A stretch of DNA of 64,000 nucleotides. Origin: an uncultured Nitrosomonas sp. Lineage in GTDB: Bacteria > Pseudomonadota > Gammaproteobacteria > Burkholderiales > Nitrosomonadaceae. Shown piece after piece: positions 1 through 64,000 of this stretch. The notes below the pieces were generated by a model. That model was not told where the DNA came from, ran no database searches, and saw nothing but the letters and a program-made list of their open reading frames with translations. Where the stretch lies: contig CAZKPL010000001.1 of NCBI GenBank assembly GCA_964554625.1, positions 10,876 through 74,875 on the forward strand. Direction: 5' to 3'. Position 1 is the first letter of the stretch. Every line of letters starts with the position of its first letter. The translations under genes were made by a program, and so were the position numbers.

Positions 1-148
1 CATCGCAATCGCCCGACGGCGTGTTGTGCAGCGTAGTGATGCTCGTGATTCCTGAATCGGGAAAGATAGAACAGTAGAAATTTGCCGCTTCCCTTGCTTC
101 TTTGTCGAACCAAAGATGCGGAATGATCTTGTTTCTGATCACTGCCAT
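1..148 (-). CDS. VOC/PhnB-like (3-demethylubiquinone-9 3-methyltransferase-domain family) protein, N-terminal part only, runs off window
   Basis: Own minus-strand translation from ATG at 146-148: [55 protein letters not shown] lies 6 nt upstream. The I-x-P-x-LWFD...EAA.FY.SIF opening is typical of this family. Confidence 0.7.
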
Positions 149-310
149 CGTATTCCTCCTTAATAAGGCTAACGTTTAAGCTCAGGGCCGTCGGCCCTGC
201 AGTGAGTTGTTATGCGCGTACGCTAATGAGTTTTGACTTCGTTCAACACGCCATCTTTCAGTAGAAACTCCAAGGTCGTTACAGTGCGCCAAGCGAGCTT
301 ATAGCTTAAC

Positions 311-567
311 AGTTAAGAAGATTTTCCCAATGTACAGGATTTAAAGAGCATATCGACGGTTTGGTTATGTTGTTTACGCAATGCCTTGGCTTGCAGCTTA
401 TGAGCGGTGATGATGTTCTGGAGATACACCGCGTGTTTTCGTCCGCTTTGGGACGCGTCAAAGCTTTTTATAGGTTACCCCCCAAGCTTCCTGAGCGCCA
501 GAAAAATAGCGTTCTGCACCACACCAAAACGGGCAGCATGCTCGTACTGGCGAGTGCAGTGATCGAC
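311..567 (-). mobile_element. IS630/Tc1-family transposase relic: HTH fragment fused to C-terminal fragment, with frame breaks
   Basis: Minus-strand translation gives IDHCTRQYEHAARFGVVQNAIFLALRKLGG-stop. In another frame it gives VYLQNIITAHKLQAKALRKQHNQTVDMLFKS. The 3-prime part, from cagttaagaa through gagcatatcg.cggtttgg, is homologous at nucleotide level to 7845-7925. Confidence 0.55.
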
Positions 568-2460
568 TCACAATTCAACCTGTGTTCCCAGCTCAATTAC
601 ACGGTTAGCTGGGATCTTGAACAGTGTCATGGCGCTAGAGGCATTGCGAGCCATCGCAATAAAAAGCTTCCCACGCCACGGCATCATACCCGGAAGATCA
701 GTGGGGATAAGGGTTTCGCGGCTGAGAAAGAAGGAGGTCTCAAGCATATTGAACTTCACTCCTAGCGATTCACATTGAGCCAGCGTTGCTGGAACATCGG
801 GTTCATCCTTGTAACCGAAATGGAAGAGCGCACGATAGAAGCCGTTTCCCAGCGAGGTCATTTCGGTGCGTTCATTCACAGGTATAAACGGAACATCAGC
901 AGTGACCACCGTCAGCAGCACTACTTGTTCATGCAGCACCTTGTTATGCGCCAGGTTATGAAGCAGGGCATGAGGCACACCAGTGGATCGGGTAGTCAAG
1001 AAGACTGCTGTGCCCGGCACTTTGATCGGTGGATGCTTTGCGATATTGGTAACGAAAAAATCAATATCGATTGCATCAGCCTGAAGACGTTGAATCAGAA
1101 CGTTTCGTCCTTTCTTCCAAGTGACCAGTAAGGTAAAGATAGCTGTTGCGATGAGCAGCGGGAACCAGCCACCGTGAATCACTTTCATGAGATTGGCGCT
1201 GACAAAGGCCAGGTCAATCACGAGGAAAACGGCGATGATTGCCGCTGCTGCTGCCCAATGCCAGCGCCACAGGCCATAAATCACAAAGAAGACCAATAGC
1301 GTATCAATGGCCATGGTAGCGGTTACGGCTATGCCATAGGCTGCCGCCAGATTACTGGAGGAACCAAACCCCACTACCAGCGCCACCACTCCCAACATTA
1401 GCAGCCAGTTCACAAACGGGATGTAGATCTGCCCCACTGCGCGCTCCGAAGTGTGCAGCATCTGCATCCGGGGAATATAACCAAGCTGGATAGCCTGCCG
1501 GGTGACCGAGAAGGCGCCTGTGATCACTGCTTGCGAAGCAATGACCGTTGCCGCTGTGGCAAGGGCAATTATGGGATAGAGCGCCCATGAGGGAGCCATC
1601 AGATAGAATGGATTGCGCGCTGCCATTGGATCACTGAGCAGCAACGCTCCTTGGCCAAAATAATTTAGCAGCAACGCCGGCCAGACAAATCCAAACCAGG
1701 CAAACTGGATCGGCCGCCGGCCAAAATGGCCCATGTCAGTATAAAGCGCCTCAGCCCCTGTGATCGCTAGCACCACAGTGCCCAGCACCAGAAATCCAAA
1801 CCACCCATGATTTAGCAGTAGGTCGATACCATAGACCGGATTTATTGCCTTGAACACAAGAGGGTGCTGGATGATGTTGATTACCCCCAGGAGCGCCAAT
1901 ACCAGAAACCAACCTGCCATGATGGGACCAAACAGCCTCCCCACCCCGGCAGTGCCGCGCGGCTGAAACAGAAACAATAACACCAAAACAGCCAGCGCCA
2001 GAGGAATAACCCAAGACTCGAGTGCCGGAGCCGTAACCGCTATCCCTTCCACAGCGCTAAGTACCGAGATGGCCGGAGTAATCATGCCATCTCCATAAAA
2101 GAGCGCCGCGCCAAACAATCCAAGTGAAGCCAAGAGCCAGCGTAGCCGTGCATTGTCTTTCTCTATCCGCTGCGTCAGGGCAATCAGCGCCATGATGCCG
2201 CCTTCTCCCTTGTTGTCAGCGCGCATCATGAAAAGCACATACTTGAGTGACACCACAATAGTCAGCGCCCAGCAGACCAGCGAGAGAACACCCAGGATGT
2301 TTTCTGGCTCCGGTGAAAGGGCATGCGCGCCATTGAAAGCCTCCTTCATGGCATAGAGGGGGCTGGTGCCAATGTCGCCGTAGACGACGCCTATTGCTCC
2401 CACCATGAGCGGTAGCATGATATTTTTGCTGGAAAGCTGAGGGGGTTGGGATATTGTCAT
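568..2460 (-). CDS. kup: KUP-family potassium uptake transporter
   Basis: 630 aa ORF. N-terminal GAIGVVYGDIGTSPLYAMKE signature, about 12 hydrophobic segments, and the typical cytoplasmic C-terminal domain. Confidence 0.95.
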   Translation of the reverse strand: MTISQPPQLSSKNIMLPLMVGAIGVVYGDIGTSPLYAMKEAFNGAHALSPEPENILGVLSLVCWALTIVVSLKYVLFMMRADNKGEGGIMALIALTQRIEKDNARLRWLLASLGLFGAALFYGDGMITPAISVLSAVEGIAVTAPALESWVIPLALAVLVLLFLFQPRGTAGVGRLFGPIMAGWFLVLALLGVINIIQHPLVFKAINPVYGIDLLLNHGWFGFLVLGTVVLAITGAEALYTDMGHFGRRPIQFAWFGFVWPALLLNYFGQGALLLSDPMAARNPFYLMAPSWALYPIIALATAATVIASQAVITGAFSVTRQAIQLGYIPRMQMLHTSERAVGQIYIPFVNWLLMLGVVALVVGFGSSSNLAAAYGIAVTATMAIDTLLVFFVIYGLWRWHWAAAAAIIAVFLVIDLAFVSANLMKVIHGGWFPLLIATAIFTLLVTWKKGRNVLIQRLQADAIDIDFFVTNIAKHPPIKVPGTAVFLTTRSTGVPHALLHNLAHNKVLHEQVVLLTVVTADVPFIPVNERTEMTSLGNGFYRALFHFGYKDEPDVPATLAQCESLGVKFNMLETSFFLSRETLIPTDLPGMMPWRGKLFIAMARNASSAMTLFKIPANRVIELGTQVEL

Positions 2461-2898
2461 GATATGAGAAATTGGGCGGGCAATGTATTTGCCAGTCTAT
2501 ACCAATTAATTGAAGATTTTTGAAATAGTGTGATGCGACTTGAATTTAACTTTATTCAGTTCGATATCCACCTTTGGCTTTACTCTCTTTTGTAAAGAAA
2601 CAGCCTATGGAGTCCGTGCCCAGTCACAATCAGTGCCCGTCAACCTCAGGTATGATACGCCCTGCATGCGTCGACAACAGGGTGTTAACCAGATGGGGCC
2701 ACGAAGATGAAGGGCAGCAACTCCTGCTTTCTCTGAATTTCAGCTTTAACAGGCTGTTGAAAAACTACCTGCATTGCCGCTGTGGTGTTAAAAACAGGCT
2801 CAGAATGCTCATTTATTGGGTACAAGCTCCGTTTTTTCGCCTGTTTTTGCCTTGCATCGGCTGCCTCGAATACGTTTTTCAACGGCCAGTTAACCGTC

Positions 2899-3177
2899 CT
2901 ATTTCTTGGCAACTGCGCTCTTGAAAGTTGCGCCGGCAGTGAATTTTGGTACAGTTGTTGCAGCGATGGAAAGCTTCTCGCCTGTCTTGGGGTTCTTGCC
3001 TTCACGGGCAGCACGCTGGGCTATTTTAAACGAACCGAAACCGGGTAGTGATATATCCTCACCATTGGCAATAGTTTCAACAATGGTATCCAGCACTGCA
3101 TTCACGGCCCGTCCTGCATCGGCTTTGGTTAAATTGGTGCGAACGGCAATTTGTTCAATCAGTTCTGTCTTGTTCAT
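2899..3177 (-). CDS. hupB: HU family DNA-binding protein
   Basis: 92 aa, MNKTELIEQIA...GFGSFKIAQRAAREGKNPKTGEKLSIAATTVPKFTAG. Classic HU/IHF fold signature. Confidence 0.95.
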   Translation of the reverse strand: MNKTELIEQIAVRTNLTKADAGRAVNAVLDTIVETIANGEDISLPGFGSFKIAQRAAREGKNPKTGEKLSIAATTVPKFTAGATFKSAVAKK

Positions 3178-3400
3178 GCTGAGAGTGCTCCTGTTAATTG
3201 AGAAACGCGCAGTATAACCGTTTGGATTTTATTTTCATCATGAAACTGATGATAAAGCCCTCATCGAAATTCTTTTATGGAATCAGATCGGCAGTTGCTG
3301 GCAATGGATTTGCCATCACTCCACTCTCTCAGGAATTGGAGTCTCCGATAAACCCGGAACGATTCAACAAATCATTGTTATTCGCTAAATGAGTGTTTTA

Positions 3401-3421
3401 TACTGAACAACTCATCATGTA
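3401..3421 (+). promoter_or_regulatory. Degenerate SOS(LexA)-box-like sequence upstream of the umuD-like relic
   Basis: TACTGAACAACTCATCATGTA versus consensus TACTG-N10-CAGTA. The left half is perfect; the right half has one inserted base. Confidence 0.2.
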
Positions 3422-3436
3422 CTCAAAGTACCTGTC

Positions 3437-3793
3437 ATGACAACCGTCATTTCATTCGCTTCTTCTGGCCTATCAATGCTGCCTTATCTACAGCAAGTTG
3501 AGATTGATTCTGTTGTCGTGTGCATGCTACCCCCATTACCGTATCGCATTCCCGCCAATTTTTCCTTGCCTGCGGACGAAGATGCCGAGAAAGGCTTGAA
3601 TCTTGATACTTATCTGGTGCGCAATAAAGCGGCAACGCATTTCTTTCGTGAAGCTGGGGATTTCATGGCTATCTGCGCGAAATTCTCGCGGATAGCCGAT
3701 ATGGCGAACGGGCGCCGGTCAGCGATGCTGCCGCATTGGCGACAGGTATCGCGCGCTGATGCCAAAGTTTCATTTGTTGACCCGGTAGATTGA
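3437..3793 (+). pseudogene. umuD/LexA-like S24 peptidase relic (N-terminal half only, catalytic Ser replaced)
   Basis: IPANFSLPADEDAEKGLNLDTYLVRNKAATHFFREAGDFM aligns with UmuD [37 protein letters not shown]. The nucleophile Ser is Phe here. Family similarity stops after this point, and no Lys-containing C-terminal half is present. Confidence 0.55.
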
Positions 3794-3798
3794 CGATC

Positions 3799-5010
3799 AT
3801 GGCAGCCCTGCCGATCTGCTCGCTCGCGATGATTGTGCGCACACTCGAGGGAGGTGGAATGCAGCGCATCGTTCTACTGTTGGCTGAAGCGTTTGCGAAG
3901 ACCGGCATTCAGGTCGAGGTCCTGACGGGCCATGACGCCGGAACGATCTCCAAGCTGCCGCCAGGTGTGAGCATTCGATGTCTGCCTCGCAGCAATGTGC
4001 TCTCCAGCGACCTTGCATTGCTCAAGGCGCGTCCTCACGATGCGCTCCGACTATTGCCCCTTCTGACGCCCCTGAAGCCGGACATGTTCCGGCGCCTCCC
4101 TGCGCTTATAGAATATCTGCGTACTGCGAGGCCCAACGCTATTCTAGCAGCAGGAACACAGTCCAATCTTGCGGCAATCATCGCACGCGCCGCCGCCGGC
4201 ATCCCTGCCCGGCTGGTAGTCAGCGAGCACAATACGCTGTCAGTCGTGGCGCACCGTGGCCACGGCGTGTTTCGCCGGGCCTACCCTGGACTCGTCCGGC
4301 GCTTCTACCGGGAAGCCGACGCGATCGCTGCCGTATCCCGCGGCGTAGCGCAGGATCTGGCGCAGGCAGCGGCTCTTCCCGAGGAACGGATTACGCTGAT
4401 CTATAACCCTGTCGATACTGAAGCGATTGTCCATGCCGGTGAAATGCCGGCCGAGCATCCCTGGCTCACTGACCGCTCTCGTCCAATTATTCTCGGCGTC
4501 GGTCGCCTGCACCGCCAGAAGGATTTCCCCACGCTTATTCGTGCCTTTGCCATCGCGCGCAAGGAACGTGATCTGCGGCTGGCTATTCTGGGTGAGGGCG
4601 GCGAACGCAAGAAGCTCGAGATGCTTTGCCACCAACTCGGCGTACAAGACGCTATTCTTATGCCTGGCTTCGTCGACAACCCTTTCGCCTGGATGAGTCG
4701 CGCCTCGCTATTTGTCTTGTCGTCGGCATGGGAGGGCTTTGCGCTAGTGCTGACGGAAGCGTTGGCGAGCGGATGCCCCGTGATCAGTACCGATTGTCCG
4801 AGCGGCCCGCGCGAGATCCTGCAGGACGGCGCCTACGGCCCGCTGGTACCGATCGGAGATCCTGAAGCAATGGCGAACGCGATACTTACAACCCTAGCGG
4901 CTCCTCCGGACGCGGCACGCTTACGGGCACGCGCTGCCGAGTTTTCGGTCGACGCCACCGTCGCAGGCTATCGCAGACTGCTGGAAGATGCGACAGTCGC
5001 TGCCAAGTAA
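3799..5010 (+). CDS. GT4-family glycosyltransferase (GC-rich, probably horizontally acquired)
   Basis: ORF 3790-5010. TLEGGGMQRIVLLLAEAF N-terminal glycine motif, and a C-terminal GT-B part: GRLHRQKDF, LFVLSSAWEGFALVLTEALASGCPVISTDCPSGPREIL. Start ambiguous between TTG 3790, ATG 3799 and ATG 3829. Confidence 0.85.
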   Translation: MAALPICSLAMIVRTLEGGGMQRIVLLLAEAFAKTGIQVEVLTGHDAGTISKLPPGVSIRCLPRSNVLSSDLALLKARPHDALRLLPLLTPLKPDMFRRLPALIEYLRTARPNAILAAGTQSNLAAIIARAAAGIPARLVVSEHNTLSVVAHRGHGVFRRAYPGLVRRFYREADAIAAVSRGVAQDLAQAAALPEERITLIYNPVDTEAIVHAGEMPAEHPWLTDRSRPIILGVGRLHRQKDFPTLIRAFAIARKERDLRLAILGEGGERKKLEMLCHQLGVQDAILMPGFVDNPFAWMSRASLFVLSSAWEGFALVLTEALASGCPVISTDCPSGPREILQDGAYGPLVPIGDPEAMANAILTTLAAPPDAARLRARAAEFSVDATVAGYRRLLEDATVAAK

Positions 5011-5241
5011 ATCAAAATTACTCCATTATTAACATTGAGACTATAGAACAACCTTATTTCCCCCTCTTTTCCCTGGTCATTTTGAGATCATTCCATCCAT
5101 CAGATTTATCTCAAGGCAAGCAAGAGCGTGTGAGCCCGGTTCATGGCTGATCAAACCGAAGCAATATAATGGGTACGGTCACGGATCATAATAGAGAGCG
5201 ACAGCGAAGACCAGCAATCAACGTCTATGGCCTTCACCCAC

Positions 5242-6342
5242 TTAGAAGGGTTTAATCGCCACCTTCAAGACACCATCCCGCTGGTTCGCGAACAGATCGT
5301 ACGCGGAGACGATGTCATCCAATTTGTAATGATGCGTCACCAGCGCCTCGAGATCGACACGACCAGATTCAACTACGTTCAACAGTCTACGCATACGCTC
5401 TTTGCCCCCTGGGCAGAGCGCCGTATTAATACGATGATCGCCCAAACCTGCGGAGAATGCGGATAACGGAATGGTCAGGTCGCTGGAATAGACACCGAGA
5501 CTCGACAACGTGCCACCTGGTTTCAGTACGCGCAGCGCTGATTCAAAGGTCGCTTGAGTACCTAACGCTTCAATGGCCGCATCGACTCCCCGGCCCCCGG
5601 TGAGTTTCATGATCTCGCTGACAACATCGCAGTTCTTGAAGTTCATAGTAACGTCGGCGCCCATCATTTTCGAGATACCCAGGCGATGATCATTACCGTC
5701 AATGGCGATGATGGTAGTAGCTCCCAGCAAGCGCGCGCCGGCCGTCGCACACAAGCCAATCGGGCCTTGTGCGAATACCACGACCGTGTCGCCGATCTTG
5801 ATATTGGCGTTTTCCGCACCTTTGAATCCAGTGGACATGATGTCCGGACACATTAGCACTTGCTCATCAGTCAAACCATCGGGAACGGGTGCAAGATTGG
5901 CCTGTGCATCCGGGACCAGAACGTACTCCGCCTGAGTCCCGTCGATCAGATTGCCAAAGCGCCATCCCGCCGTCGCCTTATAGCCGTGGGATCCGCATTG
6001 CCCTGTCGGAATCAGGTAGCTGCCATCCTGGGAGGGGTAGCCATCCTGGCAAGCGTAGGAAGTGAAACTGGGGCAAATCGCGCCAGCGATCACGCGCTGG
6101 CCCTCCTTGTATCCCTGAACCGCACTTCCAAGTTTTTCTATCACCCCCACAGGTTCATGACCGACAGTCAGACCCTTGGCTACTGGATATTCTCCTTTGA
6201 GAATGTGAACATCCGTGCCACAGATGGTGGTTGTGGTTATTCTCACCAACGCATCGTTGGGACCAATATCCGGAATGGGTTTGTCAACCAGCTCAATCCG
6301 GCCAGGGCCAATGAATACAGCCGCTTTCATCATGGCAGTCAT
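5242..6342 (-). CDS. Zn-dependent NAD(P) alcohol dehydrogenase (medium-chain, secondary-ADH-like)
   Basis: 366 aa. ICGTDVHILKGEYP and GHEPVGVIEKLG zinc motifs, and a GPIGLCA Rossmann motif. AAGGAGA lies 5 nt before the ATG. Confidence 0.9.
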   Translation of the reverse strand: MTAMMKAAVFIGPGRIELVDKPIPDIGPNDALVRITTTTICGTDVHILKGEYPVAKGLTVGHEPVGVIEKLGSAVQGYKEGQRVIAGAICPSFTSYACQDGYPSQDGSYLIPTGQCGSHGYKATAGWRFGNLIDGTQAEYVLVPDAQANLAPVPDGLTDEQVLMCPDIMSTGFKGAENANIKIGDTVVVFAQGPIGLCATAGARLLGATTIIAIDGNDHRLGISKMMGADVTMNFKNCDVVSEIMKLTGGRGVDAAIEALGTQATFESALRVLKPGGTLSSLGVYSSDLTIPLSAFSAGLGDHRINTALCPGGKERMRRLLNVVESGRVDLEALVTHHYKLDDIVSAYDLFANQRDGVLKVAIKPF

Positions 6343-6531
6343 AACTTTCTCCTTAATTATAGTTGAACATAATCATTGTTTTGGGGCGACGAAGATTCCT
6401 GTGGTCTGTAACGTTATGGGTCATCACATATGAAATATCGAGAATACTTGCGCGATCATCAGAGAATTTGGAAAAAATAACGTCGATTTCTTGTATAGTT
6501 AGCCGCGCTATCCTTCTGAAAACAATCCAAA

Positions 6532-7431
6532 TCAAATCATTTCACTTCGTGGCTTGTGACAAGGATGATCAGTTCCCCCTCGAAGATATTTACGCAAAAA
6601 AGCAGACACCTTGGCTTCATATTCTCTGGGATTATGTTCATGAAGATTGACATGGGCAGCACCCTCGACGATCCACAGCTCCTTTGGCTGATTGGCCGAT
6701 TCAAACAGGCGTTGAGTCTCTGCTACGGTGGGATGCCGATCTTCTGCGCCCGACACGATGAGCGCCGGGCTACATAATGCAGGAAGATTAGCAATAGGAC
6801 GAAGCTGGTCTGCTGTGACGCCCAGTCGAAAGGGTAGCTGCCAAAGAAATAGCGGTGTAAACAGTCCCCCGAGTGGACCAAGCCGCTTCTCAAGCCTGCG
6901 AGTAATCGCCTCCTCAATGGTCAGATACATCGATTCCAGCACCACGGCACTGGGAGCAGGCGACACTTTCGAAAGCACGAGCGATGCAGCGCCTAGCGAA
7001 ACGCCAATCACCGCGATCTTTTCATCCGGGAATGTCTCTGTCAGATAGCGCATGGCAGCTTTGACTCCCTCAGCCTCCTGATAACCGAAGGTGATACGTT
7101 CACCACGGCTTTCACCGTGAGCAGGAAGATCGATGAGCATAATCGAGTAACCCGCCTGAAAGAGAAATCGAGCACGCCCAAGCATCTGACGTCGATCACC
7201 ACGCACACCATGGAGTAATAAAACAATACCCAGTCCCGGTGTACCGCGTGCAAACCACCCTGAAACCGATTCGTTCGACAAGCTTTGCAAGGTAACGGAC
7301 TCAGCGTGCAGTTCGATAGGCGCAGCGCCAACGGATCCGTTAGCAGGCCGGCTGAGCACGTCGCCAGCACCTATAACTAGCAGACCAAACACTGCGGTAA
7401 AAGTTGTCAGCGTGATAAAGATCTGATACAT
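6532..7431 (-). CDS. Membrane-anchored alpha/beta hydrolase
   Basis: 299 aa. N-terminal hydrophobic anchor, HGVRGDRR oxyanion region, GVSLGA nucleophile elbow, and a C-terminal GAAHVN His region. Confidence 0.8.
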   Translation of the reverse strand: MYQIFITLTTFTAVFGLLVIGAGDVLSRPANGSVGAAPIELHAESVTLQSLSNESVSGWFARGTPGLGIVLLLHGVRGDRRQMLGRARFLFQAGYSIMLIDLPAHGESRGERITFGYQEAEGVKAAMRYLTETFPDEKIAVIGVSLGAASLVLSKVSPAPSAVVLESMYLTIEEAITRRLEKRLGPLGGLFTPLFLWQLPFRLGVTADQLRPIANLPALCSPALIVSGAEDRHPTVAETQRLFESANQPKELWIVEGAAHVNLHEHNPREYEAKVSAFLRKYLRGGTDHPCHKPRSEMI

Positions 7432-7844
7432 GATTGATATGAATGTTTGAGGTTAACTGATCATTGGTCACTGAAGGCCGTCAAGAATCTGCAAGCATAG
7501 TTTGCAGGTATCCACCAGATCGGATGGCGAAGTCGAGTTGGCGGGATGTTCACCGGTGAAGGATGCAATATCGCCGCATGGGTGCCAAGGAAAATAAGAG
7601 TTTGAATGGCATAGATCATTTCACGTTATGAATTATGAATGACGAACTGACAAGGTTATCAAAAACCGCACCTGTTTTCCCGATAGGAATCGATGGTAAT
7701 GGATTTCCGTCACCTTACCAAGCACCGCCGATGCTCATAGCTGAATACTGCCTCATACCTTAATACATCAATTCCTTATCCAGCGCATAGCCGCATCGCG
7801 CGCCAGCAGACCGATGTCAATGAAAACGCAAGCTCATATCTGGC

Positions 7845-8006
7845 CAGTTAAGAATGATTCAGAATATATGGGATTGAAGAGCATATCGCCGGTTTGGCTT
7901 TGTTGTTTAAGCAAGGCTTTTACCTGCGCCGACGTATGCTCGAGGGGATTGAGATCAGAAGAACAAACGGACAGGTATTCAAGGGCGTGCCCGGCGTTTT
8001 GCTGGC
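7845..8006 (-). mobile_element. IS630/Tc1-family transposase C-terminal relic
   Basis: Minus-strand translation QQNAGHALEYLSVCSSDLNPLEHTSAQVKALLKQQSQTGDMLFN is a decayed version of the YLPPYSPDLNPIE DDE-region signature. It shares its end sequence with the relic at 311-567. Confidence 0.6.
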
Positions 8007-8072
8007 TAAGAAATTATTTTATTTCTATATTGAAAATGGATGACGGGAAAATCATACCTATCTTTTACTAAA

Positions 8073-8091
8073 CCCCCAGCATAGCTGGGGG
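8073..8091 (-). terminator. Hairpin downstream of the smbP-like gene
   Basis: CCCCCAGC-ATA-GCTGGGGG, a perfect 8 bp stem. On the minus strand it is followed by TTTAGT. Confidence 0.5.
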
Positions 8092-8110
8092 CACATGCTT
8101 TTTGCCACGA

Positions 8111-8461
8111 CTAATGAGGAGATTTGGCGCCAGATTCACGCATATGACTCATGGCTTCTTCGACATGCTGGGTGGCCACATCGGCATGACCCATCTCAGC
8201 ATGCTTGATACCTTCTTCTAAATGCTTGATAGCCTCATCCATATGAGCATCAGCCCCCGATGCGCTCGCGGCTTTAGCGTGTTCCAGACTTTCCTTGGCA
8301 TGATCGAGGACATCCTTGGCATGACCCATTTTTCCATGTTTCACGGCCTCCTCAGCATGTTCCAATGCTTCCGCCTTATGGCCAGCATCTGATGCAAAAG
8401 TCTGAGTGCTCAAGAAAAATGTTAACATTCCAATTGCAATTATAGTTGATATCGCTTTCAT
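8111..8461 (-). CDS. smbP: Small periplasmic His-rich metal-binding protein (SmbP-like)
   Basis: Signal peptide ending FLSTQTFA. The mature part is built of repeated helical H-x-x-E/A units: [31 protein letters not shown]...[33 protein letters not shown] spacing favours the second ATG (8461) over 8467. Confidence 0.75.
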
Positions 8462-8755
8462 GACCATTACTCCTTATTCTGTTTAAGATTAATAATGTCA
8501 AAACACTCTTGATCGTGCTATCCAACTCTGCAACTGCCAGAAAAGAGCCAGTCCGCTTAATATTCTTTTCAGACTTAACAGCACGCATTTTCTTTATAAC
8601 ATATATTGTAAGAAAACAATATTGCCAATGTGACTAAACCGTCCATAAAAGCAATGAATTTGAATCTCGGCCGCCCATGAAGTGGTTAGCTGTTGTAAAG
8701 TAATACAGATAGATTTCTACTCTTCTCATTATCATCATTTTTATTACGAATACCC

Positions 8756-9478
8756 ATGACATCCGCTGAATCGACGGCCATTTTCACGCGCTCCTGGTCA
8801 TTGTACGATCTGATCACAGAGCATAACTACATGTTCCATCAGGAGATCTATAGCGGAGTTTGTGATCTCCTCAAGCTACGTAATGATCCCGGGCAATATC
8901 GCCTGCTGGATTTAGGATGTGGCAATGCACGCTATTTGGCGCCCTGTCTGAAGCGGTCTCCTCCCTCGCTGTATGAGGGAGTGGATTTATCCGAGGCGGC
9001 GCTTGCTGAGGCGCACGGCTATCTGGCAGGGTTTCCTGGTCCGGTTACACTGACGCACAGCGATCTGCTGGAAACAATCGAGTCGACCGACAAAACCTGG
9101 GACGTCATCTTTACGGGGTTTGCTGTCCATCATCTCATGCCCGAGGAAAAGGCGCGCTTTTTCCGTGCAGCCGGGCGCTGCCTCGCAGAAAGCGGCTGGT
9201 TGATTCTGGTAGATGTCGTGCGTGAGGAAAACCAAAGCAGGGAAAATTACCTGGAAGGTTATCTGAAATTCATGCGTGAAAACTGGATCAAAATACCTCC
9301 GGATCAATTGGAGGAAGCCTGCATGCATGTGCAGGGCTATGACTACCCGGAATGTCTTTCCACTTTGCAGGAAATGGCGCGAGCCGCCGGTTTGAACGCC
9401 AATCGTATGATCAGTCGTTACGGTCAGCACTATACACTTTTATTTGCGCGCTCCAGCCTGCCAGAAATCCATTACTAG
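8756..9478 (+). CDS. Class I SAM-dependent methyltransferase
   Basis: 240 aa. Motif I LLDLGCGNARY and post-I EGVDLS. Confidence 0.8.
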   Translation: MTSAESTAIFTRSWSLYDLITEHNYMFHQEIYSGVCDLLKLRNDPGQYRLLDLGCGNARYLAPCLKRSPPSLYEGVDLSEAALAEAHGYLAGFPGPVTLTHSDLLETIESTDKTWDVIFTGFAVHHLMPEEKARFFRAAGRCLAESGWLILVDVVREENQSRENYLEGYLKFMRENWIKIPPDQLEEACMHVQGYDYPECLSTLQEMARAAGLNANRMISRYGQHYTLLFARSSLPEIHY

Positions 9479-9492
9479 TCCATTAAATCATT

Positions 9493-10524
9493 ATGCTGCA
9501 ACAACTTACCCTGCTGTTCCCATTCTGGATGATATTGACGAGCGCCATGGCGCTATACTGGCCAGAGTGGTTGCTTCCGCTCAACCAGGGATCTGTCATG
9601 GTATTAATACTGGCCTTTATCATGCTATGCATGGGGCTAACTTTAACCTTTGACGACTTTCGCAGAATCGCACGCATGCCGAAAGCGGTAGCAGTCGGCT
9701 TTGTGGCGCAATATTCGATCATGCCCGTGCTGTCATGGGGAATAGCTCATGCGCTCAACCTGCCGCCCGATTTTGCCGTCGGCCTGATTCTGGTCGGCTG
9801 CTGTCCAGGCGGCACTGCTTCAAATCTGGTGACCTATATTGCCAAGGCAGATCTGGCGCTTTCAGTGGTGATGACAGTATGCTCCACAATGGCAGCTATC
9901 CTTTTTACCCCGCTATTGACACAACTATTTGCTGGTGCGCTGGTACCCGTTGATACCTGGATGCTGTTCACGCAAACCCTGCAAGTCGTGATTATCCCGG
10001 TCATCCTGGGTGTTCTGCTCAATCGCTGGGCACCGCAGCTCGTGCAACGCTTCATGCCGGTTGCACCACTGCTATCGGTACTCGGAGTATGCATGGTTTG
10101 TGCAGTCGTATTTGCCGCTCATGCAGAATCCATTCTGAATCATGGCTCGCAATTGATTCTGGCAGCAGCCTTGCTGCACGGAGGCGGCTTCCTGCTGGGT
10201 TATTATTTTGCCTGCGTCGCGGGTTATCAATTCCAGAGCGCCCGCACGATTTCCATTGAAGTCGGGATGCAAAATTCCGGGCTTGCCATTGTATTGGCCA
10301 AACAGACTTTTCCATTGCTGCTGTTAGCACCGGTGGCAGGCGCGGTCTCGGCTGTCATGCACTCCCTGCTGGGGAGTCTCTTGGCAGTGCTATGGCGGGC
10401 GCGATTACCTCAGCAACAAGCGGCCGCTGCGCAAGCTCCTGACATTCAGTCAGGACCTGATTTCACAAATGCTGCAACAGTGAAAGAAACCGGCCAGGCA
10501 AGCTGCAATCTGGAGCCGGAATGA
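9493..10524 (+). CDS. Bile acid:sodium symporter (BASS) family transporter
   Basis: 343 aa polytopic protein with the GLILVGCCPGGTASN and SIEVGMQNSGLA signature regions. Confidence 0.85.
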   Translation: MLQQLTLLFPFWMILTSAMALYWPEWLLPLNQGSVMVLILAFIMLCMGLTLTFDDFRRIARMPKAVAVGFVAQYSIMPVLSWGIAHALNLPPDFAVGLILVGCCPGGTASNLVTYIAKADLALSVVMTVCSTMAAILFTPLLTQLFAGALVPVDTWMLFTQTLQVVIIPVILGVLLNRWAPQLVQRFMPVAPLLSVLGVCMVCAVVFAAHAESILNHGSQLILAAALLHGGGFLLGYYFACVAGYQFQSARTISIEVGMQNSGLAIVLAKQTFPLLLLAPVAGAVSAVMHSLLGSLLAVLWRARLPQQQAAAAQAPDIQSGPDFTNAATVKETGQASCNLEPE

Positions 10525-10665
10525 TCCGCTATTTATCAAAGTAGTCCTACAAAATAAGCAGATGGAGTTAAACCCTCCCCCTCCAGCTCGTTCAGCTTGC
10601 ATTCATTCTCTTCGATGTATCGTTGCCGCAACCGGTTGAGAATCTGCTCAACATAGCATGTCACC

Positions 10666-10935
10666 ATGAAAAAACTTCTGCTGCTTCTTGTTGCCATAAT
10701 TTGCTTAAGCGGCTTCCGCGCGCCCAATGGGAATATTATCTCCAGCGGTGATCTGGCCGATAAATTGCTTGCCAATTTAGGCGAACCGCAAGCGCGTATC
10801 CACCTCGGCACCTTTCACTACCGGGGAAATATTTATATCACCAGTGAAACCTGGACCTACAAAATAGGCCAATACAACCATCGCTTCATCATTCAGAATG
10901 GCCGGATCGTTGCTGATGACTGGTCGAGGTTTTAA
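10666..10935 (+). CDS. Small secreted protein (DUF2845-like)
   Basis: 89 aa. Signal peptide MKKLLLLLVAIICLSG, then GDLADKLLANLGEP...ETWTYKIG...IIQNGRIV, a pattern I associate with DUF2845. Confidence 0.6.
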   Translation: MKKLLLLLVAIICLSGFRAPNGNIISSGDLADKLLANLGEPQARIHLGTFHYRGNIYITSETWTYKIGQYNHRFIIQNGRIVADDWSRF

Positions 10936-11087
10936 TCAACGAGTGATCCGCTAACGAGCACCTTCCAGATTTCCCCGGTTAAAACACGTTTTTTCTGCCA
11001 TCCGTTTTTCATCACTGGACGTTTTGGTCACAGAATGGCAGAGTATTGCCCATGCCACGTTAAAAGAACGAATAGAGGGCAAGCATC

Positions 11088-13754
11088 ATGAAGATCCATC
11101 AGCTGACTGAAGAGCAGGCCTATACCAGTTTACGCAGCAGCGCCAACGGCTTGTCAGAGCAGGAGGCGCAACGACGGTTGCGGGAGTATGGTCCGAATCG
11201 CGTAGAGGAAATCGAAAAGAAGCACCTGCTGCCAAGCTTTATCCAGGAATTCACTCATTTCTTTGCGCTCATTTTATGGTTGGCCGCCATACTGGCTTTC
11301 ATTGCTGAGTGGAATGCGCCAGGCCAGGGCATGGCAATGCTGGGCTATGCCATTATTGGCGTGATCATCATCAATGGCGTATTTTCGTTCTGGCAGGAAT
11401 ATCGCGCACAGGAAGCGGTTGCAGCGTTACGCGATCTGCTGCCACCTCAGGTCAAAATCATGCGTGATGGTGGTATCAGGCAAATTCCAGTGAGTGAACT
11501 GGTGCCGGGAGATGTCATCCATCTGACAGATGGTGATATCGTGCCGGCTGATTGCCGCTTGCTCGAGGCCTTTGGCGTGCGCGTCAATAATGCCACGATC
11601 ACCGGGGAATCCCTCTCCAGAGCGCGCGACACTAGCCGTTCCAGTGAAGATGAAGCACAAAACAGCCACAATGTGTTGCTTGCCGGCACCGTCATGGTTT
11701 CCGGCGAAGCCAAGGCACTGGTTTACGCAACAGGCATGCACAGCGAATTTGGCAAGATTGCCCACTTGACTCAGGTAACGAGCGCCATCCTGTCGCCGCT
11801 GCAGCTGGAAATCATACGGCTGAGCCGCCTTATCGCCATGCTGTCAGTATGCTTTGGCATCGTGTTTTTCTTGATCGGCCTGTGGTTGGAACTGCCTTTC
11901 TGGACAAACCTGATTTTTGCAATAGGCATTATCGTTGCCAATGTACCAGAAGGATTGCTGCCAACGGTTACGCTGGCATTAGCCATGGCCACTCAGCGCA
12001 TGGCAAAGAAAAATGCATTGGTGCGCCATCTCCCTGCGGTGGAAGCACTGGGTTCCACCACAATCATTTGCACAGACAAAACCGGCACGCTGACGCAAAA
12101 CCGCATGACCGTGAAGAAACTATTTCTGTCTGGGGAATTCCACCTTCCTGGAGAGGCTAATCGATTGCAGGGTCACCCGTTATTAGCCGTAGCCAGGTAC
12201 TGCCACAACCTCAAACAAGGAGAAAGCCACGGCAAACAGACTTTGCTGGGTGATCCAATGGAAGTCGCGTTGTTTGAACTGGCGCAGATGGCCATGGCCG
12301 TTTACCCTGATCACACCCAGATCGCCGAAATTCCTTTTGATACCGACCGCAAACGTCTCTCACTGTTATACCGAACACCCGATGGTGACAGACTATATTG
12401 CAAAGGGGCGCTGGAGACGGTCCTGCCACTTTGTCAGGATATTTATCTGGAAAGCGGCATACAACCTCTGGATGAGTCCCAGCGGCAGCATCTGCTCGAT
12501 GCGCAGGAAGACATGGCAGAACAGGGGCTGCGAGTGCTTGCATTGGCTTTCCGCTGCTGTCCGCCACAAGCCGAAGCTGAGCATCTGGAAGAAAAACTCA
12601 CGCTGTGTGGTCTAGTGGGAATAGAAGATCCTCCCCGGATAGAAGTTCCCGCCGCCATTGCCCGGTGCCGTTCCGCAGGGATCAAGGTCATCATGGTTAC
12701 GGGTGATCATCCCCATACTGCTCGGGCAATTGCCAGGGAAATCGGCCTGGCGCAAGATCCAGTGATCATTGCAGGCGATGAACTCCGCCGCTTGTCCCCA
12801 ATTCAACTGCAACTGGCGCTGGATGCCCAGGACATCATCTTTGCCCGGGTGGGAGCCGACCAGAAAATGCGCATCGTGCAAGCGCTGAAGAAGAAAGGTG
12901 AAATCGTCGCGGTCACCGGTGATGGCGTCAATGATGCGCCCGCGCTGAAAGCCGCAGATATTGGCATCAGCATGGGGATCTCCGGAACGGATGTCGCCAA
13001 GGAATCTGCCGACATCATTTTGCTCGATGATAATTTTGCCCATATTGTCTCGGCCATTGAGGAAGGGCGGACAGTTTTTGAGAATATCCGTAAATTCATG
13101 ACCTATATTCTCACCTCAAACGTGCCTGAGCTCGTTCCTTATCTCGCTTTTACGCTATTCAAGATTCCATTGCCGCTAACCATCGTGCAAATCCTCGCAG
13201 TGGACCTGGGTACCGATCTCCTGCCAGCGCTGGCGCTTGGCGCGGAGACGCCGCACAACGATATCATGCAGAAGCCACCGCGCCCGCGCAACGAGCGCTT
13301 GCTTCACTGGCCTTTACTCGGGCGCGCTTATCTTTTTCTAGGCATGATAGAAGCAGCGGCTGCCATGGCGATGTTCTTTTATGTCCTGAATAATGGGGGC
13401 TGGCAATATGGACAAATGCTGTCTGCCGATCATCCACTTTATTTGCAGGCCACCACCGCATGCCTGTCGACCATTATCGTCATGCAGATCATGAATGTTT
13501 TCATCTGTCGCCATCCGACAGAATCTGTCTTTCACTTTGCGTGGTTGGGTAACCGTTTACTGCTGCTGGGTGTGGCAACAGAAATTGGCTTGATCCTGCT
13601 GATTGTCTATACTCCATGGGGCAACCGCCTGTTTGGTACCGCACCCATCAGCTTGGATATCTGGTTATATGCCATTCCCTTTGCTTTGGCCATGTTGATT
13701 CTGGAAGAGTTGCGGAAGGTCCTGCTACGCTACATAAGCAAGCAGAACTACTGA
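11088..13754 (+). CDS. Cation-translocating P-type ATPase (P2-type, Ca2+/Mg2+-like)
   Basis: 888 aa. Cation_ATPase_N opening [21 protein letters not shown], phosphorylation site [10 protein letters not shown], hinge [13 protein letters not shown], and 10 TM segments. Confidence 0.95.
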
Positions 13755-14413
13755 TTTCGTGTCACTCCGCTGATTTCTCTCTTTTTACTCTGGCCACTAA
13801 CGTAAACATAGATCAACGCGCTGGCTATTGCCGCAAAAAAGCACCACACGGAAGCAAACGTTTCTTCATAAGCATAAAATGCCACAAAGAAGCCCAGCGA
13901 GATCACGATTCCCGTGATGTTCAGACTCCGATTACTTGACAGGATGAATGGCACACAAGTCGCAAATAAATACATGACGAGCACAAATTGCTGACCTTCA
14001 ACCTTATGCAAGTAGCGAATGCTGCCATTGACGATATAGGTTATGATCGGCTCGCCGATCAAGCCAACGATGGTATAGGCCGCTAAACCCACGCCCGCCA
14101 CTATCATTGATGTCATAACCTTTCTCGTCCGGTTATCCGTTTCACCCAGGCGAATAGCGAATGGCGCATAAAACGGCCATATCACGCCAATAAAAATCCC
14201 GTATAAATTACCTAGCCATAATTGCGCCTGCGACATCTCCCCACTCTCCAGAACGACCCATAACACCCCTTCCGTCAGCTGCTGGAGCGCAAATATCAAT
14301 GGGATGAACGCGATAAAAATATCTTTTCTATCCCTGACTTTCCTGACCGCACTCACACCAACGGCCACAAGCGCACCGCTGGCAATAAAACTGGCTTCTG
14401 CTGAAAAACACAT
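13748..14413 (-). CDS. Hypothetical integral membrane protein
   Basis: 221 aa with about six hydrophobic helices. Converges on, and overlaps by 7 nt, the ATPase gene end. No recognised catalytic motif. Confidence 0.6.
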   Translation of the reverse strand: MCFSAEASFIASGALVAVGVSAVRKVRDRKDIFIAFIPLIFALQQLTEGVLWVVLESGEMSQAQLWLGNLYGIFIGVIWPFYAPFAIRLGETDNRTRKVMTSMIVAGVGLAAYTIVGLIGEPIITYIVNGSIRYLHKVEGQQFVLVMYLFATCVPFILSSNRSLNITGIVISLGFFVAFYAYEETFASVWCFFAAIASALIYVYVSGQSKKREISGVTRNQ

Positions 14414-14691
14414 GGTGTAATGGCTATCCTAAAAATTGGCTGGCAAATCGATTGCCGAGATATCCTGATAATGGATACAGCGAGACACGTCATGGCTAGA
14501 AATGACACCAATCAGGTAAACCTCGGAAAAACCGGGTATATTAACTCAAATTCGTTAAGCAAGGCCGCTCTACTCGAATTTGGCTCATGATTCAAAAGTA
14601 ACAGGATAGCATTGCGAATAACTGCCAGAGAGCATAGGTAATTTCAATACTGGTGGCAATCATTGCGGCATATGATTGCTATGTAGTCTGA

Positions 14692-15369
14692 TCAGGCATT
14701 CTTGATAACGCCATCTTCCAACTCCACCACGCGATCAGCAATATCCAGAATACGATAGTCATGCGTCACCAGCAGGATGGTGGTCTGCGATTCCTTGGCC
14801 AATCGTTTAAGGATAGCGACCGCCTCATGACCACTTTGTTTGTCTAGAGAGGCCGTCGGCTCGTCAGCCAGAACAATTTGAGGCTGCCCCACCAAAGCCC
14901 TTGCAATCGAAACACGTTGACGCTGCCCGGCCGAAAGCTGATCCGGTTTGTAATTTAGCCGTTCGCCAAGCCCTACGGCTCTCAGCATTTCCGCTGCGCG
15001 GTCAAGTCGTTGCTGCTCGGTCATCCTGTTTTGCATCTCCAGGGTCATGCAAACATTTTGCAGCGCAGTAAGCGATTTAAGTAAATTATGCTGCTGAAAA
15101 ATATAGCCGATCTGCTGGCGAACCCTAACCTTAACCTGTTCGTTGCTGTTAATCAGTTGCTGATCGAGCACCTCCACACTACCGTGATATGCCTGGCGCA
15201 AGCCCCCGATAATGGTTAGGAAAGTTGTTTTACCGGAACCGGAAGGTCCGGTCATCAGCACGATCTCGCCTTTATAAATTGAAATCGTGACGTCCTTTAA
15301 GACCGGTTGCGTCAGAGTGCCGCTGCCGAAACTGAAATTCAGGTCATGAACATCGATGACGACAGACAT
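14692..15369 (-). CDS. devA: ABC transporter ATP-binding protein, DevA-type
   Basis: 225 aa. Walker A GPSGSGKTT, signature LSAGQRQRV, Walker B IVLADEP. Its start overlaps the stop of the permease gene. Confidence 0.9.
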   Translation of the reverse strand: MSVVIDVHDLNFSFGSGTLTQPVLKDVTISIYKGEIVLMTGPSGSGKTTFLTIIGGLRQAYHGSVEVLDQQLINSNEQVKVRVRQQIGYIFQQHNLLKSLTALQNVCMTLEMQNRMTEQQRLDRAAEMLRAVGLGERLNYKPDQLSAGQRQRVSIARALVGQPQIVLADEPTASLDKQSGHEAVAILKRLAKESQTTILLVTHDYRILDIADRVVELEDGVIKNA

Positions 15370-16538
15370 CAGAACATATCTGCCGGATTAGCAGCTTTCA
15401 ATTTGTGTATTGCCAGAAATCCTGCCATTGCACACATGGAAAGAATAAACATAAACACGGTTATGACTTTGCTGAAGGTCATCGGCATTGGCATGAATAT
15501 TTGGGATTCAGCCAGCTGATATAAACCAACAGAAAGAACATAACCCGGAATAAATCCCAGTAACGCCAGAAAAAAAGCTGAAGCAAACACGACGCGAATA
15601 AAATAACCATGTTCATAACCCATGGCTTTCAGCGTTGCAAACTCATTCCGATGATTGGTAATGTCCGTGAAAAGAATCTGATAAACAATGACCAAACCGA
15701 CTACCAGCCCCATCACTGTACCAAAACCAAAAATAAAACCAATAGGCGCCATATTTGCCCAGTAATCTTTTTCATGTTGCAGCAGTTGTTCGTAGGTAAA
15801 AATATTGACGAACTCATTCAACTGACCACTCAGTTCGGCTTGCGCCTGTTTTGCTGATGAGCCAGGATGAAGCCTGATAACACCCACATCGATATTGCTG
15901 AGACTCCTTTCTGGAAAAATACGCATGAAATTCAAATCGCTTGTGGCAACATTACCATCGGCGGCAAAAGATACCCCCAAACGGAAAAAACCAGTAATCA
16001 TGACTTTATAATCGTTAATTTCTGTCTTATTGCGACCCGCCTCCAGCAATGGGCGAACCGGTCCGAATTCTGGGCGGGAATATTCGTCAAACAACACTGT
16101 ATCCTTGAGCTGCAATTCGGTTCGCTTGTTTTGAATATCTTCGATATCGAATATCCTGGAATCGGGATCAAAGCCGTATACCATCAACGTTCTTTTGATC
16201 TGGGTTTCGATATTCTTGAAAGGCGCGAGCGCCAAATAGAGTGGATAAGCCTCGGCGACCGCCGGATTCCCCAAAGCACGCATAAGCTCGCTACGCTTGA
16301 ATTGGGTCGAACGCCACATTGCCTCACTCTGCTTGTGCACCAGAAACAGATCGCCGTTCAATTTTATCGGTGCAGAGGCGGCGCTGGCATAAAGCGAATC
16401 CCTGAATCCCAATTGCATGAACACCAGCATGCAGGCAAACAACACCCCGCAGGTCGCCGCGATCAACTTGGTTCGATCAAAAATCAACTGCCGCCAGGCT
16501 AGGCGTGCAGGAAAATAAAACCAGGCAGTGACATTCAT
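15369..16538 (-). CDS. devC: ABC exporter permease, DevC/FtsX-like
   Basis: 389 aa. N-terminal TM, a large periplasmic domain, and a C-terminal FtsX-type 3-TM bundle. Translationally coupled to its neighbours. Confidence 0.85.
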   Translation of the reverse strand: MNVTAWFYFPARLAWRQLIFDRTKLIAATCGVLFACMLVFMQLGFRDSLYASAASAPIKLNGDLFLVHKQSEAMWRSTQFKRSELMRALGNPAVAEAYPLYLALAPFKNIETQIKRTLMVYGFDPDSRIFDIEDIQNKRTELQLKDTVLFDEYSRPEFGPVRPLLEAGRNKTEINDYKVMITGFFRLGVSFAADGNVATSDLNFMRIFPERSLSNIDVGVIRLHPGSSAKQAQAELSGQLNEFVNIFTYEQLLQHEKDYWANMAPIGFIFGFGTVMGLVVGLVIVYQILFTDITNHRNEFATLKAMGYEHGYFIRVVFASAFFLALLGFIPGYVLSVGLYQLAESQIFMPMPMTFSKVITVFMFILSMCAMAGFLAIHKLKAANPADMF

Positions 16539-17434
16539 GGTGCAATCCGCACCCAGACCTGCCGGAAGATCTGGTGTTGTAATTCGGCAACTGCTTCAGC
16601 CTCAAGCGTAAGACGCACCTCGATGATGCGATTATCCCTGTCTGCTAATGGATCCGTGTCATTCAAGTCATTCTTTTTCACCAGGAAGCCCAATTCTCTG
16701 ACCTTGGCATGATAACTCCGCTTGAAACCCGGGGCATGGATACAGCCTTTTTGTCCTACTTTGACTTGAGGCAAATCCGATTCATAAACTTCTGCAACGA
16801 CATCGAGCCGGGTTAAATCGGCTATTTCCAGAAGGGCATTATCACTGATTCGCTCTCCTGGCCAGGTAAGAATCTTTAAAACAGTACCGGTAATCGGGGC
16901 GTAAATAAGTGTATTTTCCAGCGCTGCTTCTGAAATTTTCTGTTCGGATCGAGCATTGGCTATTTCAGCCGCCAAATGCTTCAGGTTCGCATCGGATTGT
17001 TCAAATGCCAGACGTTTGGCATCCGCAAGAGAAACGCTGGCAGCAGCACTTTGCTCAAGCGACCGATAGCGAAGATACTCCCTTTTATTAAAAGCCAGCG
17101 CGACCTCCTCAACAGCTCGCTGGGCTTCCAGCACCTTAATGCGGGTTCTGGCTGCGTCAACTTCAGCCTTCTTTTTAGTATAGTCGGAAAGGATCGCCAG
17201 TTTTTCACCTGCTTTGACCCGATCTGCTTCCTGAAAAAAGAGCTGCTCAACCTTGGCGCCTTCAGGACCGGCATTATGGGAAACTTTAATGACCCTCGAG
17301 CGAGGCTCAATACGGCCTAGCGCGCCAATTCCCTGTTTTGTCCCGAACGTGCACTGCATTTCAGCAACAGCACTGGAGCTTGCGAGAACAAAACCTGCAA
17401 TGACAAAAAAATAATAATTGACCTTACTGTACAT
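16535..17434 (-). CDS. devB: HlyD/DevB-type periplasmic adaptor (membrane fusion) protein
   Basis: 299 aa. Signal/anchor, coiled-coil hairpin region, and a beta-barrel C-terminus. ATGA overlap with devC. Confidence 0.85.
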   Translation of the reverse strand: MYSKVNYYFFVIAGFVLASSSAVAEMQCTFGTKQGIGALGRIEPRSRVIKVSHNAGPEGAKVEQLFFQEADRVKAGEKLAILSDYTKKKAEVDAARTRIKVLEAQRAVEEVALAFNKREYLRYRSLEQSAAASVSLADAKRLAFEQSDANLKHLAAEIANARSEQKISEAALENTLIYAPITGTVLKILTWPGERISDNALLEIADLTRLDVVAEVYESDLPQVKVGQKGCIHAPGFKRSYHAKVRELGFLVKKNDLNDTDPLADRDNRIIEVRLTLEAEAVAELQHQIFRQVWVRIAP

Positions 17435-17620
17435 GAATCATTTTCAATGCGGGTTAAAAAGACCATATCTTGAATGTATCTGCTATACATGCTTGAAACA
17501 GGCTAAAGCAGCGACACCATTTTATGATGGCGCACGGACAGCACAATGGGCCAATCCAGATCGGCCATATGGCTCTATCTTGGCCGCGCCAGATACCTAG
17601 CGCGGCTAAAGCTTACAAAA

Positions 17621-18985
17621 TCAACTCACCCACACGGTTTTAATATTCACAAACTCGCGAATGCCGTGATAACACAGCTCCCTCCCAAACCCGGACTCTT
17701 TGATACCGCCAAATGGTAAACGTGGATCGCTTTTGACGACGCCATTAACGAAAGTACAGCCCGCCTGGATTTTCCGGGCAACGGCTTCACCTCGCGCCGT
17801 ATCGCGGGTCCATACGCTTCCACCGAGACCAAATGAAGTGTGATTGGCCAATTGAATTGCTTCCTCGGTATTTTTTACGCGCACCAGCGCCGCTACTGGG
17901 CCAAACAATTCTTCATCAAAGGCAGGCATGCCGGGACGTACGTGATCCAGGATGGTCGGTGCGTAATAAGCGCCTTGTGCGCTGATAAATTCACCGCCGG
18001 TCAGAAGTGTGGCGCCCATGGCCAGGCTGCGTTTGACTTGTGCATGCAAGCTGTCCCGCAAATCGGTGCGCGCCATTGGTGCGATGCTGGTGGATTCGGC
18101 TTTGGGATCGCCGCTGCGTAATTGATCTACCTCTGTTTTAAAGTGCCGCACGAATGAATCAGCGATGGCATCCACAAGAATAAAGCGTTTGGCGGCAATA
18201 CAGCTTTGCCCCATATTCTGGAAACGGGCAGTGATTGCCTGGGCTGCGGTGAATTCGAGATCCGCATCATCGAGCACAATAAAGGGGTCAGATCCGCCTA
18301 GCTCAAGGATGCATTTCTTCAAATGCTGACCGGCAATCGCCGCCACGCTGCGTCCAGCCGTGCTGCTGCCGGTCAAGGTGATGGCAGCGATACGGGGGTC
18401 GGCAATGACCGTTTCAGCTTGTGCAGCCGTGATCATCAATGTACGAAACGTATTTTCCGGAAAGCCCGCTTCGCGAAACGCTTCTTCCAGCGCAAGCGCA
18501 CAGCGCGGCACGTTAGAAGCATGTTTCAATACCACGGTATTGCCCGCCATCATCGCGGGCGCTGCGGCGCGTATCAGCTGCCAGAAAGGAAAATTCCACG
18601 GCATAATGCAAAACAGCGTCCCTAGCGGCTGATAAACGACGAGGCTACGGCTGGCATCGGATGCAATATCTTCATCAGCCAGATAAGTTTTAGCATACGC
18701 TGCATAATGTTCGCAACCCAGTGCGCATTTGTCGATCTCCGCCCTGGCTTCTTTCAGTAATTTCCCCATTTCATCGTTGATCAGATTGGCATAGTAATCG
18801 CGGCGTTGACGAAAAACCTCTGCCAGTTCCCGCATATAAACCGATCGCTGCTCAAAACTGAGCAGCGCCCAGCCTGCCTGAGCCGACTCGACCTGGCTTA
18901 AGACGGTATCGATCGCATCAGTTTCCCATGTGGAAAAGGATTGGATAATTTCCCCCGTGGCGGGATTGATTGAAAGCATGGACAT
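17621..18985 (-). CDS. NAD(P)-dependent aldehyde dehydrogenase (succinate-semialdehyde dehydrogenase-like)
   Basis: 454 aa. ELGGSDP glutamate motif and catalytic Cys in GQSCIAAKR. Confidence 0.9.
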
Positions 18986-19481
18986 CGCTGAAACAACCTT
19001 AAAAAATCGTTTTCACGTATAGTTGATCATTATCAAATAATATCCCTGCACTAAGCGGGATAATTTCGATTTCATCAATGATTTCCTCCTGACGCAATCT
19101 GTTGACAGTCAGCCACATTTTTACTTATATGGACAGGAGCGTCGTTATCCGATGCTGGAACTCGCTACGGGAATTTGCCTGAGGAGCAGCTATCGAAGCA
19201 GGCAGTATGATGCTGGCGATCGCGGCAGCGATTAACACGGCTCTCGCTTTTTTTATTACTTACGGGTAATAATGGTTCTTTATAGTAAGCAAGAAACCAT
19301 CTTAGATATCACACCGCTCTCACAGGGAACATTTACTGTGATAATCATTGCCATTTTCTTTGTTATCGGACTCGGTATTTTCCCGGAGTGGCTATTCGGG
19401 TCTCTCAAATTGTCTTAAGATACGATAATTTCAAGAAAATTGTCGCCTGGAGATGGTATCCCATACCCAATCCATTTTCTA

Positions 19482-21932
19482 TCATTTTCCATGAAACAAT
19501 TGAGTAAGCTCAGGCATGGGCAGAGGCCGGCTAAAATAATAGCCCTGCACCAAATCACAATCGTGTTTTTGCAGAAATTCCAACTGCTGCTTGGTCTCTA
19601 CACCTTCTGCAATTACTTCGAGATCAAGTTTATGAGCAAGTGAAATGCCGGCCTCCACGATAGCCGCATTACCAGAATCGTTCGTGATGTCACGCACAAA
19701 TGTCCGATCGATCTTCAGCGCATCAAGCGGAAAACGCTTCAAATAAGCTAATGAAGAATAACCCGTACCAAAATCATCGATAGCGACCCGGACGCCCAGA
19801 GCATGAATTGCTTCCAGGATTTCAGCTGCGCTGACCGGATCTCGCATCAGGATATTCTCTGTGATCTCCAGTTCAAGTGTTCGCTTGGGCATATGCTCAT
19901 CCTGCAATGCACGCTGTATCTTGTCGAGCAAATCCACATCACTAAATTGTGCAGCAGAAACATTGATGGAAATACGCATGTCATTGAATCCCAATTCACG
20001 CCACTTGCGATGCGCTCTACAGGCCTGGCGCAATACCCATTCACCGACCGGGATGATCATCCCTGATTTCTCCAGATGAGGAATAAAATCTGCTGGAGGC
20101 ACAAGTCCGCGTATTGAGTGTTGCCAGCGAATCAATCCCCCTATCCCAGCAACACGACCACTTCGCAAATCTATCTGTGGCTGATAATGCAGAGCAAATC
20201 CTCCTTGTTCCAGGGCCTGGCGTAAATCTGCTTCCAGCGACACTAACTCATGGCCACGGGCATTCATATCAGAGCCATAAAAACAGTATTGATTGGACCC
20301 ACTCGACTTGGCCCGATACATGGCGGTGTCCGCATGCCGTAACAACTCATCTAGCCGGGTACCATTATGAGGATAGAGAGCGACACCAATACTAAAAGCG
20401 ACATAGACCTCATGGGTCTGGATAATCACGGGATGTTCAAAAGCAATGCGTAGTTTGTTCAGTACATCCAGTATATTTTCCGGGTCATGTAGCTCGCTGA
20501 TCAGGATAATAAATTCATCCCCTCCCAAACGTGCAACCGTATCATTTGCTCGCATGCATCCTTGCAAACGGTGCGCAATCTGTTGCAACAGGATATCGCC
20601 TGCTGTATGCCCCAGGTTATCATTGATCCGCTTGAAGTTATCAAGATCTATAAATAGCACTCCGACACTACTGTCATGCCGCTGCGCATATTTCACTGCT
20701 GATGTAAAGTGATCGCTTAATAAAGAACGGTTTGGTAAATTGGTCAGCCGATCGTGGGTAGCCTGATGCTCCAGCTCGGCCTCAAAACGCTTCCGTTCCG
20801 AGATGTCTCGTGCAATGGTTGATAAATACTCAATGCAATCTCCATCCCTGCCGTGGCCAAGGATTACCTGAGAAATCGGTAGCTCTTTATTTTTGGCAGT
20901 CCGTAACGTGGTTTCTCCATTCCACACCCCGTGCTGCTGAACTGCTGTAAGGACCTGGGAAACTGACTGCTGTGCAGCATCAGTAAAAAATAGATCCCAC
21001 ATGCAATACCTACTGATATCTTCTCCGACATCCAGGCCGAGCAAATGGTGCCCTGATTCATTTAAATAACGTAAATAGCCTTCCAGATCAAAAATAGCTA
21101 CCAGATCAGGCGTCGCATCCAGTATTGCCGTTAGTCGGGCCTGCGCTTCTTCAATCTGCACGCGATCGGTGATGTCTCTACCGGTAGAGACAAAATGAGT
21201 GATGTTTCCCTCTTCATCCTTTAAAGGCGTAATGGTCTCTTCCTCGTAAAACAGCTCCCCAGCCTTGCGCCGATTAATGAAGGTTCCTTTATAACCTTCT
21301 CCACTACTGATGGTTTGCCATAACTGCTCGTAGAAATTGCCATCATGAGTACCAGAATGAAGAATAGCGGGCGTTTTACCTTGAATTTCTTCGGCGCTGT
21401 AACCCGTTAGCTTCTCAAAAGCTGGGTTGACATATTCAATCCGTCCCCTGGGATCGGTGATAAAAACACTGTCTGTTGTCTGGGTTACCACCAAAGAGAG
21501 TTTGCGTAGCAGCTGATCAGCTTGACGATGCTTCCGGCGCTGTTGAGCTTCATGCAGCTCACGATCTACAGTAGGTAATAAACGGCCAAGGTTTCCCTTC
21601 ATGACATAATCTTGAGCGCCACGCCTCATGGCTTCTACTGCAACATCTTCACCAATGGCACCAGAAATGAAGATAAAAGGAATATCAGGATCATGCTGAC
21701 GCACGATCTCCAGCGCACGAGTGCCACTAAATCCAGGCATGGAATAATCCGAAAAGATGATATCCCACGACTCCTGTAATTTCGCCACCACACCTTGTTC
21801 AGTATCCACCCGCTGCCAATCAAACTTAAGCCCTGCCGACTGCAAATAATCCACCAGCAGCAGAGCGTCGTCTTCCGCATCTTCAATAAACAGGAAGTGC
21901 AATGGCGGCCTATGTTCCCGCGTGCTTGACAT
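19482..21932 (-). CDS. Response-regulator receiver - PAS - PAS - GGDEF - EAL hybrid c-di-GMP protein
   Basis: 816 aa. REC domain (FSDYSMPG). PAS boxes (VFITDPRGRIEYVNPAFEKLTGY and DLVAIFDLEGYLRYLN). RAND I-site 5 residues before GGDEF. EAL-domain motifs ELEITEN, DDFGTGYSS, KIDRTF, EGVET, QGYYFSRP. The EAL triplet itself reads GGL. Confidence 0.95.
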   Translation of the reverse strand: MSSTREHRPPLHFLFIEDAEDDALLLVDYLQSAGLKFDWQRVDTEQGVVAKLQESWDIIFSDYSMPGFSGTRALEIVRQHDPDIPFIFISGAIGEDVAVEAMRRGAQDYVMKGNLGRLLPTVDRELHEAQQRRKHRQADQLLRKLSLVVTQTTDSVFITDPRGRIEYVNPAFEKLTGYSAEEIQGKTPAILHSGTHDGNFYEQLWQTISSGEGYKGTFINRRKAGELFYEEETITPLKDEEGNITHFVSTGRDITDRVQIEEAQARLTAILDATPDLVAIFDLEGYLRYLNESGHHLLGLDVGEDISRYCMWDLFFTDAAQQSVSQVLTAVQQHGVWNGETTLRTAKNKELPISQVILGHGRDGDCIEYLSTIARDISERKRFEAELEHQATHDRLTNLPNRSLLSDHFTSAVKYAQRHDSSVGVLFIDLDNFKRINDNLGHTAGDILLQQIAHRLQGCMRANDTVARLGGDEFIILISELHDPENILDVLNKLRIAFEHPVIIQTHEVYVAFSIGVALYPHNGTRLDELLRHADTAMYRAKSSGSNQYCFYGSDMNARGHELVSLEADLRQALEQGGFALHYQPQIDLRSGRVAGIGGLIRWQHSIRGLVPPADFIPHLEKSGMIIPVGEWVLRQACRAHRKWRELGFNDMRISINVSAAQFSDVDLLDKIQRALQDEHMPKRTLELEITENILMRDPVSAAEILEAIHALGVRVAIDDFGTGYSSLAYLKRFPLDALKIDRTFVRDITNDSGNAAIVEAGISLAHKLDLEVIAEGVETKQQLEFLQKHDCDLVQGYYFSRPLPMPELTQLFHGK

Positions 21933-21950
21933 AAATAGCTCCTCTGCTTA

Positions 21951-22400
21951 CTACATACACCGCCGGCCATAGGGATATTCATTCAACCCCAGCCAGTAAA
22001 GCCCAAGCTGCCCAGCCATCTTGATAAAATCATCGAAATCGACCGGTTTACGTACATAGCTGTTGGTACCCAAGGAATAGGCCTTAACTCGATCTTCATC
22101 TTCATTGGACGAAGTCAAGATCACCGTCGGTATTAGGCGTATATGCTCATCTGCACGAATGCGCCGCAATACTTCCAAGCCATCTATCTTGGGTAGTTTA
22201 AGATCCAGCAGCATAAGTACCGGCAGATCGGTGATTTCCCGTTTCGCATACCCCCCCTGTCCGAATAAGTAATCGAGTGCCTCAACGCCATTGCGCGCTA
22301 TCACTACCCTGTTCTTAATTTGGTTTGCTTCCAGCGCATCTATTGTGAGCAATGCATCATCCGGATTATCTTCAACTAGCATGATTACTCTATTACCCAT
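21951..22400 (-). CDS. Single-domain CheY-like response regulator
   Basis: 149 aa. IMLVEDNPDD, LMLLDLKLPKIDG, and a VILTSS...K receiver pattern. Confidence 0.9.
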   Translation of the reverse strand: MGNRVIMLVEDNPDDALLTIDALEANQIKNRVVIARNGVEALDYLFGQGGYAKREITDLPVLMLLDLKLPKIDGLEVLRRIRADEHIRLIPTVILTSSNEDEDRVKAYSLGTNSYVRKPVDFDDFIKMAGQLGLYWLGLNEYPYGRRCM

Positions 22401-22401
22401 T

Positions 22402-24936
22402 TCATTTCCTCCCCTCTAATGTGAAATAAAAAGTCGCTCCCTGATTGATTGTGCTTTCCGCCCAGATGTGTCCGCCATGCTTATGAATCACTCGCTGCAC
22501 TGTCGCCAGCCCGATGCCCGTACCCGGAAATTCATTGGCATCATGCAGACGTTGAAAAACACCGAACAATTTATCCGCATAGGTCATGTCAAATCCGGCG
22601 CCATTATCTCGAACAAAATAAATAACCTTCTCTTCATTCACCTTGCATCCCACCTCAATGAAAGTCTCTTGGCGGTAAGCGGTAAATTTCCAGGCATTAC
22701 CCAGCAGATTATCCATCATGATACGCAGCAATTGCGTATCGCCATGAGCAAACAAATCAGGCTGAACTACACACTGCACAGCCCGCTCGGGCGCTTCCTG
22801 CCGCAGGGTGTCTAATACTTTATTTGCGATCTGCGTCAAGCTGACAACTTCCCATTTAAGCTCTTTGCGGGTAACGCGCGACAAATTGAGTAAATCATCG
22901 ATGAGCTCTGCCATACGCTGAGCAGCCGCCCGTATCCGTTGGAGTCGATCACGCCCCTTATCATCCAAGCGATCGGCATACTCATCAAGTAATGCGCGAC
23001 TGAAGCCATCCATAGCCCGCAATGGCGCACGTAAATCGTGAGAAACAGAATAACTGAATGCTTCCAGTTCATGATTGATCGTTTCCAGTTCCTTGGAGCG
23101 GGCTCTCAGACTATCATTCAATTGCTGAATCTGGCGCTCGTTCTCCTTGCGCACGCTGATGTCTTCTATAACGCCGTCGAAATAGATTTCACCGGTCTCA
23201 TCTTTCCGCATCGCAACAGTTAACGCAGCATAAAACTCTCGTCCTTTCAAAGTCCTCAGCAGCAACTCTTCACTTTTTGCATAGCCCTGGGATGTGACTT
23301 TATCAATAAAAGCCTTACGATCGGCAAGATCGCAATATGATTCACTAAAGCGATGCGTAAGAAGCTGCTCGGCCGATTCCGCCTCAAAGATACCGACCAT
23401 GGCCTGGTTCACTTCAAGAAACCTGCCGTAAGTATCAGGCTGATTGACGAAAACGCCTACAGGCAAATTATTCATCAGCTCATGATAGCGCACCTCCACT
23501 CGCCGCCGCGCTTCTTCCGCTTGCTTACGCGCGGAAATATCACGAATGATGCTGATAACCAACGGTCCTTGATCTGTCTCGAATGGACTCGAGCTGATTT
23601 CTATCGGAAATTCACTACCACCCTTGCGTCTCCCGTATAGCTCTGACTCCGCTGTTGATCCAGCAGTATATTGCTCCCAACCACTGGGATGCTCCTTACG
23701 AAACCGTTCTGGCACTAGCTGATCCACTGGTTGGCCCAGCAATTCGTTACGGTTATAGCCAAACCATTTCTCGGTCTGTGCATTAATCAAGGCAATACGG
23801 TCATTCTGATCAACAATGACAATGGCTTCTGGTGCTGACTCAAGTAATCTACGAAATTGAGCTTCACTGGCTTGCACCCTCTTCTCAGCCTGCCGGCGAC
23901 GTACCGCGTAATAGGCGATGGCTCCACTTAACAGCAACAGTAATAACGTGAGCTCAATAAATGCGAAACTTAGATTACGGACGTTTTCAGCAGTACTTGC
24001 AGCCAAAATTGATGGGGAGATTTGAGAAACTAAAATCCAGTCCTCGTCGCCTCTGCTATTTGACAATTCTGCCGGTTTAACCTTGATGTAGGTAAACAGT
24101 CCCTTTTCATGCATCCATTGGCCAACCTGAGTATCATGCAGAATGGACAACCACACCTCCTCACCAAATTCATGATCAAAGCGCAATGTTTGCCGATCCG
24201 GGTACATAAAACCCCATTCCACTTCCGGGCGCGGCCCGAGTAACCAGTATCCCTTCTCATTAAGCAGCCATAGGTTACCCAGGCTTAGTTCAGAAATCTC
24301 GCGCAGATGATTTAGTAACCTCTTCCCGTGGTAGTTAAGGACAATGAGACCGCGTTTCTGGTTTTTGCTGTCGAATACCGGCGCGCTGAGACGTATTAGT
24401 GGTTTGATCGGCTGTTTGATAATACCCTGCTCGATACTGAGATCAAACGGCGATATGAGAACAGTTTTTTCATCCAGGGCAAGCGTATTCCGCACATAGT
24501 AGCGCTCTGACCTGTTTTCTAACTGCTCCATTGGCATGATCATCGGCTGACCTTCATTCAGGTCGATACGCACCATCTCCTCCCCGTGCTCGTCCAGGAA
24601 ACGAACCTGATCATAGAGTTGGCGGTGCTGCGCGAAAGCTAGAAAATCTGCAGCAAGATGTAATCGCGCTACGGAATTGCCAGTATCAAGCCATTGCTGC
24701 AGTGACGAAAGCTCTGCGAGATAAAGCGCATCATTCCGTAGCATCCCCAATTTAGCTTCGATGGTTTGTTCGCCAAGCTGAATGGACAGCCGCTCGTTCG
24801 CTTGCATGATCTCCATGGCTGCATCTTCTTGGGTACGAAAAAGAATCCATAGTACAATAGCCAGCAATAAAACAAGTGGGATGCATAGGTACAGGAAATA
24901 TTGTATAAACTGATAAATTCCTCTATATGGTCTCAT
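22402..24936 (-). CDS. Membrane sensor histidine kinase (periplasmic sensor domain, two PAS, HisKA, HATPase_c)
   Basis: 844 aa. Two TM segments flank an extracytoplasmic domain of about 280 aa. H-box FSYSVSHDLRAPLR, N-box LLGNAWKF, and G-boxes DNGAGFD and GTGIGLA. Confidence 0.95.
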   Translation of the reverse strand: MRPYRGIYQFIQYFLYLCIPLVLLLAIVLWILFRTQEDAAMEIMQANERLSIQLGEQTIEAKLGMLRNDALYLAELSSLQQWLDTGNSVARLHLAADFLAFAQHRQLYDQVRFLDEHGEEMVRIDLNEGQPMIMPMEQLENRSERYYVRNTLALDEKTVLISPFDLSIEQGIIKQPIKPLIRLSAPVFDSKNQKRGLIVLNYHGKRLLNHLREISELSLGNLWLLNEKGYWLLGPRPEVEWGFMYPDRQTLRFDHEFGEEVWLSILHDTQVGQWMHEKGLFTYIKVKPAELSNSRGDEDWILVSQISPSILAASTAENVRNLSFAFIELTLLLLLLSGAIAYYAVRRRQAEKRVQASEAQFRRLLESAPEAIVIVDQNDRIALINAQTEKWFGYNRNELLGQPVDQLVPERFRKEHPSGWEQYTAGSTAESELYGRRKGGSEFPIEISSSPFETDQGPLVISIIRDISARKQAEEARRRVEVRYHELMNNLPVGVFVNQPDTYGRFLEVNQAMVGIFEAESAEQLLTHRFSESYCDLADRKAFIDKVTSQGYAKSEELLLRTLKGREFYAALTVAMRKDETGEIYFDGVIEDISVRKENERQIQQLNDSLRARSKELETINHELEAFSYSVSHDLRAPLRAMDGFSRALLDEYADRLDDKGRDRLQRIRAAAQRMAELIDDLLNLSRVTRKELKWEVVSLTQIANKVLDTLRQEAPERAVQCVVQPDLFAHGDTQLLRIMMDNLLGNAWKFTAYRQETFIEVGCKVNEEKVIYFVRDNGAGFDMTYADKLFGVFQRLHDANEFPGTGIGLATVQRVIHKHGGHIWAESTINQGATFYFTLEGRK

Positions 24937-25249
24937 TCATATCCTTTTTTATCAGCTCGATATCCAGGCGGACTCATCATTGCCTATCGAAAAAGAATAT
25001 CCATCGAGCACGACACCTCAGCACTGCCGGGCAATTCGGCACCAGGAAATAGCGAGCAAATACAAGCTGACACTTCTCATCAATATGAGTGAGGATTAAT
25101 AGCAGATATAGCAGTCTAATTGCTCCACGGGTAGTGTCATTAGTAGCAGACTCTTACTATGAGTAATAAAAAAAACCAAGTCAAGAAAAGACGAAAAAAT
25201 ATATCTAAAGTTCAACGCCAATCGCTCTTTTCTATACCCACTCACACAC

Positions 25250-28200
25250 TTATTCAGATATTCCCTTACTTGCCCGATAAAGATGGACATCCAGTTGCGG
25301 AAATGCGATGTTAATTTTTTCTTCAGCAAATCGACGATTAATTTCCATATTCAAATCATGCGTGAGGTTCAATCGATCCGAAAGCTGACCCACATAGACT
25401 CTCAACTCAAAATTTAACGAGCTTGCACCAAATCCCAGAAATAAGGCAACAGGTTCCGGGTCACGCAGAACCGATGGATGATTCCGGGCAACTTCTAACA
25501 GTAATGATTCAGCCTTATCACAGTCCGATCCATAAGCAATGCCCACGGGTATCTGGATACGGGTAATCTGATCACTTAATGCCCAATTTATCAATTGCTG
25601 CGTAATAAATGTTTTATTGGGCACGACGACTTCCTTGTGATCCGGATCAATCAAGGTCGTCGCACGAATATTAATCTTGCTGACTGTACCAGTCACATTG
25701 TTCAATGTGACAAGATCGCCTATTCTGATAGGGCGTTCAAATAGAAGAATCAATCCTGATACAAAATTGGCCACAATCTCTTGTAGACCAAACCCCAGTC
25801 CGACACTAAGTGCTGCAACGAGCCATTGGATATTGGACCATTCCATACCGAGCATCTGGAATGTAATCATCACACCAATGATAATAATGGTATACCTGAG
25901 AAGCGTAGTCACAGCGTAGCCGGTACCTGTATTCAGGGATAAATGCTGGAGAACCAGGAGCTCCAGGGTACCCGGCAGATTATGAGCCGCCACAATGGCC
26001 AGGCTCAGAATAATTAACGCCACCAATAATGTTTCCAGCGTAATCAGTCGCACGACCGTTTCGCCCTCGCTCATCGTTGAGGTTCGCCAGACAACGATAT
26101 TCTCAAGAAACCCCAGTGCCGGCAGCATTTCCAGCCAGATAACACTTAAGCCGCCAATCAACAATCCCCACACACTTATTTTTAATAAGGTAGCCGACTG
26201 TGTGCTGATTGATTTGATATCAATGTAGTTATCATCCACAAACTCAGTTTCACTTTTTCCTGCAGTTGCGCGTAGAGCAAGCATTTCTTCCCGCTTGGCA
26301 ATTGCTCTTCTAAAAGCAATCCTACGTTGGGTAATTAATAAACTGCGGTAGCCCAGGAAAAAAACCAGACTACAAAATATTATTAGCGTAGCTGACTGGA
26401 AAATCAGAATACTCTGGTACAAGGCGGCGAAGTAATACCCCCATGCTGCCATGACAATCATGTACAACTGCTGCACTAAAAGAAGGGACATCCACAGCTT
26501 GGGATTTTGAATTAAAGTAAAACATTTTCCTTGATAAAGATCCTTTCCAGGACGAGTTACAGCCATCCAGCCTAAAGCAAATATTGCCAGCAGTATGCAT
26601 AACAGGATAAAAGCGATCCTTCCCACAGTGTTGCGGACGACATCGTCCGTAAGCGCATCTGTAAAAGCAATGATGACACTTAGTACAAGTATGGCCGGCG
26701 TATAGTATTTAATATCCCGGTACATTTTATCTACCATATCCGCATGACACCGGAACTGGTTAACGAGCAGGCCGTCTGGCCGGAAAATCTGAAGCAGGAA
26801 ACTCCAGAAAAAAACCGTGATAGCTGCGACATAAAAAGTAAGCGAAAGTGCACGGCTCATTTCCGTATTCATACTATGTTGCAAAACCTGATGGATCAGC
26901 AAAAATGGCAAGAAAACAATTGAAGATTGGATGATGACGAACAGCAGCATGCCAACAGGATAGCGTGCCTTATCCTGATTGACTTTTCCCCAGGCTTCTT
27001 TACCGATTTCTTCCCACTGCAAATAGCGAGGCCAATAAATCTGCCTAAAAATCACTCCGATCATTAAGGAGAAAGCCAGGACAGCCAAAACTGGCAACCA
27101 TGTCTTGTCGATAACCTTTACTAGCGCAGTTTTCGTCTTACTGGAAACGAACCAGGCGATTGCAGCGTTGAGATCAGCCGTTATATCGGCTAGTTGCACA
27201 TTGATTGGTTTGGCGCTGCGGGTAATCAGCAAATTTTCTTTGAGTAGAAGCTCATACTGATTGATTTTTTCAATCAATTGATTTTGAATTGAAGCATTAA
27301 GCTCTAACTCCTTGATGTAGGAATGCAGTATCTCCAGAAATTGATTGATGACATGCAGACGGGAATTTTTAAGCTCCTGGAACGCCTCCGTTAAACCCTG
27401 ATAAGAGAGTGCTTGATCATCGATAACATGGCCTTCAGTCACTCTTTTGAAATAGCTCTTATCATTCATCATTTCCCGCTTCTCTTGCTCAAGCAGAAAC
27501 AACTCCAGTTTTGCACTACTCAACAATTTTTGCGTCTGTCCGACATTAGGCCTTAACAGCATTTGCTTAAATTGCTTTCTAATCTCTGTTCCTAACGCAT
27601 CATCTTCTTCTTGAAATTCCAGCCTTTGCTGGAGCGTCACGTAGTTCTTCGTAATAAGACTGAGCTGGTTTTCATGACGTGTTTTTTGCACCATCAACTT
27701 AGCTGCACGCGCAGCATAGTCACTGAGTTTGGCGGCGAGCCCCTCATTATCTTTAATCATCATGAGTAGTGCTGGATGCTGCCACTTGCCCTCTCCCGGT
27801 AACAGTCCAGACCTCTCAACAAGCTCTTCTGTCTCGGTTTTTCTTTTCAGGCTAATTTGCTTAGTTAGCCACTCGACTTTCTGCACCAGTATTTGAATCT
27901 CTGGTTTTAGCACGAACTCTTCCTGCAGCGTGGCAATTTCAATGGCATTAGGAAGCGTTAACGCTTCCAGCTCCAGCATGCGAATCTTATCTGCCAGCGC
28001 TTGGCTTTGATATTCCTGGAAAATCTTTAGCGCATCCATAATCTTTTCATCAGGAACGTCCGTCAGCGAAGGTAACAGTGATTTTTCTGTCAGCGCTTTG
28101 CGTGCATTGTTTGTTGCAACCAATTCCTCACTAATATTAATGGCACGTTGACGAAGTATTGCAATTTCTGAGATCAGTTTCTGCTGCTGATTTTGTAATT

Positions 28201-28624
28201 CTGATAACTTCGCCTGAATAGTGATATATCGCTGCTCCATTTCGCTTAAAGATAAGCCTGTCAATTCTGCGACATCAGATGTGGCAGGGACAGTTTTATT
28301 CTTCTGCTTTCTAAGTGTCTCGAGCTGTTGTGGATATTTATTCAGTTGCTGCGAATAAAGCTGGGTTTTATTAAGGTATTCCTGATGATCAAGCAATACC
28401 TGTTGGGTGTTGAGATAAATTTCTTTAAGTTTCTTTTTTTGCGGTGTCTCTTCACCATTATTCAGTGTCTCAAGCTTAGCCTGGACTGATTGAAGTTGGC
28501 TAGCGAGTTCTTTCGCTTGGCTATACTCAGTACCGGTTACGATCCAAAATAAGAAAAAGATGATAGAGAGTAGTTTGATCATGCGTATTCGTTTCAATAA
28601 AACAACAATGGATTTGAACATCAT
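25250..28624 (-). CDS. MscK/KefA-type large mechanosensitive channel
   Basis: 1124 aa. Signal/anchor, a long Gln/Leu-rich coiled-coil periplasmic domain, about 11 TM segments, and a C-terminal MscS core (GLGFGLQEIVANFVSGLILLFERPIRIGD). Start ambiguous: M1 or M15. Confidence 0.9.
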   Translation of the reverse strand: MMFKSIVVLLKRIRMIKLLSIIFFLFWIVTGTEYSQAKELASQLQSVQAKLETLNNGEETPQKKKLKEIYLNTQQVLLDHQEYLNKTQLYSQQLNKYPQQLETLRKQKNKTVPATSDVAELTGLSLSEMEQRYITIQAKLSELQNQQQKLISEIAILRQRAINISEELVATNNARKALTEKSLLPSLTDVPDEKIMDALKIFQEYQSQALADKIRMLELEALTLPNAIEIATLQEEFVLKPEIQILVQKVEWLTKQISLKRKTETEELVERSGLLPGEGKWQHPALLMMIKDNEGLAAKLSDYAARAAKLMVQKTRHENQLSLITKNYVTLQQRLEFQEEDDALGTEIRKQFKQMLLRPNVGQTQKLLSSAKLELFLLEQEKREMMNDKSYFKRVTEGHVIDDQALSYQGLTEAFQELKNSRLHVINQFLEILHSYIKELELNASIQNQLIEKINQYELLLKENLLITRSAKPINVQLADITADLNAAIAWFVSSKTKTALVKVIDKTWLPVLAVLAFSLMIGVIFRQIYWPRYLQWEEIGKEAWGKVNQDKARYPVGMLLFVIIQSSIVFLPFLLIHQVLQHSMNTEMSRALSLTFYVAAITVFFWSFLLQIFRPDGLLVNQFRCHADMVDKMYRDIKYYTPAILVLSVIIAFTDALTDDVVRNTVGRIAFILLCILLAIFALGWMAVTRPGKDLYQGKCFTLIQNPKLWMSLLLVQQLYMIVMAAWGYYFAALYQSILIFQSATLIIFCSLVFFLGYRSLLITQRRIAFRRAIAKREEMLALRATAGKSETEFVDDNYIDIKSISTQSATLLKISVWGLLIGGLSVIWLEMLPALGFLENIVVWRTSTMSEGETVVRLITLETLLVALIILSLAIVAAHNLPGTLELLVLQHLSLNTGTGYAVTTLLRYTIIIIGVMITFQMLGMEWSNIQWLVAALSVGLGFGLQEIVANFVSGLILLFERPIRIGDLVTLNNVTGTVSKINIRATTLIDPDHKEVVVPNKTFITQQLINWALSDQITRIQIPVGIAYGSDCDKAESLLLEVARNHPSVLRDPEPVALFLGFGASSLNFELRVYVGQLSDRLNLTHDLNMEINRRFAEEKINIAFPQLDVHLYRASKGISE

Positions 28625-28803
28625 GCTGACTCAGCATCCCAAGATTTCTATCAAACCAGAAATCTTAAGAAGACGCCTCAAAGCAACCGCTGCAAACTTA
28701 TATATCTAGCTAGCGGTGCGAGTAAAGAAACATGAGAAAAAGGTAAATACATAATTAAAAGCAGCCCTGTTACGTCACGTAGCATTCTCGAAACCCGGCA
28801 CAC

Positions 28804-29616
28804 CTAATCGTTTTTTACTTTTATAGTTGGCTTATTTGTGCTGCTTACACATTGCTGATCTGAAGCCGGATTAGCCGGCTTACTTGATAAACCAGCAAGA
28901 AATATACCCAATTCGTACAGCAAATAAAGAGGGATAGCCAGCAGAAACTGCGAAACCACATCAGGAGGCGTAAAGATCGCACCTATCACAAATGCGCCTA
29001 CCAGAACATAATGACGCACTTGTCTCATTTTTTCCAGCGAGATAACGCCTGTTCGAGCCAGCACTACGACGAATACAGGGACTTCAAAGGTAATGCCGAA
29101 GGTTAGAAACATCGTGAGGACAAAACCAAGATATTCGCCGATATCGGTCATGACTGCCACTCCTTCAGGAGCGAAATAAATAATAAACTCAAATACCAGG
29201 GGCAACGCGGCAAAATAAGCAAATGCCATGCCGATGAAAAATAATAAGCTGCTGCCGATAACGAGGGGCAGAAACAGACGCTTTTCATGAGAATACAGAC
29301 CGGGCGCCACAAAGGCCCAGATCTGATAAAGCGTATGCGGCAAGGTCATCACAAACGCTGTCATCAGCGCCACTTGCATGGGTATAAAAAAAGGCGTGGC
29401 TACTGCTGTGGCAATCATCTGTCCACCTAATGGAAGCTTCTCCAACAAAGGCTGAGCCAGTATTGTGTAAAGATCGCGTGCGAAATAGGCACAAGGCATA
29501 AAACCAAGCACCAACACCAAAAATACACGAATCAACCTGGTACGCAATTCCACCAGATGTGAAATAAAGGTATTCTCCTCATTCATCCTGGATTCCTCAA
29601 TTGGGTGAGATGGCAT
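28804..29616 (-). CDS. tatC: Twin-arginine translocase subunit TatC
   Basis: 270 aa. ISHLVELRTRL opening and a six-TM pattern. Confidence 0.95.
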   Translation of the reverse strand: MPSHPIEESRMNEENTFISHLVELRTRLIRVFLVLVLGFMPCAYFARDLYTILAQPLLEKLPLGGQMIATAVATPFFIPMQVALMTAFVMTLPHTLYQIWAFVAPGLYSHEKRLFLPLVIGSSLLFFIGMAFAYFAALPLVFEFIIYFAPEGVAVMTDIGEYLGFVLTMFLTFGITFEVPVFVVVLARTGVISLEKMRQVRHYVLVGAFVIGAIFTPPDVVSQFLLAIPLYLLYELGIFLAGLSSKPANPASDQQCVSSTNKPTIKVKND

Positions 29617-29777
29617 GTGAAATTTATAGGAAAGATTGAAATATTCATAATGTTAACGCTCGAATGAGTCATCAACTGAGGAATCCAGGGATTATACATT
29701 CATGATGAATCAGACTGGGTGAATAGACATTGTCAAGCTTGCCAGAATGAAGCAATCAATAAAAAGTGTAATGTTTT

Positions 29778-30191
29778 TTAGGGCACGGTGCTGTTTTTAT
29801 TTGATTCTGAGGTCTGTTGTGGCAAGGAAGACTGACTCTGAACAACAAGTGTATTTTCTGTAGAAGCACTCATTTGCTCTAGTTCGGACGGCACAGTTTT
29901 TTTTGTTTTTTCTGCTGCACTCAAATCTGCAGCTGCCTGTATTTGATCAAATTCCTTCCTCATTGATTGCTCGATGGAGTATGTCGTTTCCTGTACGGAA
30001 CTTTTTAAACGCCTTAATTCATCGAGCTCTATTTCGTGCCGGATATCATTCTTGACATTATCGACATACCGTCGCACGCGTCCAAGCAGATGCCCTATTG
30101 TACGCGCTACTTGAGGAAGACGTTCTGGTCCGATCACGATCAGCGCCACAATTAAAATGACGAGCATTTCTGCAAAGCTGATATCAAACAT
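29778..30191 (-). CDS. tatB: Twin-arginine translocase subunit TatB
   Basis: 137 aa. MFDISFAEMLVILIVALIVIGPERLP. Confidence 0.9.
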   Translation of the reverse strand: MFDISFAEMLVILIVALIVIGPERLPQVARTIGHLLGRVRRYVDNVKNDIRHEIELDELRRLKSSVQETTYSIEQSMRKEFDQIQAAADLSAAEKTKKTVPSELEQMSASTENTLVVQSQSSLPQQTSESNKNSTVP

Positions 30192-30314
30192 ATCTCATTC
30201 CCCCTAACGATACTCCTCTTCCGCAGGAGCAATACCGGAAGGAATCGCTAATTGGCATTCCTTCATTGATAATAGTTTCACTGATATTGCCTGCCTTATG
30301 GCGGCACAGTGATA

Positions 30315-30548
30315 TTATAGCCTCGTCTCGTTTTTCTCTTTGACTCCTGCTTCGACAGAGTGGCTGGTGATTTGCTGAGACTGAGAAGGGGGAGGAGCAT
30401 TATCCTCCTCGGCACCTTTCATGCCTTCCTTGAATCCTCTAACCGCATTACCAAGATCGCTGCCCAGATTCCGAAGCTTTTTTGTGCCAAAAACCAGAAC
30501 GATAATCGCCAGTACTATCAGCCAATGCCAAATGCTAAATGTTCCCAT
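30315..30548 (-). CDS. tatA: Twin-arginine translocase subunit TatA
   Basis: 77 aa. [29 protein letters not shown]. Confidence 0.9.
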
Positions 30549-30569
30549 TGTTTACCCCTCGCTCAATGT

Positions 30570-30923
30570 TTATTGCTCATGATGAATCATAGTGGGCAAA
30601 CGGTCCTTTCCTCCAATGACATGGATATGAAGATGAAATACTTCTTGCCCGCCTACTCGCCCAGTATTGATAATCGTGCGAAATCCGCTCTCACAGCCCT
30701 GCTGCTTCGCTATTTGAGGGACCTGCCATAACATTTTTCCCAATAGCTGCTGGTCCGTCTCGCTCACATCATATAATGAGGCAATATGTCGCCTAGGTAT
30801 CAGCAGAAAATGGACCGGTGCAGCTGGATGGATATCATGAAAAGCAACAAGATCCTGGTCCTCATACACTTTTCTGGCGGGAATTTCTCCCCCTATAATC
30901 TTGCAAAAAATACACTCTTCCAT
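30570..30923 (-). CDS. HIT-family (HinT-like) nucleotide hydrolase
   Basis: 117 aa. CIFCKII opening and histidine triad HLHIHVIGG. Confidence 0.9.
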   Translation of the reverse strand: MEECIFCKIIGGEIPARKVYEDQDLVAFHDIHPAAPVHFLLIPRRHIASLYDVSETDQQLLGKMLWQVPQIAKQQGCESGFRTIINTGRVGGQEVFHLHIHVIGGKDRLPTMIHHEQ

Positions 30924-31253
30924 TTACTGCCCTGTTTTACGCGATAGTTTTTCTTCAATACCCGAGATACCTTCCCGTCGCTCCAATTCGTTCAGCACAT
31001 CCTCGGGTTTCAATCCATGATGCGCCAGCAACACGAGACAATGAAACCATAAATCCGCGATTTCATAAACAAGATGCTTTGTATTCCCGTCTTTTGAAGC
31101 CATAATAGCTTCCGCGGCTTCTTCGGCAATTTTTTTGAGTATTTTGTCCTGGCCGCTGCTGAGCAGTTTTGCGACATAAGAATCAGAAGAATATGCGCTT
31201 TTACGTGCCTCGATAGTTTCTGCCAAGCGATCAAGGATGCATAAATCGGTCAT
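30924..31253 (-). CDS. hisE: Phosphoribosyl-ATP pyrophosphatase
   Basis: 109 aa. [21 protein letters not shown] and [12 protein letters not shown]. Confidence 0.9.
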
Positions 31254-31639
31254 TACTTGTAGATCTCCACAGGATCCTTAATTACGGGCGCTGTTACCAC
31301 CCATTGATTCTCTTCCAGCTTATTGAAAAAACAACTCTGCCTGCCTGTGTGGCATGCGATCCCTCCTACTTGCTCTACAGAAAGCAATATCACATCTTCA
31401 TCACAGTCCAGGTAAACCGCTTTTACTTTCTGAACATGGCCAGATTCTTCCCCTTTGCGCCAAATCTTTTTGCGAGAACGCGACCAATAAACAGCCTCGC
31501 CTGTCTCGGCAGTCAATTTGATAGCGTCTCGATTCATCCAGGCAACCATCAGCACTTTACCGCTCTGTTCATCTTGCGCAATGACAGGCACCAGCCCATC
31601 CGCAGACCAATTTATTTTATTAAGCCAAGTATCTGACAT
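31253..31639 (-). CDS. hisI: Phosphoribosyl-AMP cyclohydrolase
   Basis: 128 aa. LVPVIAQD...[20 protein letters not shown], and DCD.D.ILL.V.Q.GG.ACHTG..SCF. Confidence 0.9.
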
Positions 31640-31683
31640 AAACGCTCATCTTGATAAGGTATCACTACAATTTTATTTGAGTA

Positions 31684-32460
31684 TTACAAACGCACTTCAA
31701 TTCCATGTTTTGCTAAATATTGCTTGGCTTCCTGGATAGTATGCTGGCCATAGTGAAAAATACTGGCCGCCAACACCGCATCAGCATGGCCTTGCAGGAT
31801 ACCATCAACCAGGTGATCCAGGGTGCCTACCCCGCCACTGGCAATAATCGGCACGTCTATTGCGTCTGAAATGGCACGAGTCAAGGTCAGATCAAAACCG
31901 TTGCGTGTACCATCTCTGTCCATGCTGGTCAGTAAAATTTCGCCTGCACCCAGTGCCTGCATTTTTTTGGCCCATTCAATGGCATCGAGACCTGTTGCGT
32001 TACGGCCGCCGTGTGTAAACACCTCCCAGCACGGACCATGGCGCTTGTCACCCATGGCTTGTTTGGCATCTATGGCGACAACAATACACTGGGAGCCGTA
32101 ATGGCTAGCTGCATCTTCTACCAGTTGCGGATTGAGCACCGCAGAAGTGTTGATACTTACTTTGTCAGCGCCTGCATTTAACAACCGGCGGACATCTTCG
32201 ACTTTACGCACGCCCCCGCCAACAGTTAGCGGTATGAAGACTTGAGCCGCTACTTCTTCAACGATGTGCAGAATCAAATCGCGATTATCGGAACTGGCAG
32301 TGATATCAAGAAAAACCAGCTCATCAGCGCCTTGCTCATCGTAACGGCGGGCTATTTCCACAGGATCACCTGCGTCCCGGAGCGAAACAAAATTAACGCC
32401 CTTAACAACACGCCCATTATTGACATCAAGACACGGAATAATACGTTTGGCAAGGCCCAT
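31684..32460 (-). CDS. hisF: Imidazole glycerol phosphate synthase cyclase subunit
   Basis: The ORF runs to 32490, but the conserved start is [13 protein letters not shown] at 32460. Also [11 protein letters not shown] and SGGVG. Confidence 0.93.
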
Positions 32461-32551
32461 GAATCCAGAAACCTTTACAATATGGAACAAAAATAAAGAA
32501 GAAACATGTGAGCAGACTTGAATTCCATTGACGACATCATGTTATTTCTGG

Positions 32552-33298
32552 CTAAACCAGCGCACTCAGTTTGTCAGCCAATAATTGCGCTTCTTTAAAA
32601 TCCAGCGTGCCTTGATAGATAGCTCGACCCGTAATCGCGCCTATTATGCCTTCTGACTCAATCTCACACAGTGTCTTAATATCGTCCAGATTGGTAATTC
32701 CGCCACTGGCAACAACCGGAACGGTCAGTTTCCGCGCCAACGCTATGGTTGCCTCAATATTGATGCCTGTCAGCATGCCGTCACGGCCAATGTCAGTATA
32801 AATGATCGCTTCGACACCATAATCCTCAAACTTTTTCGCCAAATCCACGACATCATGGCCAGTGACCTTGGACCAGCCATCCACCGCCACCTTACCATCT
32901 TTGGCATCAAGTCCTACCATAATCTGGCCGGGGAAGGCATAGCACGCATCATGCAGAAATCCAGGGATTTTCACTGCGGCTGTTCCAATAATGACATAAG
33001 TAATGCCGCTATCCAGATAGCGTTCGATGGTTTCTAGATCGCGAATACCACCACCAAGTTGAATCGGGATATTTCCGTTAACCGACTTGACAATGGCACG
33101 AATAGCTGACTCATTCTTCGGTTTACCAGCAAATGCGCCATTTAGATCAACTAAATGTAATCGACGCGCACCTTGCTCCAACCAATGCTGGGCTATAGCA
33201 TCAGGGTTTTCAGAAAATACCGTTGCGTCATCCATGACTCCTTGTTTAAGACGTACGCACTGTCCATCTTTGAGGTCTATCGCGGGAATAATCAGCAT
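32552..33298 (-). CDS. hisA: ProFAR isomerase
   Basis: 248 aa. [34 protein letters not shown]. Confidence 0.93.
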
Positions 33299-33371
33299 AT
33301 GTTGTCAGGATAAATAATTGAGAATAAAAAAACCGGACTGAAAAAAACCATATGTAGTGAATTGAATTGTA

Positions 33372-34022
33372 CTAATGACTGGAGCGTGGGTCCCACCTGG
33401 TAAAATTACTTAATAACGTCAGTCCCGCCAGTTGGCTTTTTTCCGGGTGGAACTGAACAGCAAAAATATTACCCTGAGCGATTGCGCAAGTAAACGGGAT
33501 AGGGTAAAGCGTGTAGGCAGCCGTTATTTCCGGCTTGTCTGTTTCCACATAGTAGCTATGAACAAAATAAAAACGCGCATCATTGGCAATGCCATCCCAT
33601 AATGGGTGCTGGATTATTTGGCTCACCTGATTCCAGCCCATGTGAGGAACTTTGAGCTTGTTTCCATCAGAATCTATCATTGCATCATGCGAGAAATGGC
33701 GCACTCTGCCAGGCAAAATGCCTAACCCCCTAACATTTCCTTCTTCACTTTCATCAAACAACATCTGCAGACCGAGGCAAATACCGAGAAAAGGCTTATT
33801 CCTAGCTGCATCCAGCACAACATCCTTTAATCCGCGTATCGTTAGCTCATGCATACAATTAGGCATTGCGCCCTGACCAGGCACGACAACGCGTGACGCT
33901 TTTTGTACAACGGATGGATCACTGGTTACAACAATAGAAGCCGTGGGTGCGGCATACTCAAGAGCCTTGGATACTGAACGTAAATTACCCATTCCGTAAT
34001 CAACAATGGCGATATCAGTCAT
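33372..34022 (-). CDS. hisH: Imidazole glycerol phosphate synthase glutaminase subunit
   Basis: 216 aa. IAIVDYGMGNLRSV, nucleophile in GICLGLQ, and FAVQFHPEKS. Confidence 0.93.
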   Translation of the reverse strand: MTDIAIVDYGMGNLRSVSKALEYAAPTASIVVTSDPSVVQKASRVVVPGQGAMPNCMHELTIRGLKDVVLDAARNKPFLGICLGLQMLFDESEEGNVRGLGILPGRVRHFSHDAMIDSDGNKLKVPHMGWNQVSQIIQHPLWDGIANDARFYFVHSYYVETDKPEITAAYTLYPIPFTCAIAQGNIFAVQFHPEKSQLAGLTLLSNFTRWDPRSSH

Positions 34023-34043
34023 ACTTGATTTGAGAAATAAAGT

Positions 34044-34631
34044 TTACAAAGAACCTTTTGTAGAAGGAATGAGATCGGCAGCACGAGGATCTGCTTCCAA
34101 AGCCATACGCAAGGCACGTCCAAAAGCCTTAAAAAGGGTTTCTGCCTGATGGTGCGCATTATTGCCTGAGAGATTATCTATGTGCAAGGTGATCATGGCG
34201 TGGTTAACTAAACCTTGAAAAAACTCATGTATCAGATCGACATCAAATTCACCAATACGTGCGCGTACAAATTGGACATGGAATACCATTCCAGGGCGAC
34301 CCGACAGATCAATCACCACTCTTGACAATGCCTCATCTAGCGGCACATAGGCATGTCCGTAGCGACGTATGCCCTTTTTGTTTCCAAATGCCTGGGCTAG
34401 CGCCTGCCCAAACGTAATACCAATATCTTCTACAGTATGATGTGCATCGATATGCAGATCACCTTTTGCCTTTATTTTCAGATCAATCATTCCATGACGC
34501 GCGATCTGATCAAGCATATGATCGAGAAAAGGCACGCCGGTATCGAGCATTACCTCACCCTTGCCATCCAGATTGATCTCGACAGTAACTTGAGTTTCCA
34601 GCGTATTACGTGTGACTTGAGCTTGACGCAT
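34044..34631 (-). CDS. hisB: Imidazoleglycerol-phosphate dehydratase
   Basis: 195 aa. [26 protein letters not shown]. Confidence 0.93.
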
Positions 34632-34662
34632 AGAGAAATTCTGTTTCGTGAATTATGTACGA

Positions 34663-35751
34663 TCAGGCGAGTTGTAAGGGTCTCTCAAGGATACGGCGCA
34701 GTGTTTTGCAGAATTGTGTATTTTCATCAGAAGTACCTACCGTGACGCGCAGGCAGTTTTTTAATAATGGATGTGTACCATCAAGATTCTTGATTAATAT
34801 ACCGTGTTGCTGAAGTTCTTGAAAAATCCGGCTAGCCTCATTGAGGCGAAATAAAACAAAATTTGCATCCGATGGAAAAACCTCAATACTTCCCATCGTT
34901 GCCAGACGGGCTCTCAGAATAGTACGCTCCGCTTTAATCGAAGCAGCCTGCTCCAGCAATATATCATAATGCTGAAGTACTCTCTCTACAAGCAGTTGCG
35001 TCATGATCCCTACATTGTAGGGTAAACGCAGCTTTTCCAGTTGCGCCAGCCATTCAGGCCTGCCAACCAGCAGCCCCAATCTTAATCCAGCCAATCCTAA
35101 TTTTGAGAGCGTCCGCATCAGCAATAAATTAGGGTATTGAGCGAGCATATCCATGAAAGTTGCATCAGCAAAAGCATGATAGGCTTCATCGACAATGACG
35201 ATACCAGGCGTAGCCTCAATAATACGGCAGATTGCCTCAGCATCAAACAAATTACCACTTGGGTTATTGGGATAAGCCAGAAAAATAACTGCAGGCTGGT
35301 GTTGGGAAATAGCAGCCAGCATCGCATCCAAATCGAGAGAAAAATCAGTGGCTAATGGGACCCCTACATAACTCATTCCACAAAAGGTAGCAATGATGCG
35401 AAACATGGCAAAACCCGGATCAACCCCCATTAATACTGCTCCTGGTTTAGCCGTGGCAAGTGCGATGATCTGAATAATTTCATCGGATCCATTTCCCAAC
35501 ATAACCGCCATTTCGGAAGGAATGGACAGCGTATTTCTTAATGCAGCCTTAAGTGATGCAGCGCCAGGATCGGGATAACGGTTGATATGAGCATCCTCCG
35601 CTAATTGAGAAATCTCTTCGCGCAGGATCAAGGGTAACGTATAAGGATTCTCCATTGCATCCAATTTTATCATGCCACCTGCAGGAGGAACGTGATAAGC
35701 AGAGAGCGCAAGAATTTCCGGACGGATGATACTCTCAAGTAAATTGGACAT
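34663..35751 (-). CDS. hisC: Histidinol-phosphate aminotransferase
   Basis: 362 aa. [15 protein letters not shown]-type region YPNNPSGN, and PLP lysine in [13 protein letters not shown]. Confidence 0.9.
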
Positions 35752-36073
35752 GCTATTTGATCAAAACAACGGTAGATCTAGGCCTGAAAAACAAGAAATT
35801 GTGTAAAGCATTTAATTACAGCAAGTTAAATGAAAAATCGATATCGATTAGCCGATAATGTTACATAAATTAAACTGTCCGCTTTGACGGAAAAATAATC
35901 ACTCATCATCCCGTTTCTGTTCTTATTAGATAACGCTCTTCATCCTATTCCCAGATGAGAGGTATCTTCAACTCCAATATTACAAAGTTTAACACACACG
36001 ATTAGAAACCAAAGCATTAAAAAAGCTTTTAAGGTCCGGGGTTATTCAATGACGACGAATCAATCAGCTCTTT

Positions 36074-36367
36074 TTATAATGAATCATGATCTTTTTTCTC
36101 TTGCCACGTTATATACAAAAAAATACCCACAATGATTGCAACGGGAAAAATCACATAATAACCAAGCGCATAGCTTGCATCCGCATCCTGCCCAGCTGGT
36201 AGAGGGCTGCTCATAATTTTATAGCCATGGAATACCGCTACAAAAAATACACCCACCAACCCTGCTATTCGACGATTGATTAAAATCCGGCCCGCTATCA
36301 GGTTAAGTCCATGGATGGCAAAGTATCCAAGGAAATAAATAGCCGCATAAAAAATTAGAGCACCCAT
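36074..36367 (-). CDS. Hypothetical small membrane protein
   Basis: 97 aa with three hydrophobic helices. No recognisable motif. Confidence 0.5.
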   Translation of the reverse strand: MGALIFYAAIYFLGYFAIHGLNLIAGRILINRRIAGLVGVFFVAVFHGYKIMSSPLPAGQDADASYALGYYVIFPVAIIVGIFLYITWQEKKDHDSL

Positions 36368-36960
36368 TGAGATCTATAGATTTAAGAGTTTGTCGGACAA
36401 ATTAAATAGACTGCCAAATCTTTTTCACTTGGCGATAATACCTAAACACTTGATCAATAATCAACTTGTATTCCGCATCCGGATAAGTCCAAATGTGTAG
36501 TTTGACTGCAAACTCGAATAGTGATGCCATTGCTCGCGCCCGACCTATACTCCAACCATGCTTTCCGCCCGTCATTATGACCAGAATATTGCACAGAAAT
36601 ACTCACCCAGTATATTTTTATCTATCGCCTAAATAATATAATAATCAATGCCGATAACCTATTTATAAACATGCATTCAGACTTCCTCAATTCTTCGTAC
36701 TTGAAGTGCTGCTATCATGCAAGAAACTTGAATATGTGAGCGCACGACACCTCTATTGGAACAAAAACCACGCGCAATGCTTTGCTCACGACCCAACAAT
36801 CAGAAACCACTCTACTTCTGCCTGCAAGCATCAGCACAATCTCTGCCTGGCAAAAGAATACCTAATACAGCAATCAAGCCCCCTCTACAGAAGATGGATC
36901 ACTGCAATGCATTGTAGAACAGATATCTAGTCGCTTTGCTACTATGGAAAGAGAGATAGC

Positions 36961-38169
36961 ATGAATGAAAATCATGATTACATAAAAGCTGATGACAGCG
37001 AGGCTCACAGCAAGATAGAACTCATCACCGAACTGCAAGCACATCGGATAGAATTAGAAACTCAAAACCGCAAGCTTAGGGATATGCAACAGCAATTGGA
37101 AGAAATGCGCAGTCACTATGCCGATCTCTATGAGAATGCTCCCGTAGGTTATCTTACGCTGAATAAAGCCGGGAACATTCTGGCAATCAATCTGACCGGA
37201 TCTGCCCTCCTCGGCAAGAAGCGCGCCTCCATTTTGAATAAATCTTTCTTAAGCTACATTATTCACGATGACAATTACAGGTTTCTTAACCACCTGCAGC
37301 AAACCTTTAATTCCTCCCATAACATTGTCACTGAGCTAAGAATCAAAGGAACTTCCAATAAGGTAATCCACATACGCATGGAAAGTTTGGTCACGAAAGA
37401 TACCGACACTTGCCGCACAGTAATGACCAATATTACCCCTGTTAAAGAAAAGAAATACCTCGACCAAGAATTGCTGAATGGAAGCCGCCGACTGATGCAG
37501 AACCTGTTCAAAATGCAGGAAGAAGAACGGCGCTTTCTTGCGCGAGAACTGCATGATGAATTAGGCCAATGGCTTACCGCCATTCACGCAGAAACGGAAA
37601 CGATCGCTTATTTCTCCGATCAAGATTCCACCACCCACACCAGCGCTCAAGCCATTAAACGATGCGTAAAAAAAATGCACGAAGTAATGCGCGATATGCT
37701 GCGCCAATTACGTCCTACGCTATTAGACACACTCGGGCTGGAAGACGCTTTACTTGAATTAAGAGAACAGTGGATCACACACAATCCCCATATTACCCTC
37801 AAACTCAAGTTCGAAGGCTCTCTGGATAAACTCAATGAACACACCAATATCACCATATTTCGCATTATTCAGGAAGCGCTCAATAATGTCCGCAATCATG
37901 CGCAAGCCACCCGGGTTCTCATTCGTTTGAATCGTAAAACTGGCGCAACCGCCGCAGAGGATGTCTTGTCGCTCAGCGTGAGCGACAATGGCAAGGGTTA
38001 CAATACCGATCAAACACCTAAAGGGCTGGGACTGCTAGGAATACGTGAACGGGCCATCGCCTCAGGCGGCAAATTTTTTGTTCGTAGCATTCCCAATCAT
38101 GGAACACAAATTCATGTCAAATTGCCACTTGACTCCTCAAACAGAAGGAGAAAGACGGACAACCTTTAA
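36961..38169 (+). CDS. Cytoplasmic PAS sensor histidine kinase, NarX/HisKA_3 class
   Basis: 402 aa with no TM segment. N-terminal coiled coil ELQAHRIELETQNRKLRDMQQQLEE feeds a PAS box LYENAPVGYLTLNKAGNILAINLTGSALLG. HisKA_3 H-box RFLARELHDELGQ. HATPase_c N and G boxes (EALNNVRNHA, DNGKGY, GLGLLGIRER). Confidence 0.9.
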   Translation: MNENHDYIKADDSEAHSKIELITELQAHRIELETQNRKLRDMQQQLEEMRSHYADLYENAPVGYLTLNKAGNILAINLTGSALLGKKRASILNKSFLSYIIHDDNYRFLNHLQQTFNSSHNIVTELRIKGTSNKVIHIRMESLVTKDTDTCRTVMTNITPVKEKKYLDQELLNGSRRLMQNLFKMQEEERRFLARELHDELGQWLTAIHAETETIAYFSDQDSTTHTSAQAIKRCVKKMHEVMRDMLRQLRPTLLDTLGLEDALLELREQWITHNPHITLKLKFEGSLDKLNEHTNITIFRIIQEALNNVRNHAQATRVLIRLNRKTGATAAEDVLSLSVSDNGKGYNTDQTPKGLGLLGIRERAIASGGKFFVRSIPNHGTQIHVKLPLDSSNRRRKTDNL

Positions 38170-38328
38170 CAAACAAGCTAAACGAATCAATCAAAGTGAT
38201 GTCAGTGACATGATCCTCTGCGGCATGCGTTGGTTTTGCGTTCCAAGACTCTAATTTTGGTTATCCTGGGAAAGAATCATCCACCTCACAAACATATCAC
38301 TTCCCGCCACCTATTTAATGATGCAATT

Positions 38329-38341
38329 AAGGAATTTCCTT
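38329..38341. promoter_or_regulatory. Perfect 6-1-6 palindrome AAGGAA-T-TTCCTT upstream of the LuxR-type regulator gene
   Basis: Read directly. It lies 180 nt upstream of the GTG start at 38522. A near-copy, AAAGAATTTCCCT, occurs at 39315-39327. Confidence 0.25.
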
Positions 38342-38521
38342 AGATCAAAATAAGCTCTACACTTATTCTATTACTTCGCCCAATGCCTCAGAATATATTG
38401 CAATGATTCAATTAAGAGTACTCGCAATGAGAAATACAGTGGCTCCGTTTAACCAAGCTCAACAGTAATACTGTTTAAAATTCGCGTTAGTTCTCACTGA
38501 AACAGCAGGAGGGTTCGAATT

Positions 38522-39178
38522 GTGAGACAAAAGCCAGTTACGGTGCTACTCATCGATGACCATCCGGTAGTACGCAATGGGTATCGCCGTCTACTTGAAA
38601 GCACCTCGGATATTCATGTCTTAGCCGATGCTGATAATGGAGAAACCGGCTGTAGCCTTTATCAAGAATATATGCCCGATGTGACCATTATTGATCTGAA
38701 TCTGGACAAACAAGGCATTGATGGCCTGGAAACCATTCATCGCATCAAAACAAAAAATCCGGCTGCGAATATTCTGGTATTCAGCATGCACAGCAATGAA
38801 ATCATGGTCCAGCGCGCGTTAAAGATGGGCGCAACAGGGTACATCACCAAGCAAAGCAACCTCGAGCAATTGCTAAAAGCAGTCCGCCAGGTGAGCCAGG
38901 GACGCGTGTATATTGATCCGGAATTGGCTTCAAATTTACTTACCGACAAAGTGCTCGGCAAATCCTCCGGAAATCCTTTGCATGTTCTTTCCAAGCGCGA
39001 ATTTCAGCTGTTTAAATTGCTGGCGGAGGGGAATTCAGTGGCACAAATTGCGGAAATGATTTCTATCAGCCCTAAGACTGTTGGCGTCCACCAGGCAAGC
39101 ATCATGAAGAAATTAAAATTACAGAACACCTCTCAGCTTGTGCGCCTCGCCATCAATTGCAAGGTTATTCAAGCGTAG
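38522..39178 (+). CDS. NarL/FixJ (LuxR-type HTH) response regulator
   Basis: 218 aa. GTG start 9 nt after AGGAGG. VLLIDDHPVVRNGY, IIDLNL, a receiver Lys region, and C-terminal LSKREFQLFKLLAEGNSVAQIAEMISISPKTVGVHQASIMKKL. Confidence 0.9.
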   Translation: MRQKPVTVLLIDDHPVVRNGYRRLLESTSDIHVLADADNGETGCSLYQEYMPDVTIIDLNLDKQGIDGLETIHRIKTKNPAANILVFSMHSNEIMVQRALKMGATGYITKQSNLEQLLKAVRQVSQGRVYIDPELASNLLTDKVLGKSSGNPLHVLSKREFQLFKLLAEGNSVAQIAEMISISPKTVGVHQASIMKKLKLQNTSQLVRLAINCKVIQA

Positions 39179-39314
39179 CATTTATTTAATCTGCAGCATC
39201 TCACAACTTCAGGCTGCAACCAGTTTGCGCGCTTTTCATCAACTCGCTTTCTTGCCACAAATAAAAAACGACAGTTTGTCCGCAACTGAACTTGAGTGCT
39301 TTCAATTCATTTTT

Positions 39315-39327
39315 AAAGAATTTCCCT
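39315..39327. promoter_or_regulatory. GAATTTCC-core half-palindromic site upstream of the repeat-protein gene
   Basis: AAAGAATTTCCCT lies 129 nt upstream of the ATG at 39456. It shares the GAATTTCC core with 38329-38341. Confidence 0.2.
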
Positions 39328-39455
39328 ATATAAAATTAGAGCCTTTGCTTATTCCTTTATTTTAGGCGCTTCATAAAATATGAGACACCTAACTTAAACA
39401 TTCGTTTTAGTGTGGTGAAATCAGGATTAGTCAACTTTTATCAAGGAGAACTAAA

Positions 39456-40454
39456 ATGAATCAATTCAGCAAAAAAATCATCGCTGCAAGCATCGTGTTT
39501 GCTTTTGGGGTAGCAGGTAATGCTTTGGCCAATCCAAGTATCACTGAGGGAGATACCAATCCTGCCGGTAGTGCAGATAATAGCGGCTCAACGGCCATAG
39601 ATAACAATGTGAATAAAACCGCTACCGCCAATAATGGTCAAACCGGTCCGGGCACGATCGCGAATGAGTATGGAACTGCAACCGATAGCTCCAATAACTC
39701 GGATAACTCCAATCACTCTGATAACTCTAATCACTCCGATAACAGCGCTAACAATTCTGTTAACGATAGCAACAATCCCGACAGCTCTGTCAACAACAGC
39801 AACAATACCGCCGATAGCAACAATCCCAACAGCTCTACCAACGACAGCAACAACACTGCCGATAGCGGCAATGATAACAGCTCTGCAAGCGCCAGCGCAC
39901 AAGGCTCAGCAGCAGCTAACGGCGCCAGCACTGCATCGGTAGACAACAGCGATAACAGCGATAATAGCGATAACAGCGATAACAGCCTCGCAGACGCCAG
40001 CGCGCAAGGCTCAGCAGCAGCTAACAATGGCGGCACTGCCACTGCATCGACTGATAACACCAATAACAGCGATAACAGCACCACAACCGCAAATGGCACA
40101 GGATCGGCAGCTGCCAATGGTGGCACTGCAACCTCCAATTATAGCGATAGCAGCGATCACAGCTCCACGACTGCGAGTGGTGCAGGAACGGCAGCCTCCA
40201 ACCATGGCGACGCAACCGCCACCTACTCAGTCAATAATTCAACACTGGAAGGCTCGGTTACCGGTGCGGGAGTCTCCACTGCTTTGGGTGATGCAGATAA
40301 CAGCAGCGCTAATACTATCACCGCCAGCAATAGCATAGACAATGCCTTCAATGGCGCTGCAGGCATCAACCAAGCCGTTCAGAATCACGGCGCCAATGCC
40401 TTGGCGCAACAGCAAGTGTCTTTCCAAGGCAACGTGAATGTCAACCCTCAATAA
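39456..40454 (+). CDS. Secreted Asn/Ser/Asp/Ala/Thr/Gly low-complexity repeat protein (candidate fibre or major subunit)
   Basis: 332 aa. AAGGAG RBS. Signal peptide KKIIAASIVFAFGVAGNALA-NPS. DNS/NHS/NNS tracts and four G(S/T)AA(A/S)N..G.(T)A(T) modules. C-terminal IDNAFNGAAGINQAVQNHGANALAQQQVSFQGNVNV. Almost no basic or large hydrophobic residues after the signal peptide. Confidence 0.85.
   Translation: MNQFSKKIIAASIVFAFGVAGNALANPSITEGDTNPAGSADNSGSTAIDNNVNKTATANNGQTGPGTIANEYGTATDSSNNSDNSNHSDNSNHSDNSANNSVNDSNNPDSSVNNSNNTADSNNPNSSTNDSNNTADSGNDNSSASASAQGSAAANGASTASVDNSDNSDNSDNSDNSLADASAQGSAAANNGGTATASTDNTNNSDNSTTTANGTGSAAANGGTATSNYSDSSDHSSTTASGAGTAASNHGDATATYSVNNSTLEGSVTGAGVSTALGDADNSSANTITASNSIDNAFNGAAGINQAVQNHGANALAQQQVSFQGNVNVNPQ
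39702..39737 (+). repeat. 18-nt in-frame tandem repeat x2 (DNSNHS)
   Basis: gataactccaatcactct / gataactctaatcactcc, with 2 differences. Confidence 0.9.
39768..39863 (+). repeat. 48-nt in-frame tandem repeat x2 (SNNPDSSVNNSNNTAD / SNNPNSSTNDSNNTAD)
   Basis: Two adjacent 48-nt units differing at 6 positions, by my alignment. Confidence 0.9.
39891..40080 (+). repeat. Direct repeat with 105-nt period (ASAQGSAAAN...DNSDNS module)
   Basis: gccagcgcacaaggctcagcagcagctaac at 39891 recurs as gccagcgcgcaaggctcagcagcagctaac at 39996. The downstream parts have diverged. Confidence 0.8.
39942..39986 (+). repeat. 9-nt in-frame tandem repeat x5 (DNS)5
   Basis: gacaacagc gataacagc gataatagc gataacagc gataacagc. 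Confidence 0.95.
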
Positions 40455-40495
40455 CTAGAGTTGTAAGCAGCATTACAGTGCTTTAGTGAGAGAGA

Positions 40496-40529
40496 GGATG
40501 CCGGTGAACAGCAACCGTCGCCGGCATCC
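40496..40529 (+). promoter_or_regulatory. Intercistronic stem-loop after the repeat-protein gene (candidate attenuator or mRNA-stabilising hairpin)
   Basis: GGATGCCGG(TG)-loop-(CG)CCGGCATCC. 9 perfect bp, extendable to 11 with one G-U. No T-tract follows. It lies 42 nt after the stop and 31 nt before the next start. Confidence 0.45.
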
Positions 40530-40559
40530 TGAAAGAAATGAACGAAGGGGGTTATTAAG

Positions 40560-40922
40560 ATGGTTTCATTTATAAAAAGCAGCCTGCTTCTTCTGTTTGT
40601 TTTGACATTGCCTATTCATGCAGCCAAGGCATCTTCCAGCCAATCTGACGATGCATTACCTTTTTCATTGGCTGAAGCCGTGTCCGCTGATGAACTTGAA
40701 GAGGCACGAGGCCGGGAAGGCATTGATATCACCACGCTAAATAACATGAATGTGCAAGCTACCTTAACGGGCAATGTAGCAAACAACAGCCTTACTGGAA
40801 CGAACATTATCGATCATGGCGCATTTGCTGGCTCTGGCGGCATGTTTTCCGTGATTCAAAATAGCGGCAACAACGTGATTATTCAGGATTCCACTATCGT
40901 GAATGTAACCATAGTCCCCTAA
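40560..40922 (+). CDS. Small secreted protein with a C-terminal VIQNSGNNVIIQ module (candidate minor subunit or nucleator)
   Basis: 120 aa. Signal peptide LLLLFVLTLPIHAAKA, then SADELEEARGREG, then NIIDHGAFAGSGGMFSVIQNSGNNVIIQDSTIVNVTIVP. Confidence 0.75.
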   Translation: MVSFIKSSLLLLFVLTLPIHAAKASSSQSDDALPFSLAEAVSADELEEARGREGIDITTLNNMNVQATLTGNVANNSLTGTNIIDHGAFAGSGGMFSVIQNSGNNVIIQDSTIVNVTIVP

Positions 40923-40936
40923 TACCGATATTTTAA

Positions 40937-41671
40937 ATGCTCATTCAAATATTCAATCCCGATATGAAACCTCTCTTCGCCCGCTGCGTTGCACTTATTC
41001 TATCCGCATTTTGCAGCGCCGCTGGCGCTGGTTCACTTGACCTGAATGGCATCGCAGGCGGAGGAAACTACAATGTCTCAGTAAAGAGTTTCGCGGAAAT
41101 GAAGTTCAGTACTGTTTATAAACAACAGTATGATTTCAGCTGTGGTTCGGCAGCATTAGCGAGTCTGCTTACTTTTCATTATGGCGACGGCGTGAATGAG
41201 CAAAGTGTATTCATGGAGATGTTTCAACATGGCGAGCAGGAGAAGATCAAGAAGCTGGGCTTCTCCTTACTGGATATGAAAAAGTATCTGGAAAGGCGAG
41301 GCTACCGGTCCGATGGGTTCAAGATCAGTTTAGATCAGCTCGTGGCCGCTAACAGTCCTGCCATTACCATTATCAACGCAAATGGCTATTTACATTTCGT
41401 GATTATCAAAGGCATTACTGCGCAGCGTGTTTTGGTGGGTGATCCAGCTAAAGGTGTCCATATTGTCCCGCGCGACGAATTTGAAGCAATGTGGGAAAAG
41501 CGCATCCTGTTTTTAATCCATGCGGATCAAGGCATCGGCACGGGAAATTTTCAGGATCAGAAGGAGTGGTCCGCCCGCCTGGCGCCGCTGGGGGATGCCA
41601 TTGATCGAAGCAGTCTGGCTGAATACCATGTTTTGATACGCGGGCAGGTGCCGGGTCCTTTTGATTTCTAA
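40937..41671 (+). CDS. Periplasmic C39-family cysteine peptidase (FapD-like)
   Basis: 244 aa. Signal peptide KPLFARCVALILSAFCSAAGA. Oxyanion Gln and nucleophile Cys in YKQQYDFSCGSAALASLL. GFSLLDMKKYL. His in NGYLHFVIIKG. Asp in VLVGDPAKG. No ABC transporter domain is attached. Confidence 0.85.
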   Translation: MLIQIFNPDMKPLFARCVALILSAFCSAAGAGSLDLNGIAGGGNYNVSVKSFAEMKFSTVYKQQYDFSCGSAALASLLTFHYGDGVNEQSVFMEMFQHGEQEKIKKLGFSLLDMKKYLERRGYRSDGFKISLDQLVAANSPAITIINANGYLHFVIIKGITAQRVLVGDPAKGVHIVPRDEFEAMWEKRILFLIHADQGIGTGNFQDQKEWSARLAPLGDAIDRSSLAEYHVLIRGQVPGPFDF

Positions 41672-41691
41672 TTTATTGCTGGATATTAAAC

Positions 41692-42195
41692 ATGAACACT
41701 TATAAATTAGACTTTCCCCAGAAAAACTCCAAGCGCTTATCTCTATTCATCGCTCTCGTATGCCTGATCATTGCCTGTCACGCATCTGCAGACGAATCAC
41801 CCACCAGATCTGAATCTGACTCTATTGATGTCTATGACAACTGGCCCCGGGCGACTGATGGTGAACTAGCGCAACAAAGAGGCGGGTTTATGCTCCCCAA
41901 TGGAGTAACGATAGATTTCAGCTTTGAAAGAATTATTTCATTGAATGGCGTGGAAACCTTTTCTTCCCTCTTGCAATTCCCCGAAAATGGCTTGGTATTG
42001 CAAAATGGCAGCCACAATCTGGCATCAGATTTAGCCGTCTCAGGTTTAGGTCATGTCATTCAAAATAATTTAGATAATCAAGTAATCAAGACTATCAATG
42101 AAATTAACATTGAGATCGGTAACCTGCAGAATATTGGGTTACATAATAGCCATGGTCATGGCAGCATGAATATGATCTTACCCGTTCTACACTAA
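41692..42195 (+). CDS. Small secreted protein with a double-glycine-like motif and VIQNNLDNQVIK module (FapE-position protein)
   Basis: 167 aa. Signal peptide LSLFIALVCLIIACHASA, TDGELAQQRGG-F, then SDLAVSGLGHVIQNNLDNQVIKTINEINIEI. Confidence 0.75.
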   Translation: MNTYKLDFPQKNSKRLSLFIALVCLIIACHASADESPTRSESDSIDVYDNWPRATDGELAQQRGGFMLPNGVTIDFSFERIISLNGVETFSSLLQFPENGLVLQNGSHNLASDLAVSGLGHVIQNNLDNQVIKTINEINIEIGNLQNIGLHNSHGHGSMNMILPVLH

Positions 42196-42397
42196 TCATC
42201 TTTAAGTTGTTAGATACCCTCAAGCGGATATAAAATCTTTCCGGCAAGGCTGCATGCATAGCAAAAAATTTTCGTTATAAGCATGCTCTCCTCAAAATAC
42301 AGAGCAGAACTTGCTCTAATCTTCTGGTTGCAGCATTCTCATCGGGTTTTATAATGACTTCCCTCATAGGCAAGAAGCACTGTCAACTTAATCAAAA

Positions 42398-43702
42398 ATG
42401 AATAAAAAATATTGTCACACGCTTTGTTTTTGGAATGGAATAACCCGATGCTTTGTTTTTATCGCATGTCTTTTTTTCATAAATGGAAGCTATGCTGAAA
42501 CAAGCAAACCTGCAGATTCATTAGAGCACTACCGGCAGCTTCTTGTTGAGCAGGAGAAAAAATTTGAAAGACAGCGCCAATTACTTGAAGAACAAGGCAA
42601 GGAACTGGAACGCTTAAGAAAACACCTTGATGCACTATCCAAACAATCTCCTGCTCCATCAAATCAGCCAAAGCCATCAGCACCAACCAATACCGCAGCC
42701 AAGCAAAAAGAAGACACACCAAGAGCGTCGCCGAATCAGATACCGTCGGGACCAGTCGGCCAGGCTCCTCCTGAGTCAAAAGAACCAGCGAGACCTCCAG
42801 AAATGCCCAGGCTAAGTGAAACGGTAGGGGGTGTTTTAACCAAAAAAGGCAACATTATTGTTGAACCGGCCATGGCATATTCTTATTCTGACAACAACCG
42901 CGTATTTCTGGATGCTTTTACTTTTATACCGGCAATTGCGGTCGGTCTCATCGATATCCGTGATATTACCCGGCACAGTCTTTTTGCCAGCCTTGGGTTA
43001 CGCTATGGCGCAACTAATCGTCTGGAATTGGAAGCCAGGGTTCCTTATGTATACCGTGCCGATATCCAGCGTTCCCGTCCTGTTAGCATCGGCTCCAGCA
43101 TTAATGAAACATTCGACGCAAGCGGAAATAATATCGGTGATGTCGAGCTGACAGCCCGTTATCAGCTCACCGATGGTTCGGGCGGCTGGCCTATTTTGGT
43201 GGGTAATATGGTCACAACGATACCCACAGGAACCAGTCCCTTTGATATCAAATTTGTTGAATCACAAGAAGTACCCGGCGCCATGTTCCCAACAGAAGCT
43301 CCGACAGGATCAGGTTTTTTCAGTTTCCAGCCAAGTGTTACCGCACTTTATCCAACCGATCCAGCCGTATTCTTCAGCAACATCCAATACACCTATACCA
43401 TGGAAACTGATGGGAATGCAGGCAAGATCGACCCGGGCGACGCAGTAGGCATGACTTTTGGTATGGGATTTAACATTAATGAACGATCCTCCTTTAACCT
43501 GGGATACTCTCATAGACATTTTTTTAATACACGGGTAAATGGCGATAAAATCGGCGGTTCTGCACTGGATATTGGACAAGTGTTATTGGGTTACGCATTC
43601 AGATATTCCCAACGAGTCAATTTTAATTTATCCATCGGAATCGGCGCGACCGACAATGCACAAGATGCAACCATTACCTTCAGGGCACCGATAACCTTTT
43701 AA
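42398..43702 (+). CDS. Outer-membrane beta-barrel protein with N-terminal coiled coil and Pro-rich linker (FapF-like architecture)
   Basis: 434 aa. Signal peptide to SYA-ETS. Heptad-rich LEHYRQLLVEQEKKFERQRQLLEEQGKELERLRKHLDAL. Linker of about 55 aa rich in P/S/A/Q. Then alternating-polarity strands ending ITFRAPITF, with a terminal aromatic residue. Confidence 0.85.
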   Translation: MNKKYCHTLCFWNGITRCFVFIACLFFINGSYAETSKPADSLEHYRQLLVEQEKKFERQRQLLEEQGKELERLRKHLDALSKQSPAPSNQPKPSAPTNTAAKQKEDTPRASPNQIPSGPVGQAPPESKEPARPPEMPRLSETVGGVLTKKGNIIVEPAMAYSYSDNNRVFLDAFTFIPAIAVGLIDIRDITRHSLFASLGLRYGATNRLELEARVPYVYRADIQRSRPVSIGSSINETFDASGNNIGDVELTARYQLTDGSGGWPILVGNMVTTIPTGTSPFDIKFVESQEVPGAMFPTEAPTGSGFFSFQPSVTALYPTDPAVFFSNIQYTYTMETDGNAGKIDPGDAVGMTFGMGFNINERSSFNLGYSHRHFFNTRVNGDKIGGSALDIGQVLLGYAFRYSQRVNFNLSIGIGATDNAQDATITFRAPITF

Positions 43703-43736
43703 TTCCGGAATGATTAGACTTTCCTTTATTCCTTAT

Positions 43737-45188
43737 TTACTTTTCCAGAATAGCGAGAAACCGGAGATAGCGTCTATTTAACCCTGAATCTTGCACATCA
43801 GATTCTCCGGATGGCCAGAAGCAGGTTTCCTGCAAGACTGACCAGTCTGCTGGCTTACCGGCGGCAAGCCAGGCAATACCCCGCGCTGTCGCTTCTACCA
43901 ACACTGGCCGATGAACGGTTAATTGGGATAAGTCAGCCAATTTCTGACAGAGCGCATCCGATTGCGCCAAGCCACCGCTAATGACCAAATGCTGAGGCCC
44001 ATTCCCCGTTTCTGCCAATGCCTCTAAATTAGCCTGAATCAGAAAAAGAATACTTTCGGCAACCGCAACCAGAATGCATGCAGGCGGGGCGCGCTCAAGC
44101 GCATTTCCATCAAGATCAGTTAGCTGGGGTTGCGGCCCTTCGCTCCACCATGGTGATCCCAGTCCACTGATACTGTTGATAAACAGCGGAGGATCATGAA
44201 TCGTCATCAATGCCTGCTCAAGTTGATGGTACAAATCAGCGATATGCCAATGCAGACCAGCCCAATCCAAGGCACTGCCCGCATTATTCACGGTTCCCTC
44301 TAGCGTATAACTGGCTTGTGTAGTACCGCTCTCCGCTATCCCGCTCAGTAACCCGGGATGACGATATAACGTTTCACCCGTTGGTTGCAGTACAAAAGCA
44401 CCGGTTCCCATATTGACCAATATTCTGCTTTCCGCAAGTGTAGTCGCCGCAAAAAGTGCTGCAGTCTGATCACCGTTGACCGCCGTCAAGGGAATACCGT
44501 AGCCAGCCAGATGACCATATTCATAGCGGACAGGACAACACAGCGGAAGAATCGATCGGGGAATTCCGAACAACTGCATTAACCACGGGTCCCAGTCCCA
44601 ATCTGTCAGGTTCCACAAAAGGGTGCGCGCAGCGTTGGCATGATCAATAACAAAAGGGGTTTCCTCAAGCACATGATGGAGTAAAAAGCTCGCCAAGGGA
44701 CCCAGCGCAAGGCGGGATTGCTGTTCTGCTTTCATGACGGAGGAAAGTGTCTGCCTTAGCCATTGCAATTTGCTGACGCCATAGTGTGGCGAAAGGCGTA
44801 GACCGGTACGTTGCGCGATAGCTTGCGCGTAAGGAGTAAACGAACTCAGCCAGGCTGCAGCGCGGCGGTCTTGCCAGCTGAGTACAGGACTCAAGGCCTG
44901 GCCAGTTTCCCGATCCCAGGCAAGCACACTTGAACGCTGCGTGGCTAATCCTGCCCGATTGATCATGAGCGCATGCTTTTGGGCATAACGCATAGCTTCG
45001 GCGATGACCTGCCGAACAGAACTCAAGATTTCATCGGGATTCTGCTCAACCTCCGTTGAACTACGCTGATATAACGCAATTTTTTGAGTGAATGTTGCGA
45101 CGGCCCGCCCCGTATCGTCAAATAATAACGCACGCGTCATATGCGTACCCTGATCGATAGCCAAAGTATGAGAGTGATGCATCACCAC
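43737..45188 (-). CDS. FGGY-family carbohydrate kinase (glycerol-kinase-like)
   Basis: 483 aa. LAIDQGTHMTRALLFD N-terminal phosphate-1 motif and a C-terminal ISGGLAQSD FGGY_C motif. Confidence 0.8.
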   Translation of the reverse strand: MVMHHSHTLAIDQGTHMTRALLFDDTGRAVATFTQKIALYQRSSTEVEQNPDEILSSVRQVIAEAMRYAQKHALMINRAGLATQRSSVLAWDRETGQALSPVLSWQDRRAAAWLSSFTPYAQAIAQRTGLRLSPHYGVSKLQWLRQTLSSVMKAEQQSRLALGPLASFLLHHVLEETPFVIDHANAARTLLWNLTDWDWDPWLMQLFGIPRSILPLCCPVRYEYGHLAGYGIPLTAVNGDQTAALFAATTLAESRILVNMGTGAFVLQPTGETLYRHPGLLSGIAESGTTQASYTLEGTVNNAGSALDWAGLHWHIADLYHQLEQALMTIHDPPLFINSISGLGSPWWSEGPQPQLTDLDGNALERAPPACILVAVAESILFLIQANLEALAETGNGPQHLVISGGLAQSDALCQKLADLSQLTVHRPVLVEATARGIAWLAAGKPADWSVLQETCFWPSGESDVQDSGLNRRYLRFLAILEK

Positions 45189-45199
45189 AGAATATTCGC

Positions 45200-46411
45200 C
45201 TATGGCGCCTCGATGATCAATTTGGAAACATCCGCTCTAGGCGTGCGATCAGGTAACGTTGGCATAATGGCATGCAGCACTTTTTGCGCAGTAGCACGGC
45301 AAACTGTCAGTTTTCCGCCATAGATACTGACGACTCGTGGCTTCTGAGGCGTATCACACTGCAGATGAATTTCTCGGGAACGATGAAAAGCAGCGCCTTG
45401 AATCGCAGGAAGCACCCGCAGGCCGGAAAATTTTTCTCTAACAGTCATACTTCTTTCTGGAAAGTAATGATGAAAACAATCCAGTAAATAAGCCTCTTCC
45501 GCGGCCAATGGAGACGATTTCTCCGGATCGCCGTTAAATAGGGTTTCAGTTGTTCCTAGAAGGGTATGTTGATGCCATGGCAGCACGAAGACCGCCCTTC
45601 GATCTGCAGGAGATTCCAGATAATAGCATCCTCTATTGAGGCATCCTTCCAGCACCAGATGACTTCCTTGCACCAGATCAACAGGGTATTCCGGCGGATG
45701 AGGGTCGATCCGTTGCGCCACCCTGTTAACCCATGGGCCGGCAGCATTCACAATGACGGCTGCGCTGCAGTGATTCATCCTGTTTTCCTGGAGATAATCG
45801 ATTTCACACACTGTTGGAGAGAGGGTAGCATGAGTAAATTCCGCAGGGCACAGCAATTCCGCGCCCAGTGATCTTGCGGAATGCATCAGTGCCTGGGTCA
45901 AAAGCCGATCATCGGTCTGAGCGTCCCAGTACTGAAAAACATGCTTTAGCCCCTCGGTTGTCAGGCCATCCAGTTGTCCCCATTCAGACTGGGAGACAGA
46001 GCGGAAACGCGATGAGGGGCCGCCGCCAGCCAGCAAGGTATACAGGCTGAGTCCTGCCCGCAGTACCAGCGTGCTGCGGGACGTTTCCCGGTAAACCGGA
46101 ATATAAAACGGACTCAGTCTGACCAGGGAAGGCGCCAGCTTCAGCCAATTAGACCGCTCTCGCAAGCTTTCATGGACAAGCGCAAAATGACCATTCTCCA
46201 GATAGCGCAGACCACCGTGAACCAATTTACTGGAGCGGCTTGAAGTACTCGCAGCCAGCGCAGTTTTTTCCAGCACCAGAACGGTATAACCACGCGCTGC
46301 AGCGGCCTGCGCCACGGCGACTCCCTGAATCCCGCCGCCAATGATAACGATGTCATAGTGGTTGGATACAGGCATGCTGTTTGAGTATTGGATGTTGTAA
46401 TAATGTGCCAA
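45200..46411 (-). CDS. FAD-dependent glycerol-3-phosphate dehydrogenase/oxidase-like oxidoreductase
   Basis: 403 aa. YDIVIIGGGIQGVAVAQAAAARG dinucleotide fold followed by SSRSSKLVHGGLRYLE, typical of GlpD/GlpO. Start ambiguous: the ORF overlaps the upstream gene by 59 nt, and M13 would give a 23 nt overlap. Confidence 0.8.
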   Translation of the reverse strand: MAHYYNIQYSNSMPVSNHYDIVIIGGGIQGVAVAQAAAARGYTVLVLEKTALAASTSSRSSKLVHGGLRYLENGHFALVHESLRERSNWLKLAPSLVRLSPFYIPVYRETSRSTLVLRAGLSLYTLLAGGGPSSRFRSVSQSEWGQLDGLTTEGLKHVFQYWDAQTDDRLLTQALMHSARSLGAELLCPAEFTHATLSPTVCEIDYLQENRMNHCSAAVIVNAAGPWVNRVAQRIDPHPPEYPVDLVQGSHLVLEGCLNRGCYYLESPADRRAVFVLPWHQHTLLGTTETLFNGDPEKSSPLAAEEAYLLDCFHHYFPERSMTVREKFSGLRVLPAIQGAAFHRSREIHLQCDTPQKPRVVSIYGGKLTVCRATAQKVLHAIMPTLPDRTPRADVSKLIIEAP

Positions 46412-47132
46412 TGGTATCGGTCTCGATCAGAGAAATACCCTCATCAGCATACTTGAGCGCTGTGTAACTGTCATTGACGGTGTAAACAACCCATTGCCAA
46501 GGACCTTGCCATCGTGCTCCAGGCGCATGCGGCAGACGCCGGGTGCTACAAAACAGAAACTCGGCTGCCAGCCGTTTTGCGATAACCGCATGCTCACTGT
46601 CCCATTTCGGGATAACCCAGCCAATCCGCTCAGCGCCCTGCCTCCTTGCAAGCGCTGCTGCCCGTGAATCAAACGAAATCAGGACACATTGCCTAATATA
46701 GGGATAAATGACCTCAAGAATGGCATCCATTGTTACCGTCAAACCAAATTTAGCAATACTTTCCAGCTTTATTTCGACAAATGCGGTTACCCACGGCCTC
46801 GCTTGCAAATGCTGACAGAAAGTGGCCAAATCAGATAATGGTTCAGTTTCTGGTGAACCAGAAAAACCCAAACGTGGGTAGGGCACTGAAAGCGTATTAA
46901 TGATTTCATCGTCAAGCTGGGTCAACCAGCAATCACTTCTCGTCAAGCGCCGCAGATGATCATCATGACACAAGAATGGGGTTCGACGAGCGCTCAATTG
47001 TATATCGATCTCGACAAAACAGGCTCCAGCCAGCGTTGCGGCCTCAAACCCGGCAAGACTATTCTCTGGATAGCGCGCAGGATAGCCTCGATGGGCGATA
47101 AGATAAGGGATAGTTTGCTCAGATATAGACAT
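46353..47132 (-). CDS. Glycerophosphodiester phosphodiesterase family protein
   Basis: 259 aa. IAHRGYPARYPENSLAGFEAA and EIDIQLS catalytic motifs. Confidence 0.85.
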   Translation of the reverse strand: MSISEQTIPYLIAHRGYPARYPENSLAGFEAATLAGACFVEIDIQLSARRTPFLCHDDHLRRLTRSDCWLTQLDDEIINTLSVPYPRLGFSGSPETEPLSDLATFCQHLQARPWVTAFVEIKLESIAKFGLTVTMDAILEVIYPYIRQCVLISFDSRAAALARRQGAERIGWVIPKWDSEHAVIAKRLAAEFLFCSTRRLPHAPGARWQGPWQWVVYTVNDSYTALKYADEGISLIETDTIGTLLQHPILKQHACIQPL

Positions 47133-47267
47133 ATGTTTCCTGCAAATAATATGAACCAGAGTCTATTTTGTACTTTGGATCATAGCGATCAGTCAGAGTC
47201 TGATCCTTAAGATTAGATGATAGAATCCTTAAAAATATGGCAATTAATGAATTTTCCGGGAAAAATA

Positions 47268-47900
47268 ATGCGTAAATTTGCAATGAGTTTCAACCTACTC
47301 CTCCCTGTCTTATTGGCAGCCCTGCTTTTCATACCCTATATAATGAATTTTCTTGCGCATGCTCTGATTGGAAAGAAGCAATTCCCTCCCGCCATCATGA
47401 TGAAGTTACCTGTTGAAAGCACCGCTGTCACGTTACCCGCAGAAGTGGTGCAATTCACACCTTTTGATATTGCGCTTCAACTGGATACTCATGCATTGGC
47501 AAGGCGCATCAATAACATTATAGCCAAATCTCCTCATGGCGTTGCCATACGGGGTATTACCGGCAAAGTGCATTCCAACATGCAAGCAGAAATTGTGGGA
47601 AATGCGTTTCATATTGACAATCCAGGACCGCAAGCGCAGCTTCTTTCCAGTCACGGCGAAACGCTCTGGTCCTGGAAAATCACACCCTTAACACCAAATC
47701 GCCAAACACTTACGCTTCAGCTTCATCTGATACCCCTCGACAGCGCGCCGGAAAATCAGGAAGTTGTTGATCTTGCCGAGATACAAGTATTTGCACAAAA
47801 AAATCCTGTTGAATGGACAAAACGGCATGGGATATGGTTTATAGCAGCAGCTGTGCTGGCAACAGGAATTGGGTGGAGAATACGCCGATCCAAACAATAG
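47268..47900 (+). CDS. Hypothetical membrane protein (N- and C-terminal TM anchors)
   Basis: ORF from 47217. The likely start is MRKFAMSFNLLLPVLLAALLF at 47268. C-terminal TM IWFIAAAVLATGIGW. No motif recognised. Confidence 0.55.
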   Translation: MRKFAMSFNLLLPVLLAALLFIPYIMNFLAHALIGKKQFPPAIMMKLPVESTAVTLPAEVVQFTPFDIALQLDTHALARRINNIIAKSPHGVAIRGITGKVHSNMQAEIVGNAFHIDNPGPQAQLLSSHGETLWSWKITPLTPNRQTLTLQLHLIPLDSAPENQEVVDLAEIQVFAQKNPVEWTKRHGIWFIAAAVLATGIGWRIRRSKQ

Positions 47901-48029
47901 ATAAGACAGGCCATACGCAAGCAATACTGGTCAGAATTATTACCATGCTGATCTGGTCAAATTAATTTAAATATTTACATTTCCTGATAAATTGCCAATT
48001 TCATCATCAGTATCAAACAGGACTTCTTT

Positions 48030-48527
48030 ATGGTATTCATCAAATGGTTACTCATCATTGCCTTATTCATTGTCATTGCAATCGTGCTAGCAGTTCTCGC
48101 AGGTCAGCTTGGTATGCTCAAAGGAGCGGCTCCAACCGATCTGGGCGTACAGGAGGGCAAGCTTAAACCACCTGCCATGACACCTAACAGTGTGTCCAGT
48201 CAGGCTACACTTTATCCGGATCATCCACAGCTTAATTACGCCAACATCGAACCATTGCCACTCATCGGAGATGCCGTCACAACCATGGCGCGCATACGCA
48301 GCATCATCGAAGGCATGGAGGGAGCAGAAGTCATCACAAGCGATGAGCATTACCTCTATGTTCAATTTACGACCAGAATCATGAAATTTGTAGATGATGC
48401 AGAATTCTGGCTTGATCCGGTTGCCCATGTCATTCAGGTACGCTCAGCTTCCCGCCTGGGAAAAAGTGATTTAGGCATGAATCGCAAACGGATTGAAGCA
48501 ATACGTGCGCAGCTCGAATCTTCTTGA
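48030..48527 (+). CDS. DUF1499-family membrane-anchored protein
   Basis: 165 aa. N-terminal TM, PNSVSSQA, and a SRLGKSDLGMNRKRIEAIR pattern that I associate with DUF1499. Confidence 0.65.
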   Translation: MVFIKWLLIIALFIVIAIVLAVLAGQLGMLKGAAPTDLGVQEGKLKPPAMTPNSVSSQATLYPDHPQLNYANIEPLPLIGDAVTTMARIRSIIEGMEGAEVITSDEHYLYVQFTTRIMKFVDDAEFWLDPVAHVIQVRSASRLGKSDLGMNRKRIEAIRAQLESS

Positions 48528-48536
48528 TTCCGGAAC

Positions 48537-50954
48537 ATGATTGTTGAAATGATACGCCGATTTAATCTGATTCGCTGGTTTTTGCTCGCGCTGCCTGTCC
48601 TGGCGCTATTGCTGACAGGCGCTTCCTGGCTGCTGTTACAAGGCAGTTTGCCAAAATATGATGGAGAAGCACCTGTTTCCGGCCTGTCCACATCGGTAAC
48701 CGTTGAGCGCGATGCGCTGGGAAGTGTAACTGTATGCGCGCAGGATCGTTTGGATCTCGCCAGAGCATTAGGCTATGTCCATGCTCAAGAGCGTTTTTTT
48801 GAAATGGATCTCATGCGACGCAGCGCTGCAGGAGAACTCGCTGAGCTATTTGGCGCAGCCGCGCTACCCGTAGATCGAAAAGCGCGGGGACACCGGATGC
48901 GCGCCCGTGCTACAGCAATGCTAGCTGATCTGCCTGAAGTCCAGCGCCGTTTGGTCAATGCTTATCGTGATGGCGTAAACGAAGGACTGACTGCGCTCAT
49001 CGTGCGCCCATTTCCTTACCTGCTGACGCGCACCCAACCGCATGCCTGGCGTAGCGAAGACAGTCTACTGGTGATTCTGTCAATGTATTTTACTTTGCAA
49101 GAACCCAGCATCCAGCGTGAGCTGCAACTTTCCACGCTACGCGCCGGATTGCCCGAATCTGCCTACCAATTCTTGGCTGCAAGCGGAGGTGAATGGGATA
49201 CGCCGCTGGTGGGCACATCTTTTCAATGGCCACAGCCCCCTTCCAGTGAAGAACTCGATTTGCGCAAACCCGATCCTGAACGGAAATACAACGTACGAAA
49301 TCACAGAAATAATCAGCATGATGAAGCGCCGGGTAGCAACAGTTTTGCAGTAGCTGGTTCACTGGCCGCGGGTGCTGCGTTGGTAGCCAATGATATGCAT
49401 CTCCCGTTACGGACACCCAGTTTGTGGTTCCGTACGCGACTCATTTATCCTCACCCTCACCGCCCTGAGCGGACTATTGATACGAATGGGGTAAGTTTGC
49501 CTGGCGTACCTGCGATTGTCGTAGGCTCCAATCGTCATATTGCCTGGAGCTTTACCAACAGCTATGGCGACATGGCTGACTGGGTGCGGATAAGGGTTGA
49601 TCCGGCAGATTCATCACGTTATCGGAGCGCAGAAGGCTGGAAAGCCGTCACAGTCCACCGTGAAATACTGCATGTGCGTGACGCAGTGGACGAAATACTC
49701 GAAGTTCGTGAAACCGAATGGGGACCCATACTGGCAAGCGATCATGATGGCACACTCTTGGCACTAGTCTGGGCTGCCCACCAGGCTAATTCAATCAATC
49801 TGGATCTTATCAACCTTGAGCAGGTGGAAACAGTAGATAACGCCATTATTGTTGCCCAGAATGCGGGTATTCCCGCACAAAATTTTATTGTCGGAGATCG
49901 CGACGGCAACATTGCCTGGACGATCGCCGGCCGCATCCCACTGCGCAGCGGCCAATACAATCCAGGTGGACCGGCAGACTGGAGTGAAGGAAATAACGGT
50001 TGGCACGGCTGGCTGGAATCAGCAAAATACCCATTGATCAGCAATCCACAAGGGCAGCGTCTGTGGAATGGCAATGCACGGGCAGTCGATGGCGCCATGC
50101 TTGAACATCTTGGCGATGGCGGCTATGAGCTTGGTGCCCGTACCCGGCAAATCCGGGACAGCCTCCAGAAAAGTGAGTATTTCATACCCGATGATTTATT
50201 CTCGATTCAGTTAGACGACCGTGCCTTGTTTCTTTCTCGCTGGCGGCAATTGCTTGAACGGACGTTGAATCTGGTGCCTGCTTCTGCCTGGGGCACAGAA
50301 ATGCAAACAGCGCTGCGTGATTGGGATGGCCATGCTTCCATTAGCTCTGTCGCCTACCGTATCGTGCGCACGTTTCGGCAGGAGGTCATTGACAGTGTCC
50401 TGGATAATTTTGCTGCTGAAGTAAGACGCCGCTATCCGAATTTCTTATTACCCAGGCTAGCCCAGAGCGAACATGCCGTGTGGATGTTGCTTGAGCAACG
50501 CCCACTGCATCTGTTGCCGCCGGAGTATACCGATTGGAATCAACTGCTCGTAACCTGCGCACAACGTATCGCCGAACGCATGCAGACTCAGCCAGGAGGA
50601 ATGATAGCGCGTACCTGGGGTGAGCAGAATACAGCGGCTATTCAGCATCCACTGAGTCGCGCGCTGCCAGGGTTTATCGCTCAGTGGCTGGATATGCCGC
50701 ATGATCCGCTGCCAGGCGATAGTTATATGCCACGCATCCAGTCGCCCAATTTTGGCGCCTCACAGCGTTTCGTAGTTGCACCGGGCGATGAAGAGCAAGG
50801 CTATTTTTCGATGCCTGGGGGACAAAGCGGCCATCCGCTTTCACCCTACTATGGCAGTGGCCATGCTGACTGGGTGGCTGGCAAAGCAACGGCGTTCCTG
50901 CCAGGACCACCTGAACATATACTTTCTCTGCTTCCACTCAGAAGCAGTCAGTGA
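48537..50954 (+). CDS. Penicillin acylase-family Ntn hydrolase (possible acyl-homoserine-lactone acylase)
   Basis: 805 aa. N-terminal anchor/signal, GYVHAQERFFEMD alpha-subunit motif, autoprocessing/nucleophile site PGSNSFAV, and a conserved C-terminal GQSGHPLSPYY. Confidence 0.88.
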   Translation: MIVEMIRRFNLIRWFLLALPVLALLLTGASWLLLQGSLPKYDGEAPVSGLSTSVTVERDALGSVTVCAQDRLDLARALGYVHAQERFFEMDLMRRSAAGELAELFGAAALPVDRKARGHRMRARATAMLADLPEVQRRLVNAYRDGVNEGLTALIVRPFPYLLTRTQPHAWRSEDSLLVILSMYFTLQEPSIQRELQLSTLRAGLPESAYQFLAASGGEWDTPLVGTSFQWPQPPSSEELDLRKPDPERKYNVRNHRNNQHDEAPGSNSFAVAGSLAAGAALVANDMHLPLRTPSLWFRTRLIYPHPHRPERTIDTNGVSLPGVPAIVVGSNRHIAWSFTNSYGDMADWVRIRVDPADSSRYRSAEGWKAVTVHREILHVRDAVDEILEVRETEWGPILASDHDGTLLALVWAAHQANSINLDLINLEQVETVDNAIIVAQNAGIPAQNFIVGDRDGNIAWTIAGRIPLRSGQYNPGGPADWSEGNNGWHGWLESAKYPLISNPQGQRLWNGNARAVDGAMLEHLGDGGYELGARTRQIRDSLQKSEYFIPDDLFSIQLDDRALFLSRWRQLLERTLNLVPASAWGTEMQTALRDWDGHASISSVAYRIVRTFRQEVIDSVLDNFAAEVRRRYPNFLLPRLAQSEHAVWMLLEQRPLHLLPPEYTDWNQLLVTCAQRIAERMQTQPGGMIARTWGEQNTAAIQHPLSRALPGFIAQWLDMPHDPLPGDSYMPRIQSPNFGASQRFVVAPGDEEQGYFSMPGGQSGHPLSPYYGSGHADWVAGKATAFLPGPPEHILSLLPLRSSQ

Positions 50955-50999
50955 CCGATTTATTGTCCATATTGATTATCAAGCTTAAAGGAGACTTTG

Positions 51000-51476
51000 A
51001 TGAAAAAGATTTATGTGCTTGTAATGTGTTTAATCGCGGCCCCAGTCCTGGCCACGGATATTGATGAACGTAAAGTGCTCTCGCTTAATGAAATGCAACG
51101 CCATCACATCCTGACCGAAATGAACGCATTGCTGCTCGGCACGCAGCAGATCCTTCAGGCGCTCTCTGAAGAAGATATGATGGCGGTCGCTCGCCATGCG
51201 CGTATGCTCGGCATGGAGATGGCGCACACTGGAGAAAATCATTTACGATCCGTATTACCGGAAGATTTCATGCAGCTTGGCATGTCGGTGCACAAAAGCT
51301 TTGACCAGATTGCAGCCGATGCTGAGAATCTGAAGGACCCCAAGCATACCTTGAGTCAGCTGAGCGCCACTCTGCAACGCTGTGTCGCCTGCCATGCTGC
51401 CTATCAGATCCGGACGACCAATCTCCCTCTCCCTGGTGAAACAGAAACTCACCCTATCCATCACATGCATCATTGA
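51000..51476 (+). CDS. Class II (four-helix-bundle type) c-type cytochrome with a His-rich C-terminal tail
   Basis: Signal peptide MKKIYVLVMCLIAAPVLA. Single CVACH haem motif near the C-terminus, as in cytochrome c-prime/c556. Tail THPIHHMHH. AAGGAG lies 6 nt before the ATG at 51000. Confidence 0.7.
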   Translation: MKKIYVLVMCLIAAPVLATDIDERKVLSLNEMQRHHILTEMNALLLGTQQILQALSEEDMMAVARHARMLGMEMAHTGENHLRSVLPEDFMQLGMSVHKSFDQIAADAENLKDPKHTLSQLSATLQRCVACHAAYQIRTTNLPLPGETETHPIHHMHH

Positions 51477-51978
51477 TAAAAAATTTTCCATGAGCGTTTT
51501 CCGTAAACACTTCGGATAACATGACAACTGATTCTGGCAAAGAAGCGTTCCCTGGCCAAGTCAGCTTCCCTGAAGCATGGTCATTCTGGCTCAAACCTGG
51601 CTGGATCAGTGAAAAACGTTTTTTGTATGCGCTGCTGAGCTGAAACGAAGAGTCCGCACGATTCGCGCTGGAAACTCTTGCAGCCATGACATAGTTTTTG
51701 CAAGGCATTAAGAAATCTGTCATAAAAAAAGGAAAGCAGGCAGTGCTATGCTAAGTTCAATGCCATGAAATTGGGATAAATTTGCATACTGCCCAAAGAG
51801 GCCTTAAGTAGGATGAATAAAGCCGATATATGACGCATTTCTACCCTTTATATTGCTTAAGAAATCATGTAGCATCACGGAGTTGTCGCAGATTTCTTAG
51901 AGATGGACTTGAATGGGCAACAATTTATGCTGGAAATTTCAGGTTTTGTCTTAATCAAATAACAGTAAGGAGATGAAA

Positions 51979-52266
51979 ATGAATAAAAAAATGAAGTGTG
52001 TATTTACTGTCGCAGCATTGGGCGCTGCTGTTGCATTATCTGGTTGCGCAACGACAGGACAATTAGAGGAAGTGAAGGCACAACTCAATGCTGTTCAAGC
52101 AGATGCAAATGCTGCCAAGTCAGAAGCTGGTGCAGCCAGAACGACTGCGAATGAAGCAAAAGATATTGCAAACAGAGCACTCAATACTGCCAATGAGGCC
52201 AATGCACGCTCAATCGAAACTGAAACAAAAATTGACCGTATGTTCAAACGATCCATGTATAAATAA
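51979..52266 (+). CDS. Lpp/OprI-like alpha-helical outer-membrane lipoprotein with C-terminal Lys
   Basis: Lipobox VALSGC. Ala/Asn/Glu-rich helical repeats (AAKSEAGAARTTANEAKDIANRALNTANEANARS). Ends SMYK. RBS spacing favours ATG 51979 over 51973. Confidence 0.8.
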   Translation: MNKKMKCVFTVAALGAAVALSGCATTGQLEEVKAQLNAVQADANAAKSEAGAARTTANEAKDIANRALNTANEANARSIETETKIDRMFKRSMYK

Positions 52267-52282
52267 ACTGTGCAGATAAAAT

Positions 52283-52312
52283 AAAAAAAAGCCCCGTTTG
52301 GGGCTTTTTTTA
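52283..52312. terminator. Bidirectional rho-independent terminator
   Basis: A-tract, AGCCCC-GTTT-GGGGCT stem-loop, T-tract. It lies between convergent genes. Confidence 0.9.
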
Positions 52313-52319
52313 TTGCTTA

Positions 52320-53276
52320 TTATTTTGAAATCAAGACAGGAACACCGTTCTTCTCAAACACCGCCAGTTCAAGAGCCGATTCATCAATGATGATATCCTC
52401 TCTGGCGTGATTTGTTTTTCTGCCATTGGCACTCTTCTCAAGGAAGCTGGCGATCGATTCACGCACTTTCTGCATATAATCAGCATACTCATTCTCATTT
52501 TCTTCCAGTGGCGGGTGCAATTCTATAAACAAGGAATCAGCTAACCAGCCAAGTTTTATGGGTTGATTGACTAGCTGAACGGATGTTCCGACAGCTACCT
52601 GATCAAACAATTTCTCGATTTCTTCAGGGTACATGCGCAAGCATCCATGTGTCACGCGCATACCTATGCCAAATGGCTTGTCAGTGCCATGGATCAAATA
52701 ACCCGTCGTACCCAGATATAAAGCATGGCGGCCTAATGGGTTATTCGGGCCGGGCGGGACGATATCCGGTAGCGGTGGATTACCTGCTGCGATAGCCTCA
52801 TTCTTAAGTGATTGAGGCGGTATCCAGGTAGGATCCTTTTGCTTTCTAATGACGGTTGTTCTTCCTAGCGGCGTGCGCCAGTCCATTCTTCCTATGCTGA
52901 TAGGATAAGTAATGACAACCGGTTTCTTCCCTTTTTCCGGTTTAGGAAAATAGTAAAGCCGCATTTCAGGTAGATTAATTACTAAACCAGTCCGCTCAGC
53001 CTGCGGAAAAATGTGTCGAGACGGTATGACAACTGGAGCGCCATCAGGAGGAAGCCAGCGATCCACCAAGGGATTAGCCAGCAATATTGCGTCCTGTCCG
53101 ATACCGTACCTTCGTGCAATATCAAGAAGAGTCTCCTCACGGCTCGCTGCTACCACTTCTATTTGGCCAAAAATATCAATATCCGATGGAGGCAATATCC
53201 AAGTCGTGGCCTGCGCCAATGTCGCTGTTAATAAGGTATAAAATAATATAGCAAGGCTACGCATAACCAGGCTCAC
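52320..53276 (-). CDS. LysM-domain L,D-transpeptidase (YkuD/ErfK-YbiS-YcfS family)
   Basis: 318 aa. Signal peptide, LysM (ETLLDIARRYGIGQDAILLANP), and YkuD active site HGTDKPFGIGMRVTHGCLRM. Confidence 0.9.
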   Translation of the reverse strand: MSLVMRSLAILFYTLLTATLAQATTWILPPSDIDIFGQIEVVAASREETLLDIARRYGIGQDAILLANPLVDRWLPPDGAPVVIPSRHIFPQAERTGLVINLPEMRLYYFPKPEKGKKPVVITYPISIGRMDWRTPLGRTTVIRKQKDPTWIPPQSLKNEAIAAGNPPLPDIVPPGPNNPLGRHALYLGTTGYLIHGTDKPFGIGMRVTHGCLRMYPEEIEKLFDQVAVGTSVQLVNQPIKLGWLADSLFIELHPPLEENENEYADYMQKVRESIASFLEKSANGRKTNHAREDIIIDESALELAVFEKNGVPVLISK

Positions 53277-53359
53277 ATAAAGTAAATATACTCATCTCCG
53301 TAGCCGTACAAGGAAAGGTTTGAAAATGACTAAGAGTTCAACTATAGCAAATACTGAAT

Positions 53360-53393
53360 AAAGCATCCCCGCAGCAAGCTGCGGGGATGCTTT
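53360..53393 (-). terminator. Long perfect hairpin terminator downstream of the P460-family gene
   Basis: AAAGCATCCCCGCAGC-AA-GCTGCGGGGATGCTTT, a 16 bp stem with U-rich flanks on both strands. Confidence 0.8.
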
Positions 53394-53489
53394 ATTTATC
53401 TAAAACCAGATAATTAAACAGGCTGCAAGTCTTGAAAAACTTACAACCTGCTCATATGAATCACCAACAATATTATTTTATGTTAACTG

Positions 53490-54014
53490 TTAATGATTCT
53501 TTGAAAAATCGATCAATTTCTGGAAGCTAAATAAATAATCCTGATCCTTCAATGGCGTATGACATTGAACACAGTTCAGATCGTTGCTTTTGGGCGTGCC
53601 ATCCGGATTATACACGGCAAATCCCCAGTCACCTGTGCGATTGCCCTGAGAAAAAGCTTCATCCCAGTCACTTCTTTTTTCCATCACTGCAACTGCTGCC
53701 AGTTTCTCAATTTCGAAAAGGCCTTCTTTACCTGAGATGATCTTGCCATCCGCATCTTTTTTAGGTTCATATATTTCCATGATCACCACAGCCCCAGGCT
53801 CCGCTTCCTTGCCTTTTTTATAACTCTCGATGGCTATCTTATTCGCATAGAATTTTGCTAACTGTGTCTGATTAGCTCGGTTGGCAGTATCGTATTTCGT
53901 AAAGATCTGCTGATAGCTCTCAGGAAGCTTGACAAAATCAGGATCACCTCCGCCATGGGCATAAAAAGGTAAAAGTGCGCAAACCAGGGTAATGAGTTTA
54001 AATGGGTGCTTCAT
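53490..54014 (-). CDS. Cytochrome P460 / c-prime-beta family haem protein
   Basis: The ORF extends to 54083, but AGGAGA-N5-ATG supports a start at 54014 (MKHPFKLITLVCALLPFYAHG signal peptide). GDWGFAVYNPDG followed by CVQCH and DYLFS, as in the P460 family. Confidence 0.75.
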   Translation of the reverse strand: MKHPFKLITLVCALLPFYAHGGGDPDFVKLPESYQQIFTKYDTANRANQTQLAKFYANKIAIESYKKGKEAEPGAVVIMEIYEPKKDADGKIISGKEGLFEIEKLAAVAVMEKRSDWDEAFSQGNRTGDWGFAVYNPDGTPKSNDLNCVQCHTPLKDQDYLFSFQKLIDFSKNH

Positions 54015-54225
54015 TTTCTCTCCTTGCTTGTAATATTTTGTGGTTAAGGGATTCCCAGGAAAAATCACTCCTTCAATAACCATGCCAAGTAACCGCTAAA
54101 GGATCATTTTCCAGTTTTTTGTACAACTTAAGACAACATTATATGCACAATAGCAGGCAGTGGGAAACCTTGTATCACGCATTCACGATGGAAACATATA
54201 CACCCAAAAAACCGGATCGTTCCGA

Positions 54226-54993
54226 TTAGCCGATTTTCTTTAGCTCCATCTGGGCTTGCCGGTAATTCGGATAAATGCGCTCGACTACTTTCCAAAATGC
54301 AGAAGAATGATTCATCTCAATAAGGTGAGATAATTCATGGGCTATTACATAATCTACCAGAGAGATTGGCAACTGAATCAACCGCCAGTTGAGGCATACT
54401 GTCCCGTGTGAACTACAGCTTCCCCACCGGGTTCGCGCACTGGACAATCTCAGTCTTGGTAATGGCACACCCAGTTTATCTGCATAAAGCGCCATTCGCT
54501 CACTCATATGCGCCATCGCCTGTTTACGATACCAGGCCATCACGAATTTCTCGATTTGACAGGAAGTGAATACGGCCAAAGAAGAAGGTATTCCCTGGAC
54601 TTGGTCTGCTTTATTGTCTTGCGACACCATTTGCAGTTTATCTGATCCCGTCAACGCCAATCGATAGGGATCACCCAACAACCAGAAAGTGCTATCCGGG
54701 CACCACTGAGGCTGGATGATTCTTTTCTCTTTCCAGGCATCCAGATTTCCGATAACCCACCCTGCCTTACTGTGTAATACTCGTTCAATACTGCTGAGCG
54801 TCGCATGCAAAGGTACACTGACAGTTAAACCATCTCGGTTAATTCTCAAACCAACCGTTTTGCGGTCACGACGGATAAGCGTATAAGCGATTACTCTGTC
54901 GGCAAGCTTGACGCTGTGTGCCTCATTTTTCTGTATCTTTGAGCGGCTCGTTGAGAATCGAAACACATTGTCCATCAGACCCTTCTTTTTCAA
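54226..54993 (-). CDS. YgjP-like M48-family metal-dependent hydrolase (DUF45)
   Basis: 255 aa. TRWGSCS and HELSHLIEMNHS zinc motif. Start uncertain: it overlaps the plsC 3-prime end by 53-71 nt. Confidence 0.8.
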   Translation of the reverse strand: MKKKGLMDNVFRFSTSRSKIQKNEAHSVKLADRVIAYTLIRRDRKTVGLRINRDGLTVSVPLHATLSSIERVLHSKAGWVIGNLDAWKEKRIIQPQWCPDSTFWLLGDPYRLALTGSDKLQMVSQDNKADQVQGIPSSLAVFTSCQIEKFVMAWYRKQAMAHMSERMALYADKLGVPLPRLRLSSARTRWGSCSSHGTVCLNWRLIQLPISLVDYVIAHELSHLIEMNHSSAFWKVVERIYPNYRQAQMELKKIG

Positions 54994-55705
54994 AACAACT
55001 GATACGCGAGACTTCGGCTTCGATCCAGGCTTTTACACGTTCGTTAAGCGCTTCGGGCTCCATGCCGGTTGGATCAATTGGCTTGCCAATGCTTACTGTG
55101 ATCGTTCCGGGATATTTGATAAACGAATTTTTACCCCAAAACTCTCCAGCATTGTGCGCAACCGGTACCACCAGTGCGCCGGTATGGGTAGCAAGCCATG
55201 CGCCACCTATTTTGTATTTCCCTGTCTTGCCTGGAGGAATGCGTGTTCCTTCCGGGAAAACAACTATCCAGAAATTCTGCTCCAATCTCTCTCTTCCCTG
55301 CTCGACGATCTGCTGTAATGCCGCTTTACCTGAGCTGCGGTCAATTGCGATCGGATTGGTCATAGCGAGTCCCCAGCCAAAAAATGGAATCCGCAACAAC
55401 TCTTTTTTAAGCACCCATACCTGAGGCGGAAAAATTTGCTGTAATGCCAAGGTTTCCCATGCTGACTGATGCTTCGATAGGACAATACTGGGCCGATCAG
55501 GAATATTCTCAGTACCAATTACGCGATAATGCAGTCCACAAATGACCTTCAGCAGAAACAGCATAAGGCGGGTCCAACCATAGGTAACCTTGTAACGATG
55601 ATGGGGCGAAAGCGGAAAGCAGAAAAGCGTGATTAATGCGTAGGGTGGGGTGATAATAATTTGTAATAATGTATAAATTATCGCACGCAACGCATTCAGT
55701 ATCAT
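54923..55705 (-). CDS. plsC: 1-acyl-sn-glycerol-3-phosphate acyltransferase
   Basis: 260 aa. N-terminal TM, acyltransferase block I SKHQSAWET, and block III FPEGTR. Confidence 0.88.
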   Translation of the reverse strand: MILNALRAIIYTLLQIIITPPYALITLFCFPLSPHHRYKVTYGWTRLMLFLLKVICGLHYRVIGTENIPDRPSIVLSKHQSAWETLALQQIFPPQVWVLKKELLRIPFFGWGLAMTNPIAIDRSSGKAALQQIVEQGRERLEQNFWIVVFPEGTRIPPGKTGKYKIGGAWLATHTGALVVPVAHNAGEFWGKNSFIKYPGTITVSIGKPIDPTGMEPEALNERVKAWIEAEVSRISCFEKEGSDGQCVSILNEPLKDTEK

Positions 55706-56241
55706 ATCCGCTTCACCAATGTATCAACGACAGACGCCAAATCAGCAAAAATTTGCGTACCTTCTGGCAAATCGCCATTTGCATGGGTTATTTCACCTTT
55801 CCCAGTCAACACTAAAATCGGAATAGCGCCGATAGCGATTGCTGCCTGTAAATCCCGCAATGAATCGCCAATAGCAGGTATCCCTTTGAGATTCGTACTA
55901 TAACGTTGCATAATTTCCTGGAACATGCCTGTTTCAGGTTTACGACAATGGCATTTATCCTGCTGTGTATGCGGACAGAAAAAAAGCGCATCAAGGCGTC
56001 CTCCGGCTTGATGAACTGCCTTGAACATCTTGTCATTGATGGCATTAAAAGTAGCCATATCGAGCAAGCCACGACCTATACCCGACTGATTGGTCGCAAC
56101 GATCACGCGATACCCTGCATGAGTAAGCCGCGAAATGGCTTCCAGGCTACCCGGTATGGGCATCCATTCATCAGGCGTTTTGATAAAGGTATGGCTGGTC
56201 TCATTGATCACACCATTGCTATCAAGGATGATCAGCTTCAT
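55702..56241 (-). CDS. gmhB: D-glycero-D-manno-heptose 1,7-bisphosphate phosphatase-like HAD protein
   Basis: 179 aa. VATNQSGIGRG, Zn-loop CPHTQQDKCHCRKP, and GDSLRD. Motif I reads LDSNGV instead of LDRDG. Confidence 0.8.
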   Translation of the reverse strand: MKLIILDSNGVINETSHTFIKTPDEWMPIPGSLEAISRLTHAGYRVIVATNQSGIGRGLLDMATFNAINDKMFKAVHQAGGRLDALFFCPHTQQDKCHCRKPETGMFQEIMQRYSTNLKGIPAIGDSLRDLQAAIAIGAIPILVLTGKGEITHANGDLPEGTQIFADLASVVDTLVKRI

Positions 56242-56242
56242 C

Positions 56243-58441
56243 TCAACTCGCCAGTCTGGAAATATCAGCTACTCGATTCATGACTTGTTGAAGCTTTTTA
56301 AGCAAAGCCAGGCGATTGTTACGCAGCCTGTCATCATCGGTATTAACCATGACATGATCAAAGAAAGTATCAACGGGTGCCTTCAATGCTGCGAGGATTT
56401 GCAAGGCAATCGTGTAATCCTTCTCCAGGAAGGCCTCATCCACTTTGTCTTGCATCTCGATCAACGCTTGATACAGCGCCTGCTCAGCAGGCGCCTGTAA
56501 ATGTTCAGCATCCACCTGTGAGCCGATATCAACAGCGACCTTCTTGAGAATATTACTCACACGCTTGTTGGCAGCCGCAAGACTGGCTGCCTCTGGCAAG
56601 GAAGCAAAAGCACGCACAGCGGTAAGCCGTTTGGGAACATCATTTAAATGCTGGGGATGAAGCGCCAATACCGCATCCACTTCTTGCGCGCTATAGCCCT
56701 GCTCACGCAAACTCCCGGCCAGGCGATCATAGATAAATTCCAGCAATTGCCCGTTCACCTCGGCAGATATCCGATGCCGTGCATGATTCCGGACCGCTAT
56801 TTCACCAGCCTGAACAGTTGGCTTTTGAAATGCCACTTGTTGCGCCCATTGTTCCGCAATCCGTTCATCCTGGAGAATGTCAATGATTCGCTCAAGCAGT
56901 CTCTCCATTTCGAGCGGTAAATCCTTTTCAATGAGGATACGAATCACGCCCAGTGCATGGCGGCGCAAAGCAAAAGGATCCTTGTCTCCGGTGGGAATCT
57001 GGCCAATACCAAACAGATTGATCAAGGTTTCAAGCTTGTCCGCCAGTGCCACACAGACACCAACCAGATTACGTGGCAGCACATCGCCCGCAAAACGGGG
57101 TTTGTAGTGATCTTCTATCGCAAAAGCAATCGCACCGCCTATACCCTCATGCTGGGCATAGTAGCGCCCCATAATACCCTGAAGCTCGGGAAATTCTCCG
57201 ACCATGTCGGTCAGCAAATCCGCTTTAGCTAATCTCGCCGCTTCCCCTGCTTGTTCTGCCAGCGCATTTCCACCCAGCATTTGCCCGATTTCGTGCGCAA
57301 TAGCGCGCACGTATTCTATACGCAGACCTTGCGTACCCAGCTGATGATGGTAAACCACCTTGTCCAGTCCGGGAATGCGTGAAGCCAATGTATTCTTTCG
57401 GTCCTGATCAAAGAAAAATTTTGCATCGGCCAGACGAGAGCGCACGACGCGTTCATTCCCATCGATCACCAAGTGAGCATCTACAGGGCAGATGTTCGAT
57501 ACCATCAGAAAGGTATTCACCAGCTTCCCATTGCTATCCAGCAGCGGGAAGTATTTCTGATTGGCTTTCATCGTCAGAATCAGGCATTCCTGCGGCACTT
57601 CAAGAAATTCTGACGGAAATTTGCCTATGAGCACGTTAGGATGCTCTACCAGGGCTGTTACTTCATCCAGCAAGGCCTCATCCTGAATAAGCTGCAAATT
57701 TTCCTTAGCTGCAGCCGCAATAAGCTGATTTGAGATCCTGGTACGGCGCTCAGCAAAGCTGGCAATAACGGCGCCTTCTGTTTCCAGTTGCTGAGCATAG
57801 CTATCCGCTTCCCTAATGACGATGGAATGAATGCTCGCTTCGAAGCGATGGCCTTGTGTCACTTGACTGGCAGCCAAACCCAACACGCTCACAGGAACGA
57901 CCTCCGTGCCATGCAATGCGGTCAGCCCATGTGCTGGACGAACGAAATTGACACTCTCCCAGCCATCTGCCAGCTGATAGGTCATCACCTTGGGTATAGG
58001 TAATTGCGCAATCGCATCATCGAGCGCTTGCTGCAATCCCTCAGCAAGCACAATACCCGGCACAACACGCTCGAGGAAAAGAGTTTCAGATTTACCCTCC
58101 ATAACCCGGCTCAGCTGCGAAACAACAAATGCATCCACACCTAATCCGCTCAATTTCTTGATCAAAGCCGGAGTAGCCCGCCCTTCCCCATCCAAGCCCA
58201 CTGCGACGGGCATTAGCTTGGTCGTCACGACCCGATCGGAAGCCTGCGCCAAAACCTGTGTGATATGCGCTGCCAGTCTGCGCGGCGTGGCATAGGCAGT
58301 CACCACTGCATCAGGCGTAACGAGATTCTGAGTCTTCAAGCTATTTATCAGTATTTCAGCAAAACTCACGCCCATTTTATTCAACGATTGGGGGGGTAGC
58401 TCTTCGACCAACAGTTCTATAAGCAGATTTCTTGTTACCAT
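56243..58441 (-). CDS. glyS: Glycine--tRNA ligase beta subunit
   Basis: The ORF runs to 58477. The conserved start MVTRNLLIELLVEELPP is at 58441, directly after the glyQ stop. Full-length GlyS-like sequence. Confidence 0.93.
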   Translation of the reverse strand: MVTRNLLIELLVEELPPQSLNKMGVSFAEILINSLKTQNLVTPDAVVTAYATPRRLAAHITQVLAQASDRVVTTKLMPVAVGLDGEGRATPALIKKLSGLGVDAFVVSQLSRVMEGKSETLFLERVVPGIVLAEGLQQALDDAIAQLPIPKVMTYQLADGWESVNFVRPAHGLTALHGTEVVPVSVLGLAASQVTQGHRFEASIHSIVIREADSYAQQLETEGAVIASFAERRTRISNQLIAAAAKENLQLIQDEALLDEVTALVEHPNVLIGKFPSEFLEVPQECLILTMKANQKYFPLLDSNGKLVNTFLMVSNICPVDAHLVIDGNERVVRSRLADAKFFFDQDRKNTLASRIPGLDKVVYHHQLGTQGLRIEYVRAIAHEIGQMLGGNALAEQAGEAARLAKADLLTDMVGEFPELQGIMGRYYAQHEGIGGAIAFAIEDHYKPRFAGDVLPRNLVGVCVALADKLETLINLFGIGQIPTGDKDPFALRRHALGVIRILIEKDLPLEMERLLERIIDILQDERIAEQWAQQVAFQKPTVQAGEIAVRNHARHRISAEVNGQLLEFIYDRLAGSLREQGYSAQEVDAVLALHPQHLNDVPKRLTAVRAFASLPEAASLAAANKRVSNILKKVAVDIGSQVDAEHLQAPAEQALYQALIEMQDKVDEAFLEKDYTIALQILAALKAPVDTFFDHVMVNTDDDRLRNNRLALLKKLQQVMNRVADISRLAS

Positions 58442-58443
58442 GT

Positions 58444-59373
58444 TCACCCTGCTTTCTTGGACATTTGCGCCACCCATTCACGGGGAGCCAAGGGAAAGGA
58501 AGGCTGCAAACGTTCACGGCTATCGTAATACGCCTGCGCTACACGACGCGCGAGATTACGGATACGCGCGATATAGGCTGCCCGCTCGGTTACCGAAATG
58601 GCTCCCCGGGCATCCAATAAATTGAAGCTGTGCGCCGCTTTTAGGACTTGTTCGTAGGCAGGTAACGGTAATTGTTTCTCCATCAGACCATTGGCCTGCT
58701 CTTCATATTTACCAAAAGCCAGAAATAGGAATTCGGTATCGCTGCATTCAAAATTATAAGTCGATTGCTCGACTTCATTTTGATGATAGACGTCGCCGTA
58801 GCTGAGTCCTTCTGTCCAGGTTAAATCAAAAACATTCTCCACCCCTTGCAGATACATGGCCAGACGCTCCAACCCATAAGTAATCTCACCCGTAATTGGC
58901 CGGCAATGGATACCCCCGACTTGCTGAAAATAGGTAAATTGCGTTACCTCCATGCCATTCAGCCATACTTCCCAGCCCAGTCCCCAAGCGCCAAGCGTTG
59001 GATTTTCCCAATCATCTTCAACCAGCCGCACATCGTTCTGCTTCAAATCCAAACCCAACGTCTGAAGTGAACCAAAATATAAATCCAGAATATTTTGTGG
59101 TGCCGGTTTCAATACCACCTGATATTGATAATAATGCTGCAGCCGATTCGGATTATTGCCATAACGGCCATCCTTGGGACGGCGTGATGGTTGCACATAG
59201 GCTGCACGCCAGGGCTCTGGCCCCAGTGCGCGTAAAAAGGTAGCAGTATGGCTGGTGCCAGCACCTACTTCCATATCATAAGGCTGCAACAAAGCACAAC
59301 CCTCCTTGCTCCAATAATGCTGGAGCGTCAGAATCATTTCCTGAAAGGTCGGTGTAGGCATCAATGTAGACAA
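58444..59373 (-). CDS. glyQ: Glycine--tRNA ligase alpha subunit
   Basis: 309 aa. [31 protein letters not shown] and [10 protein letters not shown]. Confidence 0.95.
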
Positions 59374-59415
59374 AAAAATTAGCTCGGAGTGGTTGTATTG
59401 ATCATGCCTAGCATT

Positions 59416-60918
59416 TTACAGGGTTTTACGTTTTCCATAAAAAAAGACTGACAGCCAGCCGATGACTAGAAGTAATCCTGCCCCCCCTAATACCAGACTA
59501 TTGCCAACACGCACATATGGTGTGGTGCCTGAATAGCCTTGTGCTATCCCATGCAGAGCTGCGGTGGTAAACATTTCCAATTCCTGCAAGACCTTACCTC
59601 GTTGATCAATGATGGCGGTTACCCCGGTATTGGTGGCGCGCAACATATATCGACCCGTTTCCAAGGCGCGCATCTGCGAAATCTGTAGGTGCTGCCGCGG
59701 GCCAATGGAGCGCCCAAACCAGGCATCATTGCTGACATTCACCAGCAATGATGCCTGAGGCAGCTGCCTGATGATTTCTTCACCGAATACATCCTCATAG
59801 CAAATATTGATTGCCACTGTTTGTCCAGCCAAATGCAGAGGCTGCTGATCCAGTGCCCCGCGTGAGAAATCCGACAAAGGTATATTCAACACCTGGATAA
59901 TCCAGCCAAATACCGATTTTAACGGGATATATTCTCCAAATGGCACCAGATGATGCTTCCGGTAGCGCTGTTCGGGAGATATCCCCAGGCTGAACATGGT
60001 ATTGTAGTATTCATTTCTGTCCGGGGATGCCGATTCAGCCATGCCGATCAGCACATCCCCATTATTTGCTCTCGCATGGACAGCAAGCTCTGACAGGTAA
60101 TCAACCGGTACATCTTCGTGAAACAAAGGAATCGATATTTCGGGTGTAACAATCAACCGGCTTTCACTTTCCCGAATAAGTCCCGCGTAAGTATCCATCG
60201 TCGTTACCACGTGATCTTCCCGCCATTTCAAATTCTGTGCAATATTTCCCTGCAATAGACTCACTGCCACAGGATCACCCTGAGGGGTGGTCCAGCTTAT
60301 CCACTGCAACCCCAGACCCAATCCCCAGACACCGGCCAGAAAGTATAAAAATCGCCAGGTGCGCTTTTGCTCAAACCAAGATGTTAACCACGCAGCACTC
60401 AAAACCAGCAGAAATGAAATGCCATAGACACCCACTACTGGAGCAAAGCCTGAGAAAGGACTATAGGGCGCCTGTGAATACCCTACTGTTAGCCAAGGAA
60501 AGCCTGTAAACAGGGTGCCTCGCAACCATTCTGACAACATCCATAACGATGCCACCATCCATGGCCAAATACTGGGCGCAACAGCGCGTAATCTTACCAA
60601 AATCCAGCCAGTTAACGCCGGGAAAAGCGAGAGATAAGCGCAAAGCAAGATCAAAGCCAATACAGCCAGCGGCATTGACATGTTGCCAAAATCATGCAGA
60701 CTGACATAAATCCAGGTTACACCCGCACCAAATATTCCCATGCCAAAAGAAAAACCCAATATGGCTGCACTAAAAGGCTTTACGCTCTTACGCCAGAAAT
60801 AGAATAACAACGCCAGTGTAATAAAGGGTATTGGAAAAAAATAAAATGGTGCAAAGCCCAGAACAGTCAGCGCACCCAACAGGAAGGCGATGATTATTTT
60901 CAAGTTAATTTGATTCAA
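59416..60918 (-). CDS. lnt: Apolipoprotein N-acyltransferase
   Basis: 500 aa. About seven N-terminal TM segments, and a C-terminal nitrilase-like CN-hydrolase domain with ICYEDVF (catalytic Cys) and VNVSNDAWFG. Confidence 0.9.
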   Translation of the reverse strand: MNQINLKIIIAFLLGALTVLGFAPFYFFPIPFITLALLFYFWRKSVKPFSAAILGFSFGMGIFGAGVTWIYVSLHDFGNMSMPLAVLALILLCAYLSLFPALTGWILVRLRAVAPSIWPWMVASLWMLSEWLRGTLFTGFPWLTVGYSQAPYSPFSGFAPVVGVYGISFLLVLSAAWLTSWFEQKRTWRFLYFLAGVWGLGLGLQWISWTTPQGDPVAVSLLQGNIAQNLKWREDHVVTTMDTYAGLIRESESRLIVTPEISIPLFHEDVPVDYLSELAVHARANNGDVLIGMAESASPDRNEYYNTMFSLGISPEQRYRKHHLVPFGEYIPLKSVFGWIIQVLNIPLSDFSRGALDQQPLHLAGQTVAINICYEDVFGEEIIRQLPQASLLVNVSNDAWFGRSIGPRQHLQISQMRALETGRYMLRATNTGVTAIIDQRGKVLQELEMFTTAALHGIAQGYSGTTPYVRVGNSLVLGGAGLLLVIGWLSVFFYGKRKTL

Positions 60919-60983
60919 TCCGGATCAGCAAACAAAAAAGTTTCAAGTGAATGACTTCGGACAACGACTGGAAAAATCAGAAA

Positions 60984-61352
60984 TTATAGCTTGTTTATTT
61001 CCATAATCAGCTTGAATGGCAAGTAAAGCAGGACTACTACAATCAATAAATAGGCAATAAACAAGATGGGATTTTCCTTCAAGCTATCCAGCACTGTTTT
61101 GTTTTTTCCTTCTCTTTTGAGTCGCGCATACTCTTCCCGGACACGAATAGAACGTGCTTTCTGATAAGCATCGAGTAATTTTTTTGCTTCCTGGTACTGA
61201 TGCTCATCCCTTACCCAGAGCGCTGGCATGGAAACCCCCCAATTGCCTGCAGATGTCTCATAATAATCGATATGATGACTAGTCAGTAACTCGCGCACTT
61301 CCTCTGCCTCATCATCTGGAATATTTCTAAGCCTAAACAATATCTTTGACAT
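60984..61352 (-). CDS. Hypothetical protein with a C-terminal membrane anchor
   Basis: 122 aa. Soluble acidic N-domain (NIPDDEAEEVRELL) and a C-terminal TM ILFIAYLLIVVVLLYLPF. Function unknown. Confidence 0.55.
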   Translation of the reverse strand: MSKILFRLRNIPDDEAEEVRELLTSHHIDYYETSAGNWGVSMPALWVRDEHQYQEAKKLLDAYQKARSIRVREEYARLKREGKNKTVLDSLKENPILFIAYLLIVVVLLYLPFKLIMEINKL

Positions 61353-61474
61353 TTACCCGGTTGTGATCATAGTAAGATCATTTGCAATGAATTTATCAGC
61401 ATGATGCTATGATTATGCCCTTTCTTGTGTCAAGCCCAAGGCAAACAAATGTTTCTCCAGGTTATACTCGATTG

Positions 61475-62311
61475 ATGAAAAAATCTATTTTAATCACAGG
61501 CTGCTCCAGTGGAATTGGTTACTGTGTCGCCCATGCATTGCATAAACGAGGTTATCGGGTATTCGCAACCGCACGGCGGCAGGAAAGCGTGGCAACGTTA
61601 TTAGCTGAAGGACTGGAAAGCCTACGTCTGGATTTAGATGATTCAGGCTCGATTCAGCAGGCATTCGCAGAAATCATGCATCGCACCGGCGGAGAATTGT
61701 ATGCCCTGTTTAATAATGGCGCCTACGGCCTCCCAGGTGCCGTCGAAGATCTGAGTCGTAGCGCCTTACGCGCACAATTTGAAACCAATGTCTTTGGCTG
61801 GCTGGAATTAATCAACCTGGTGTTGCCTGTCATGCGCAAGCAAGGCTATGGCCGGATTATCCAGAATAGCTCTGTTCTGGGTTTTGCCGCCATGCCATTT
61901 CGCGGCGCCTACAATGCCTCCAAGTATGCGATCGAAGGGTTGAGCGATACACTCCGCATTGAATTGATGGGGAGTGAAATCTTTGTCAGCCTGATCGAAC
62001 CAGGGCCGATTGCCACTCAATTTCGAGCCAATGCGCTCAAGGCATTGCAGAAATACATCAATATAGACAATAGCTTCCATCGGGATAAATATCTCGCAGT
62101 ATTGAATCGGCTGAACAAGCAAGGACCAGCCGTTCCTTTTACGCTGCCGCCAGAAGCCGTGCTCAAACGAGTCATCCACGCACTTGAGGCACGCACGCCC
62201 CGACCACGTTATTATGTTACTGTTCCCACTTATTTATTTGGCTTTCTCAAACGCATCCTGAGTACTCGCTTACTGGATAGACTGCTCGCCAAAGCTGGAA
62301 ATAGTAATTAA
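61475..62311 (+). CDS. Short-chain dehydrogenase/reductase (SDR)
   Basis: ORF from 61409. The likely start is MKKSILITGCSSGIGY at 61475. NNGA motif and catalytic YNASK. Confidence 0.88.
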   Translation: MKKSILITGCSSGIGYCVAHALHKRGYRVFATARRQESVATLLAEGLESLRLDLDDSGSIQQAFAEIMHRTGGELYALFNNGAYGLPGAVEDLSRSALRAQFETNVFGWLELINLVLPVMRKQGYGRIIQNSSVLGFAAMPFRGAYNASKYAIEGLSDTLRIELMGSEIFVSLIEPGPIATQFRANALKALQKYINIDNSFHRDKYLAVLNRLNKQGPAVPFTLPPEAVLKRVIHALEARTPRPRYYVTVPTYLFGFLKRILSTRLLDRLLAKAGNSN

Positions 62312-62374
62312 GCCTAGCTTTCCCATTGGGGAATTTTCTAATGGAAAATCTGGGTTAATATACAAGCAAGCCAT

Positions 62375-62407
62375 AAAAAAAACGCCCCACCAATATGCAG
62401 CGGGGCG
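62375..62407 (-). terminator. Rho-independent terminator for the minus-strand OMP gene
   Basis: On the minus strand: CGCCCC - 13 nt loop - GGGGCG, followed by T8. Confidence 0.6.
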
Positions 62408-62568
62408 CAAAGGCTTCGTCACAAAACCATTCTCTAGACACAATGACCTTGCTAGAAACAAGAGAAGAAAAATACAACCAATTTAAAACACAACTAGGGA
62501 CTACACCTCACAGCTACGAGCAACAATTACTAGGGAGGCAAGCATTCACATCCCCTGAACTCCAATCG

Positions 62569-63459
62569 TCAAAAACCGATTCCAAGATACGCGCCTGCAG
62601 TTAAGCCACTGAGATTGACACCATCGGTCTTGCCAAATGTCTCGTGATAACGAGCATCTACACCAAGATAGAATTCTTTCCAGATTCGATAATCGGCACC
62701 CGCGGCAAACATCATGCCAGGCGCCAAGACTGTAATGGATTCTGTCGGCGGACTGACCACATGAAGCGCAAACCCTGCCGGAATGATCCAGGGTCTAAAG
62801 TCGCTACCTTCCAGAAATTTAATTTTCGGTGCAGCTGACAAAGTAAATTGGGTTACCGTTACATCCCGCGGATTCAAAGTTCCGCCTGCCAACTGTGTGG
62901 GAGCGTTGGCTAGCGCATTACCTTGCGACACGCCAAAGCGCTTATATTCAAACATCAATTCAGCAAAGATATCCGTCTTGGGCATCATGCCCCAGGCATC
63001 TCTTGTTAAGCTCCAATCAAATCCTGCCCCAATATACCAGCCATCATTGTCTCCTGCCTCCTGCGCACCGAGCGGCGCGACATTACTTTGCAGTGTTACG
63101 CCATTTCGGCCCTGTAAATTATGCGCGTAGCCGCCACGGAAAAAAAGCATATTATGATGATGTTCGCGTTCCATAGTAGATTGCTCTGCCTGAACTTGCT
63201 TAATTTCCCGGTCTCCCCGCACAACATCTTCTTTTACCTTCCTAATCTCCAATTGATCTTGAGCAGCCTTATCTTTTACTTGATTGAGCTCTTGCCGAAT
63301 AGCTTTCAATTGACTTTCCAATAATTGGATCTGCTGCTCCAGAGCACGGGTTGATGTATCGTGTGCAAATGCTTGCGATGCTACCATCGTCATGGTAATG
63401 GTAAGTGAGCTCACTACTGCACTGGCAACTAACCGCATTTTATGACGCAATGGCCTCAT
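62569..63459 (-). CDS. Outer-membrane beta-barrel protein with an N-terminal coiled coil
   Basis: 296 aa. Signal peptide ending SQAFA. Coiled coil [25 protein letters not shown]. Small barrel with alternating strands, ending YLGIGF. Confidence 0.75.
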
Positions 63460-63580
63460 TCCACTCTCCTTTTTATTTATTTTATCTATTCAAATAAGCC
63501 TACGGTCAATAATAGAAAAACATTACCCTATACACCTTGATCTAAATCAAAGTTTATCTATTTCAGCAGAGAATACACTT

Positions 63581-64000
63581 ATGATTCATTGGCTAACTCC
63601 AAATGACAAATATTTCCCACCCCTCGAAATGGCTCTTGATGAGCCCAATGGGTTAATCGCTGCGGGCGGCAACTTATCATCACAACGCCTGCTGAGCGCG
63701 TATCGTTGCGGAATCTTTCCCTGGTTCAATCAGGGAGAACCGATTTTATGGTGGAGCCCGGATCCGCGCATGGTGCTGTTTCCTCACGAATTAAAAATAT
63801 CCCGCTCGCTTCACAAAACGCTGAAGAAACACCATTATGAAATTCGTACCGATAGCGCCTTTACCTCGGTCATGCAGGCTTGTGCAGCGCCGCGTAAAGA
63901 ACAGGAAGGCACCTGGATACACCCGGAAATGATTTCAGCCTATACTGCGTTACATGAATTAGGCGTAGCCCACTCCGTGGAAACCTGGATCGAGGGGGAA
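63581..64000 (+). CDS. aat: Leucyl/phenylalanyl-tRNA--protein transferase, 5-prime part (runs off window)
   Basis: Own translation: [83 protein letters not shown]...[27 protein letters not shown]. All classic L/F-transferase motifs are present. Confidence 0.9.

Follow-up and report, generated by a model that had tools for sequence, protein, structure and literature searches.

A widespread cassette related to the Fap and Fil systems, with a C39 peptidase, a FapF-type channel and three N/Q-module proteins, in an uncultured Nitrosomonas

Gene content and conservation of the locus

The window analyzed here is a 64,000-nucleotide stretch of DNA from an uncultured Nitrosomonas sp., and its positions 36,961 to 43,702 hold seven genes, all on the plus strand. 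The ORF check found each of them where an earlier note on this DNA had placed them, and public assemblies call the same seven genes identically. The genes and the features within them are listed below by window position.

36961..38169, + strand: kinase, 402 aa, a soluble PAS / HisKA_3 / HATPase_c histidine kinase (Pfam)
38522..39178, + strand: response regulator, 218 aa, NarL/LuxR-type, REC and GerE (Pfam)
39456..40454, + strand: p332 (ORF, composition, DNA repeats, family)
40230..40451, + strand: C-terminal module of p332, residues 259-332 (hhalign, P0414-repeat HMM)
40560..40922, + strand: p120 (ORF, family alignment)
40689..40721, + strand: putative leader motif of p120, D44-G54, DELEEARGREG (family motif counts)
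40800..40919, + strand: C-terminal module of p120, residues 81-120 (P0414-repeat HMM, hhalign)
40937..41671, + strand: C39 peptidase, 244 aa (Pfam, NCBIfam, family HMM)
41692..42195, + strand: p167 (family HMM, hhalign against FapE)
41842..41886, + strand: putative leader of p167, W51-G65 (family position profile)
42398..43702, + strand: OMP, 434 aa (NCBIfam, PDB, AF2 and Foldseek)
42812..42832, + strand: OMP L139-G145, LSETVGG, linker/barrel junction (family alignment)

Signal peptides were judged by a heuristic (a basic and a hydrophobic segment, 12-aa hydropathy and small-residue sites). The five proteins from p332 to the OMP (hereafter, the cassette), the C39 protein included, all start with a basic and then a hydrophobic segment (maximum 12-aa hydropathy 2.3-3.4) and have small-residue sites, in line with the Sec signals proposed for them earlier; the same check found no such N-terminus in the kinase or the regulator. 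Promoter and terminator scans of the locus gave results at chance level only, so the operon structure is read from gene spacing and orientation only.

The cassette was kept in about 75 species and in differing genomic contexts (Nitrosomonas, Methylobacter, Methylomonas, Neptunomonas, Paraglaciecola, Burkholderiales and others), and is therefore more than a chance grouping. Its five families recur together among 80 species loci (OMP in 80, p167 in 73, C39 in 72, p120 in 69 and p332 in 63), which bears out the suggestion of a separate, co-conserved family. The order p120, C39, p167 is invariant, the p167 gene always separating the C39 gene from the remaining cassette genes and having the OMP gene next to it, while the OMP gene is placed upstream, downstream or on the opposite strand. 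The closest relative by OMP is Nitrosomonas sp. Nm132 (91% identity). One locus (L048) holds, beside the cassette, a separate and more FilB-like C39 and OMP pair whose small substrates are different: three Sec proteins carrying L[ST]DxQMDxVSAG.

As described before, a soluble PAS/HisKA_3 kinase (PAS, 8e-10; HisKA_3, 3e-12; HATPase_c, 5e-12; no hydrophobic segment in a hydropathy scan) and a LuxR-type regulator (Response_reg, 7e-27; GerE, 5e-18; no NCBIfam equivalog cut-off reached) precede the cassette. The notion that this two-component system is dedicated to it had to be dropped, because the two are adjacent in few Nitrosomonas loci only (the window, L005, L007, L060 and, downstream, L067 and L024), and other lineages have OmpR-type, EAL or VpsR/sigma-54 regulators (biofilm-type) in this place. 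A VpsR-type regulator also flanks a canonical fap operon. We regard the kinase and regulator of the window as lineage-specific neighbors outside the conserved cassette, with a possible regulatory role.

Peptidase, channel and putative cleavage sites

By its matches to Pfam Peptidase_C39 (3e-19) and, at the level of the family HMM, to Pseudomonas FapD (5e-54), the 244-aa protein is a periplasmic, FapD/FilB-like C39 cysteine peptidase with an intact active site. The Gln/Cys/His/Asp set pointed out earlier is complete (Gln63, Cys69, His153 and Asp169) and kept in 72-75 of 75 family members. The protein is equidistant from FilB of the Fil system (126.7 bits; NCBIfam cut-off 475) and FapD of the Fap system (126.3 bits, 1e-36; cut-off 330), and its PDB matches are PCAT1, ComA and LahT-type domains. 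In Pseudomonas, secretion requires FapD activity, and N-terminal processing was seen in FapE only (PMC5557850).

The OMP matched the NCBIfam FapF model end to end (E 2e-40, 139 bits; cut-off 700) and the FapF structures 5o65/5o67 in PDB (E=3e-25, both PTG motifs being visible in the alignment). FapF was also the top Foldseek match of its AF2 model (E 4.7e-18, TM 0.76), followed by the COG4313 channel 4rl8 with an E-value ~8 orders of magnitude worse. These matches identify the OMP as a true FapF homologue, consistent with the FapF architecture previously ascribed to the last gene; it also matched NCBIfam FilC (9e-11, 42 bits; cut-off 630). The AF2 model (mean pLDDT 58.8, moderate; barrel about 75) and the FapF model match give a layout of signal peptide, long helix (41-81), disordered Pro-rich linker (83-149) and barrel (153-434). 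The helix is predicted to be a coiled coil, with Gln52, Gln59 and Gln66 invariant in the family at heptad spacing, and the barrel is predicted to have ~12 strands.

Between peptidase and channel, p167 is a distant FapE homologue according to profile comparisons. The family aligned with FapE in hhalign (77.6%, E 1.9e-5), its HMM scored FapE at 12.0 bits (0 of 484 shuffles as high), and the NCBIfam FapE model matched 13 of 59 family members (best 1.2e-5) and did not match the p167 of the window itself. Together with the NCBIfam and PDB matches of the flanking genes, this supports the FapD-FapE-FapF order that had been recognized in the last three genes.

Behind its Sec signal and a double-glycine leader, p167 continues as a ~102-aa product with an N/Q module at its end (VIQNNLDNQVIKTINEINIEI). 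The leader (W51-G65) reads WPRATDGELAQQRGG/F, or ...TDGELAQQRGG/F, and is predicted to be a C39 recognition site that is cleaved after G65 (slash). Its pattern is present in 70 of 73 family members, all 70 with Leu at P-7, Arg at P-3, Gly at P-2 and P-1 and Phe at P+1; variable positions are P-12 (A/V/L), P-11 (S/T, 59/70), P-8 (E, 50/70) and P-4 (L/M, 51/70), the p167 of the window having Gln at P-4 and not a hydrophobic residue. At each defined position the family profile agrees with the canonical double-glycine leader consensus, and FapE has ELAELRGRF at the equivalent position.

An L-x3-RG motif was detected in 64 of 70 p120 family members, either as L-x3-RGG (class A, 17 members) or as RG-x-[EG]-G (class B, 45 members). 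The p120 of the window belongs to class B and has RGREG instead of GG at the putative site. Its D44-G54 is predicted to be a variant of the double-glycine-type motif and a C39 substrate, less canonical than the leader of p167, and the predicted product downstream is of very uniform length across the family (63-70 aa). AF2 placed a short helix on residues 43-52 with low confidence, in a monomer model that is uninformative (pLDDT 46).

A possible third C39 site is LSETVGG, where the linker of the OMP meets the barrel. It lies within RLS[ED]TVGG-VLT[RK]KG, which is invariant among the close OMP family, and L-x4-GG occurs within region 60-230 in 59 of 82 members. Seven divergent members, apparently Burkholderiales-type, have L-x3-RGG in this region, and in such members that motif is common to p120, p167 and the OMP. 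An earlier hypothesis has FapF cleaved at GG motifs of its linker region (PMC5557850).

Secreted proteins and their common module

p332 is rich in Asn (19%), Ser (18%) and Ala (17%), and combines a Sec signal with tracts of Asp, Asn and Ser, four imperfect repeats of ~30 aa ('GSAAANGGTAT...DNSDNS'; D1-D4 in the coding DNA) and a single C-terminal N/Q module. Most of it is hydrophilic and of low complexity, and amyloidogenicity is not obvious. Its family was found at 57-63 of 80 loci with lengths of 70-690 aa, duplicated in some; none of 57 members has the L-x3-RG motif, and p332 itself has no GG leader and no match in Pfam or NCBIfam. We predict that it is the main exported subunit.

In p120, a Sec signal and the leader-like L-x3-RG(REG) motif are followed by a core of ~66 aa with one N/Q module at its end. 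Invariant in the family alignment are L46, G51, G80, N82, G94, Q100, N101, G103, N105, V106, I108 and Q109. A total of 1293 cluster representatives at E<=1e-3 were retrieved among 1.84 billion proteins. The annotated homologues are all 'hypothetical' and have no Pfam domain. The earlier note had taken p120 for the second fiber subunit. It is not simply that: p120 has in common with p167 and FapE an N-terminal L-x3-RG leader motif that had been overlooked, and is predicted to be a processed minor or nucleating subunit.

Profile alignments (hhalign) identify p332, p120 and p167 as paralogues with a common C-terminal N/Q module, given the scores of p120 against p167 (97.4%, E 1e-11) and of p332 against the p120 family (94.7%, E 6e-8). 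The module of p332 (...FNGAAGINQAVQNHGANALAQQQVSFQGNVNVNPQ) is nearly invariant across its family; that of p120 is ...GAFAGSGGMFSVIQNSGNNVIIQDSTIVNVTIVP. A bridging tandem-repeat protein, P0414, has the module in 18 tandem copies, and an HMM of these repeats matched p120 (27.4 bits; 0/425 shuffles as high), p332 (13.9 bits; 0/490) and, in register, the three FapB repeats (11.9, 4.0 and 2.8 bits; 0/452). It did not match FapC, and in direct profile comparison neither p120 nor p332 gave a significant score against FapB or FapC. P0414 has a faint Pfam FapBC match and its adjoining gene a confident one. Via this one bridging protein and modest scores, the shared module appears remotely related to the FapB-type repeat unit. 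The 'private' C-terminal module of the earlier note is thus neither confined to the first two secreted proteins (hhalign 95-97% among all three) nor, apparently, without a counterpart in FapB.

Relation to Fap and Fil and predicted function

Judged from sequence comparison, the cassette is a distinct, widespread and previously undescribed sister branch of Pseudomonas Fap and Acinetobacter Fil. Like Fap, it has homologous genes in D-E-F order with N/Q-rich secreted proteins upstream; unlike Fap, it has no FapA gene, the large subunit gene lies ahead of the small one, and each subunit has one module, whereas FapB and FapC have three repeats each. A canonical, sequence-diverged fapABCDEF operon with FapB and FapC as its first two genes would account for the likeness and for the remote tie to FapB, but is very unlikely. 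With the NCBIfam equivalog cut-offs as the membership test, a genuine fap operon passes all (234-770 bits), whereas no window protein reached a cut-off of the Fap models, FapD and FapF scoring far below theirs and FapA, FapB, FapC and FapE matching nothing; membership was ruled out on these tests. The peptidase is no closer to FapD than to FilB, p332 has no CxxC (0 Cys), and the authors of Fap surveys entered the N. europaea and Glaciecola orthologues as FapD and FapF matches only, not as Fap systems. The earlier view that this is not a canonical fap operon, lacking FapA, FapC and CxxC, therefore stands. Membership in the Acinetobacter Fil pilus system (FilA-F) is less probable still. FilA is a surface fiber in Acinetobacter sp. 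Tol 5 (PMC11784438), the peptidase scores marginally best against FilB and the OMP matches FilC, but both scores failed the cut-offs by far, the OMP favors FapF (139 against 42 bits), no Fil model matches p332, p120 or p167, and the more FilB-like pair of L048 coexists with the cassette. It is just as hard to credit that the OMP takes up hydrophobic compounds as a channel of the COG4313/MetA type and has unrelated neighbors. Homologues are named 'transporter', some with PF13557 Phenol_MetA_deg, and 4rl8 is structurally second to FapF; against this, the N-terminal coiled coil and the linker of the OMP are specific to FapF, the OMP matches FapF far better, and it is co-conserved with the peptidase and the three secreted proteins despite rearrangements, and C39 partners of COG4313 channels are without report (PMC6173800).

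Another explanation, unlikely though less so than those above, is that, after Sec export and removal of a double-glycine leader by the C39 peptidase, the barrel secretes small soluble products (bacteriocin-, toxin- or signal-like) of ~65 aa from p120 and ~100 aa from p167. Bacteriocins and peptide pheromones are characteristically matured by C39 peptidases acting on double-glycine leaders, as the PDB matches of the peptidase recall; small size and uniform length mark the predicted mature products, and a two-component system adjoins the cassette in the lineage of the window. However, bacteriocins evolve fast, whereas the mature parts here are strongly conserved from one class of Proteobacteria to another, and no conserved immunity or ABC-transporter gene was found near the cassette in the species loci. 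The module, which is N/Q-rich, lacks Cys and resembles a repeat, is found in FapBC-annotated tandem arrays. Fap and Fil, the closest relatives of the machinery, are both fiber systems, and the linked regulators are biofilm-type, the two-component system not being conserved with the cassette.

We consider it probable that the products of the five genes export and assemble extracellular protein fibers or matrix in two steps, in the manner of Fap. Their N-termini suggest that Sec would carry all five proteins across the inner membrane. In the periplasm, the C39 peptidase would recognize the double-glycine leader of p167 behind its Sec signal and, judging from the motifs, cleave it, and probably also recognizes the p120 motif and LSETVGG in the OMP linker. 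Processing would license or open a trimeric coiled-coil/barrel channel, with trimer and gating as in FapF, that would export p332, p120 and p167, each with one FapB-repeat-related, N/Q-rich beta module. Outside the cell, the modules of different molecules would stack into a fiber or matrix, with p332 as its hydrophilic, possibly glycosylated bulk and p120 and p167 as processed minor or nucleating components; we infer fiber or amyloid formation by the cassette proteins. In the Nitrosomonas lineage of the window, the adjacent PAS kinase and NarL-type regulator probably control expression. The extracellular polymeric substances of AOB granules contain amyloid-like glycoproteins of unassigned identity (PMC6291783). 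If the proposed function is true, the cassette may build the tough protein matrix of nitrifier and methane-oxidizer cell clumps.

Gene content, flanks and conservation of the cassette

The ORF list reproduced all seven co-oriented genes of the earlier note, with the coordinates and lengths claimed for them, and the gene calls for these ORFs were identical in public assemblies of the same organism. They comprise a two-component system and, 3' of it, a five-gene cassette (39456-43702).

Genes of the two-component system and the cassette (window coordinates, source in brackets)
36961-38169, + strand: histidine kinase, PAS/HisKA_3/HATPase_c (ORF list and Pfam)
38522-39178, + strand: response regulator, REC/GerE (ORF list and Pfam)
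39456-40454, + strand: p332 (ORF list)
40560-40922, + strand: p120 (ORF list)
40937-41671, + strand: C39 peptidase, 244 aa (ORF list and Pfam Peptidase_C39)
41692-42195, + strand: p167 (ORF list)
42398-43702, + strand: OMP, 434 aa (ORF list and NCBIfam FapF model)

The successive intergenic gaps from the kinase through the OMP are 352, 277, 105, 14, 20 and 202 bp. Signal peptides were judged heuristically, by a basic stretch with a hydrophobic one after it; such an N-terminus was found in all five cassette products, in line with the Sec signals proposed for them, and was absent from the kinase and the regulator. The cassette is flanked by housekeeping genes on the opposite strand, i.e., the his operon upstream and genes for glycerol kinase, a DAO oxidoreductase and GDPD downstream. 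A 97-aa ORF between the his operon and the kinase gene (36074-36367, - strand), apparently with three hydrophobic segments, was also called as a gene in a public assembly of this locus (L001:1677-1970) and had no Pfam match. The host is a Nitrosomonas, and its nearest genome is that of Nitrosomonas sp. Nm132 (OMP identity 91%). Promoter and terminator scans gave results at chance level. No tRNA genes, and no Rfam families at gathering threshold, were found in the whole 64-kb window (1-64000), indicating that no riboswitch or RNA element is involved.

One genome per species was scanned with an OMP alignment, which gave 80 loci, and families were defined by clustering every six-frame ORF locally with phmmer and BLAST. 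The only near-universal families around the OMP (80/80 loci) were those of p167 (73/80), the C39 peptidase (72/80), p120 (69/80) and p332 (63/80), and the absences were mostly explained by truncated contigs. The order p120>C39>p167 was constant, with the OMP downstream, upstream or on the opposite strand by lineage; the five genes are thus co-conserved in other genomes, as the reading of the earlier note requires. The p332-like genes encode 70-690 aa and were duplicated in six loci. Clusters of mid-frequency ORFs near the cassette were rejected as families, being antisense shadows of cassette genes. Carriers of the cassette are N. europaea (where the orthologous locus is at about 856-861 kb of NC_004757.1), N. 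eutropha, numerous Nitrosomonas of wastewater and soil, and Methylobacter, and the hosts of the loci also include Methylomonas, Methylomicrobium, Neptunomonas, Paraglaciecola, Psychromonas, a Nitrospinaceae MAG, many Burkholderiales, Sulfuricella, Pseudoxanthomonas, Paucimonas and Salinisphaera.

The two-component system had been regarded as dedicated to the cassette, a view that the comparison does not support. It adjoins the cassette only in the window, in three other loci (L005, L007 and L060) and, on the downstream side, in two more (L067 and L024), i.e., about 5/80 species loci apart from the copies of the window locus (L001-L003), and regulators of other types occur elsewhere. An OmpR-type winged-helix protein is encoded near the cassette in 19 gammaproteobacterial loci (e.g., L050:9264-10142), an EAL/YkuI_C protein in 16 loci (a few kb away in Methylobacter, e.g., L011:762-1967), and a VpsR plus sigma-54 activator in 14 Burkholderiales loci (e.g., L078:10066-11406). 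A VpsR-domain sigma-54 enhancer-binding protein with the same domain set is also located beside the canonical Pseudomonas fap operon (L085:9383-10708), a likeness to Fap in the lineages where this regulator adjoins the cassette. These differing neighbours suggest that regulation is lineage-specific and that the regulators are of the kind that controls biofilm matrix.

The peptidase, the channel and p167 compared with Fap and Fil

A genuine Pseudomonas fapABCDEF locus (L085) served as the positive control, and its six proteins scored 234-770 bits, passing every NCBIfam Fap equivalog cut-off. The C39 peptidase belongs to Pfam PF03412 (69.6 bits, cut-off 22). Its NCBIfam scores were tied between FilB (126.7 bits) and FapD (126.3 bits), the latter below the FapD equivalog cut-off of 330 bits (Pseudomonas control, 424.8), and the family HMM matched Pseudomonas FapD at 5e-54. 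The Gln/Cys/His/Asp set recognized earlier is intact, with the catalytic Gln63, Cys69, His153 and Asp169 kept in 72-75 of the 75 relatives. In Pseudomonas, the catalytic Cys of FapD is needed for secretion and its target 'remains unclear'; what periplasmic FapD acts on, and to what end, is recognized as unsettled in Fap biology (PMC5557850).

The architecture ascribed to the OMP, a coiled coil, a Pro-rich linker and a barrel as in FapF, was supported by sequence and structure comparisons. The NCBIfam FapF model aligned end to end (residues 24-434 to 8-420 of 420, E 2e-40), at 138.9 bits, which is below the 700-bit equivalog cut-off (Pseudomonas control, 770). The crystallised barrel of Pseudomonas FapF (5O65) gave a match of E 3e-25 in which both PTG motifs align. 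A monomer model from AlphaFold2 (mean pLDDT 59, about 75 in the barrel) showed a signal helix and then assigned residues 41-81 to one long helix, 83-149 to a disordered Pro-rich linker and 153-434 to the barrel, and a Foldseek search with it ranked FapF first (E 4.7e-18, TM 0.76). The COG4313 channels came behind FapF in that search, and membership of these uptake channels was rejected. At the superfamily level, the OMP is therefore a FapF-type channel, with an N-terminal coiled coil, a linker and a 12-strand barrel homologous to 5O65. In the coiled-coil helix (42518-42640), Gln52, Gln59 and Gln66 are invariant in 12/12 aligned homologues at exact heptad spacing. Polar core layers of this type occur in trimeric coiled coils, with which the spacing is compatible, though it proves nothing.

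The p167 family HMM scored Pseudomonas FapE at 12.0 bits (best of 484 composition-matched shuffles, 5.8), and hhalign aligned the two with a probability of 77.6% (E 1.9e-5) over the region DGELAQQRGGFMLPNGVTIDFSF versus DSELAELRGRFVMPGRIVSFGI. The NCBIfam FapE model was the sole one to match more than one p167 relative (13/59, weakly, best 1.2e-5), far under its 250-bit cut-off, and the p167 of the window had no NCBIfam match. Based on these matches and its place between the FapD and FapF homologues, p167 is a distant FapE homologue. The last three genes of the cassette thus follow the FapD-FapE-FapF order, as had been recognized, with the homology of p167 being distant. Some Burkholderiales MAGs without a p332-like gene (L070, L072, L076, L078 and L084) encode a FapE-like protein of 770-900 aa (e.g., L072:9334-11793), with a signal peptide, a Pro/Ser/Ala/Glu-rich and apparently disordered region of ~690 aa, followed by the motif LDQMRGGF and a FapE-like C-terminus of 120 aa. 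Given the internal position of the GG motif, cleavage there would free a large N-terminal fragment.

A canonical fap operon was rejected (FapD 126 versus 330 bits, FapF 139 versus 700 bits, nothing for FapA, FapB, FapC or FapE), as the earlier note had anticipated in pointing to the lack of a FapA-like gene and of FapB or FapC resemblance. No window protein had an NCBIfam match to FapA, and the cassette contains no extra conserved gene; FapA is the component most often absent from real fap operons (PMC3792158). Membership in the Acinetobacter Fil pilus system was likewise rejected (FilB 126.7 versus 475 bits, FilC 41.7 versus 630 bits). The cassette resembles Fil, whose product is a surface fibre, in having a periplasmic C39 peptidase and a FapF-like OMP, whereas its OMP is much nearer FapF than FilC and relatives of FilA, FilD, FilE and FilF are absent.

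Double-glycine leaders and the shared N/Q module

The motif L-x3-RGG followed by Phe was detected in 70 of the 73 p167 relatives. The classical C39 double-glycine leader has the consensus LSxxELxxIxGG, and the p167 family leader fits it at each defined position.

Leader of the p167 family (positions counted back from the second Gly)
P-12: A/V/L, 67/70
P-11: S/T, 59/70
P-8: E, 50/70
P-7: L, 70/70
P-4: L/M, 51/70
P-3: R, 70/70
P-2 and P-1: G and G, 70/70
P+1: F, 70/70

Among the p120 relatives, 17 members have L-x3-RGG and 45 have RG-[R/M/K]-[E/G]-G, the p120 of the window showing the less canonical variant ARGREG, and the stretch C-terminal to the motif varies very little in length (63-70 aa). 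At the junction of linker and barrel, the OMP carries the invariant sequence RLS[E/D]TVGG-VLT[R/K]KG. Seven divergent OMP members, apparently of Burkholderiales type, carry E-A-L-A-A-Q-R-G-G in the same region, so that L-x3-RGG is common to p120, p167 and the channel in those genomes. None of 57 p332 relatives has the leader motif. From these motifs, the periplasmic C39 enzyme is predicted to cleave the FapE-like p167 after GG, and it possibly also cleaves p120 and the OMP linker. The predicted new N-termini would be F66 in p167, I55 or a residue close to it in p120 and V146 in the OMP. In Pseudomonas, N-terminal loss occurs in FapE only, and FapF has been proposed to be cut close to its GG motifs (PMC5557850).

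One gammaproteobacterial MAG encodes a second pair of C39 peptidase and FapF-like barrel directly upstream of the cassette (L048:1656-5195). This C39 protein is closer to FilB than to FapD, and ahead of the pair come three small Sec-signal proteins of 149, 92 and 125 aa, all of them with a double-glycine-type leader, L[S/T]DxQMDxVSAG, right after the signal peptide. The pair suggests that substrates with a Sec signal and a GG leader may be general to systems of the periplasmic C39/FapF type. It is also more Fil-like than the cassette, from which it is separate, with its own L[ST]DxQMDxVSAG substrates.

In profile-profile comparison, p120 matched p167 (97.4%, E 1e-11) over the leader motif and the C-terminal module, and p332 (94.7%, E 6e-8) over the C-terminal module; the three proteins are paralogues. 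This Asn/Gln-rich (N/Q) module, e.g., GAFAGSGGMFSVIQNSGNNVIIQDSTIVNVTI in p120 and AFNGAAGINQAVQNHGANALAQQQVSFQGNVNV in p332, occurs once in each of them. It had been described as private; it is in fact common to p332, p120 and p167, and it was matched, as were FapB repeats, by an HMM built from a bridging protein. The absence of CxxC reported for the first two gene products was confirmed, with zero Cys in p332 and p120.

The bridging protein, P0414, was found by an exhaustive p120 profile search against 1.84 billion representatives, which matched 1293 clusters (defined at 50% identity) at E<=1e-3 and 835 at E<=1e-10, nearly all of 105-160 aa. P0414 has 1500 aa and contains 18 tandem copies of the module at a spacing of about 72 aa. 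The HMM of its 18 repeats scored p120 at 27.4 bits and the p332 C-terminus at 13.9 bits, and the three canonical FapB repeats were each matched in register (11.9, 4.0 and 2.8 bits); none of ~450 shuffles scored as high (best 6.6 bits), and FapC had no match. In its own contig (L088:6248-12503), P0414 has a faint Pfam FapBC match, with a confident one on an adjoining 556-aa gene, and no C39 or FapF gene was found within 8 kb. IS110/IS630 transposase genes are located just downstream of it. The N/Q module may accordingly be regarded, with moderate support and through P0414 as the single intermediate, as a remote repeat of FapB type, with one copy per protein.

Direct searches gave negative results. 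Pfam had no match on p332, p120 or p167 with a set that did not include PF27129 FapBC (the FapB control was also negative), precomputed Pfam marks included no FapBC match on window proteins, and the NCBIfam FapB and FapC models matched no window protein. When p120 and p332 were compared directly with FapA, FapB, FapC and FapE by HMM and hhalign, no score was significant against composition-matched shuffles, and the p120 profile had no match among PDB sequences. No Pfam or NCBIfam model exists for the three families, which the sources name 'hypothetical'. One Nitrosomonas cluster of the p120 family (P0323) bears the UniRef name 'Carbon storage regulator', almost certainly a misannotation, given its signal peptide and the lack of any observed similarity to CsrA.

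Immediately before its C-terminal module, p332 has about four imperfect repeats of 26-35 aa (AxGSAAANGGTAT...DNSDNS; 39873-40163), which can be recognized both in the DNA, as repeats D1-D4, and in the family consensus. Its Ser/Thr/Asn-rich tracts could be candidate glycosylation sites. Matches of the p332 family to 'YSIRK lipase' were rejected as low-complexity artefacts. The AF2 model of the p120 monomer had no confident fold (pLDDT 46), which is compatible with folding on assembly and is not evidence for it.

Proposed export route and its significance

Taken as a whole, the cassette is probably a Fap-type system for two-step export and assembly. Its products would cross the inner membrane by Sec, the C39 peptidase would process the leader-bearing components, passage through the FapF-like channel would follow, and extracellular assembly would proceed via the shared N/Q module. 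In such a scheme p332 would be the bulk hydrophilic component, without a leader like the unprocessed FapB and FapC, and the FapE-like part, that of processed minor or nucleating components, would fall to p120 and p167. That the product is a true amyloid is less certain, and we put it at slightly under even, the hints being the N/Q module, the tandem arrays of P0414 and the lack of a confident p120 fold, all at the sequence level.

The main rival is that the cassette secretes soluble processed peptides. We consider this improbable, because the mature parts are strongly conserved, immunity and ABC genes are absent, the module has relatives in repeat arrays, and regulators of biofilm type are nearby. 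The C39 domains of the ABC exporters PCAT1, ComA and LahT share the fold and the Gln/Cys/His/Asp set with the peptidase; theirs is a cytoplasmic ABC-transporter domain, whereas the one here is free-standing, Sec-exported and periplasmic, and its predicted substrates carry a Sec signal before the GG leader and would exit by an outer-membrane barrel. Curli (CsgA/B, CsgG) similarly involves Sec-exported N/Q-rich repeat subunits that pass unfolded through a dedicated outer-membrane channel and are nucleated extracellularly, but it has no peptidase, and no homology exists in channel, accessory proteins or subunits.

The cassette shares with Pseudomonas Fap a C39 peptidase, a FapE-like small protein and a FapF-type channel, arranged in D-E-F order, along with substrates that depend on Sec and abound in Asn, Gln, Gly and Ala, and a module remotely related to the FapB repeat. 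Unlike Pseudomonas Fap, the cassette lacks FapA and FapC, its large subunit comes first, and it has an extra FapE-like small paralogue, p120. Its subunits have one module instead of three repeats and no CxxC (C-terminal in FapC), the double-glycine leader of p167 is a canonical RGG, in place of the RGR of FapE, and the hosts are nitrifiers, methanotrophs, marine gammaproteobacteria and Burkholderiales. A periplasmic C39 peptidase with a FapF barrel exporting N/Q-rich fibre subunits is known already. The FapD/FapF pairing in these genomes was also catalogued earlier, in that the Fap survey of Rouse et al. 2018 listed the orthologues from N. europaea and Glaciecola as no more than bare hits to the FapD and FapF HMMs, and the homology of the machinery is ordinary once tested. 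Literature searches on Fap-like systems and N. europaea biofilm transcriptomes gave nothing specific to this locus. Not described before is a branch with its own genes (p332, p120 and p167), single-module subunits and an explicit Sec signal plus GG leader.

A bolder and rather doubtful extension is that the cassette represents a third, undescribed and very widespread C39/FapF fibre class ('single-repeat Fap'), whose substrates have a Sec signal and a canonical GG leader in tandem. If so, each subunit would have one FapB-like beta module and the fibre would form by intermolecular stacking instead of from multi-repeat monomers. The long-sought substrate of periplasmic FapD-type peptidases would be the FapE-type protein, possibly along with the linker of the channel itself, and the product would be a detergent-resistant, glycosylated amyloid-like matrix binding nitrifier and methanotroph microcolonies.

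For the question of the FapD substrate, the GG leader on the FapE-like protein here is cleaner and more canonical and its motif recurs in p120 and the linker, making the cleavage hypothesis transferable to Pseudomonas. Defining the p120, p167 and p332 families would improve the annotation of thousands of genomes.

Microcolonies of ammonia oxidisers are exceptionally resistant to shear and detergent. Their aggregates contain structural EPS with amyloid-like glycoproteins whose genes are unidentified (PMC6291783). The cassette provides a concrete gene candidate for this aggregate matrix, which bears on granulation, biofilm reactors and sludge settling.

Follow-up and report, generated by a model that had tools for sequence, protein, structure and literature searches.

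Does an Asn/Gln-rich module found in secreted proteins of an uncultured Nitrosomonas serve as an address for export, or is it a layer from which a fibre is built? The question is raised by five genes in a 64,000-nucleotide stretch of DNA (the window, to which all coordinates refer). All five are encoded on the + strand. In order, they specify a variable, FapC-like cargo protein (p332; 39456..40454), a small subunit (p120; 40560..40922), a periplasmic, FapD-like C39 cysteine peptidase (40937..41671), a FapE-like protein (p167; 41692..42195) and a FapF-like outer-membrane barrel (42398..43702). Each protein starts with a Sec-type signal peptide. This gene order was kept in all 80 related genome loci that were fetched, and also around two more distant p167 relatives. 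The arrangement recurs in both Beta- and Gammaproteobacteria, with the p167 gene between the peptidase and barrel genes in all complete loci. No FapA homologue was detected at the cluster by hhalign (E > 0.08, matching signal peptides only). Directly upstream, Pfam matches identify a PAS/HisKA_3 sensor kinase and a LuxR-type response regulator (36961..39178, +). These two genes are co-located in some Nitrosomonas loci only (L001, L005, L007 and L029) and may be regulators of the cluster.

A sequence-only reading of this DNA had aligned segments of p332, p120 and p167 and proposed that all three proteins have a common module. The segments were located at residues 293–323 of p332 (from 40332 onward), 82–116 of p120 and 112–142 of p167 (ending at 42126). 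For p332 and p120, BLASTP returned an E value of 1e-4 across 62 columns. Their Smith–Waterman score was equalled by 1 of 2000 composition-matched shuffles for the mature proteins and by 0 of 2000 for the aligned segments. Family profiles, derived from 80 loci, matched over 48 columns (hhalign E = 3e-9). The profile score was 45.6, while column shuffles (n = 60) scored 11 ± 2.4 with a maximum of 18. At the level of sequence, the p332 and p120 modules are confirmed as truly homologous. The likeness between p120 and p167 is confirmed at the profile level only. As single sequences the two gave a BLASTP E value of 0.023, and shuffles equalled their score in 148 of 2000 cases for mature proteins and 8 of 2000 for the hand-picked segments. 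Compared as modules alone, they matched with hhalign E values from 2e-7 to 6e-6 and none of 60 shuffles scored as highly. Direct comparison of p332 with p167 was not significant; BLASTP found no match on the motif, profiles gave hhalign E values of 0.05–0.3 with 4–17 of 60 shuffles equal, and 225–592 of 2000 sequence shuffles reached the same score. Thus, p332 and p120 have the module in common and p167 joins them through p120 only.

Could the likeness be compositional chance among Asn/Gln-rich segments? We consider this highly improbable. The p332–p167 comparison, which cannot be told from its shuffles, is what such chance would produce, as are the single-sequence shuffle counts for p120 and p167. 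The p332–p120 pair, however, passes composition-matched and column shuffles (0/60 for the latter), p120 and p167 pass at the profile level, and no region of the p332 or p120 family is better conserved than the module (80 genomes). Compositional chance is refuted for p332–p120 and for p120–p167, and stands for the direct p332–p167 comparison only.

The p332–p120 alignment was previously drawn over about 35 residues. Homology holds over this segment but the module is longer, at around 60–75 residues. In p120 it occupies residues 58–120 (TTLNNMNVQATLTGNVANNSLTGTNIIDHGAFAGSGGMFSVIQNSGNNVIIQDSTIVNVTIVP; 40731..40919, +), as delimited by the module HMM and by hhalign against the p332 family and a Fap repeat layer profile. 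In p332 it occupies residues 256–332, approximately, and consists of YSVNNSTLEGSVTG, a variable loop and NSIDNAFNGAAGINQAVQNHGANALAQQQVSFQGNVNVNPQ (40227..40451, +). The p332 module is supported by the hhalign match to the p120 family, the consensus of the p332-family alignment and a single module-HMM match. Across the 80 loci, the module model matched 166 proteins of the p332 and p120 types. Each has one module and each match ends no more than 12 residues from the C-terminus (166/166). In about 145 diverse small homologues the match likewise reaches the protein end. The motif VIQN[ST]GNNV[ILV]IQ[DN][SA]T is kept across 145 diverse p120-family representatives. Across loci, the modules of p120 and p332 showed no clean co-variation.

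The p167 protein comprises a signal peptide, a leader, a central domain and a half-module at residues 117–145 (SGLGHVIQNNLDNQVIKTINEINIEIGNL; 42040..42126, +), the last defined by the module-only comparison with p120. Across 56 sequences N125, D128 and Q130 do not vary, and Q124 is kept in at least 90%. This segment represents the second half of the module only and sits 25 residues from the protein end. The proposed C-terminal placement is therefore correct for p332 and p120 but not for p167, and the statement that every putative cargo has the module was too strong. Nor are the proteins "otherwise unrelated", since p120 and p167 also have a common N-terminal E-L-x-x-x-R-G motif.

The two cargo proteins differ in what precedes the module. 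In p332, a short conserved stretch follows the signal peptide at the N-terminus, then a low-complexity region rich in N, S, A, T and D, and lastly the single C-terminal module. Between signal peptide and module, the composition is 21% N, 21% S, 16% A, 12% T and 10% D. The length of family members varies between 133 and 690 amino acids, and conservation is confined to the last 75 or so residues. The p120 protein has a signal peptide, a leader and one module; minus the leader, it is essentially the module alone. All 138 close homologues are annotated as hypothetical. In the family alignment, residues 97–112 are invariant from Nitrosomonas to Methylobacter. At E < 1e-3 a profile search recovered 1271 representatives, and 795 of these remained at E < 1e-10. 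Species-representative genomes contain 530 relatives of the small-protein family. By analogy with FapB, we propose that p120 is a nucleator or minimal subunit.

The C39 peptidase (Pfam Peptidase_C39, 3e-19) contains the motifs DFSCGSAAL, LHFVII and GDP. Its signal peptide and catalytic Cys/His motifs (DFSCG and LHFV) were taken directly from the sequence and set against FapD of locus L081. It matched the NCBIfam models for FapD (1e-36, 126 bits, cut-off 330) and FilB (1e-36, 127 bits, cut-off 475), double-glycine protease domains in the PDB (PCAT1 and relatives; E = 3e-6) and, by phmmer, FapD of genuine fap operons (E ~ 1e-32). The NCBIfam FapE model matches 10 of 56 p167-family members (best E = 2.2e-5), and p167 of the window is not among them. 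Using hhalign, p167 aligned with FapE at E = 7.9e-6 for full proteins; once the signal peptide was removed, E was 1.3e-6, on the N-terminal motif. The C-terminal regions of p167 and FapE did not align significantly (E = 0.13, 8/50 shuffles). The barrel has an N-terminal coiled-coil, with heptads read from the sequence at residues ~40–90, and a Pro-rich linker. FapF itself is a 12-stranded outer-membrane barrel whose coiled-coil is periplasmic. The barrel of the cluster covers positions 8–420 of the 420-position NCBIfam FapF model (E = 2e-40) and matches FapF structures 5O65 and 5O67 over residues 144–433 (E = 3e-25). Because its 139 bits fall far under the equivalog cut-off of 700, the barrel is, by sequence, a FapF homologue and not an equivalog. 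On the same kind of evidence, the peptidase, p167 and the barrel are homologous to FapD, FapE and FapF, respectively.

Residues 43–54 of p120 (ADELEEARGREG; 40686..40721, +) resemble a double-glycine leader. So do residues 55–66 of p167 (TDGELAQQRGGF; 41854..41889, +), where E at −8 and L at −7 precede GG. In the p120 alignment E45, L46 and G54 show no variation, and conservation reaches at least 90% at G51 and R52. The element L-x3-R-G occurs in 108 of 145 diverse p120-family members; G follows it in 48 of these and R in 18. In the window, p120 reads E-L-x-x-x-R-G-R. The p167 family leader (56 sequences) reads D-x-E-L-D-x-L-R-G-G-F, which has the E(−8), L(−7), hydrophobic −4 and G-G of double-glycine leaders; L59, R63, G65 and F66 are the same in every sequence, and G64 in at least 90% of them. 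With signal peptides removed, the p120 leader aligned with that of p167 at E = 1.8e-6 and with that of FapE at E = 6.6e-4 (0/50 shuffles each). A double-glycine-leader-like motif is common to p120, p167 and genuine FapE. From its sequence, this motif is a candidate C39 cleavage site.

The published minimal Fap repeat is G-X4-N-X3-G-X6-N (PMC3792158). Set against the extended form X15-G-X4-N-X3-G-X6-N-X7, the module fits the spacing without either Asn. p120 has G94-x4-I-x3-G103-x6-D, with I99 and D110 replacing the Asn pair, and p332 has G-x4-V-x3-G-x6-Q, with V and Q. Against a profile of the Fap imperfect-repeat layer, hhalign gave E = 1.2e-3 for the p120 module (0/60 shuffles) and E = 1.4e-2 for that of p332 (3/60). 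The two combined matched repeats of genuine fap operons at E = 6e-3 (1/100 shuffles). These matches are weak but recurrent, and always in the glycine-spacing register. All three FapB repeats were matched by the p120 module HMM. The invariant N82, G94 and G103 of p120 align with N62, G75 and G84 of FapC (numbering checked against PDB 9u4u). In FapC, N62 and G84 are reported to be essential to fibril formation and G75 to modify it (PMC12822426).

A bridge between module and Fap repeat is formed by a pair of proteins, of 556 and 1500 amino acids, with at least 25 tandem module copies. Compared with the module, the tandem repeats gave E = 8e-8, and compared with Fap repeats, E = 3e-4; none of 60 shuffles reached the score in either comparison. 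The 556-residue protein has a precomputed Pfam PF27129 (FapBC) annotation and the 1500-residue protein a faint match only. Such arrays argue for a stacking unit. No NCBIfam model, FapB/FapC-type included, matched p332, p120 or p167. Precomputed PF27129 annotation was absent from p332 and p120, and profile searches against FapC or CsgA in the PDB returned no match. AlphaFold2 gave no confident monomer fold (31-sequence alignment, pLDDT 47) and none for five tandem copies (pLDDT 38). Low model confidence would fit a subunit that stays unfolded before it assembles, but proves nothing.

Each Fap repeat makes up a single cross-beta layer, some 52–62 residues long. With moderate confidence, we interpret the module as a divergent, single-copy FapB/FapC imperfect repeat. 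The window would then encode a one-repeat relative of Fap, with the module as its stacking and templating layer. Templating or nucleation, following the logic of FapB/FapC and CsgB/CsgA, was one of two roles originally suggested. The evidence favours this role because the cluster resembles a divergent Fap-like system, with its FapD-like C39 peptidase, FapE-like p167 and FapF-like barrel. The in-register repeat match, the tandem copies and the near identity of p120 with the module alone also point this way. Briefly, the C39 peptidase would trim p120 and p167 in the periplasm at the E-L-x-x-x-R-G-(G/R) leader, and unfolded subunits would leave through a FapF-like trimeric barrel. Outside the cell, modules of different molecules would stack in register to give a cross-beta fibre. 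The p120 protein could act as nucleator or minimal subunit, as do FapB or CsgB, and p167 as a cell-proximal adaptor, like FapE or CsgF, whose half-module templates the first layer. Bulk subunit p332 would display its hypervariable N/S/D/T-rich N-terminal region on the fibre surface.

Some observations count against a one-repeat Fap relative. A pure core-repeat role does not account for how strictly the module keeps to the C-terminus. Direct likeness to Fap repeats is weak (E values of 1e-3 to 1e-2) and the Asn pair of the motif is replaced. The p167 half-module is not significantly like the FapE C-terminus or p332, and none of the proteins carries an annotation.

The second role originally suggested was recognition by the barrel. 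More broadly, the module could be a C-terminal export signal, read by the FapF-like barrel, its coiled-coil or the C39 peptidase, and perhaps structural as well. Its single occurrence at the end of all 166 proteins, and the same end position in the small homologues, would suit such a signal. In all loci examined, module-bearing genes adjoin the C39/barrel pair. Sorting-signal systems combine a variable N-terminal passenger with a conserved C-terminal tag and a dedicated peptidase nearby, and the layout of p332, with its adjoining peptidase, resembles these. Even so, we judge this role unlikely. Past its leader p120 has little but the module, which would make it a signal without cargo; a pure address tag is therefore hard to reconcile with p120. 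The tandem-module pair has its copies internally and no C39 or barrel gene within 10 kb. In p167 the matching segment is internal and partial. The N-terminal double-glycine-like leader is also a better candidate for targeting or processing. Secretion of curli is directed by 22 residues at the N-terminus of CsgA rather than by a C-terminal beta-signal, and these are to our knowledge the one characterised amyloid secretion signal. Consequently, the precedent invoked for a C-terminal signal is weak. FapB too ends on its third repeat, which is not regarded as a signal. What remains of the barrel-recognition claim is the strict C-terminal position.

A further explanation places the module in a non-amyloid surface protein, for instance an adhesin or a beta-helix cap, as a small beta-rich domain that folds by itself; p120 would then be a soluble secreted factor and not part of a fibre. 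The amyloid nature of the system is a prediction from sequence, the tandem-repeat protein could equally be a beta-helical adhesin, and the N/S/D-rich region of p332 is like adhesin stalks. We nevertheless regard this explanation as improbable. AlphaFold2 did not return a confident fold, and the export machinery is homologous to that of Fap. The Fap amyloid exporter passes unfolded chains (PMC5557850). In addition, the likeness to Fap repeats is in register.

If the module is a divergent Fap repeat, how would single layers stack? FapC has three repeats per molecule in cis, which are considered critical to stable stacking. As a tentative possibility, which we rate as rather doubtful, cross-beta layers could be supplied in trans, one per polypeptide, with two or three different single-layer subunits co-assembling through the p332, p120 and p167 modules. 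The layer might also be a handle for the FapF-like pore, with activation by the C39 cut at the double-glycine-like leader that is conserved between FapE and p120. If true, this would be a second, widespread Fap-type amyloid architecture, in nitrifiers, methanotrophs and marine psychrophiles. Overall, sequence comparison suggests that the cluster belongs to a one-repeat relative of Fap that is widespread and has gone undescribed.

The closest known system is Pseudomonas Fap (fapABCDEF). Common to both are a C39 peptidase in the periplasm and a FapF-like barrel whose N-terminus is a coiled-coil. The FapE-like protein of the cluster also shows the D-x-E-L-x-x-L-R-G-(G/R)-[FY]-x-x-P motif of FapE, and all proteins are Sec-dependent. 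In both, a large variable and a small subunit have a common Asn/Gln/Gly-rich repeat with G-x4-X-x3-G-x6-X spacing, and the D-E-F gene order is the same. Canonical Fap has three repeats almost universally (PMC12822426, PMC12392863), whereas here there is one per subunit with both signature Asn residues replaced. The cargo genes are recognised by neither NCBIfam nor the Pfam FapBC model, and the FapD, FapE and FapF matches are far under curated cut-offs. Unlike fap(A)BCDEF, the large subunit gene here precedes the small one, followed by D, E and F, without FapA. The small subunit has a FapE-type leader, which FapB lacks. The C39 fold and catalytic Cys/His motifs are those of the double-glycine peptidase domains of PCAT and bacteriocin ABC exporters, and the p167 leader fits the classical consensus (E −8, L −7, G-G −2/−1). 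In contrast to those exporters, the peptidase is free-standing and periplasmic. Classical leaders start the protein, whereas here the leader comes after a Sec signal peptide; p120 and FapE usually have Arg where classical leaders have their second Gly, and cleavage is predicted.

Curli follows a like logic, with a major subunit, a minor nucleator and a common Gln/Asn/Gly-rich strand-turn repeat ending at the C-terminus. It likewise relies on an outer-membrane channel of its own and on an adaptor for anchoring. Unlike curli, the cluster has no CsgE, CsgF or CsgG homologues and its transporter has a different fold; curli models in Pfam and NCBIfam, and CsgA in the PDB by profile search, gave no match. 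Moreover, CsgA has several repeats of 19–23 residues rather than one module of ~60 residues. The putative Fil pilus system of Acinetobacter also pairs a C39 peptidase with a FapF-like barrel, and our peptidase scores equally against FilB and FapD (1e-36 each). The barrel, however, matches FilC at only 9e-11 (42 bits, cut-off 630) compared to 2e-40 for FapF, and no NCBIfam model matches p332, p120 or p167. Colocalised pairs of fapD and fapF homologues outside fap operons were noted in 2018 (PMC6173800). Our cluster is probably one of these. Those pairs were described without cargo or a common module; the cargo genes beside such a pair, and the module that they encode, are identified here.

Five co-directional genes occupy positions 39456-43702 of the window, as judged from the open reading frames. 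In order, these encode p332 (39456-40454), p120 (40560-40922), a 244-aa C39 peptidase (40937-41671), p167 (41692-42195) and a 434-aa outer-membrane barrel protein (42398-43702). By direct reading of the sequences, all five proteins open with Sec-type signal peptides. The peptidase matches Pfam Peptidase_C39 (3e-19) and the NCBIfam models for FapD and FilB (1e-36 each, both far below the cut-offs). The barrel protein gives a full-length match to NCBIfam FapF (2e-40, below the cut-off) and also matches the crystal structures of FapF, 5O65 and 5O67 (3e-25). No match to p332, p120 or p167 was found in Pfam or NCBIfam; our local Pfam copy is older than PF27129 (FapBC), and genuine FapB and FapC are also without a match there. 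The closest genome is that of Nitrosomonas sp. Nm132, with a p120 that is 92% identical. A PAS/HisKA_3 sensor kinase and a LuxR-type response regulator are encoded immediately upstream (36961-39178). Both adjoin the cluster at only 4 of 80 related loci (the Nitrosomonas-type L001, L005, L007 and L029, the last labelled uncultured betaproteobacterium), and L008 has a LuxR-type regulator alone. Hence, regulation of the cluster appears to be lineage-specific.

The cluster is widespread. Close homologues of p120 number 138, all annotated as hypothetical, and derive from Nitrosomonas and Methylobacter. Within the p120 family, the C-terminal sequence S-V-I-Q-N-[ST]-G-N-N-V-x-I-Q-D-S-T is invariant. 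Scanning one genome per species identified 530 relatives, including those of Nitrosomonas, Methylobacter, Methylomicrobium, Methylomonas, Neptunomonas, Psychromonas, Colwellia, Paraglaciecola and others. When 1.84 billion representative proteins were searched exhaustively by profile, 1271 passed E<1e-3 and 795 passed E<1e-10; the representatives are clusters at 50% identity, at least 795 of which match at the stricter threshold. Nearly all matches are 100-180 aa long, and the aligned region reaches the C-terminus. For ten distant relatives, looking up cluster members gave only 'hypothetical protein' or nameless entries.

Gene order (p332-type gene or genes, p120, C39, p167, barrel) is kept across the 80 best loci, except where contigs end early or, in some genera, the barrel gene is relocated or inverted. 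Two distant p167 relatives are found in the same five-gene arrangement. The cargo, p120, C39 and p167 genes form a fixed core. The mobile member is the barrel gene, which is found upstream in Neptunomonas (loci with an upstream barrel are L042, L046, L050, L054 and L055) and on the opposite strand at L047, L063, L065-L068, L070, L071, L075-L077, L079 and L080. Inverted downstream barrels occur mainly in Colwellia, Psychromonas, Paraglaciecola and Kineobactrum. Two MAGs carry a second, far more divergent C39-plus-barrel pair immediately upstream of the cluster (L016:3081-5136, unclassified gammaproteobacterial; L031:2904-4950, Methylobacter). Compared with the window proteins, E is ~1e-26 for C39 and ~1e-15 for the barrel. 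The second pair may be a paralogous export system.

The sequence-only reading had proposed that p332, p120 and p167 share a C-terminal module, and the three strings that it quoted are present where it placed them. The similarity between p332 and p120 is real (BLASTP E=1e-4); composition-matched shuffles reached the score in 1 of 2000 trials with mature proteins and 0 of 2000 with the quoted segments. For p120 and p167 the single-sequence similarity is marginal (E=0.023; 148/2000 shuffles of mature proteins, 8/2000 of the hand-picked segments). Similarity between p332 and p167 could not be separated from chance by BLASTP or shuffling. We then compared family profiles built from the 80 loci using hhalign. 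The p120 and p332 families align over 48 columns with E=3e-9. Module-only comparison of p120 and p167 gave E=2e-7 to 6e-6, so this pair is significant at profile level. No column shuffle reached either score. The p332 and p167 families were again not significantly similar. Hence, in profile comparisons, p120 is the hub of the three-protein similarity. The module is also longer than first described, spanning residues 58-120 of p120 and about 256-332 of p332. In p167 only the second half is present, and it is internal rather than C-terminal. Across every ORF of the 80 loci, the module HMM matched only p332-type (86) and p120-type (80) proteins, once per protein and always within 12 residues of the C-terminus. 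A six-frame HMM scan found no further copy in the window.

Proteins of the p332 type vary in length between 133 and 690 aa; conservation is limited to the last ~75 residues. A short conserved segment, W-A-N-P-T-N-T-A ... A-N-E-[YF]-S-T-A-T-D, follows the signal peptide, with a hypervariable NSDNS-type low-complexity region downstream. These features are drawn from the N-terminal part of p332 (window 39456-40226) and from L002, L003, L007, L029, L033, L043 and L057; the conserved segment could itself direct export. Several genomes have two tandem p332-type genes. At four uncultured gammaproteobacterial loci (L060, L061, L062 and L069) the p332-type module reads N-V-V-D-N-G-A-F-A-G-A-S-G-L-N-Q-N-V-Q-N-N-G-A-N-S-L. 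Such a large-subunit module, intermediate in sequence between the p120 and p332 types, illustrates their common origin. Position-by-position co-variation of p120 and p332 modules over the 80 loci gave only lineage-confounded patterns.

For comparison with Fap, the functional amyloid system of Pseudomonas, we took FapC as deposited in the PDB (9u4u and 9nqd), used it to retrieve 80 genuine metagenomic fap operons, and collected their FapA to FapF proteins. Sequence profiles place p167 among the homologues of FapE. Of 56 p167 family members, 10 match the NCBIfam FapE model (best E=2.2e-5), and hhalign of signal-peptide-free profiles aligns p167 with FapE (E=1.3e-6) on D-x-E-L-x-x-L-R-G-(G/R)-[FY]-x-x-P. 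Ten distant p167 homologues had no FapE match in NCBIfam, and a p167-family profile search of 5.8 billion proteins found only close relatives, none a named FapE. Towards the C-terminus, p167 and FapE show no significant similarity. No relative of FapA was found in the cluster by hhalign. We considered p120 as a FapA-like chaperone and rejected this; hhalign aligns only the signal peptides.

A motif after the signal peptide, [DE]-E-L-x-x-x-R-G-(G/R), is common to p120, p167 and genuine Pseudomonas-type FapE. It reads A-D-E-L-E-E-A-R-G-R-E-G in p120 (residues 43-54; 40686-40721), T-D-G-E-L-A-Q-Q-R-G-G-F in p167 (residues 55-66; 41854-41889) and A-E-L-A-E-L-R-G-R-F in genuine FapE (compare the fapE gene at L081:7417-8166). 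Leader comparisons using signal-peptide-free profiles gave E=1.8e-6, 1.3e-6 and 6.6e-4, with no shuffle in 50 reaching the score in each case. Residues L59, R63, G65 and F66 of p167 are invariant. Among 145 diverse p120 relatives, 108 have L-x3-R-G, followed by G in 48 of the 108. Double-glycine leaders cleaved by C39 peptidases have E at -8, L at -7 and a G-G pair, a pattern that the shared motif reproduces. It is a candidate cleavage site for the C39 peptidase (FapD). Published accounts give the FapD substrate as unknown, suspect FapE and leave the cleavage site undetermined (PMC5557850; PMC6173800). The motif is absent from p332, which has its N-P-T-N-T-A ... A-N-E-[YF] segment instead.

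The module itself likely belongs to the Fap-repeat superfamily. The published minimal Fap repeat is G-X4-N-X3-G-X6-N (PMC3792158); the module has the same spacing but I/V and D/Q in place of the two Asn. Against 120 FapB and FapC repeats, hhalign placed the module exactly in the Fap register (E=6e-3; 1/100 shuffles reaching the score). With whole Fap repeat layers, E was 1.2e-3 for p120 (0/60 shuffles) and 1.4e-2 for p332 (3/60), and the p120 module HMM weakly marked all three FapB repeats. Neither p332 nor p120 has a precomputed PF27129 'FapBC' match, and PDB profile searches with p120 and p332 C-terminal alignments gave nothing meaningful at E<=10. A bridge is provided by two adjacent ORFs at another locus (L161:8248-14503), of 556 aa and 1500 aa (P0307). 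The longer one, P0307, came up in the search of representative proteins. Together they hold at least 25 tandem modules with a period of about 75-85 residues. Their repeat profile matches the module with E=8e-8 and scores E=3e-4 against Fap repeats; none of 60 shuffles reached the score in either case. The 556-aa protein has a precomputed PF27129 match. The two ORFs may be one interrupted gene. Neither has an obvious signal peptide, and IS110/IS630 transposase genes adjoin them. The sequence-only reading had raised adjacency of module copies to C39/barrel pairs. This holds at the cluster loci and fails for the L161 arrays, which have no C39 peptidase or barrel within 10 kb.

Cryo-EM of FapC shows each imperfect repeat folded into a single Greek-key cross-beta layer, about 52-62 residues long and built from five short strands (PMC12392863). 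The module is of the same size. Invariant p120 residues N82, G94 and G103 align at FapC N62, G75 and G84 (numbering checked against the PDB sequence), of which N62 and G84 are reported to be essential for fibril formation and G75 to modify it (PMC12822426). Because size and invariant residues match, one module would supply one cross-beta layer, and fibres would have to arise by intermolecular stacking of modules. Beyond its leader, p120 is the module alone, which would suit a nucleator or minimal subunit. In p332, a hypervariable hydrophilic N-terminal region is added. The adaptor, FapE-like, would be p167, with its half-module contacting the first layer. AlphaFold2 gave pLDDT 47 and pTM 0.17 for p120 (31-sequence alignment) and pLDDT 38 for five tandem P0307 modules (single sequence). 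Such low-confidence monomer models, of insufficient quality for fold searching, fit an assembly-dependent fold and have no diagnostic value.

The sequence-only reading had offered two roles for the module, barrel recognition or templating. It may be a sorting signal, alone or in a dual role, and its strict C-terminal, single-copy placement is the look expected of one. As a sole role this sits poorly with p120, which would then be a signal lacking cargo, with the internal copy in p167, and with long tandem arrays far from any C39/barrel pair; the N-terminus, moreover, is where a better recognition or processing candidate lies. Bacteriocin mature regions are not known to be near-invariant across genera. 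That of p120 nearly is, and we therefore rejected p120 as a bacteriocin.

Should these proteins form fibres, functional amyloids would be more diverse than is now known. Biofilm formers of central ecological importance would join the amyloid producers: Nitrosomonas of wastewater nitrification, the methanotrophs Methylobacter and Methylomicrobium, and Colwellia, Psychromonas and Paraglaciecola. The cluster would also be a natural one-layer-per-subunit model for asking why imperfect repeats matter. For FapD, E-L-x-x-L-R-G-(G/R), common to FapE, p167 and p120, offers a concrete, testable cleavage-site candidate. Homologues of fapD and fapF located together away from fap operons have been mentioned, with their cargo undescribed (PMC6173800). 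We found no description of the cluster in the literature searched on Fap in Nitrosomonas and on FapF- or FapD-like systems. Recent surveys call Fap evolutionarily 'fixed', with exactly three repeats (PMC12822426), and the system is described as almost invariably three-repeat and of canonical synteny (PMC12822426; PMC12392863). Hence, by sequence comparison, the cluster is a single-repeat, Fap-related system that is new relative to published three-repeat Fap. Its homologous D/E/F machinery, paired with single-repeat cargo missed by current Fap models, challenges the 'fixed' view.

Follow-up and report, generated by a model that had tools for sequence, protein, structure and literature searches.

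The locus examined here raises the question of whether two small secreted proteins, encoded on either side of a C39 cysteine peptidase gene, are substrates of that enzyme, so that each would be matured twice, by the Sec signal peptidase and then by the periplasmic peptidase encoded between them. The window (the whole stretch of DNA that was analysed, 64,000 nucleotides) had been described in an earlier note as encoding an ELxxxRG(G) motif, resembling a double-glycine leader, behind the Sec signal peptides of both flanking proteins. This description held in both parts: the two motifs lie where they had been placed, with the range 40683-41886 running from the start of the first to the end of the second, and each follows a Sec signal peptide in a protein that flanks the peptidase.

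Five genes at 39456-43702 likely constitute a divergent outer-membrane secretion system of the Fap/Fil type, an assignment inferred from homology to FapD, FapE and FapF (Table 1). The first product is presumed, from sequence alone, to be the major fibre subunit; it matches nothing in Pfam or NCBIfam, its ORF contains tandem DNA repeats, and over its C-terminal ~65 aa it shows homology to the domain that forms the mature part of the 120 aa family (hhalign probability 77%, E 2e-5; BLASTP E 2e-4). A protein of this type occupies the equivalent position in N. europaea, Methylobacter and most related loci. The last product, the 434 aa channel, matches the FapF structures PDB 5O65 and 5O67 (E 3-5e-25 over residues 144-433) and scores below the cut-offs of the NCBIfam models FapF (2e-40, 139 bits, cut-off 700) and FilC (9e-11, 42 bits, cut-off 630); its coiled-coil-like, Pro-rich N-terminal part was read from the sequence, and related loci keep a FapF-like channel at the equivalent position. 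An ABC transporter is absent from the five-gene cassette, both in the window locus and in its relatives, and no FapA-like gene was found among the ORFs of the locus.

Table 1. Coordinates of the genes, motifs and residues discussed (positions in the window).
Feature	Position	Strand	Details
332 aa secreted Asn/Ser/Asp/Thr-rich repeat protein	39456..40454	+	signal peptide; without leader motif
Tandem DNA repeats in the 332 aa ORF	39682-40221		
120 aa small subunit precursor	40560..40922	+	signal peptide 1-24; putative leader 25-52 or 25-54
Leader-like motif of the 120 aa protein	40683..40721	+	S42-ADELEEARGREG-G54
Mature domain of the 120 aa protein			~66 aa; ends in VIQNSGNNVIIQDSTIVNVTIVP
Periplasmic stand-alone C39 cysteine peptidase, 244 aa	40937..41671	+	probable start M10; Pfam PF03412, E 3e-19
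Catalytic Q63	41123-41125	+	
Catalytic C69	41141-41143	+	
Catalytic H153	41393-41395	+	
Catalytic D169	41441-41443	+	
167 aa FapE-like precursor	41692..42195	+	signal peptide 1-33; putative leader 34-65; mature part from F66
Leader-like motif of the 167 aa protein	41854..41886	+	T55-G65, TDGELAQQRGG
Segments spanning the leader motif			DNWPRATDGELAQQRGGFMLPNG and AEAVSADELEEARGREGIDITT
FapF-like outer-membrane channel, 434 aa	42398..43702	+	signal peptide, coiled-coil segment, Pro-rich linker, beta-barrel

The C39 peptidase, encoded between the 120 aa and 167 aa ORFs and equipped with its own signal peptide, aligns to the C39 domains of PCAT1 and LahT, and its catalytic residues match those of PCAT1. 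All four (Q63, C69, H153 and D169) are invariant across 40 diverse relatives; from these residues and the signal peptide we infer that the enzyme is likely to be both active and periplasmic. Against NCBIfam, sub-threshold matches were obtained to FilB (1e-36, 127 bits, cut-off 475) and FapD (1e-36, 126 bits, cut-off 330). Its relatives comprise 2264 representatives, >1000 of them at E<=1e-10. Naturally Cys-less peptidases were sought as a test of motif decay and none was found, every full-length representative retaining the Cys.

Both flanking proteins carry AxA signal-peptidase sites, judged by eye as A22-K-A24 before S25 (120 aa) and A31-S-A33 before D34 (167 aa), and the Gly pair follows these sites at a distance of ~27 and ~31 residues, respectively. 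The 167 aa ORF reads NW51-P-R-A-T55-D-G-E58-L59-A-Q-Q-R63-G64-G65-F66-MLPNG through this region; the scissile bond is predicted, with no cleavage data, between G65 and F66 (nt 41886 and 41887), and W51, A54, D56, E58, L59, G64, G65 and F66 are all invariant in 19 close homologues. The 120 aa ORF reads AEAV-S42-A-D-E45-L46-E-E-A-R50-G51-R52-E53-G54-IDIT, for which a cut after R52 (the canonical register) or after G54 is possible; cleavage data are likewise lacking, and the exact site remains uncertain. This family has 138 homologues, in Nitrosomonas and Methylobacter, and column counts over 121 of its sequences are 113 for E45, 121 for L46, 103 for R50, 120 for G51, 109 for R52, 103 for E53 (G in 15) and 121 for G54. 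The C-terminal modules of the two families are homologous to each other (hhalign probability 98%, E 1.7e-13). Neither Pfam nor NCBIfam yielded a family for the two proteins or for 56 and 57 relatives, and the profile of the 120 aa family matched nothing in the PDB. AF2 monomer models were of low confidence (pLDDT 49 for the 120 aa and 43 for the 167 aa protein) and too poor for fold searches; they place a short helix before the Gly residues (residues 43-49 and 56-61, respectively), which gives a leader helix weak support only. A lipoprotein reading of the 167 aa protein was rejected, the lipobox-like I-I-A-C29 within its signal peptide not being kept in homologues.

To what extent this motif is a property of the gene arrangement was assessed over 82 related loci, in which many proteobacteria are represented, as are Nitrospira and others. 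The gene directly downstream of the C39 peptidase encodes L-x3-R-G-G in 70-74 of the 82 loci (85-90%), compared to a background of 34 among 1972 (1.7%) other six-frame ORFs of >=100 aa from the same loci; for the upstream small gene, 31-33 loci show the strict form and ~30 more a close variant of it. Within the window, the relaxed pattern [LM]-x3-R-G-[GRAS] occurs in a sensible context only in the 120 aa and 167 aa ORFs. In the downstream family (n=76), position -12 is V, A or L in 72 sequences, -7 is L in 71, -4 is M, L or A in 59, -1 is G in 73 and A in 3, +1 is F or Y in 69, and -15 is W in 37; Arg -3 and Gly -2 were fixed by the search pattern in this set. Gly -2 (G64 of the 167 aa protein) is invariant in the 19 close and in 56 distant homologues. 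Conservation downstream of the Gly pair continues from +1 to +10 (F-x-L-P-N-G-V-x-I-D, with G at +6 in 53/76), and the upstream and downstream families, whose N-terminal regions are otherwise unrelated, have in common only the pattern from -12 to -1. In distant clades sampled separately, L(-7), a hydrophobic -4 and G(-2) are kept, and -1 is G, R, K, M or F.

These data bear on three points of the earlier note. It had held that a motif not conserved in orthologous clusters would refute the maturation idea; the motif is conserved, its spacing free of indels over ~80 loci from distant taxa, and the idea is not refuted on that ground. Its emphasis on Glu at -8 failed as a family feature, since this residue, although present in both window proteins, occurs in only 29/76 downstream and 16/68 upstream relatives; Arg(-3), Gly(-2) and Phe or Tyr at +1 are conserved instead. 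The Arg that it had reported at -1 of the 120 aa protein held as an observation and is a lineage variant: a true G-G is found in 40/68 upstream relatives, and ~10/68 have Ala at -2.

Canonical double-glycine leaders place positions -12, -7, -4 and -2/-1 in the binding groove of the C39 domain. The putative leaders described here resemble those of PCAT/AMS systems (ComA/ComC, LahT, PCAT1) in carrying a hydrophobic residue at both -12 and -4, Leu at -7, Gly at -2 and a small residue at -1, in a length of ~20-30 residues, and in the pairing with an enzyme that has the same catalytic Gln/Cys/His/Asp. In the window proteins the -12/-7/-4 residues are V41, L46 and A49 (120 aa) and A54, L59 and Q62 (167 aa), of which the Ala at -12 and Gln at -4 of the latter would make weak hydrophobic contacts. 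Known C39 enzymes require Gly, Ala or Ser at -1; the 167 aa protein offers G65 there, and the 120 aa protein has R52. The arrangement differs in its topology. Classical leaders form the extreme N-terminus of cytoplasmic precursors, and their removal takes place on the inner side of an ABC transporter as the precursor is exported, whereas in the Nitrosomonas locus the leader lies behind a Sec signal peptide, the enzyme is free in the periplasm, and the export partner is an outer-membrane barrel with no ABC transporter. Furthermore, Arg -3 and Phe or Tyr +1 are family-specific and have no counterpart in classical leaders.

A link to experimental work is provided by the Fap system of Pseudomonas. 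The 167 aa family profile matches Pseudomonas FapE (hhalign probability 87%, E 4e-6) over the leader and first mature residues only; the rest of the 167 aa protein is much shorter than FapE and shows no detectable alignment to it. FapE bears L-x3-E-M-x2-L-R-G-R before Y, in the homologous segment SSGFKPIELKDSEMAELRGR followed by YVMPG, and in the canonical fap operon FapE alone among the Fap proteins has the motif. Pseudomonas-type FapE sequences have G-R or G-K at the Gly pair, with Gly -2 retained; the motif was missed in Pseudomonas because the second Gly is Arg there. FapE is also the only Fap protein reported to lose its N-terminus: its first peptide in mass spectrometry is at residue 72, whereas FapA-D were covered throughout, and the FapD Cys38Ala mutation abolished secretion (PMC5557850). 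Rouse et al. 2017 proposed FapE as the likely FapD substrate, while stating that Fap proteins lack canonical C39 sequences (PMC5557850), and both the substrate and the recognition sequence of FapD-type enzymes have been described as undetermined (PMC5557850, PMC6173800). The statement in the earlier note that the substrate of this protease class has remained unclear thus held only in part. In the literature searched, nothing beyond these 2017-2018 statements resolved the FapD substrate or treated the Fil system, and no earlier description of the leader motif itself was found, FapE having already been a suspected substrate.

The Nitrosomonas locus is like Fap in that a signal-peptide-bearing C39 peptidase adjoins a barrel of the FapF type that carries a coiled coil at its N-terminus (PDB 5O65, E 5e-25), a FapE-like gene directly follows the peptidase, and all products are Sec-exported. 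FapF itself is a trimeric 12-strand barrel. The Nitrosomonas locus is unlike Fap in encoding, upstream of the peptidase, a further leader-bearing subunit of ~120 aa, in having no FapA, and in having R-G-G before F where FapE has R-G-R before Y. Pfam FapBC (PF27129) did not match the 332 aa and 120 aa proteins or 57 relatives. A homology of the 120 aa family to FapB, suggestive by eye in an alignment, was rejected (hhalign probability 1%), and we claim no FapB/C homology.

On balance, and by a modest margin, we favour the reading that the 120 aa and 167 aa proteins are pro-proteins cut by the adjacent C39 peptidase after Sec export. The data show that the motif is present, that it and its gene linkage are conserved, that the catalytic residues are intact, and that there is homology to FapD, to FapE and to FapF. 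The identity of the cutting enzyme, the exact bond and any coupling to secretion are inferred, and cleavage has not been shown. In this view, the two small accessory subunits would be made as pre-pro-proteins, from which Sec and signal peptidase I would take off residues 1-24 (120 aa) and 1-33 (167 aa). An N-terminal propeptide of ~30 residues, built like a double-glycine leader, would then be exposed, in which a short helix with hydrophobic side chains at -12, -7 and -4 is followed by Arg-Gly-Gly (or Gly-Arg). The peptidase groove would bind this helix and cut after the Gly pair, giving predicted new N-termini at F66 (167 aa) and at E53 or I55 (120 aa). The cut would probably fall at or near the channel, so that processing might be coupled to export or to the release of assembly competence. 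The small subunits are the consistent substrate candidates because the large subunit lacks the motif in the window and the GG of the channel is not conserved elsewhere. The channel as substrate, an idea of Rouse et al., was rejected on this basis: the window sequence L-S-E-T-V-G-G before VLT is replaced in relatives by PGVLT, RGVLT or QGILT. The two-step maturation put forward in the earlier note (Sec, then C39) is thus supported by conservation, by the C39-leader register and by the FapE homology, with cleavage unproven.

Several observations weigh against maturation. Cleavage has not been seen in a single member of this clade, and the FapE evidence consists of absent peptides, naming neither protease nor bond. 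A single enzyme would have to accept RGG before F as well as RGR before E, a demand that falls away if G54 is the cut site in the 120 aa protein; Arg stands at -1 in that protein, and Arg or Lys in Pseudomonas-type FapE. The invariant Arg -3 and Phe or Tyr +1 have no classical counterpart, and the motif could therefore serve another partner.

The strongest rival takes up this last point and gives the conserved segment a role in targeting or docking, without cleavage by the C39 enzyme at the Gly pair; either the periplasmic coiled coil of the FapF-like channel would recognise it, or the peptidase would hold it as a chaperone, with N-terminal loss arising from another protease or from non-specific trimming. 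This is consistent with features that are unusual for C39 substrates: Arg(-3) and Phe or Tyr(+1) are invariant, and position -1 accepts R, K, M, E or F. Rouse et al. themselves raised the possibility that the N-terminus lost from FapE acts as a FapF targeting sequence, and type I secretion is known to include C39-like domains with binding but no cutting activity (PMC5557850). We nevertheless regard docking alone as unlikely: the catalytic residues are invariant in every full-length relative, the loss of secretion in FapD Cys38Ala argues that proteolysis is needed, other operon products offer no conserved candidate site, and targeting and cleavage can coexist.

A second possibility, that the motif belongs to the structure of the mature proteins and is unrelated to the peptidase (e.g., as a turn ahead of the first beta-strand that is kept because folding or fibre assembly needs it), draws on the conserved mature segment from +1 to +10, which directly abuts the motif, and on the occurrence of FapE in fibres (PMC3684753). 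It appears very improbable, given that the upstream and downstream families have the -12 to -1 pattern in common but not +1 to +10, that this pattern fits the C39 leader register, and that FapE before residue 72 went undetected in cells (PMC5557850). Chance resemblance of two short low-complexity secreted proteins to a double-glycine leader could be entertained from the window only, where the motif is short and E-L-x3-R-G fixes just four residues. It is practically ruled out, being refuted by the conservation data: 85-90% of downstream neighbours against a 1.7% background, a spacing invariant over distant taxa, and near-invariance in the 121 and 19 close homologues.

A bolder reading, which we would neither press nor dismiss, is that Fap, Fil and related outer-membrane fibre systems use a periplasmic counterpart of PCAT-type export. 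Were this true, the leader behind the Sec signal would be an address tag for the FapD-FapF pair, removed at the channel by the free C39 peptidase. The FapD recognition sequence, long sought, would be Phi at -12, L or M at -7, Phi at -4, R at -3, G at -2 and G or R at -1, with F or Y at +1 beyond the bond; Pseudomonas FapE would be cut between G39-R40 and Y41, and some lineages, including the Nitrosomonas-type locus, would own two leader-bearing substrates. FapD-type peptidases are essential to secretion of the Pseudomonas biofilm amyloid, and a conserved leader with a defined register specifies where cleavage by this biofilm-fibre protease, which has no established target, can be tested. The double-glycine leader principle, known from cytoplasmic ABC exporters, would then apply also to a periplasmic, outer-membrane pathway that depends on Sec and occurs in many proteobacteria, Nitrospira and other groups, and the leader might offer a handle to inhibit or engineer fibre secretion.

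Two further fibre systems invite comparison. With respect to the Fil pilus system of Acinetobacter, the peptidase of the locus matches the model of the C39 peptidase FilB as well as it does FapD and the channel matches FilC, with scores far below cut-offs; the Fil subunit models gave no match to the neighbouring small proteins of the locus. Curli (CsgA/CsgB, CsgG) shows no sequence relationship to the locus, is not known to involve a protease in its biogenesis, and retains the N-terminal targeting segment of CsgA, which is not removed. Like curli, the locus encodes Sec-exported, disordered, Asn/Gln-rich subunits, a major one and a small related one, and by analogy the 120 aa mature domain, in resembling the C-terminal module of the large protein, recalls what may possibly be a nucleator.

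Both small proteins flanking the C39 peptidase of the Nitrosomonas locus, 120 and 167 aa in length, carry a leader-like motif ~27–31 residues after an AxA signal-peptidase site (sites read by eye), at exactly the positions where the earlier note had placed ELxxxRG(G) motifs behind Sec signal peptides. A scan of the entire window found no further ORF with the motif in a plausible context. AF2 models of the two proteins were poor (pLDDT 49 and 43) and place short helices directly ahead of R-G, at residues 43–49 of the 120 aa protein and 56–61 of the 167 aa protein. The signal peptide of the 167 aa protein also contains a lipobox-like I-I-A-C (I26-I27-A28-C29); Cys29 varies among homologues, and a lipoprotein signal is therefore improbable.

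Features of the locus (window coordinates)
Feature	Position	Strand
PAS/HisKA_3 histidine kinase	36961-38169	+
NarL/LuxR-type response regulator	38522-39178	+
Secreted Asn/Ser/Asp-rich repeat protein, 332 aa	39456-40454	+
DNA repeats, periods 9, 18, 48, 84	39682-40221	
120 aa protein	40560-40922	+
Motif S42-ADELEEARGREG-G54	40683-40721	
C-terminal module, 120 aa protein	40815-40919	
C39 peptidase, 244 aa	40937-41671	+
167 aa protein	41692-42195	+
Signal peptide, 167 aa protein	41692-41790	
Motif T55-DGELAQQRGG-G65, then F66	41854-41886	
C-terminal module, 167 aa protein	about 42040-42126	
Outer-membrane protein, 434 aa (FapF-like channel)	42398-43702	+

These genes belong to a run of seven successive plus-strand ORFs (36961–43702), and the cassette order (large repeat protein, ~120 aa protein, C39 peptidase, ~160–190 aa protein, FapF-like barrel) is identical in N. 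europaea and Methylobacter. The kinase and regulator genes (36961–39178) immediately precede the cassette and share its strand. Neither gene occupies the matching place in N. europaea or Methylobacter; control of the cassette by this pair is thus conceivable in the window and is not a family trait. By best hits, the window falls within Nitrosomonas or close to it. No Rfam family reached gathering score anywhere in the window (1–64000).

The 244 aa peptidase bears an N-terminal signal peptide, matches Pfam Peptidase_C39 (E 3e-19) and aligns with PCAT1, LahT and ComA over their C39 domains. Among NCBIfam models, FilB and FapD tie (both 1e-36, both far under their curated cut-offs). When 40 diverse relatives were aligned, residues Q63, C69, H153 and D169 showed no variation; these relatives come from a family for which an exhaustive profile-free search returned 2264 representatives (1038 at E<=1e-10, 138 at E<=1e-30).

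Across 19 homologues of the 167 aa protein, W51, A54, D56, E58, L59, G64, G65, F66 and L68-P-N-G71 are all invariant, with free variation in the signal peptide and the stretch that follows it. Searches with the 120 aa protein gave 138 homologues, from Nitrosomonas and Methylobacter, and 121 aligned sequences retain E45 (113), L46 (121), R50 (103), G51 (120), R52 (109), E53 (103, Gly in 15) and G54 (121). A genome scan using the alignment of 40 peptidase relatives as query returned 80 loci spanning Burkholderiales (Ralstonia, Massilia, Duganella, Variovorax), Gamma-, Alpha- and Deltaproteobacteria, Nitrospira and others. Strict L-x3-R-G-G was present in the ORF directly 3′ of the peptidase in 70–74 of 82 non-redundant loci and in the small upstream ORF in 31–33 of 82; variants such as RGR-EG, RGE-G, RGM-GG, RAQ-G and SGG occur in the small upstream ORF of ~30 further loci. 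As background, the motif was found in 34 of 1972 other six-frame ORFs >=100 aa (1.7%), a density of 0.074 motifs per 1000 residues, for a chance expectation of 0.012 in a 170 aa protein.

Counting back from the predicted cut after the Gly pair, the downstream family (relatives of the 167 aa protein, n=76) shows W at −15 (37), V/A/L at −12 (72), D/E at −10 (50), E at −8 (29), L at −7 (71), D/E at −6 (51), M/L/A at −4 (59), G (73) or A (3) at −1, F (64) or Y (5) at +1 and G at +6 (53). R at −3 and G at −2 were set by the search pattern; for these two the strict locus counts given above apply. The upstream family shares the hydrophobic −12, L −7, R −3, G −2 and G −1 (40/68); its +1 to +10 sequence is unlike that of the downstream family. 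Where peptidases are only 34–37% identical, their neighbors keep the same logic with looser −1 and −3. Among the examples from such distant clades are ELQEARGG/E (L087), ELDRSVGR/LLLPDG and DLDRVTGF-GVD (L089), TLAGLTGK/YMG (L090) and ELSGIAGMG in a 116 aa downstream protein (L086), with Leu −7 and Gly −2 as constants. In L086:3476-6236 (GCA_013178415.1), the gene 5′ of the peptidase encodes a Pfam FapBC (PF27129) protein of 147 aa that has no leader motif, and the barrel, only 312 aa long, has no coiled-coil N-terminus.

The positions conserved in these families are the recognition positions of canonical C39 leaders. ComA recognizes Leu(−12)-x3-Glu(−8)-Leu(−7) ahead of the Gly pair. Bound to LahT150, the leader is extended over residues −1 to −3, and the pocket narrows at the Gly pair (PMC6363468). 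Glu −8, to which the earlier note gave weight, belongs to the ComA consensus and is not kept in the Fap-like families; Arg −3 and Phe/Tyr +1 are extras peculiar to the Fap-like families.

The motif extends to Pseudomonas FapE. Full FapE sequences were recovered with a query rebuilt from the FapE peptides that Rouse et al. 2017 give as supplementary dataset 6, and FapE reads MNTSRWLTVLCLAASMPAYA/SSGFKPIELKDSEMAELRGR/YVMPGRIISFGIVM..., with L −12, E −8, M −7, L −4, R −3, G −2, R −1 and Y +1. A profile of 56 downstream proteins matched the FapE profile in hhalign (probability 87%, E 4e-6), a match confined to the leader-motif region. Within the canonical fapABCDEF locus only FapE has the motif; it was looked for in FapA, FapB, FapC and FapF and was absent. 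The peptides of Rouse et al. (PMC5557850) are spread over FapA–D and include none from the first ~70 residues of FapE, and FapD C38A abolished secretion. Absence of the predicted tryptic leader peptides SSGFKPIELK and DSEMAELR may reflect leader removal, leaving the bond undetermined. A 2018 review still gave the FapD substrate as undetermined (PMC6173800), and we found no later resolution in the literature searched.

Two-step maturation, as the earlier note proposed, remains the best-supported reading and one we modestly favor, with cleavage inferred rather than shown: Sec and signal peptidase would act on both small proteins, after which the adjacent periplasmic C39 enzyme would remove a double-glycine-type propeptide. 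The predicted bond in the 167 aa protein is G65–F66. The cut in the 120 aa protein is harder to place; canonical register would give R52–E53, with Arg at P1, and invariant G54, two residues on (E/G-G, then I/V-D), is a possible alternative. Pseudomonas-type FapE likewise has Arg/Lys at −1, so that a basic P1 may be acceptable to these enzymes, or else the real bond lies one or two residues off. By analogy with PCAT exporter logic, and given the conserved peptidase–channel pairing (PMC6173800), cleavage by the C39 enzyme may be coupled to export via the FapF-like channel. FapE processing by FapD has already been published as a hypothesis; apparently undescribed are the conserved, register-matched leader motif, its spread over about 80 loci and FapE, and a second leader-bearing small subunit in the Nitrosomonas-type lineage. 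The locus is best read, on inferred cleavage, as a divergent Fap/Fil-like system in which double-glycine leader processing takes a Sec-dependent, periplasmic form.

The 434 aa protein matched FapF crystal structures 5O65/5O67 (E 3-5e-25) and, under cut-off, the NCBIfam FapF model. Just ahead of its barrel (residues ~137–147, PRLSETVGGVLTKKG) lies L-S-E-T-V-G-G with Leu at −7, which recalls a published proposal that FapD might cut FapF. A Gly-Gly cut at the FapF junction is unsupported as a family-wide feature: V-G-G/VLT of the window is PGVLT, RGVLT or QGILT elsewhere, and with P-G, R-G or Q-G in other clades there is therefore no conserved Gly-Gly.

Neither small protein belongs to a Pfam or NCBIfam family. 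A strongly conserved C-terminal module of ~36 residues is common to both families (tvIQNSgnNvlIQnaTiVNV; hhalign probability 98%, E 1.7e-13), with the pattern IQN-x3-N/Q-x-I-x4-T-I-x-N-V in alignments A2 and A3 of the two families. By eye the module is like the FapB repeat GMLGINQTAGANNQSINAVRISI; comparing the profile with one FapB sequence gave no significant match. The C-terminus of the 332 aa protein (~65 residues) is similar to the mature domain of the 120 aa protein (probability 77%, E 2e-5), so that the small subunit might, by inference only, template or cap the large one. The 332 aa protein consists of tandem DNS/NNS-type repeats, with conservation limited to the signal peptide and C-terminal ~65 aa, and its counterparts elsewhere vary in length between about 300 and 700 aa and have repeats rich in T/K or D/N.
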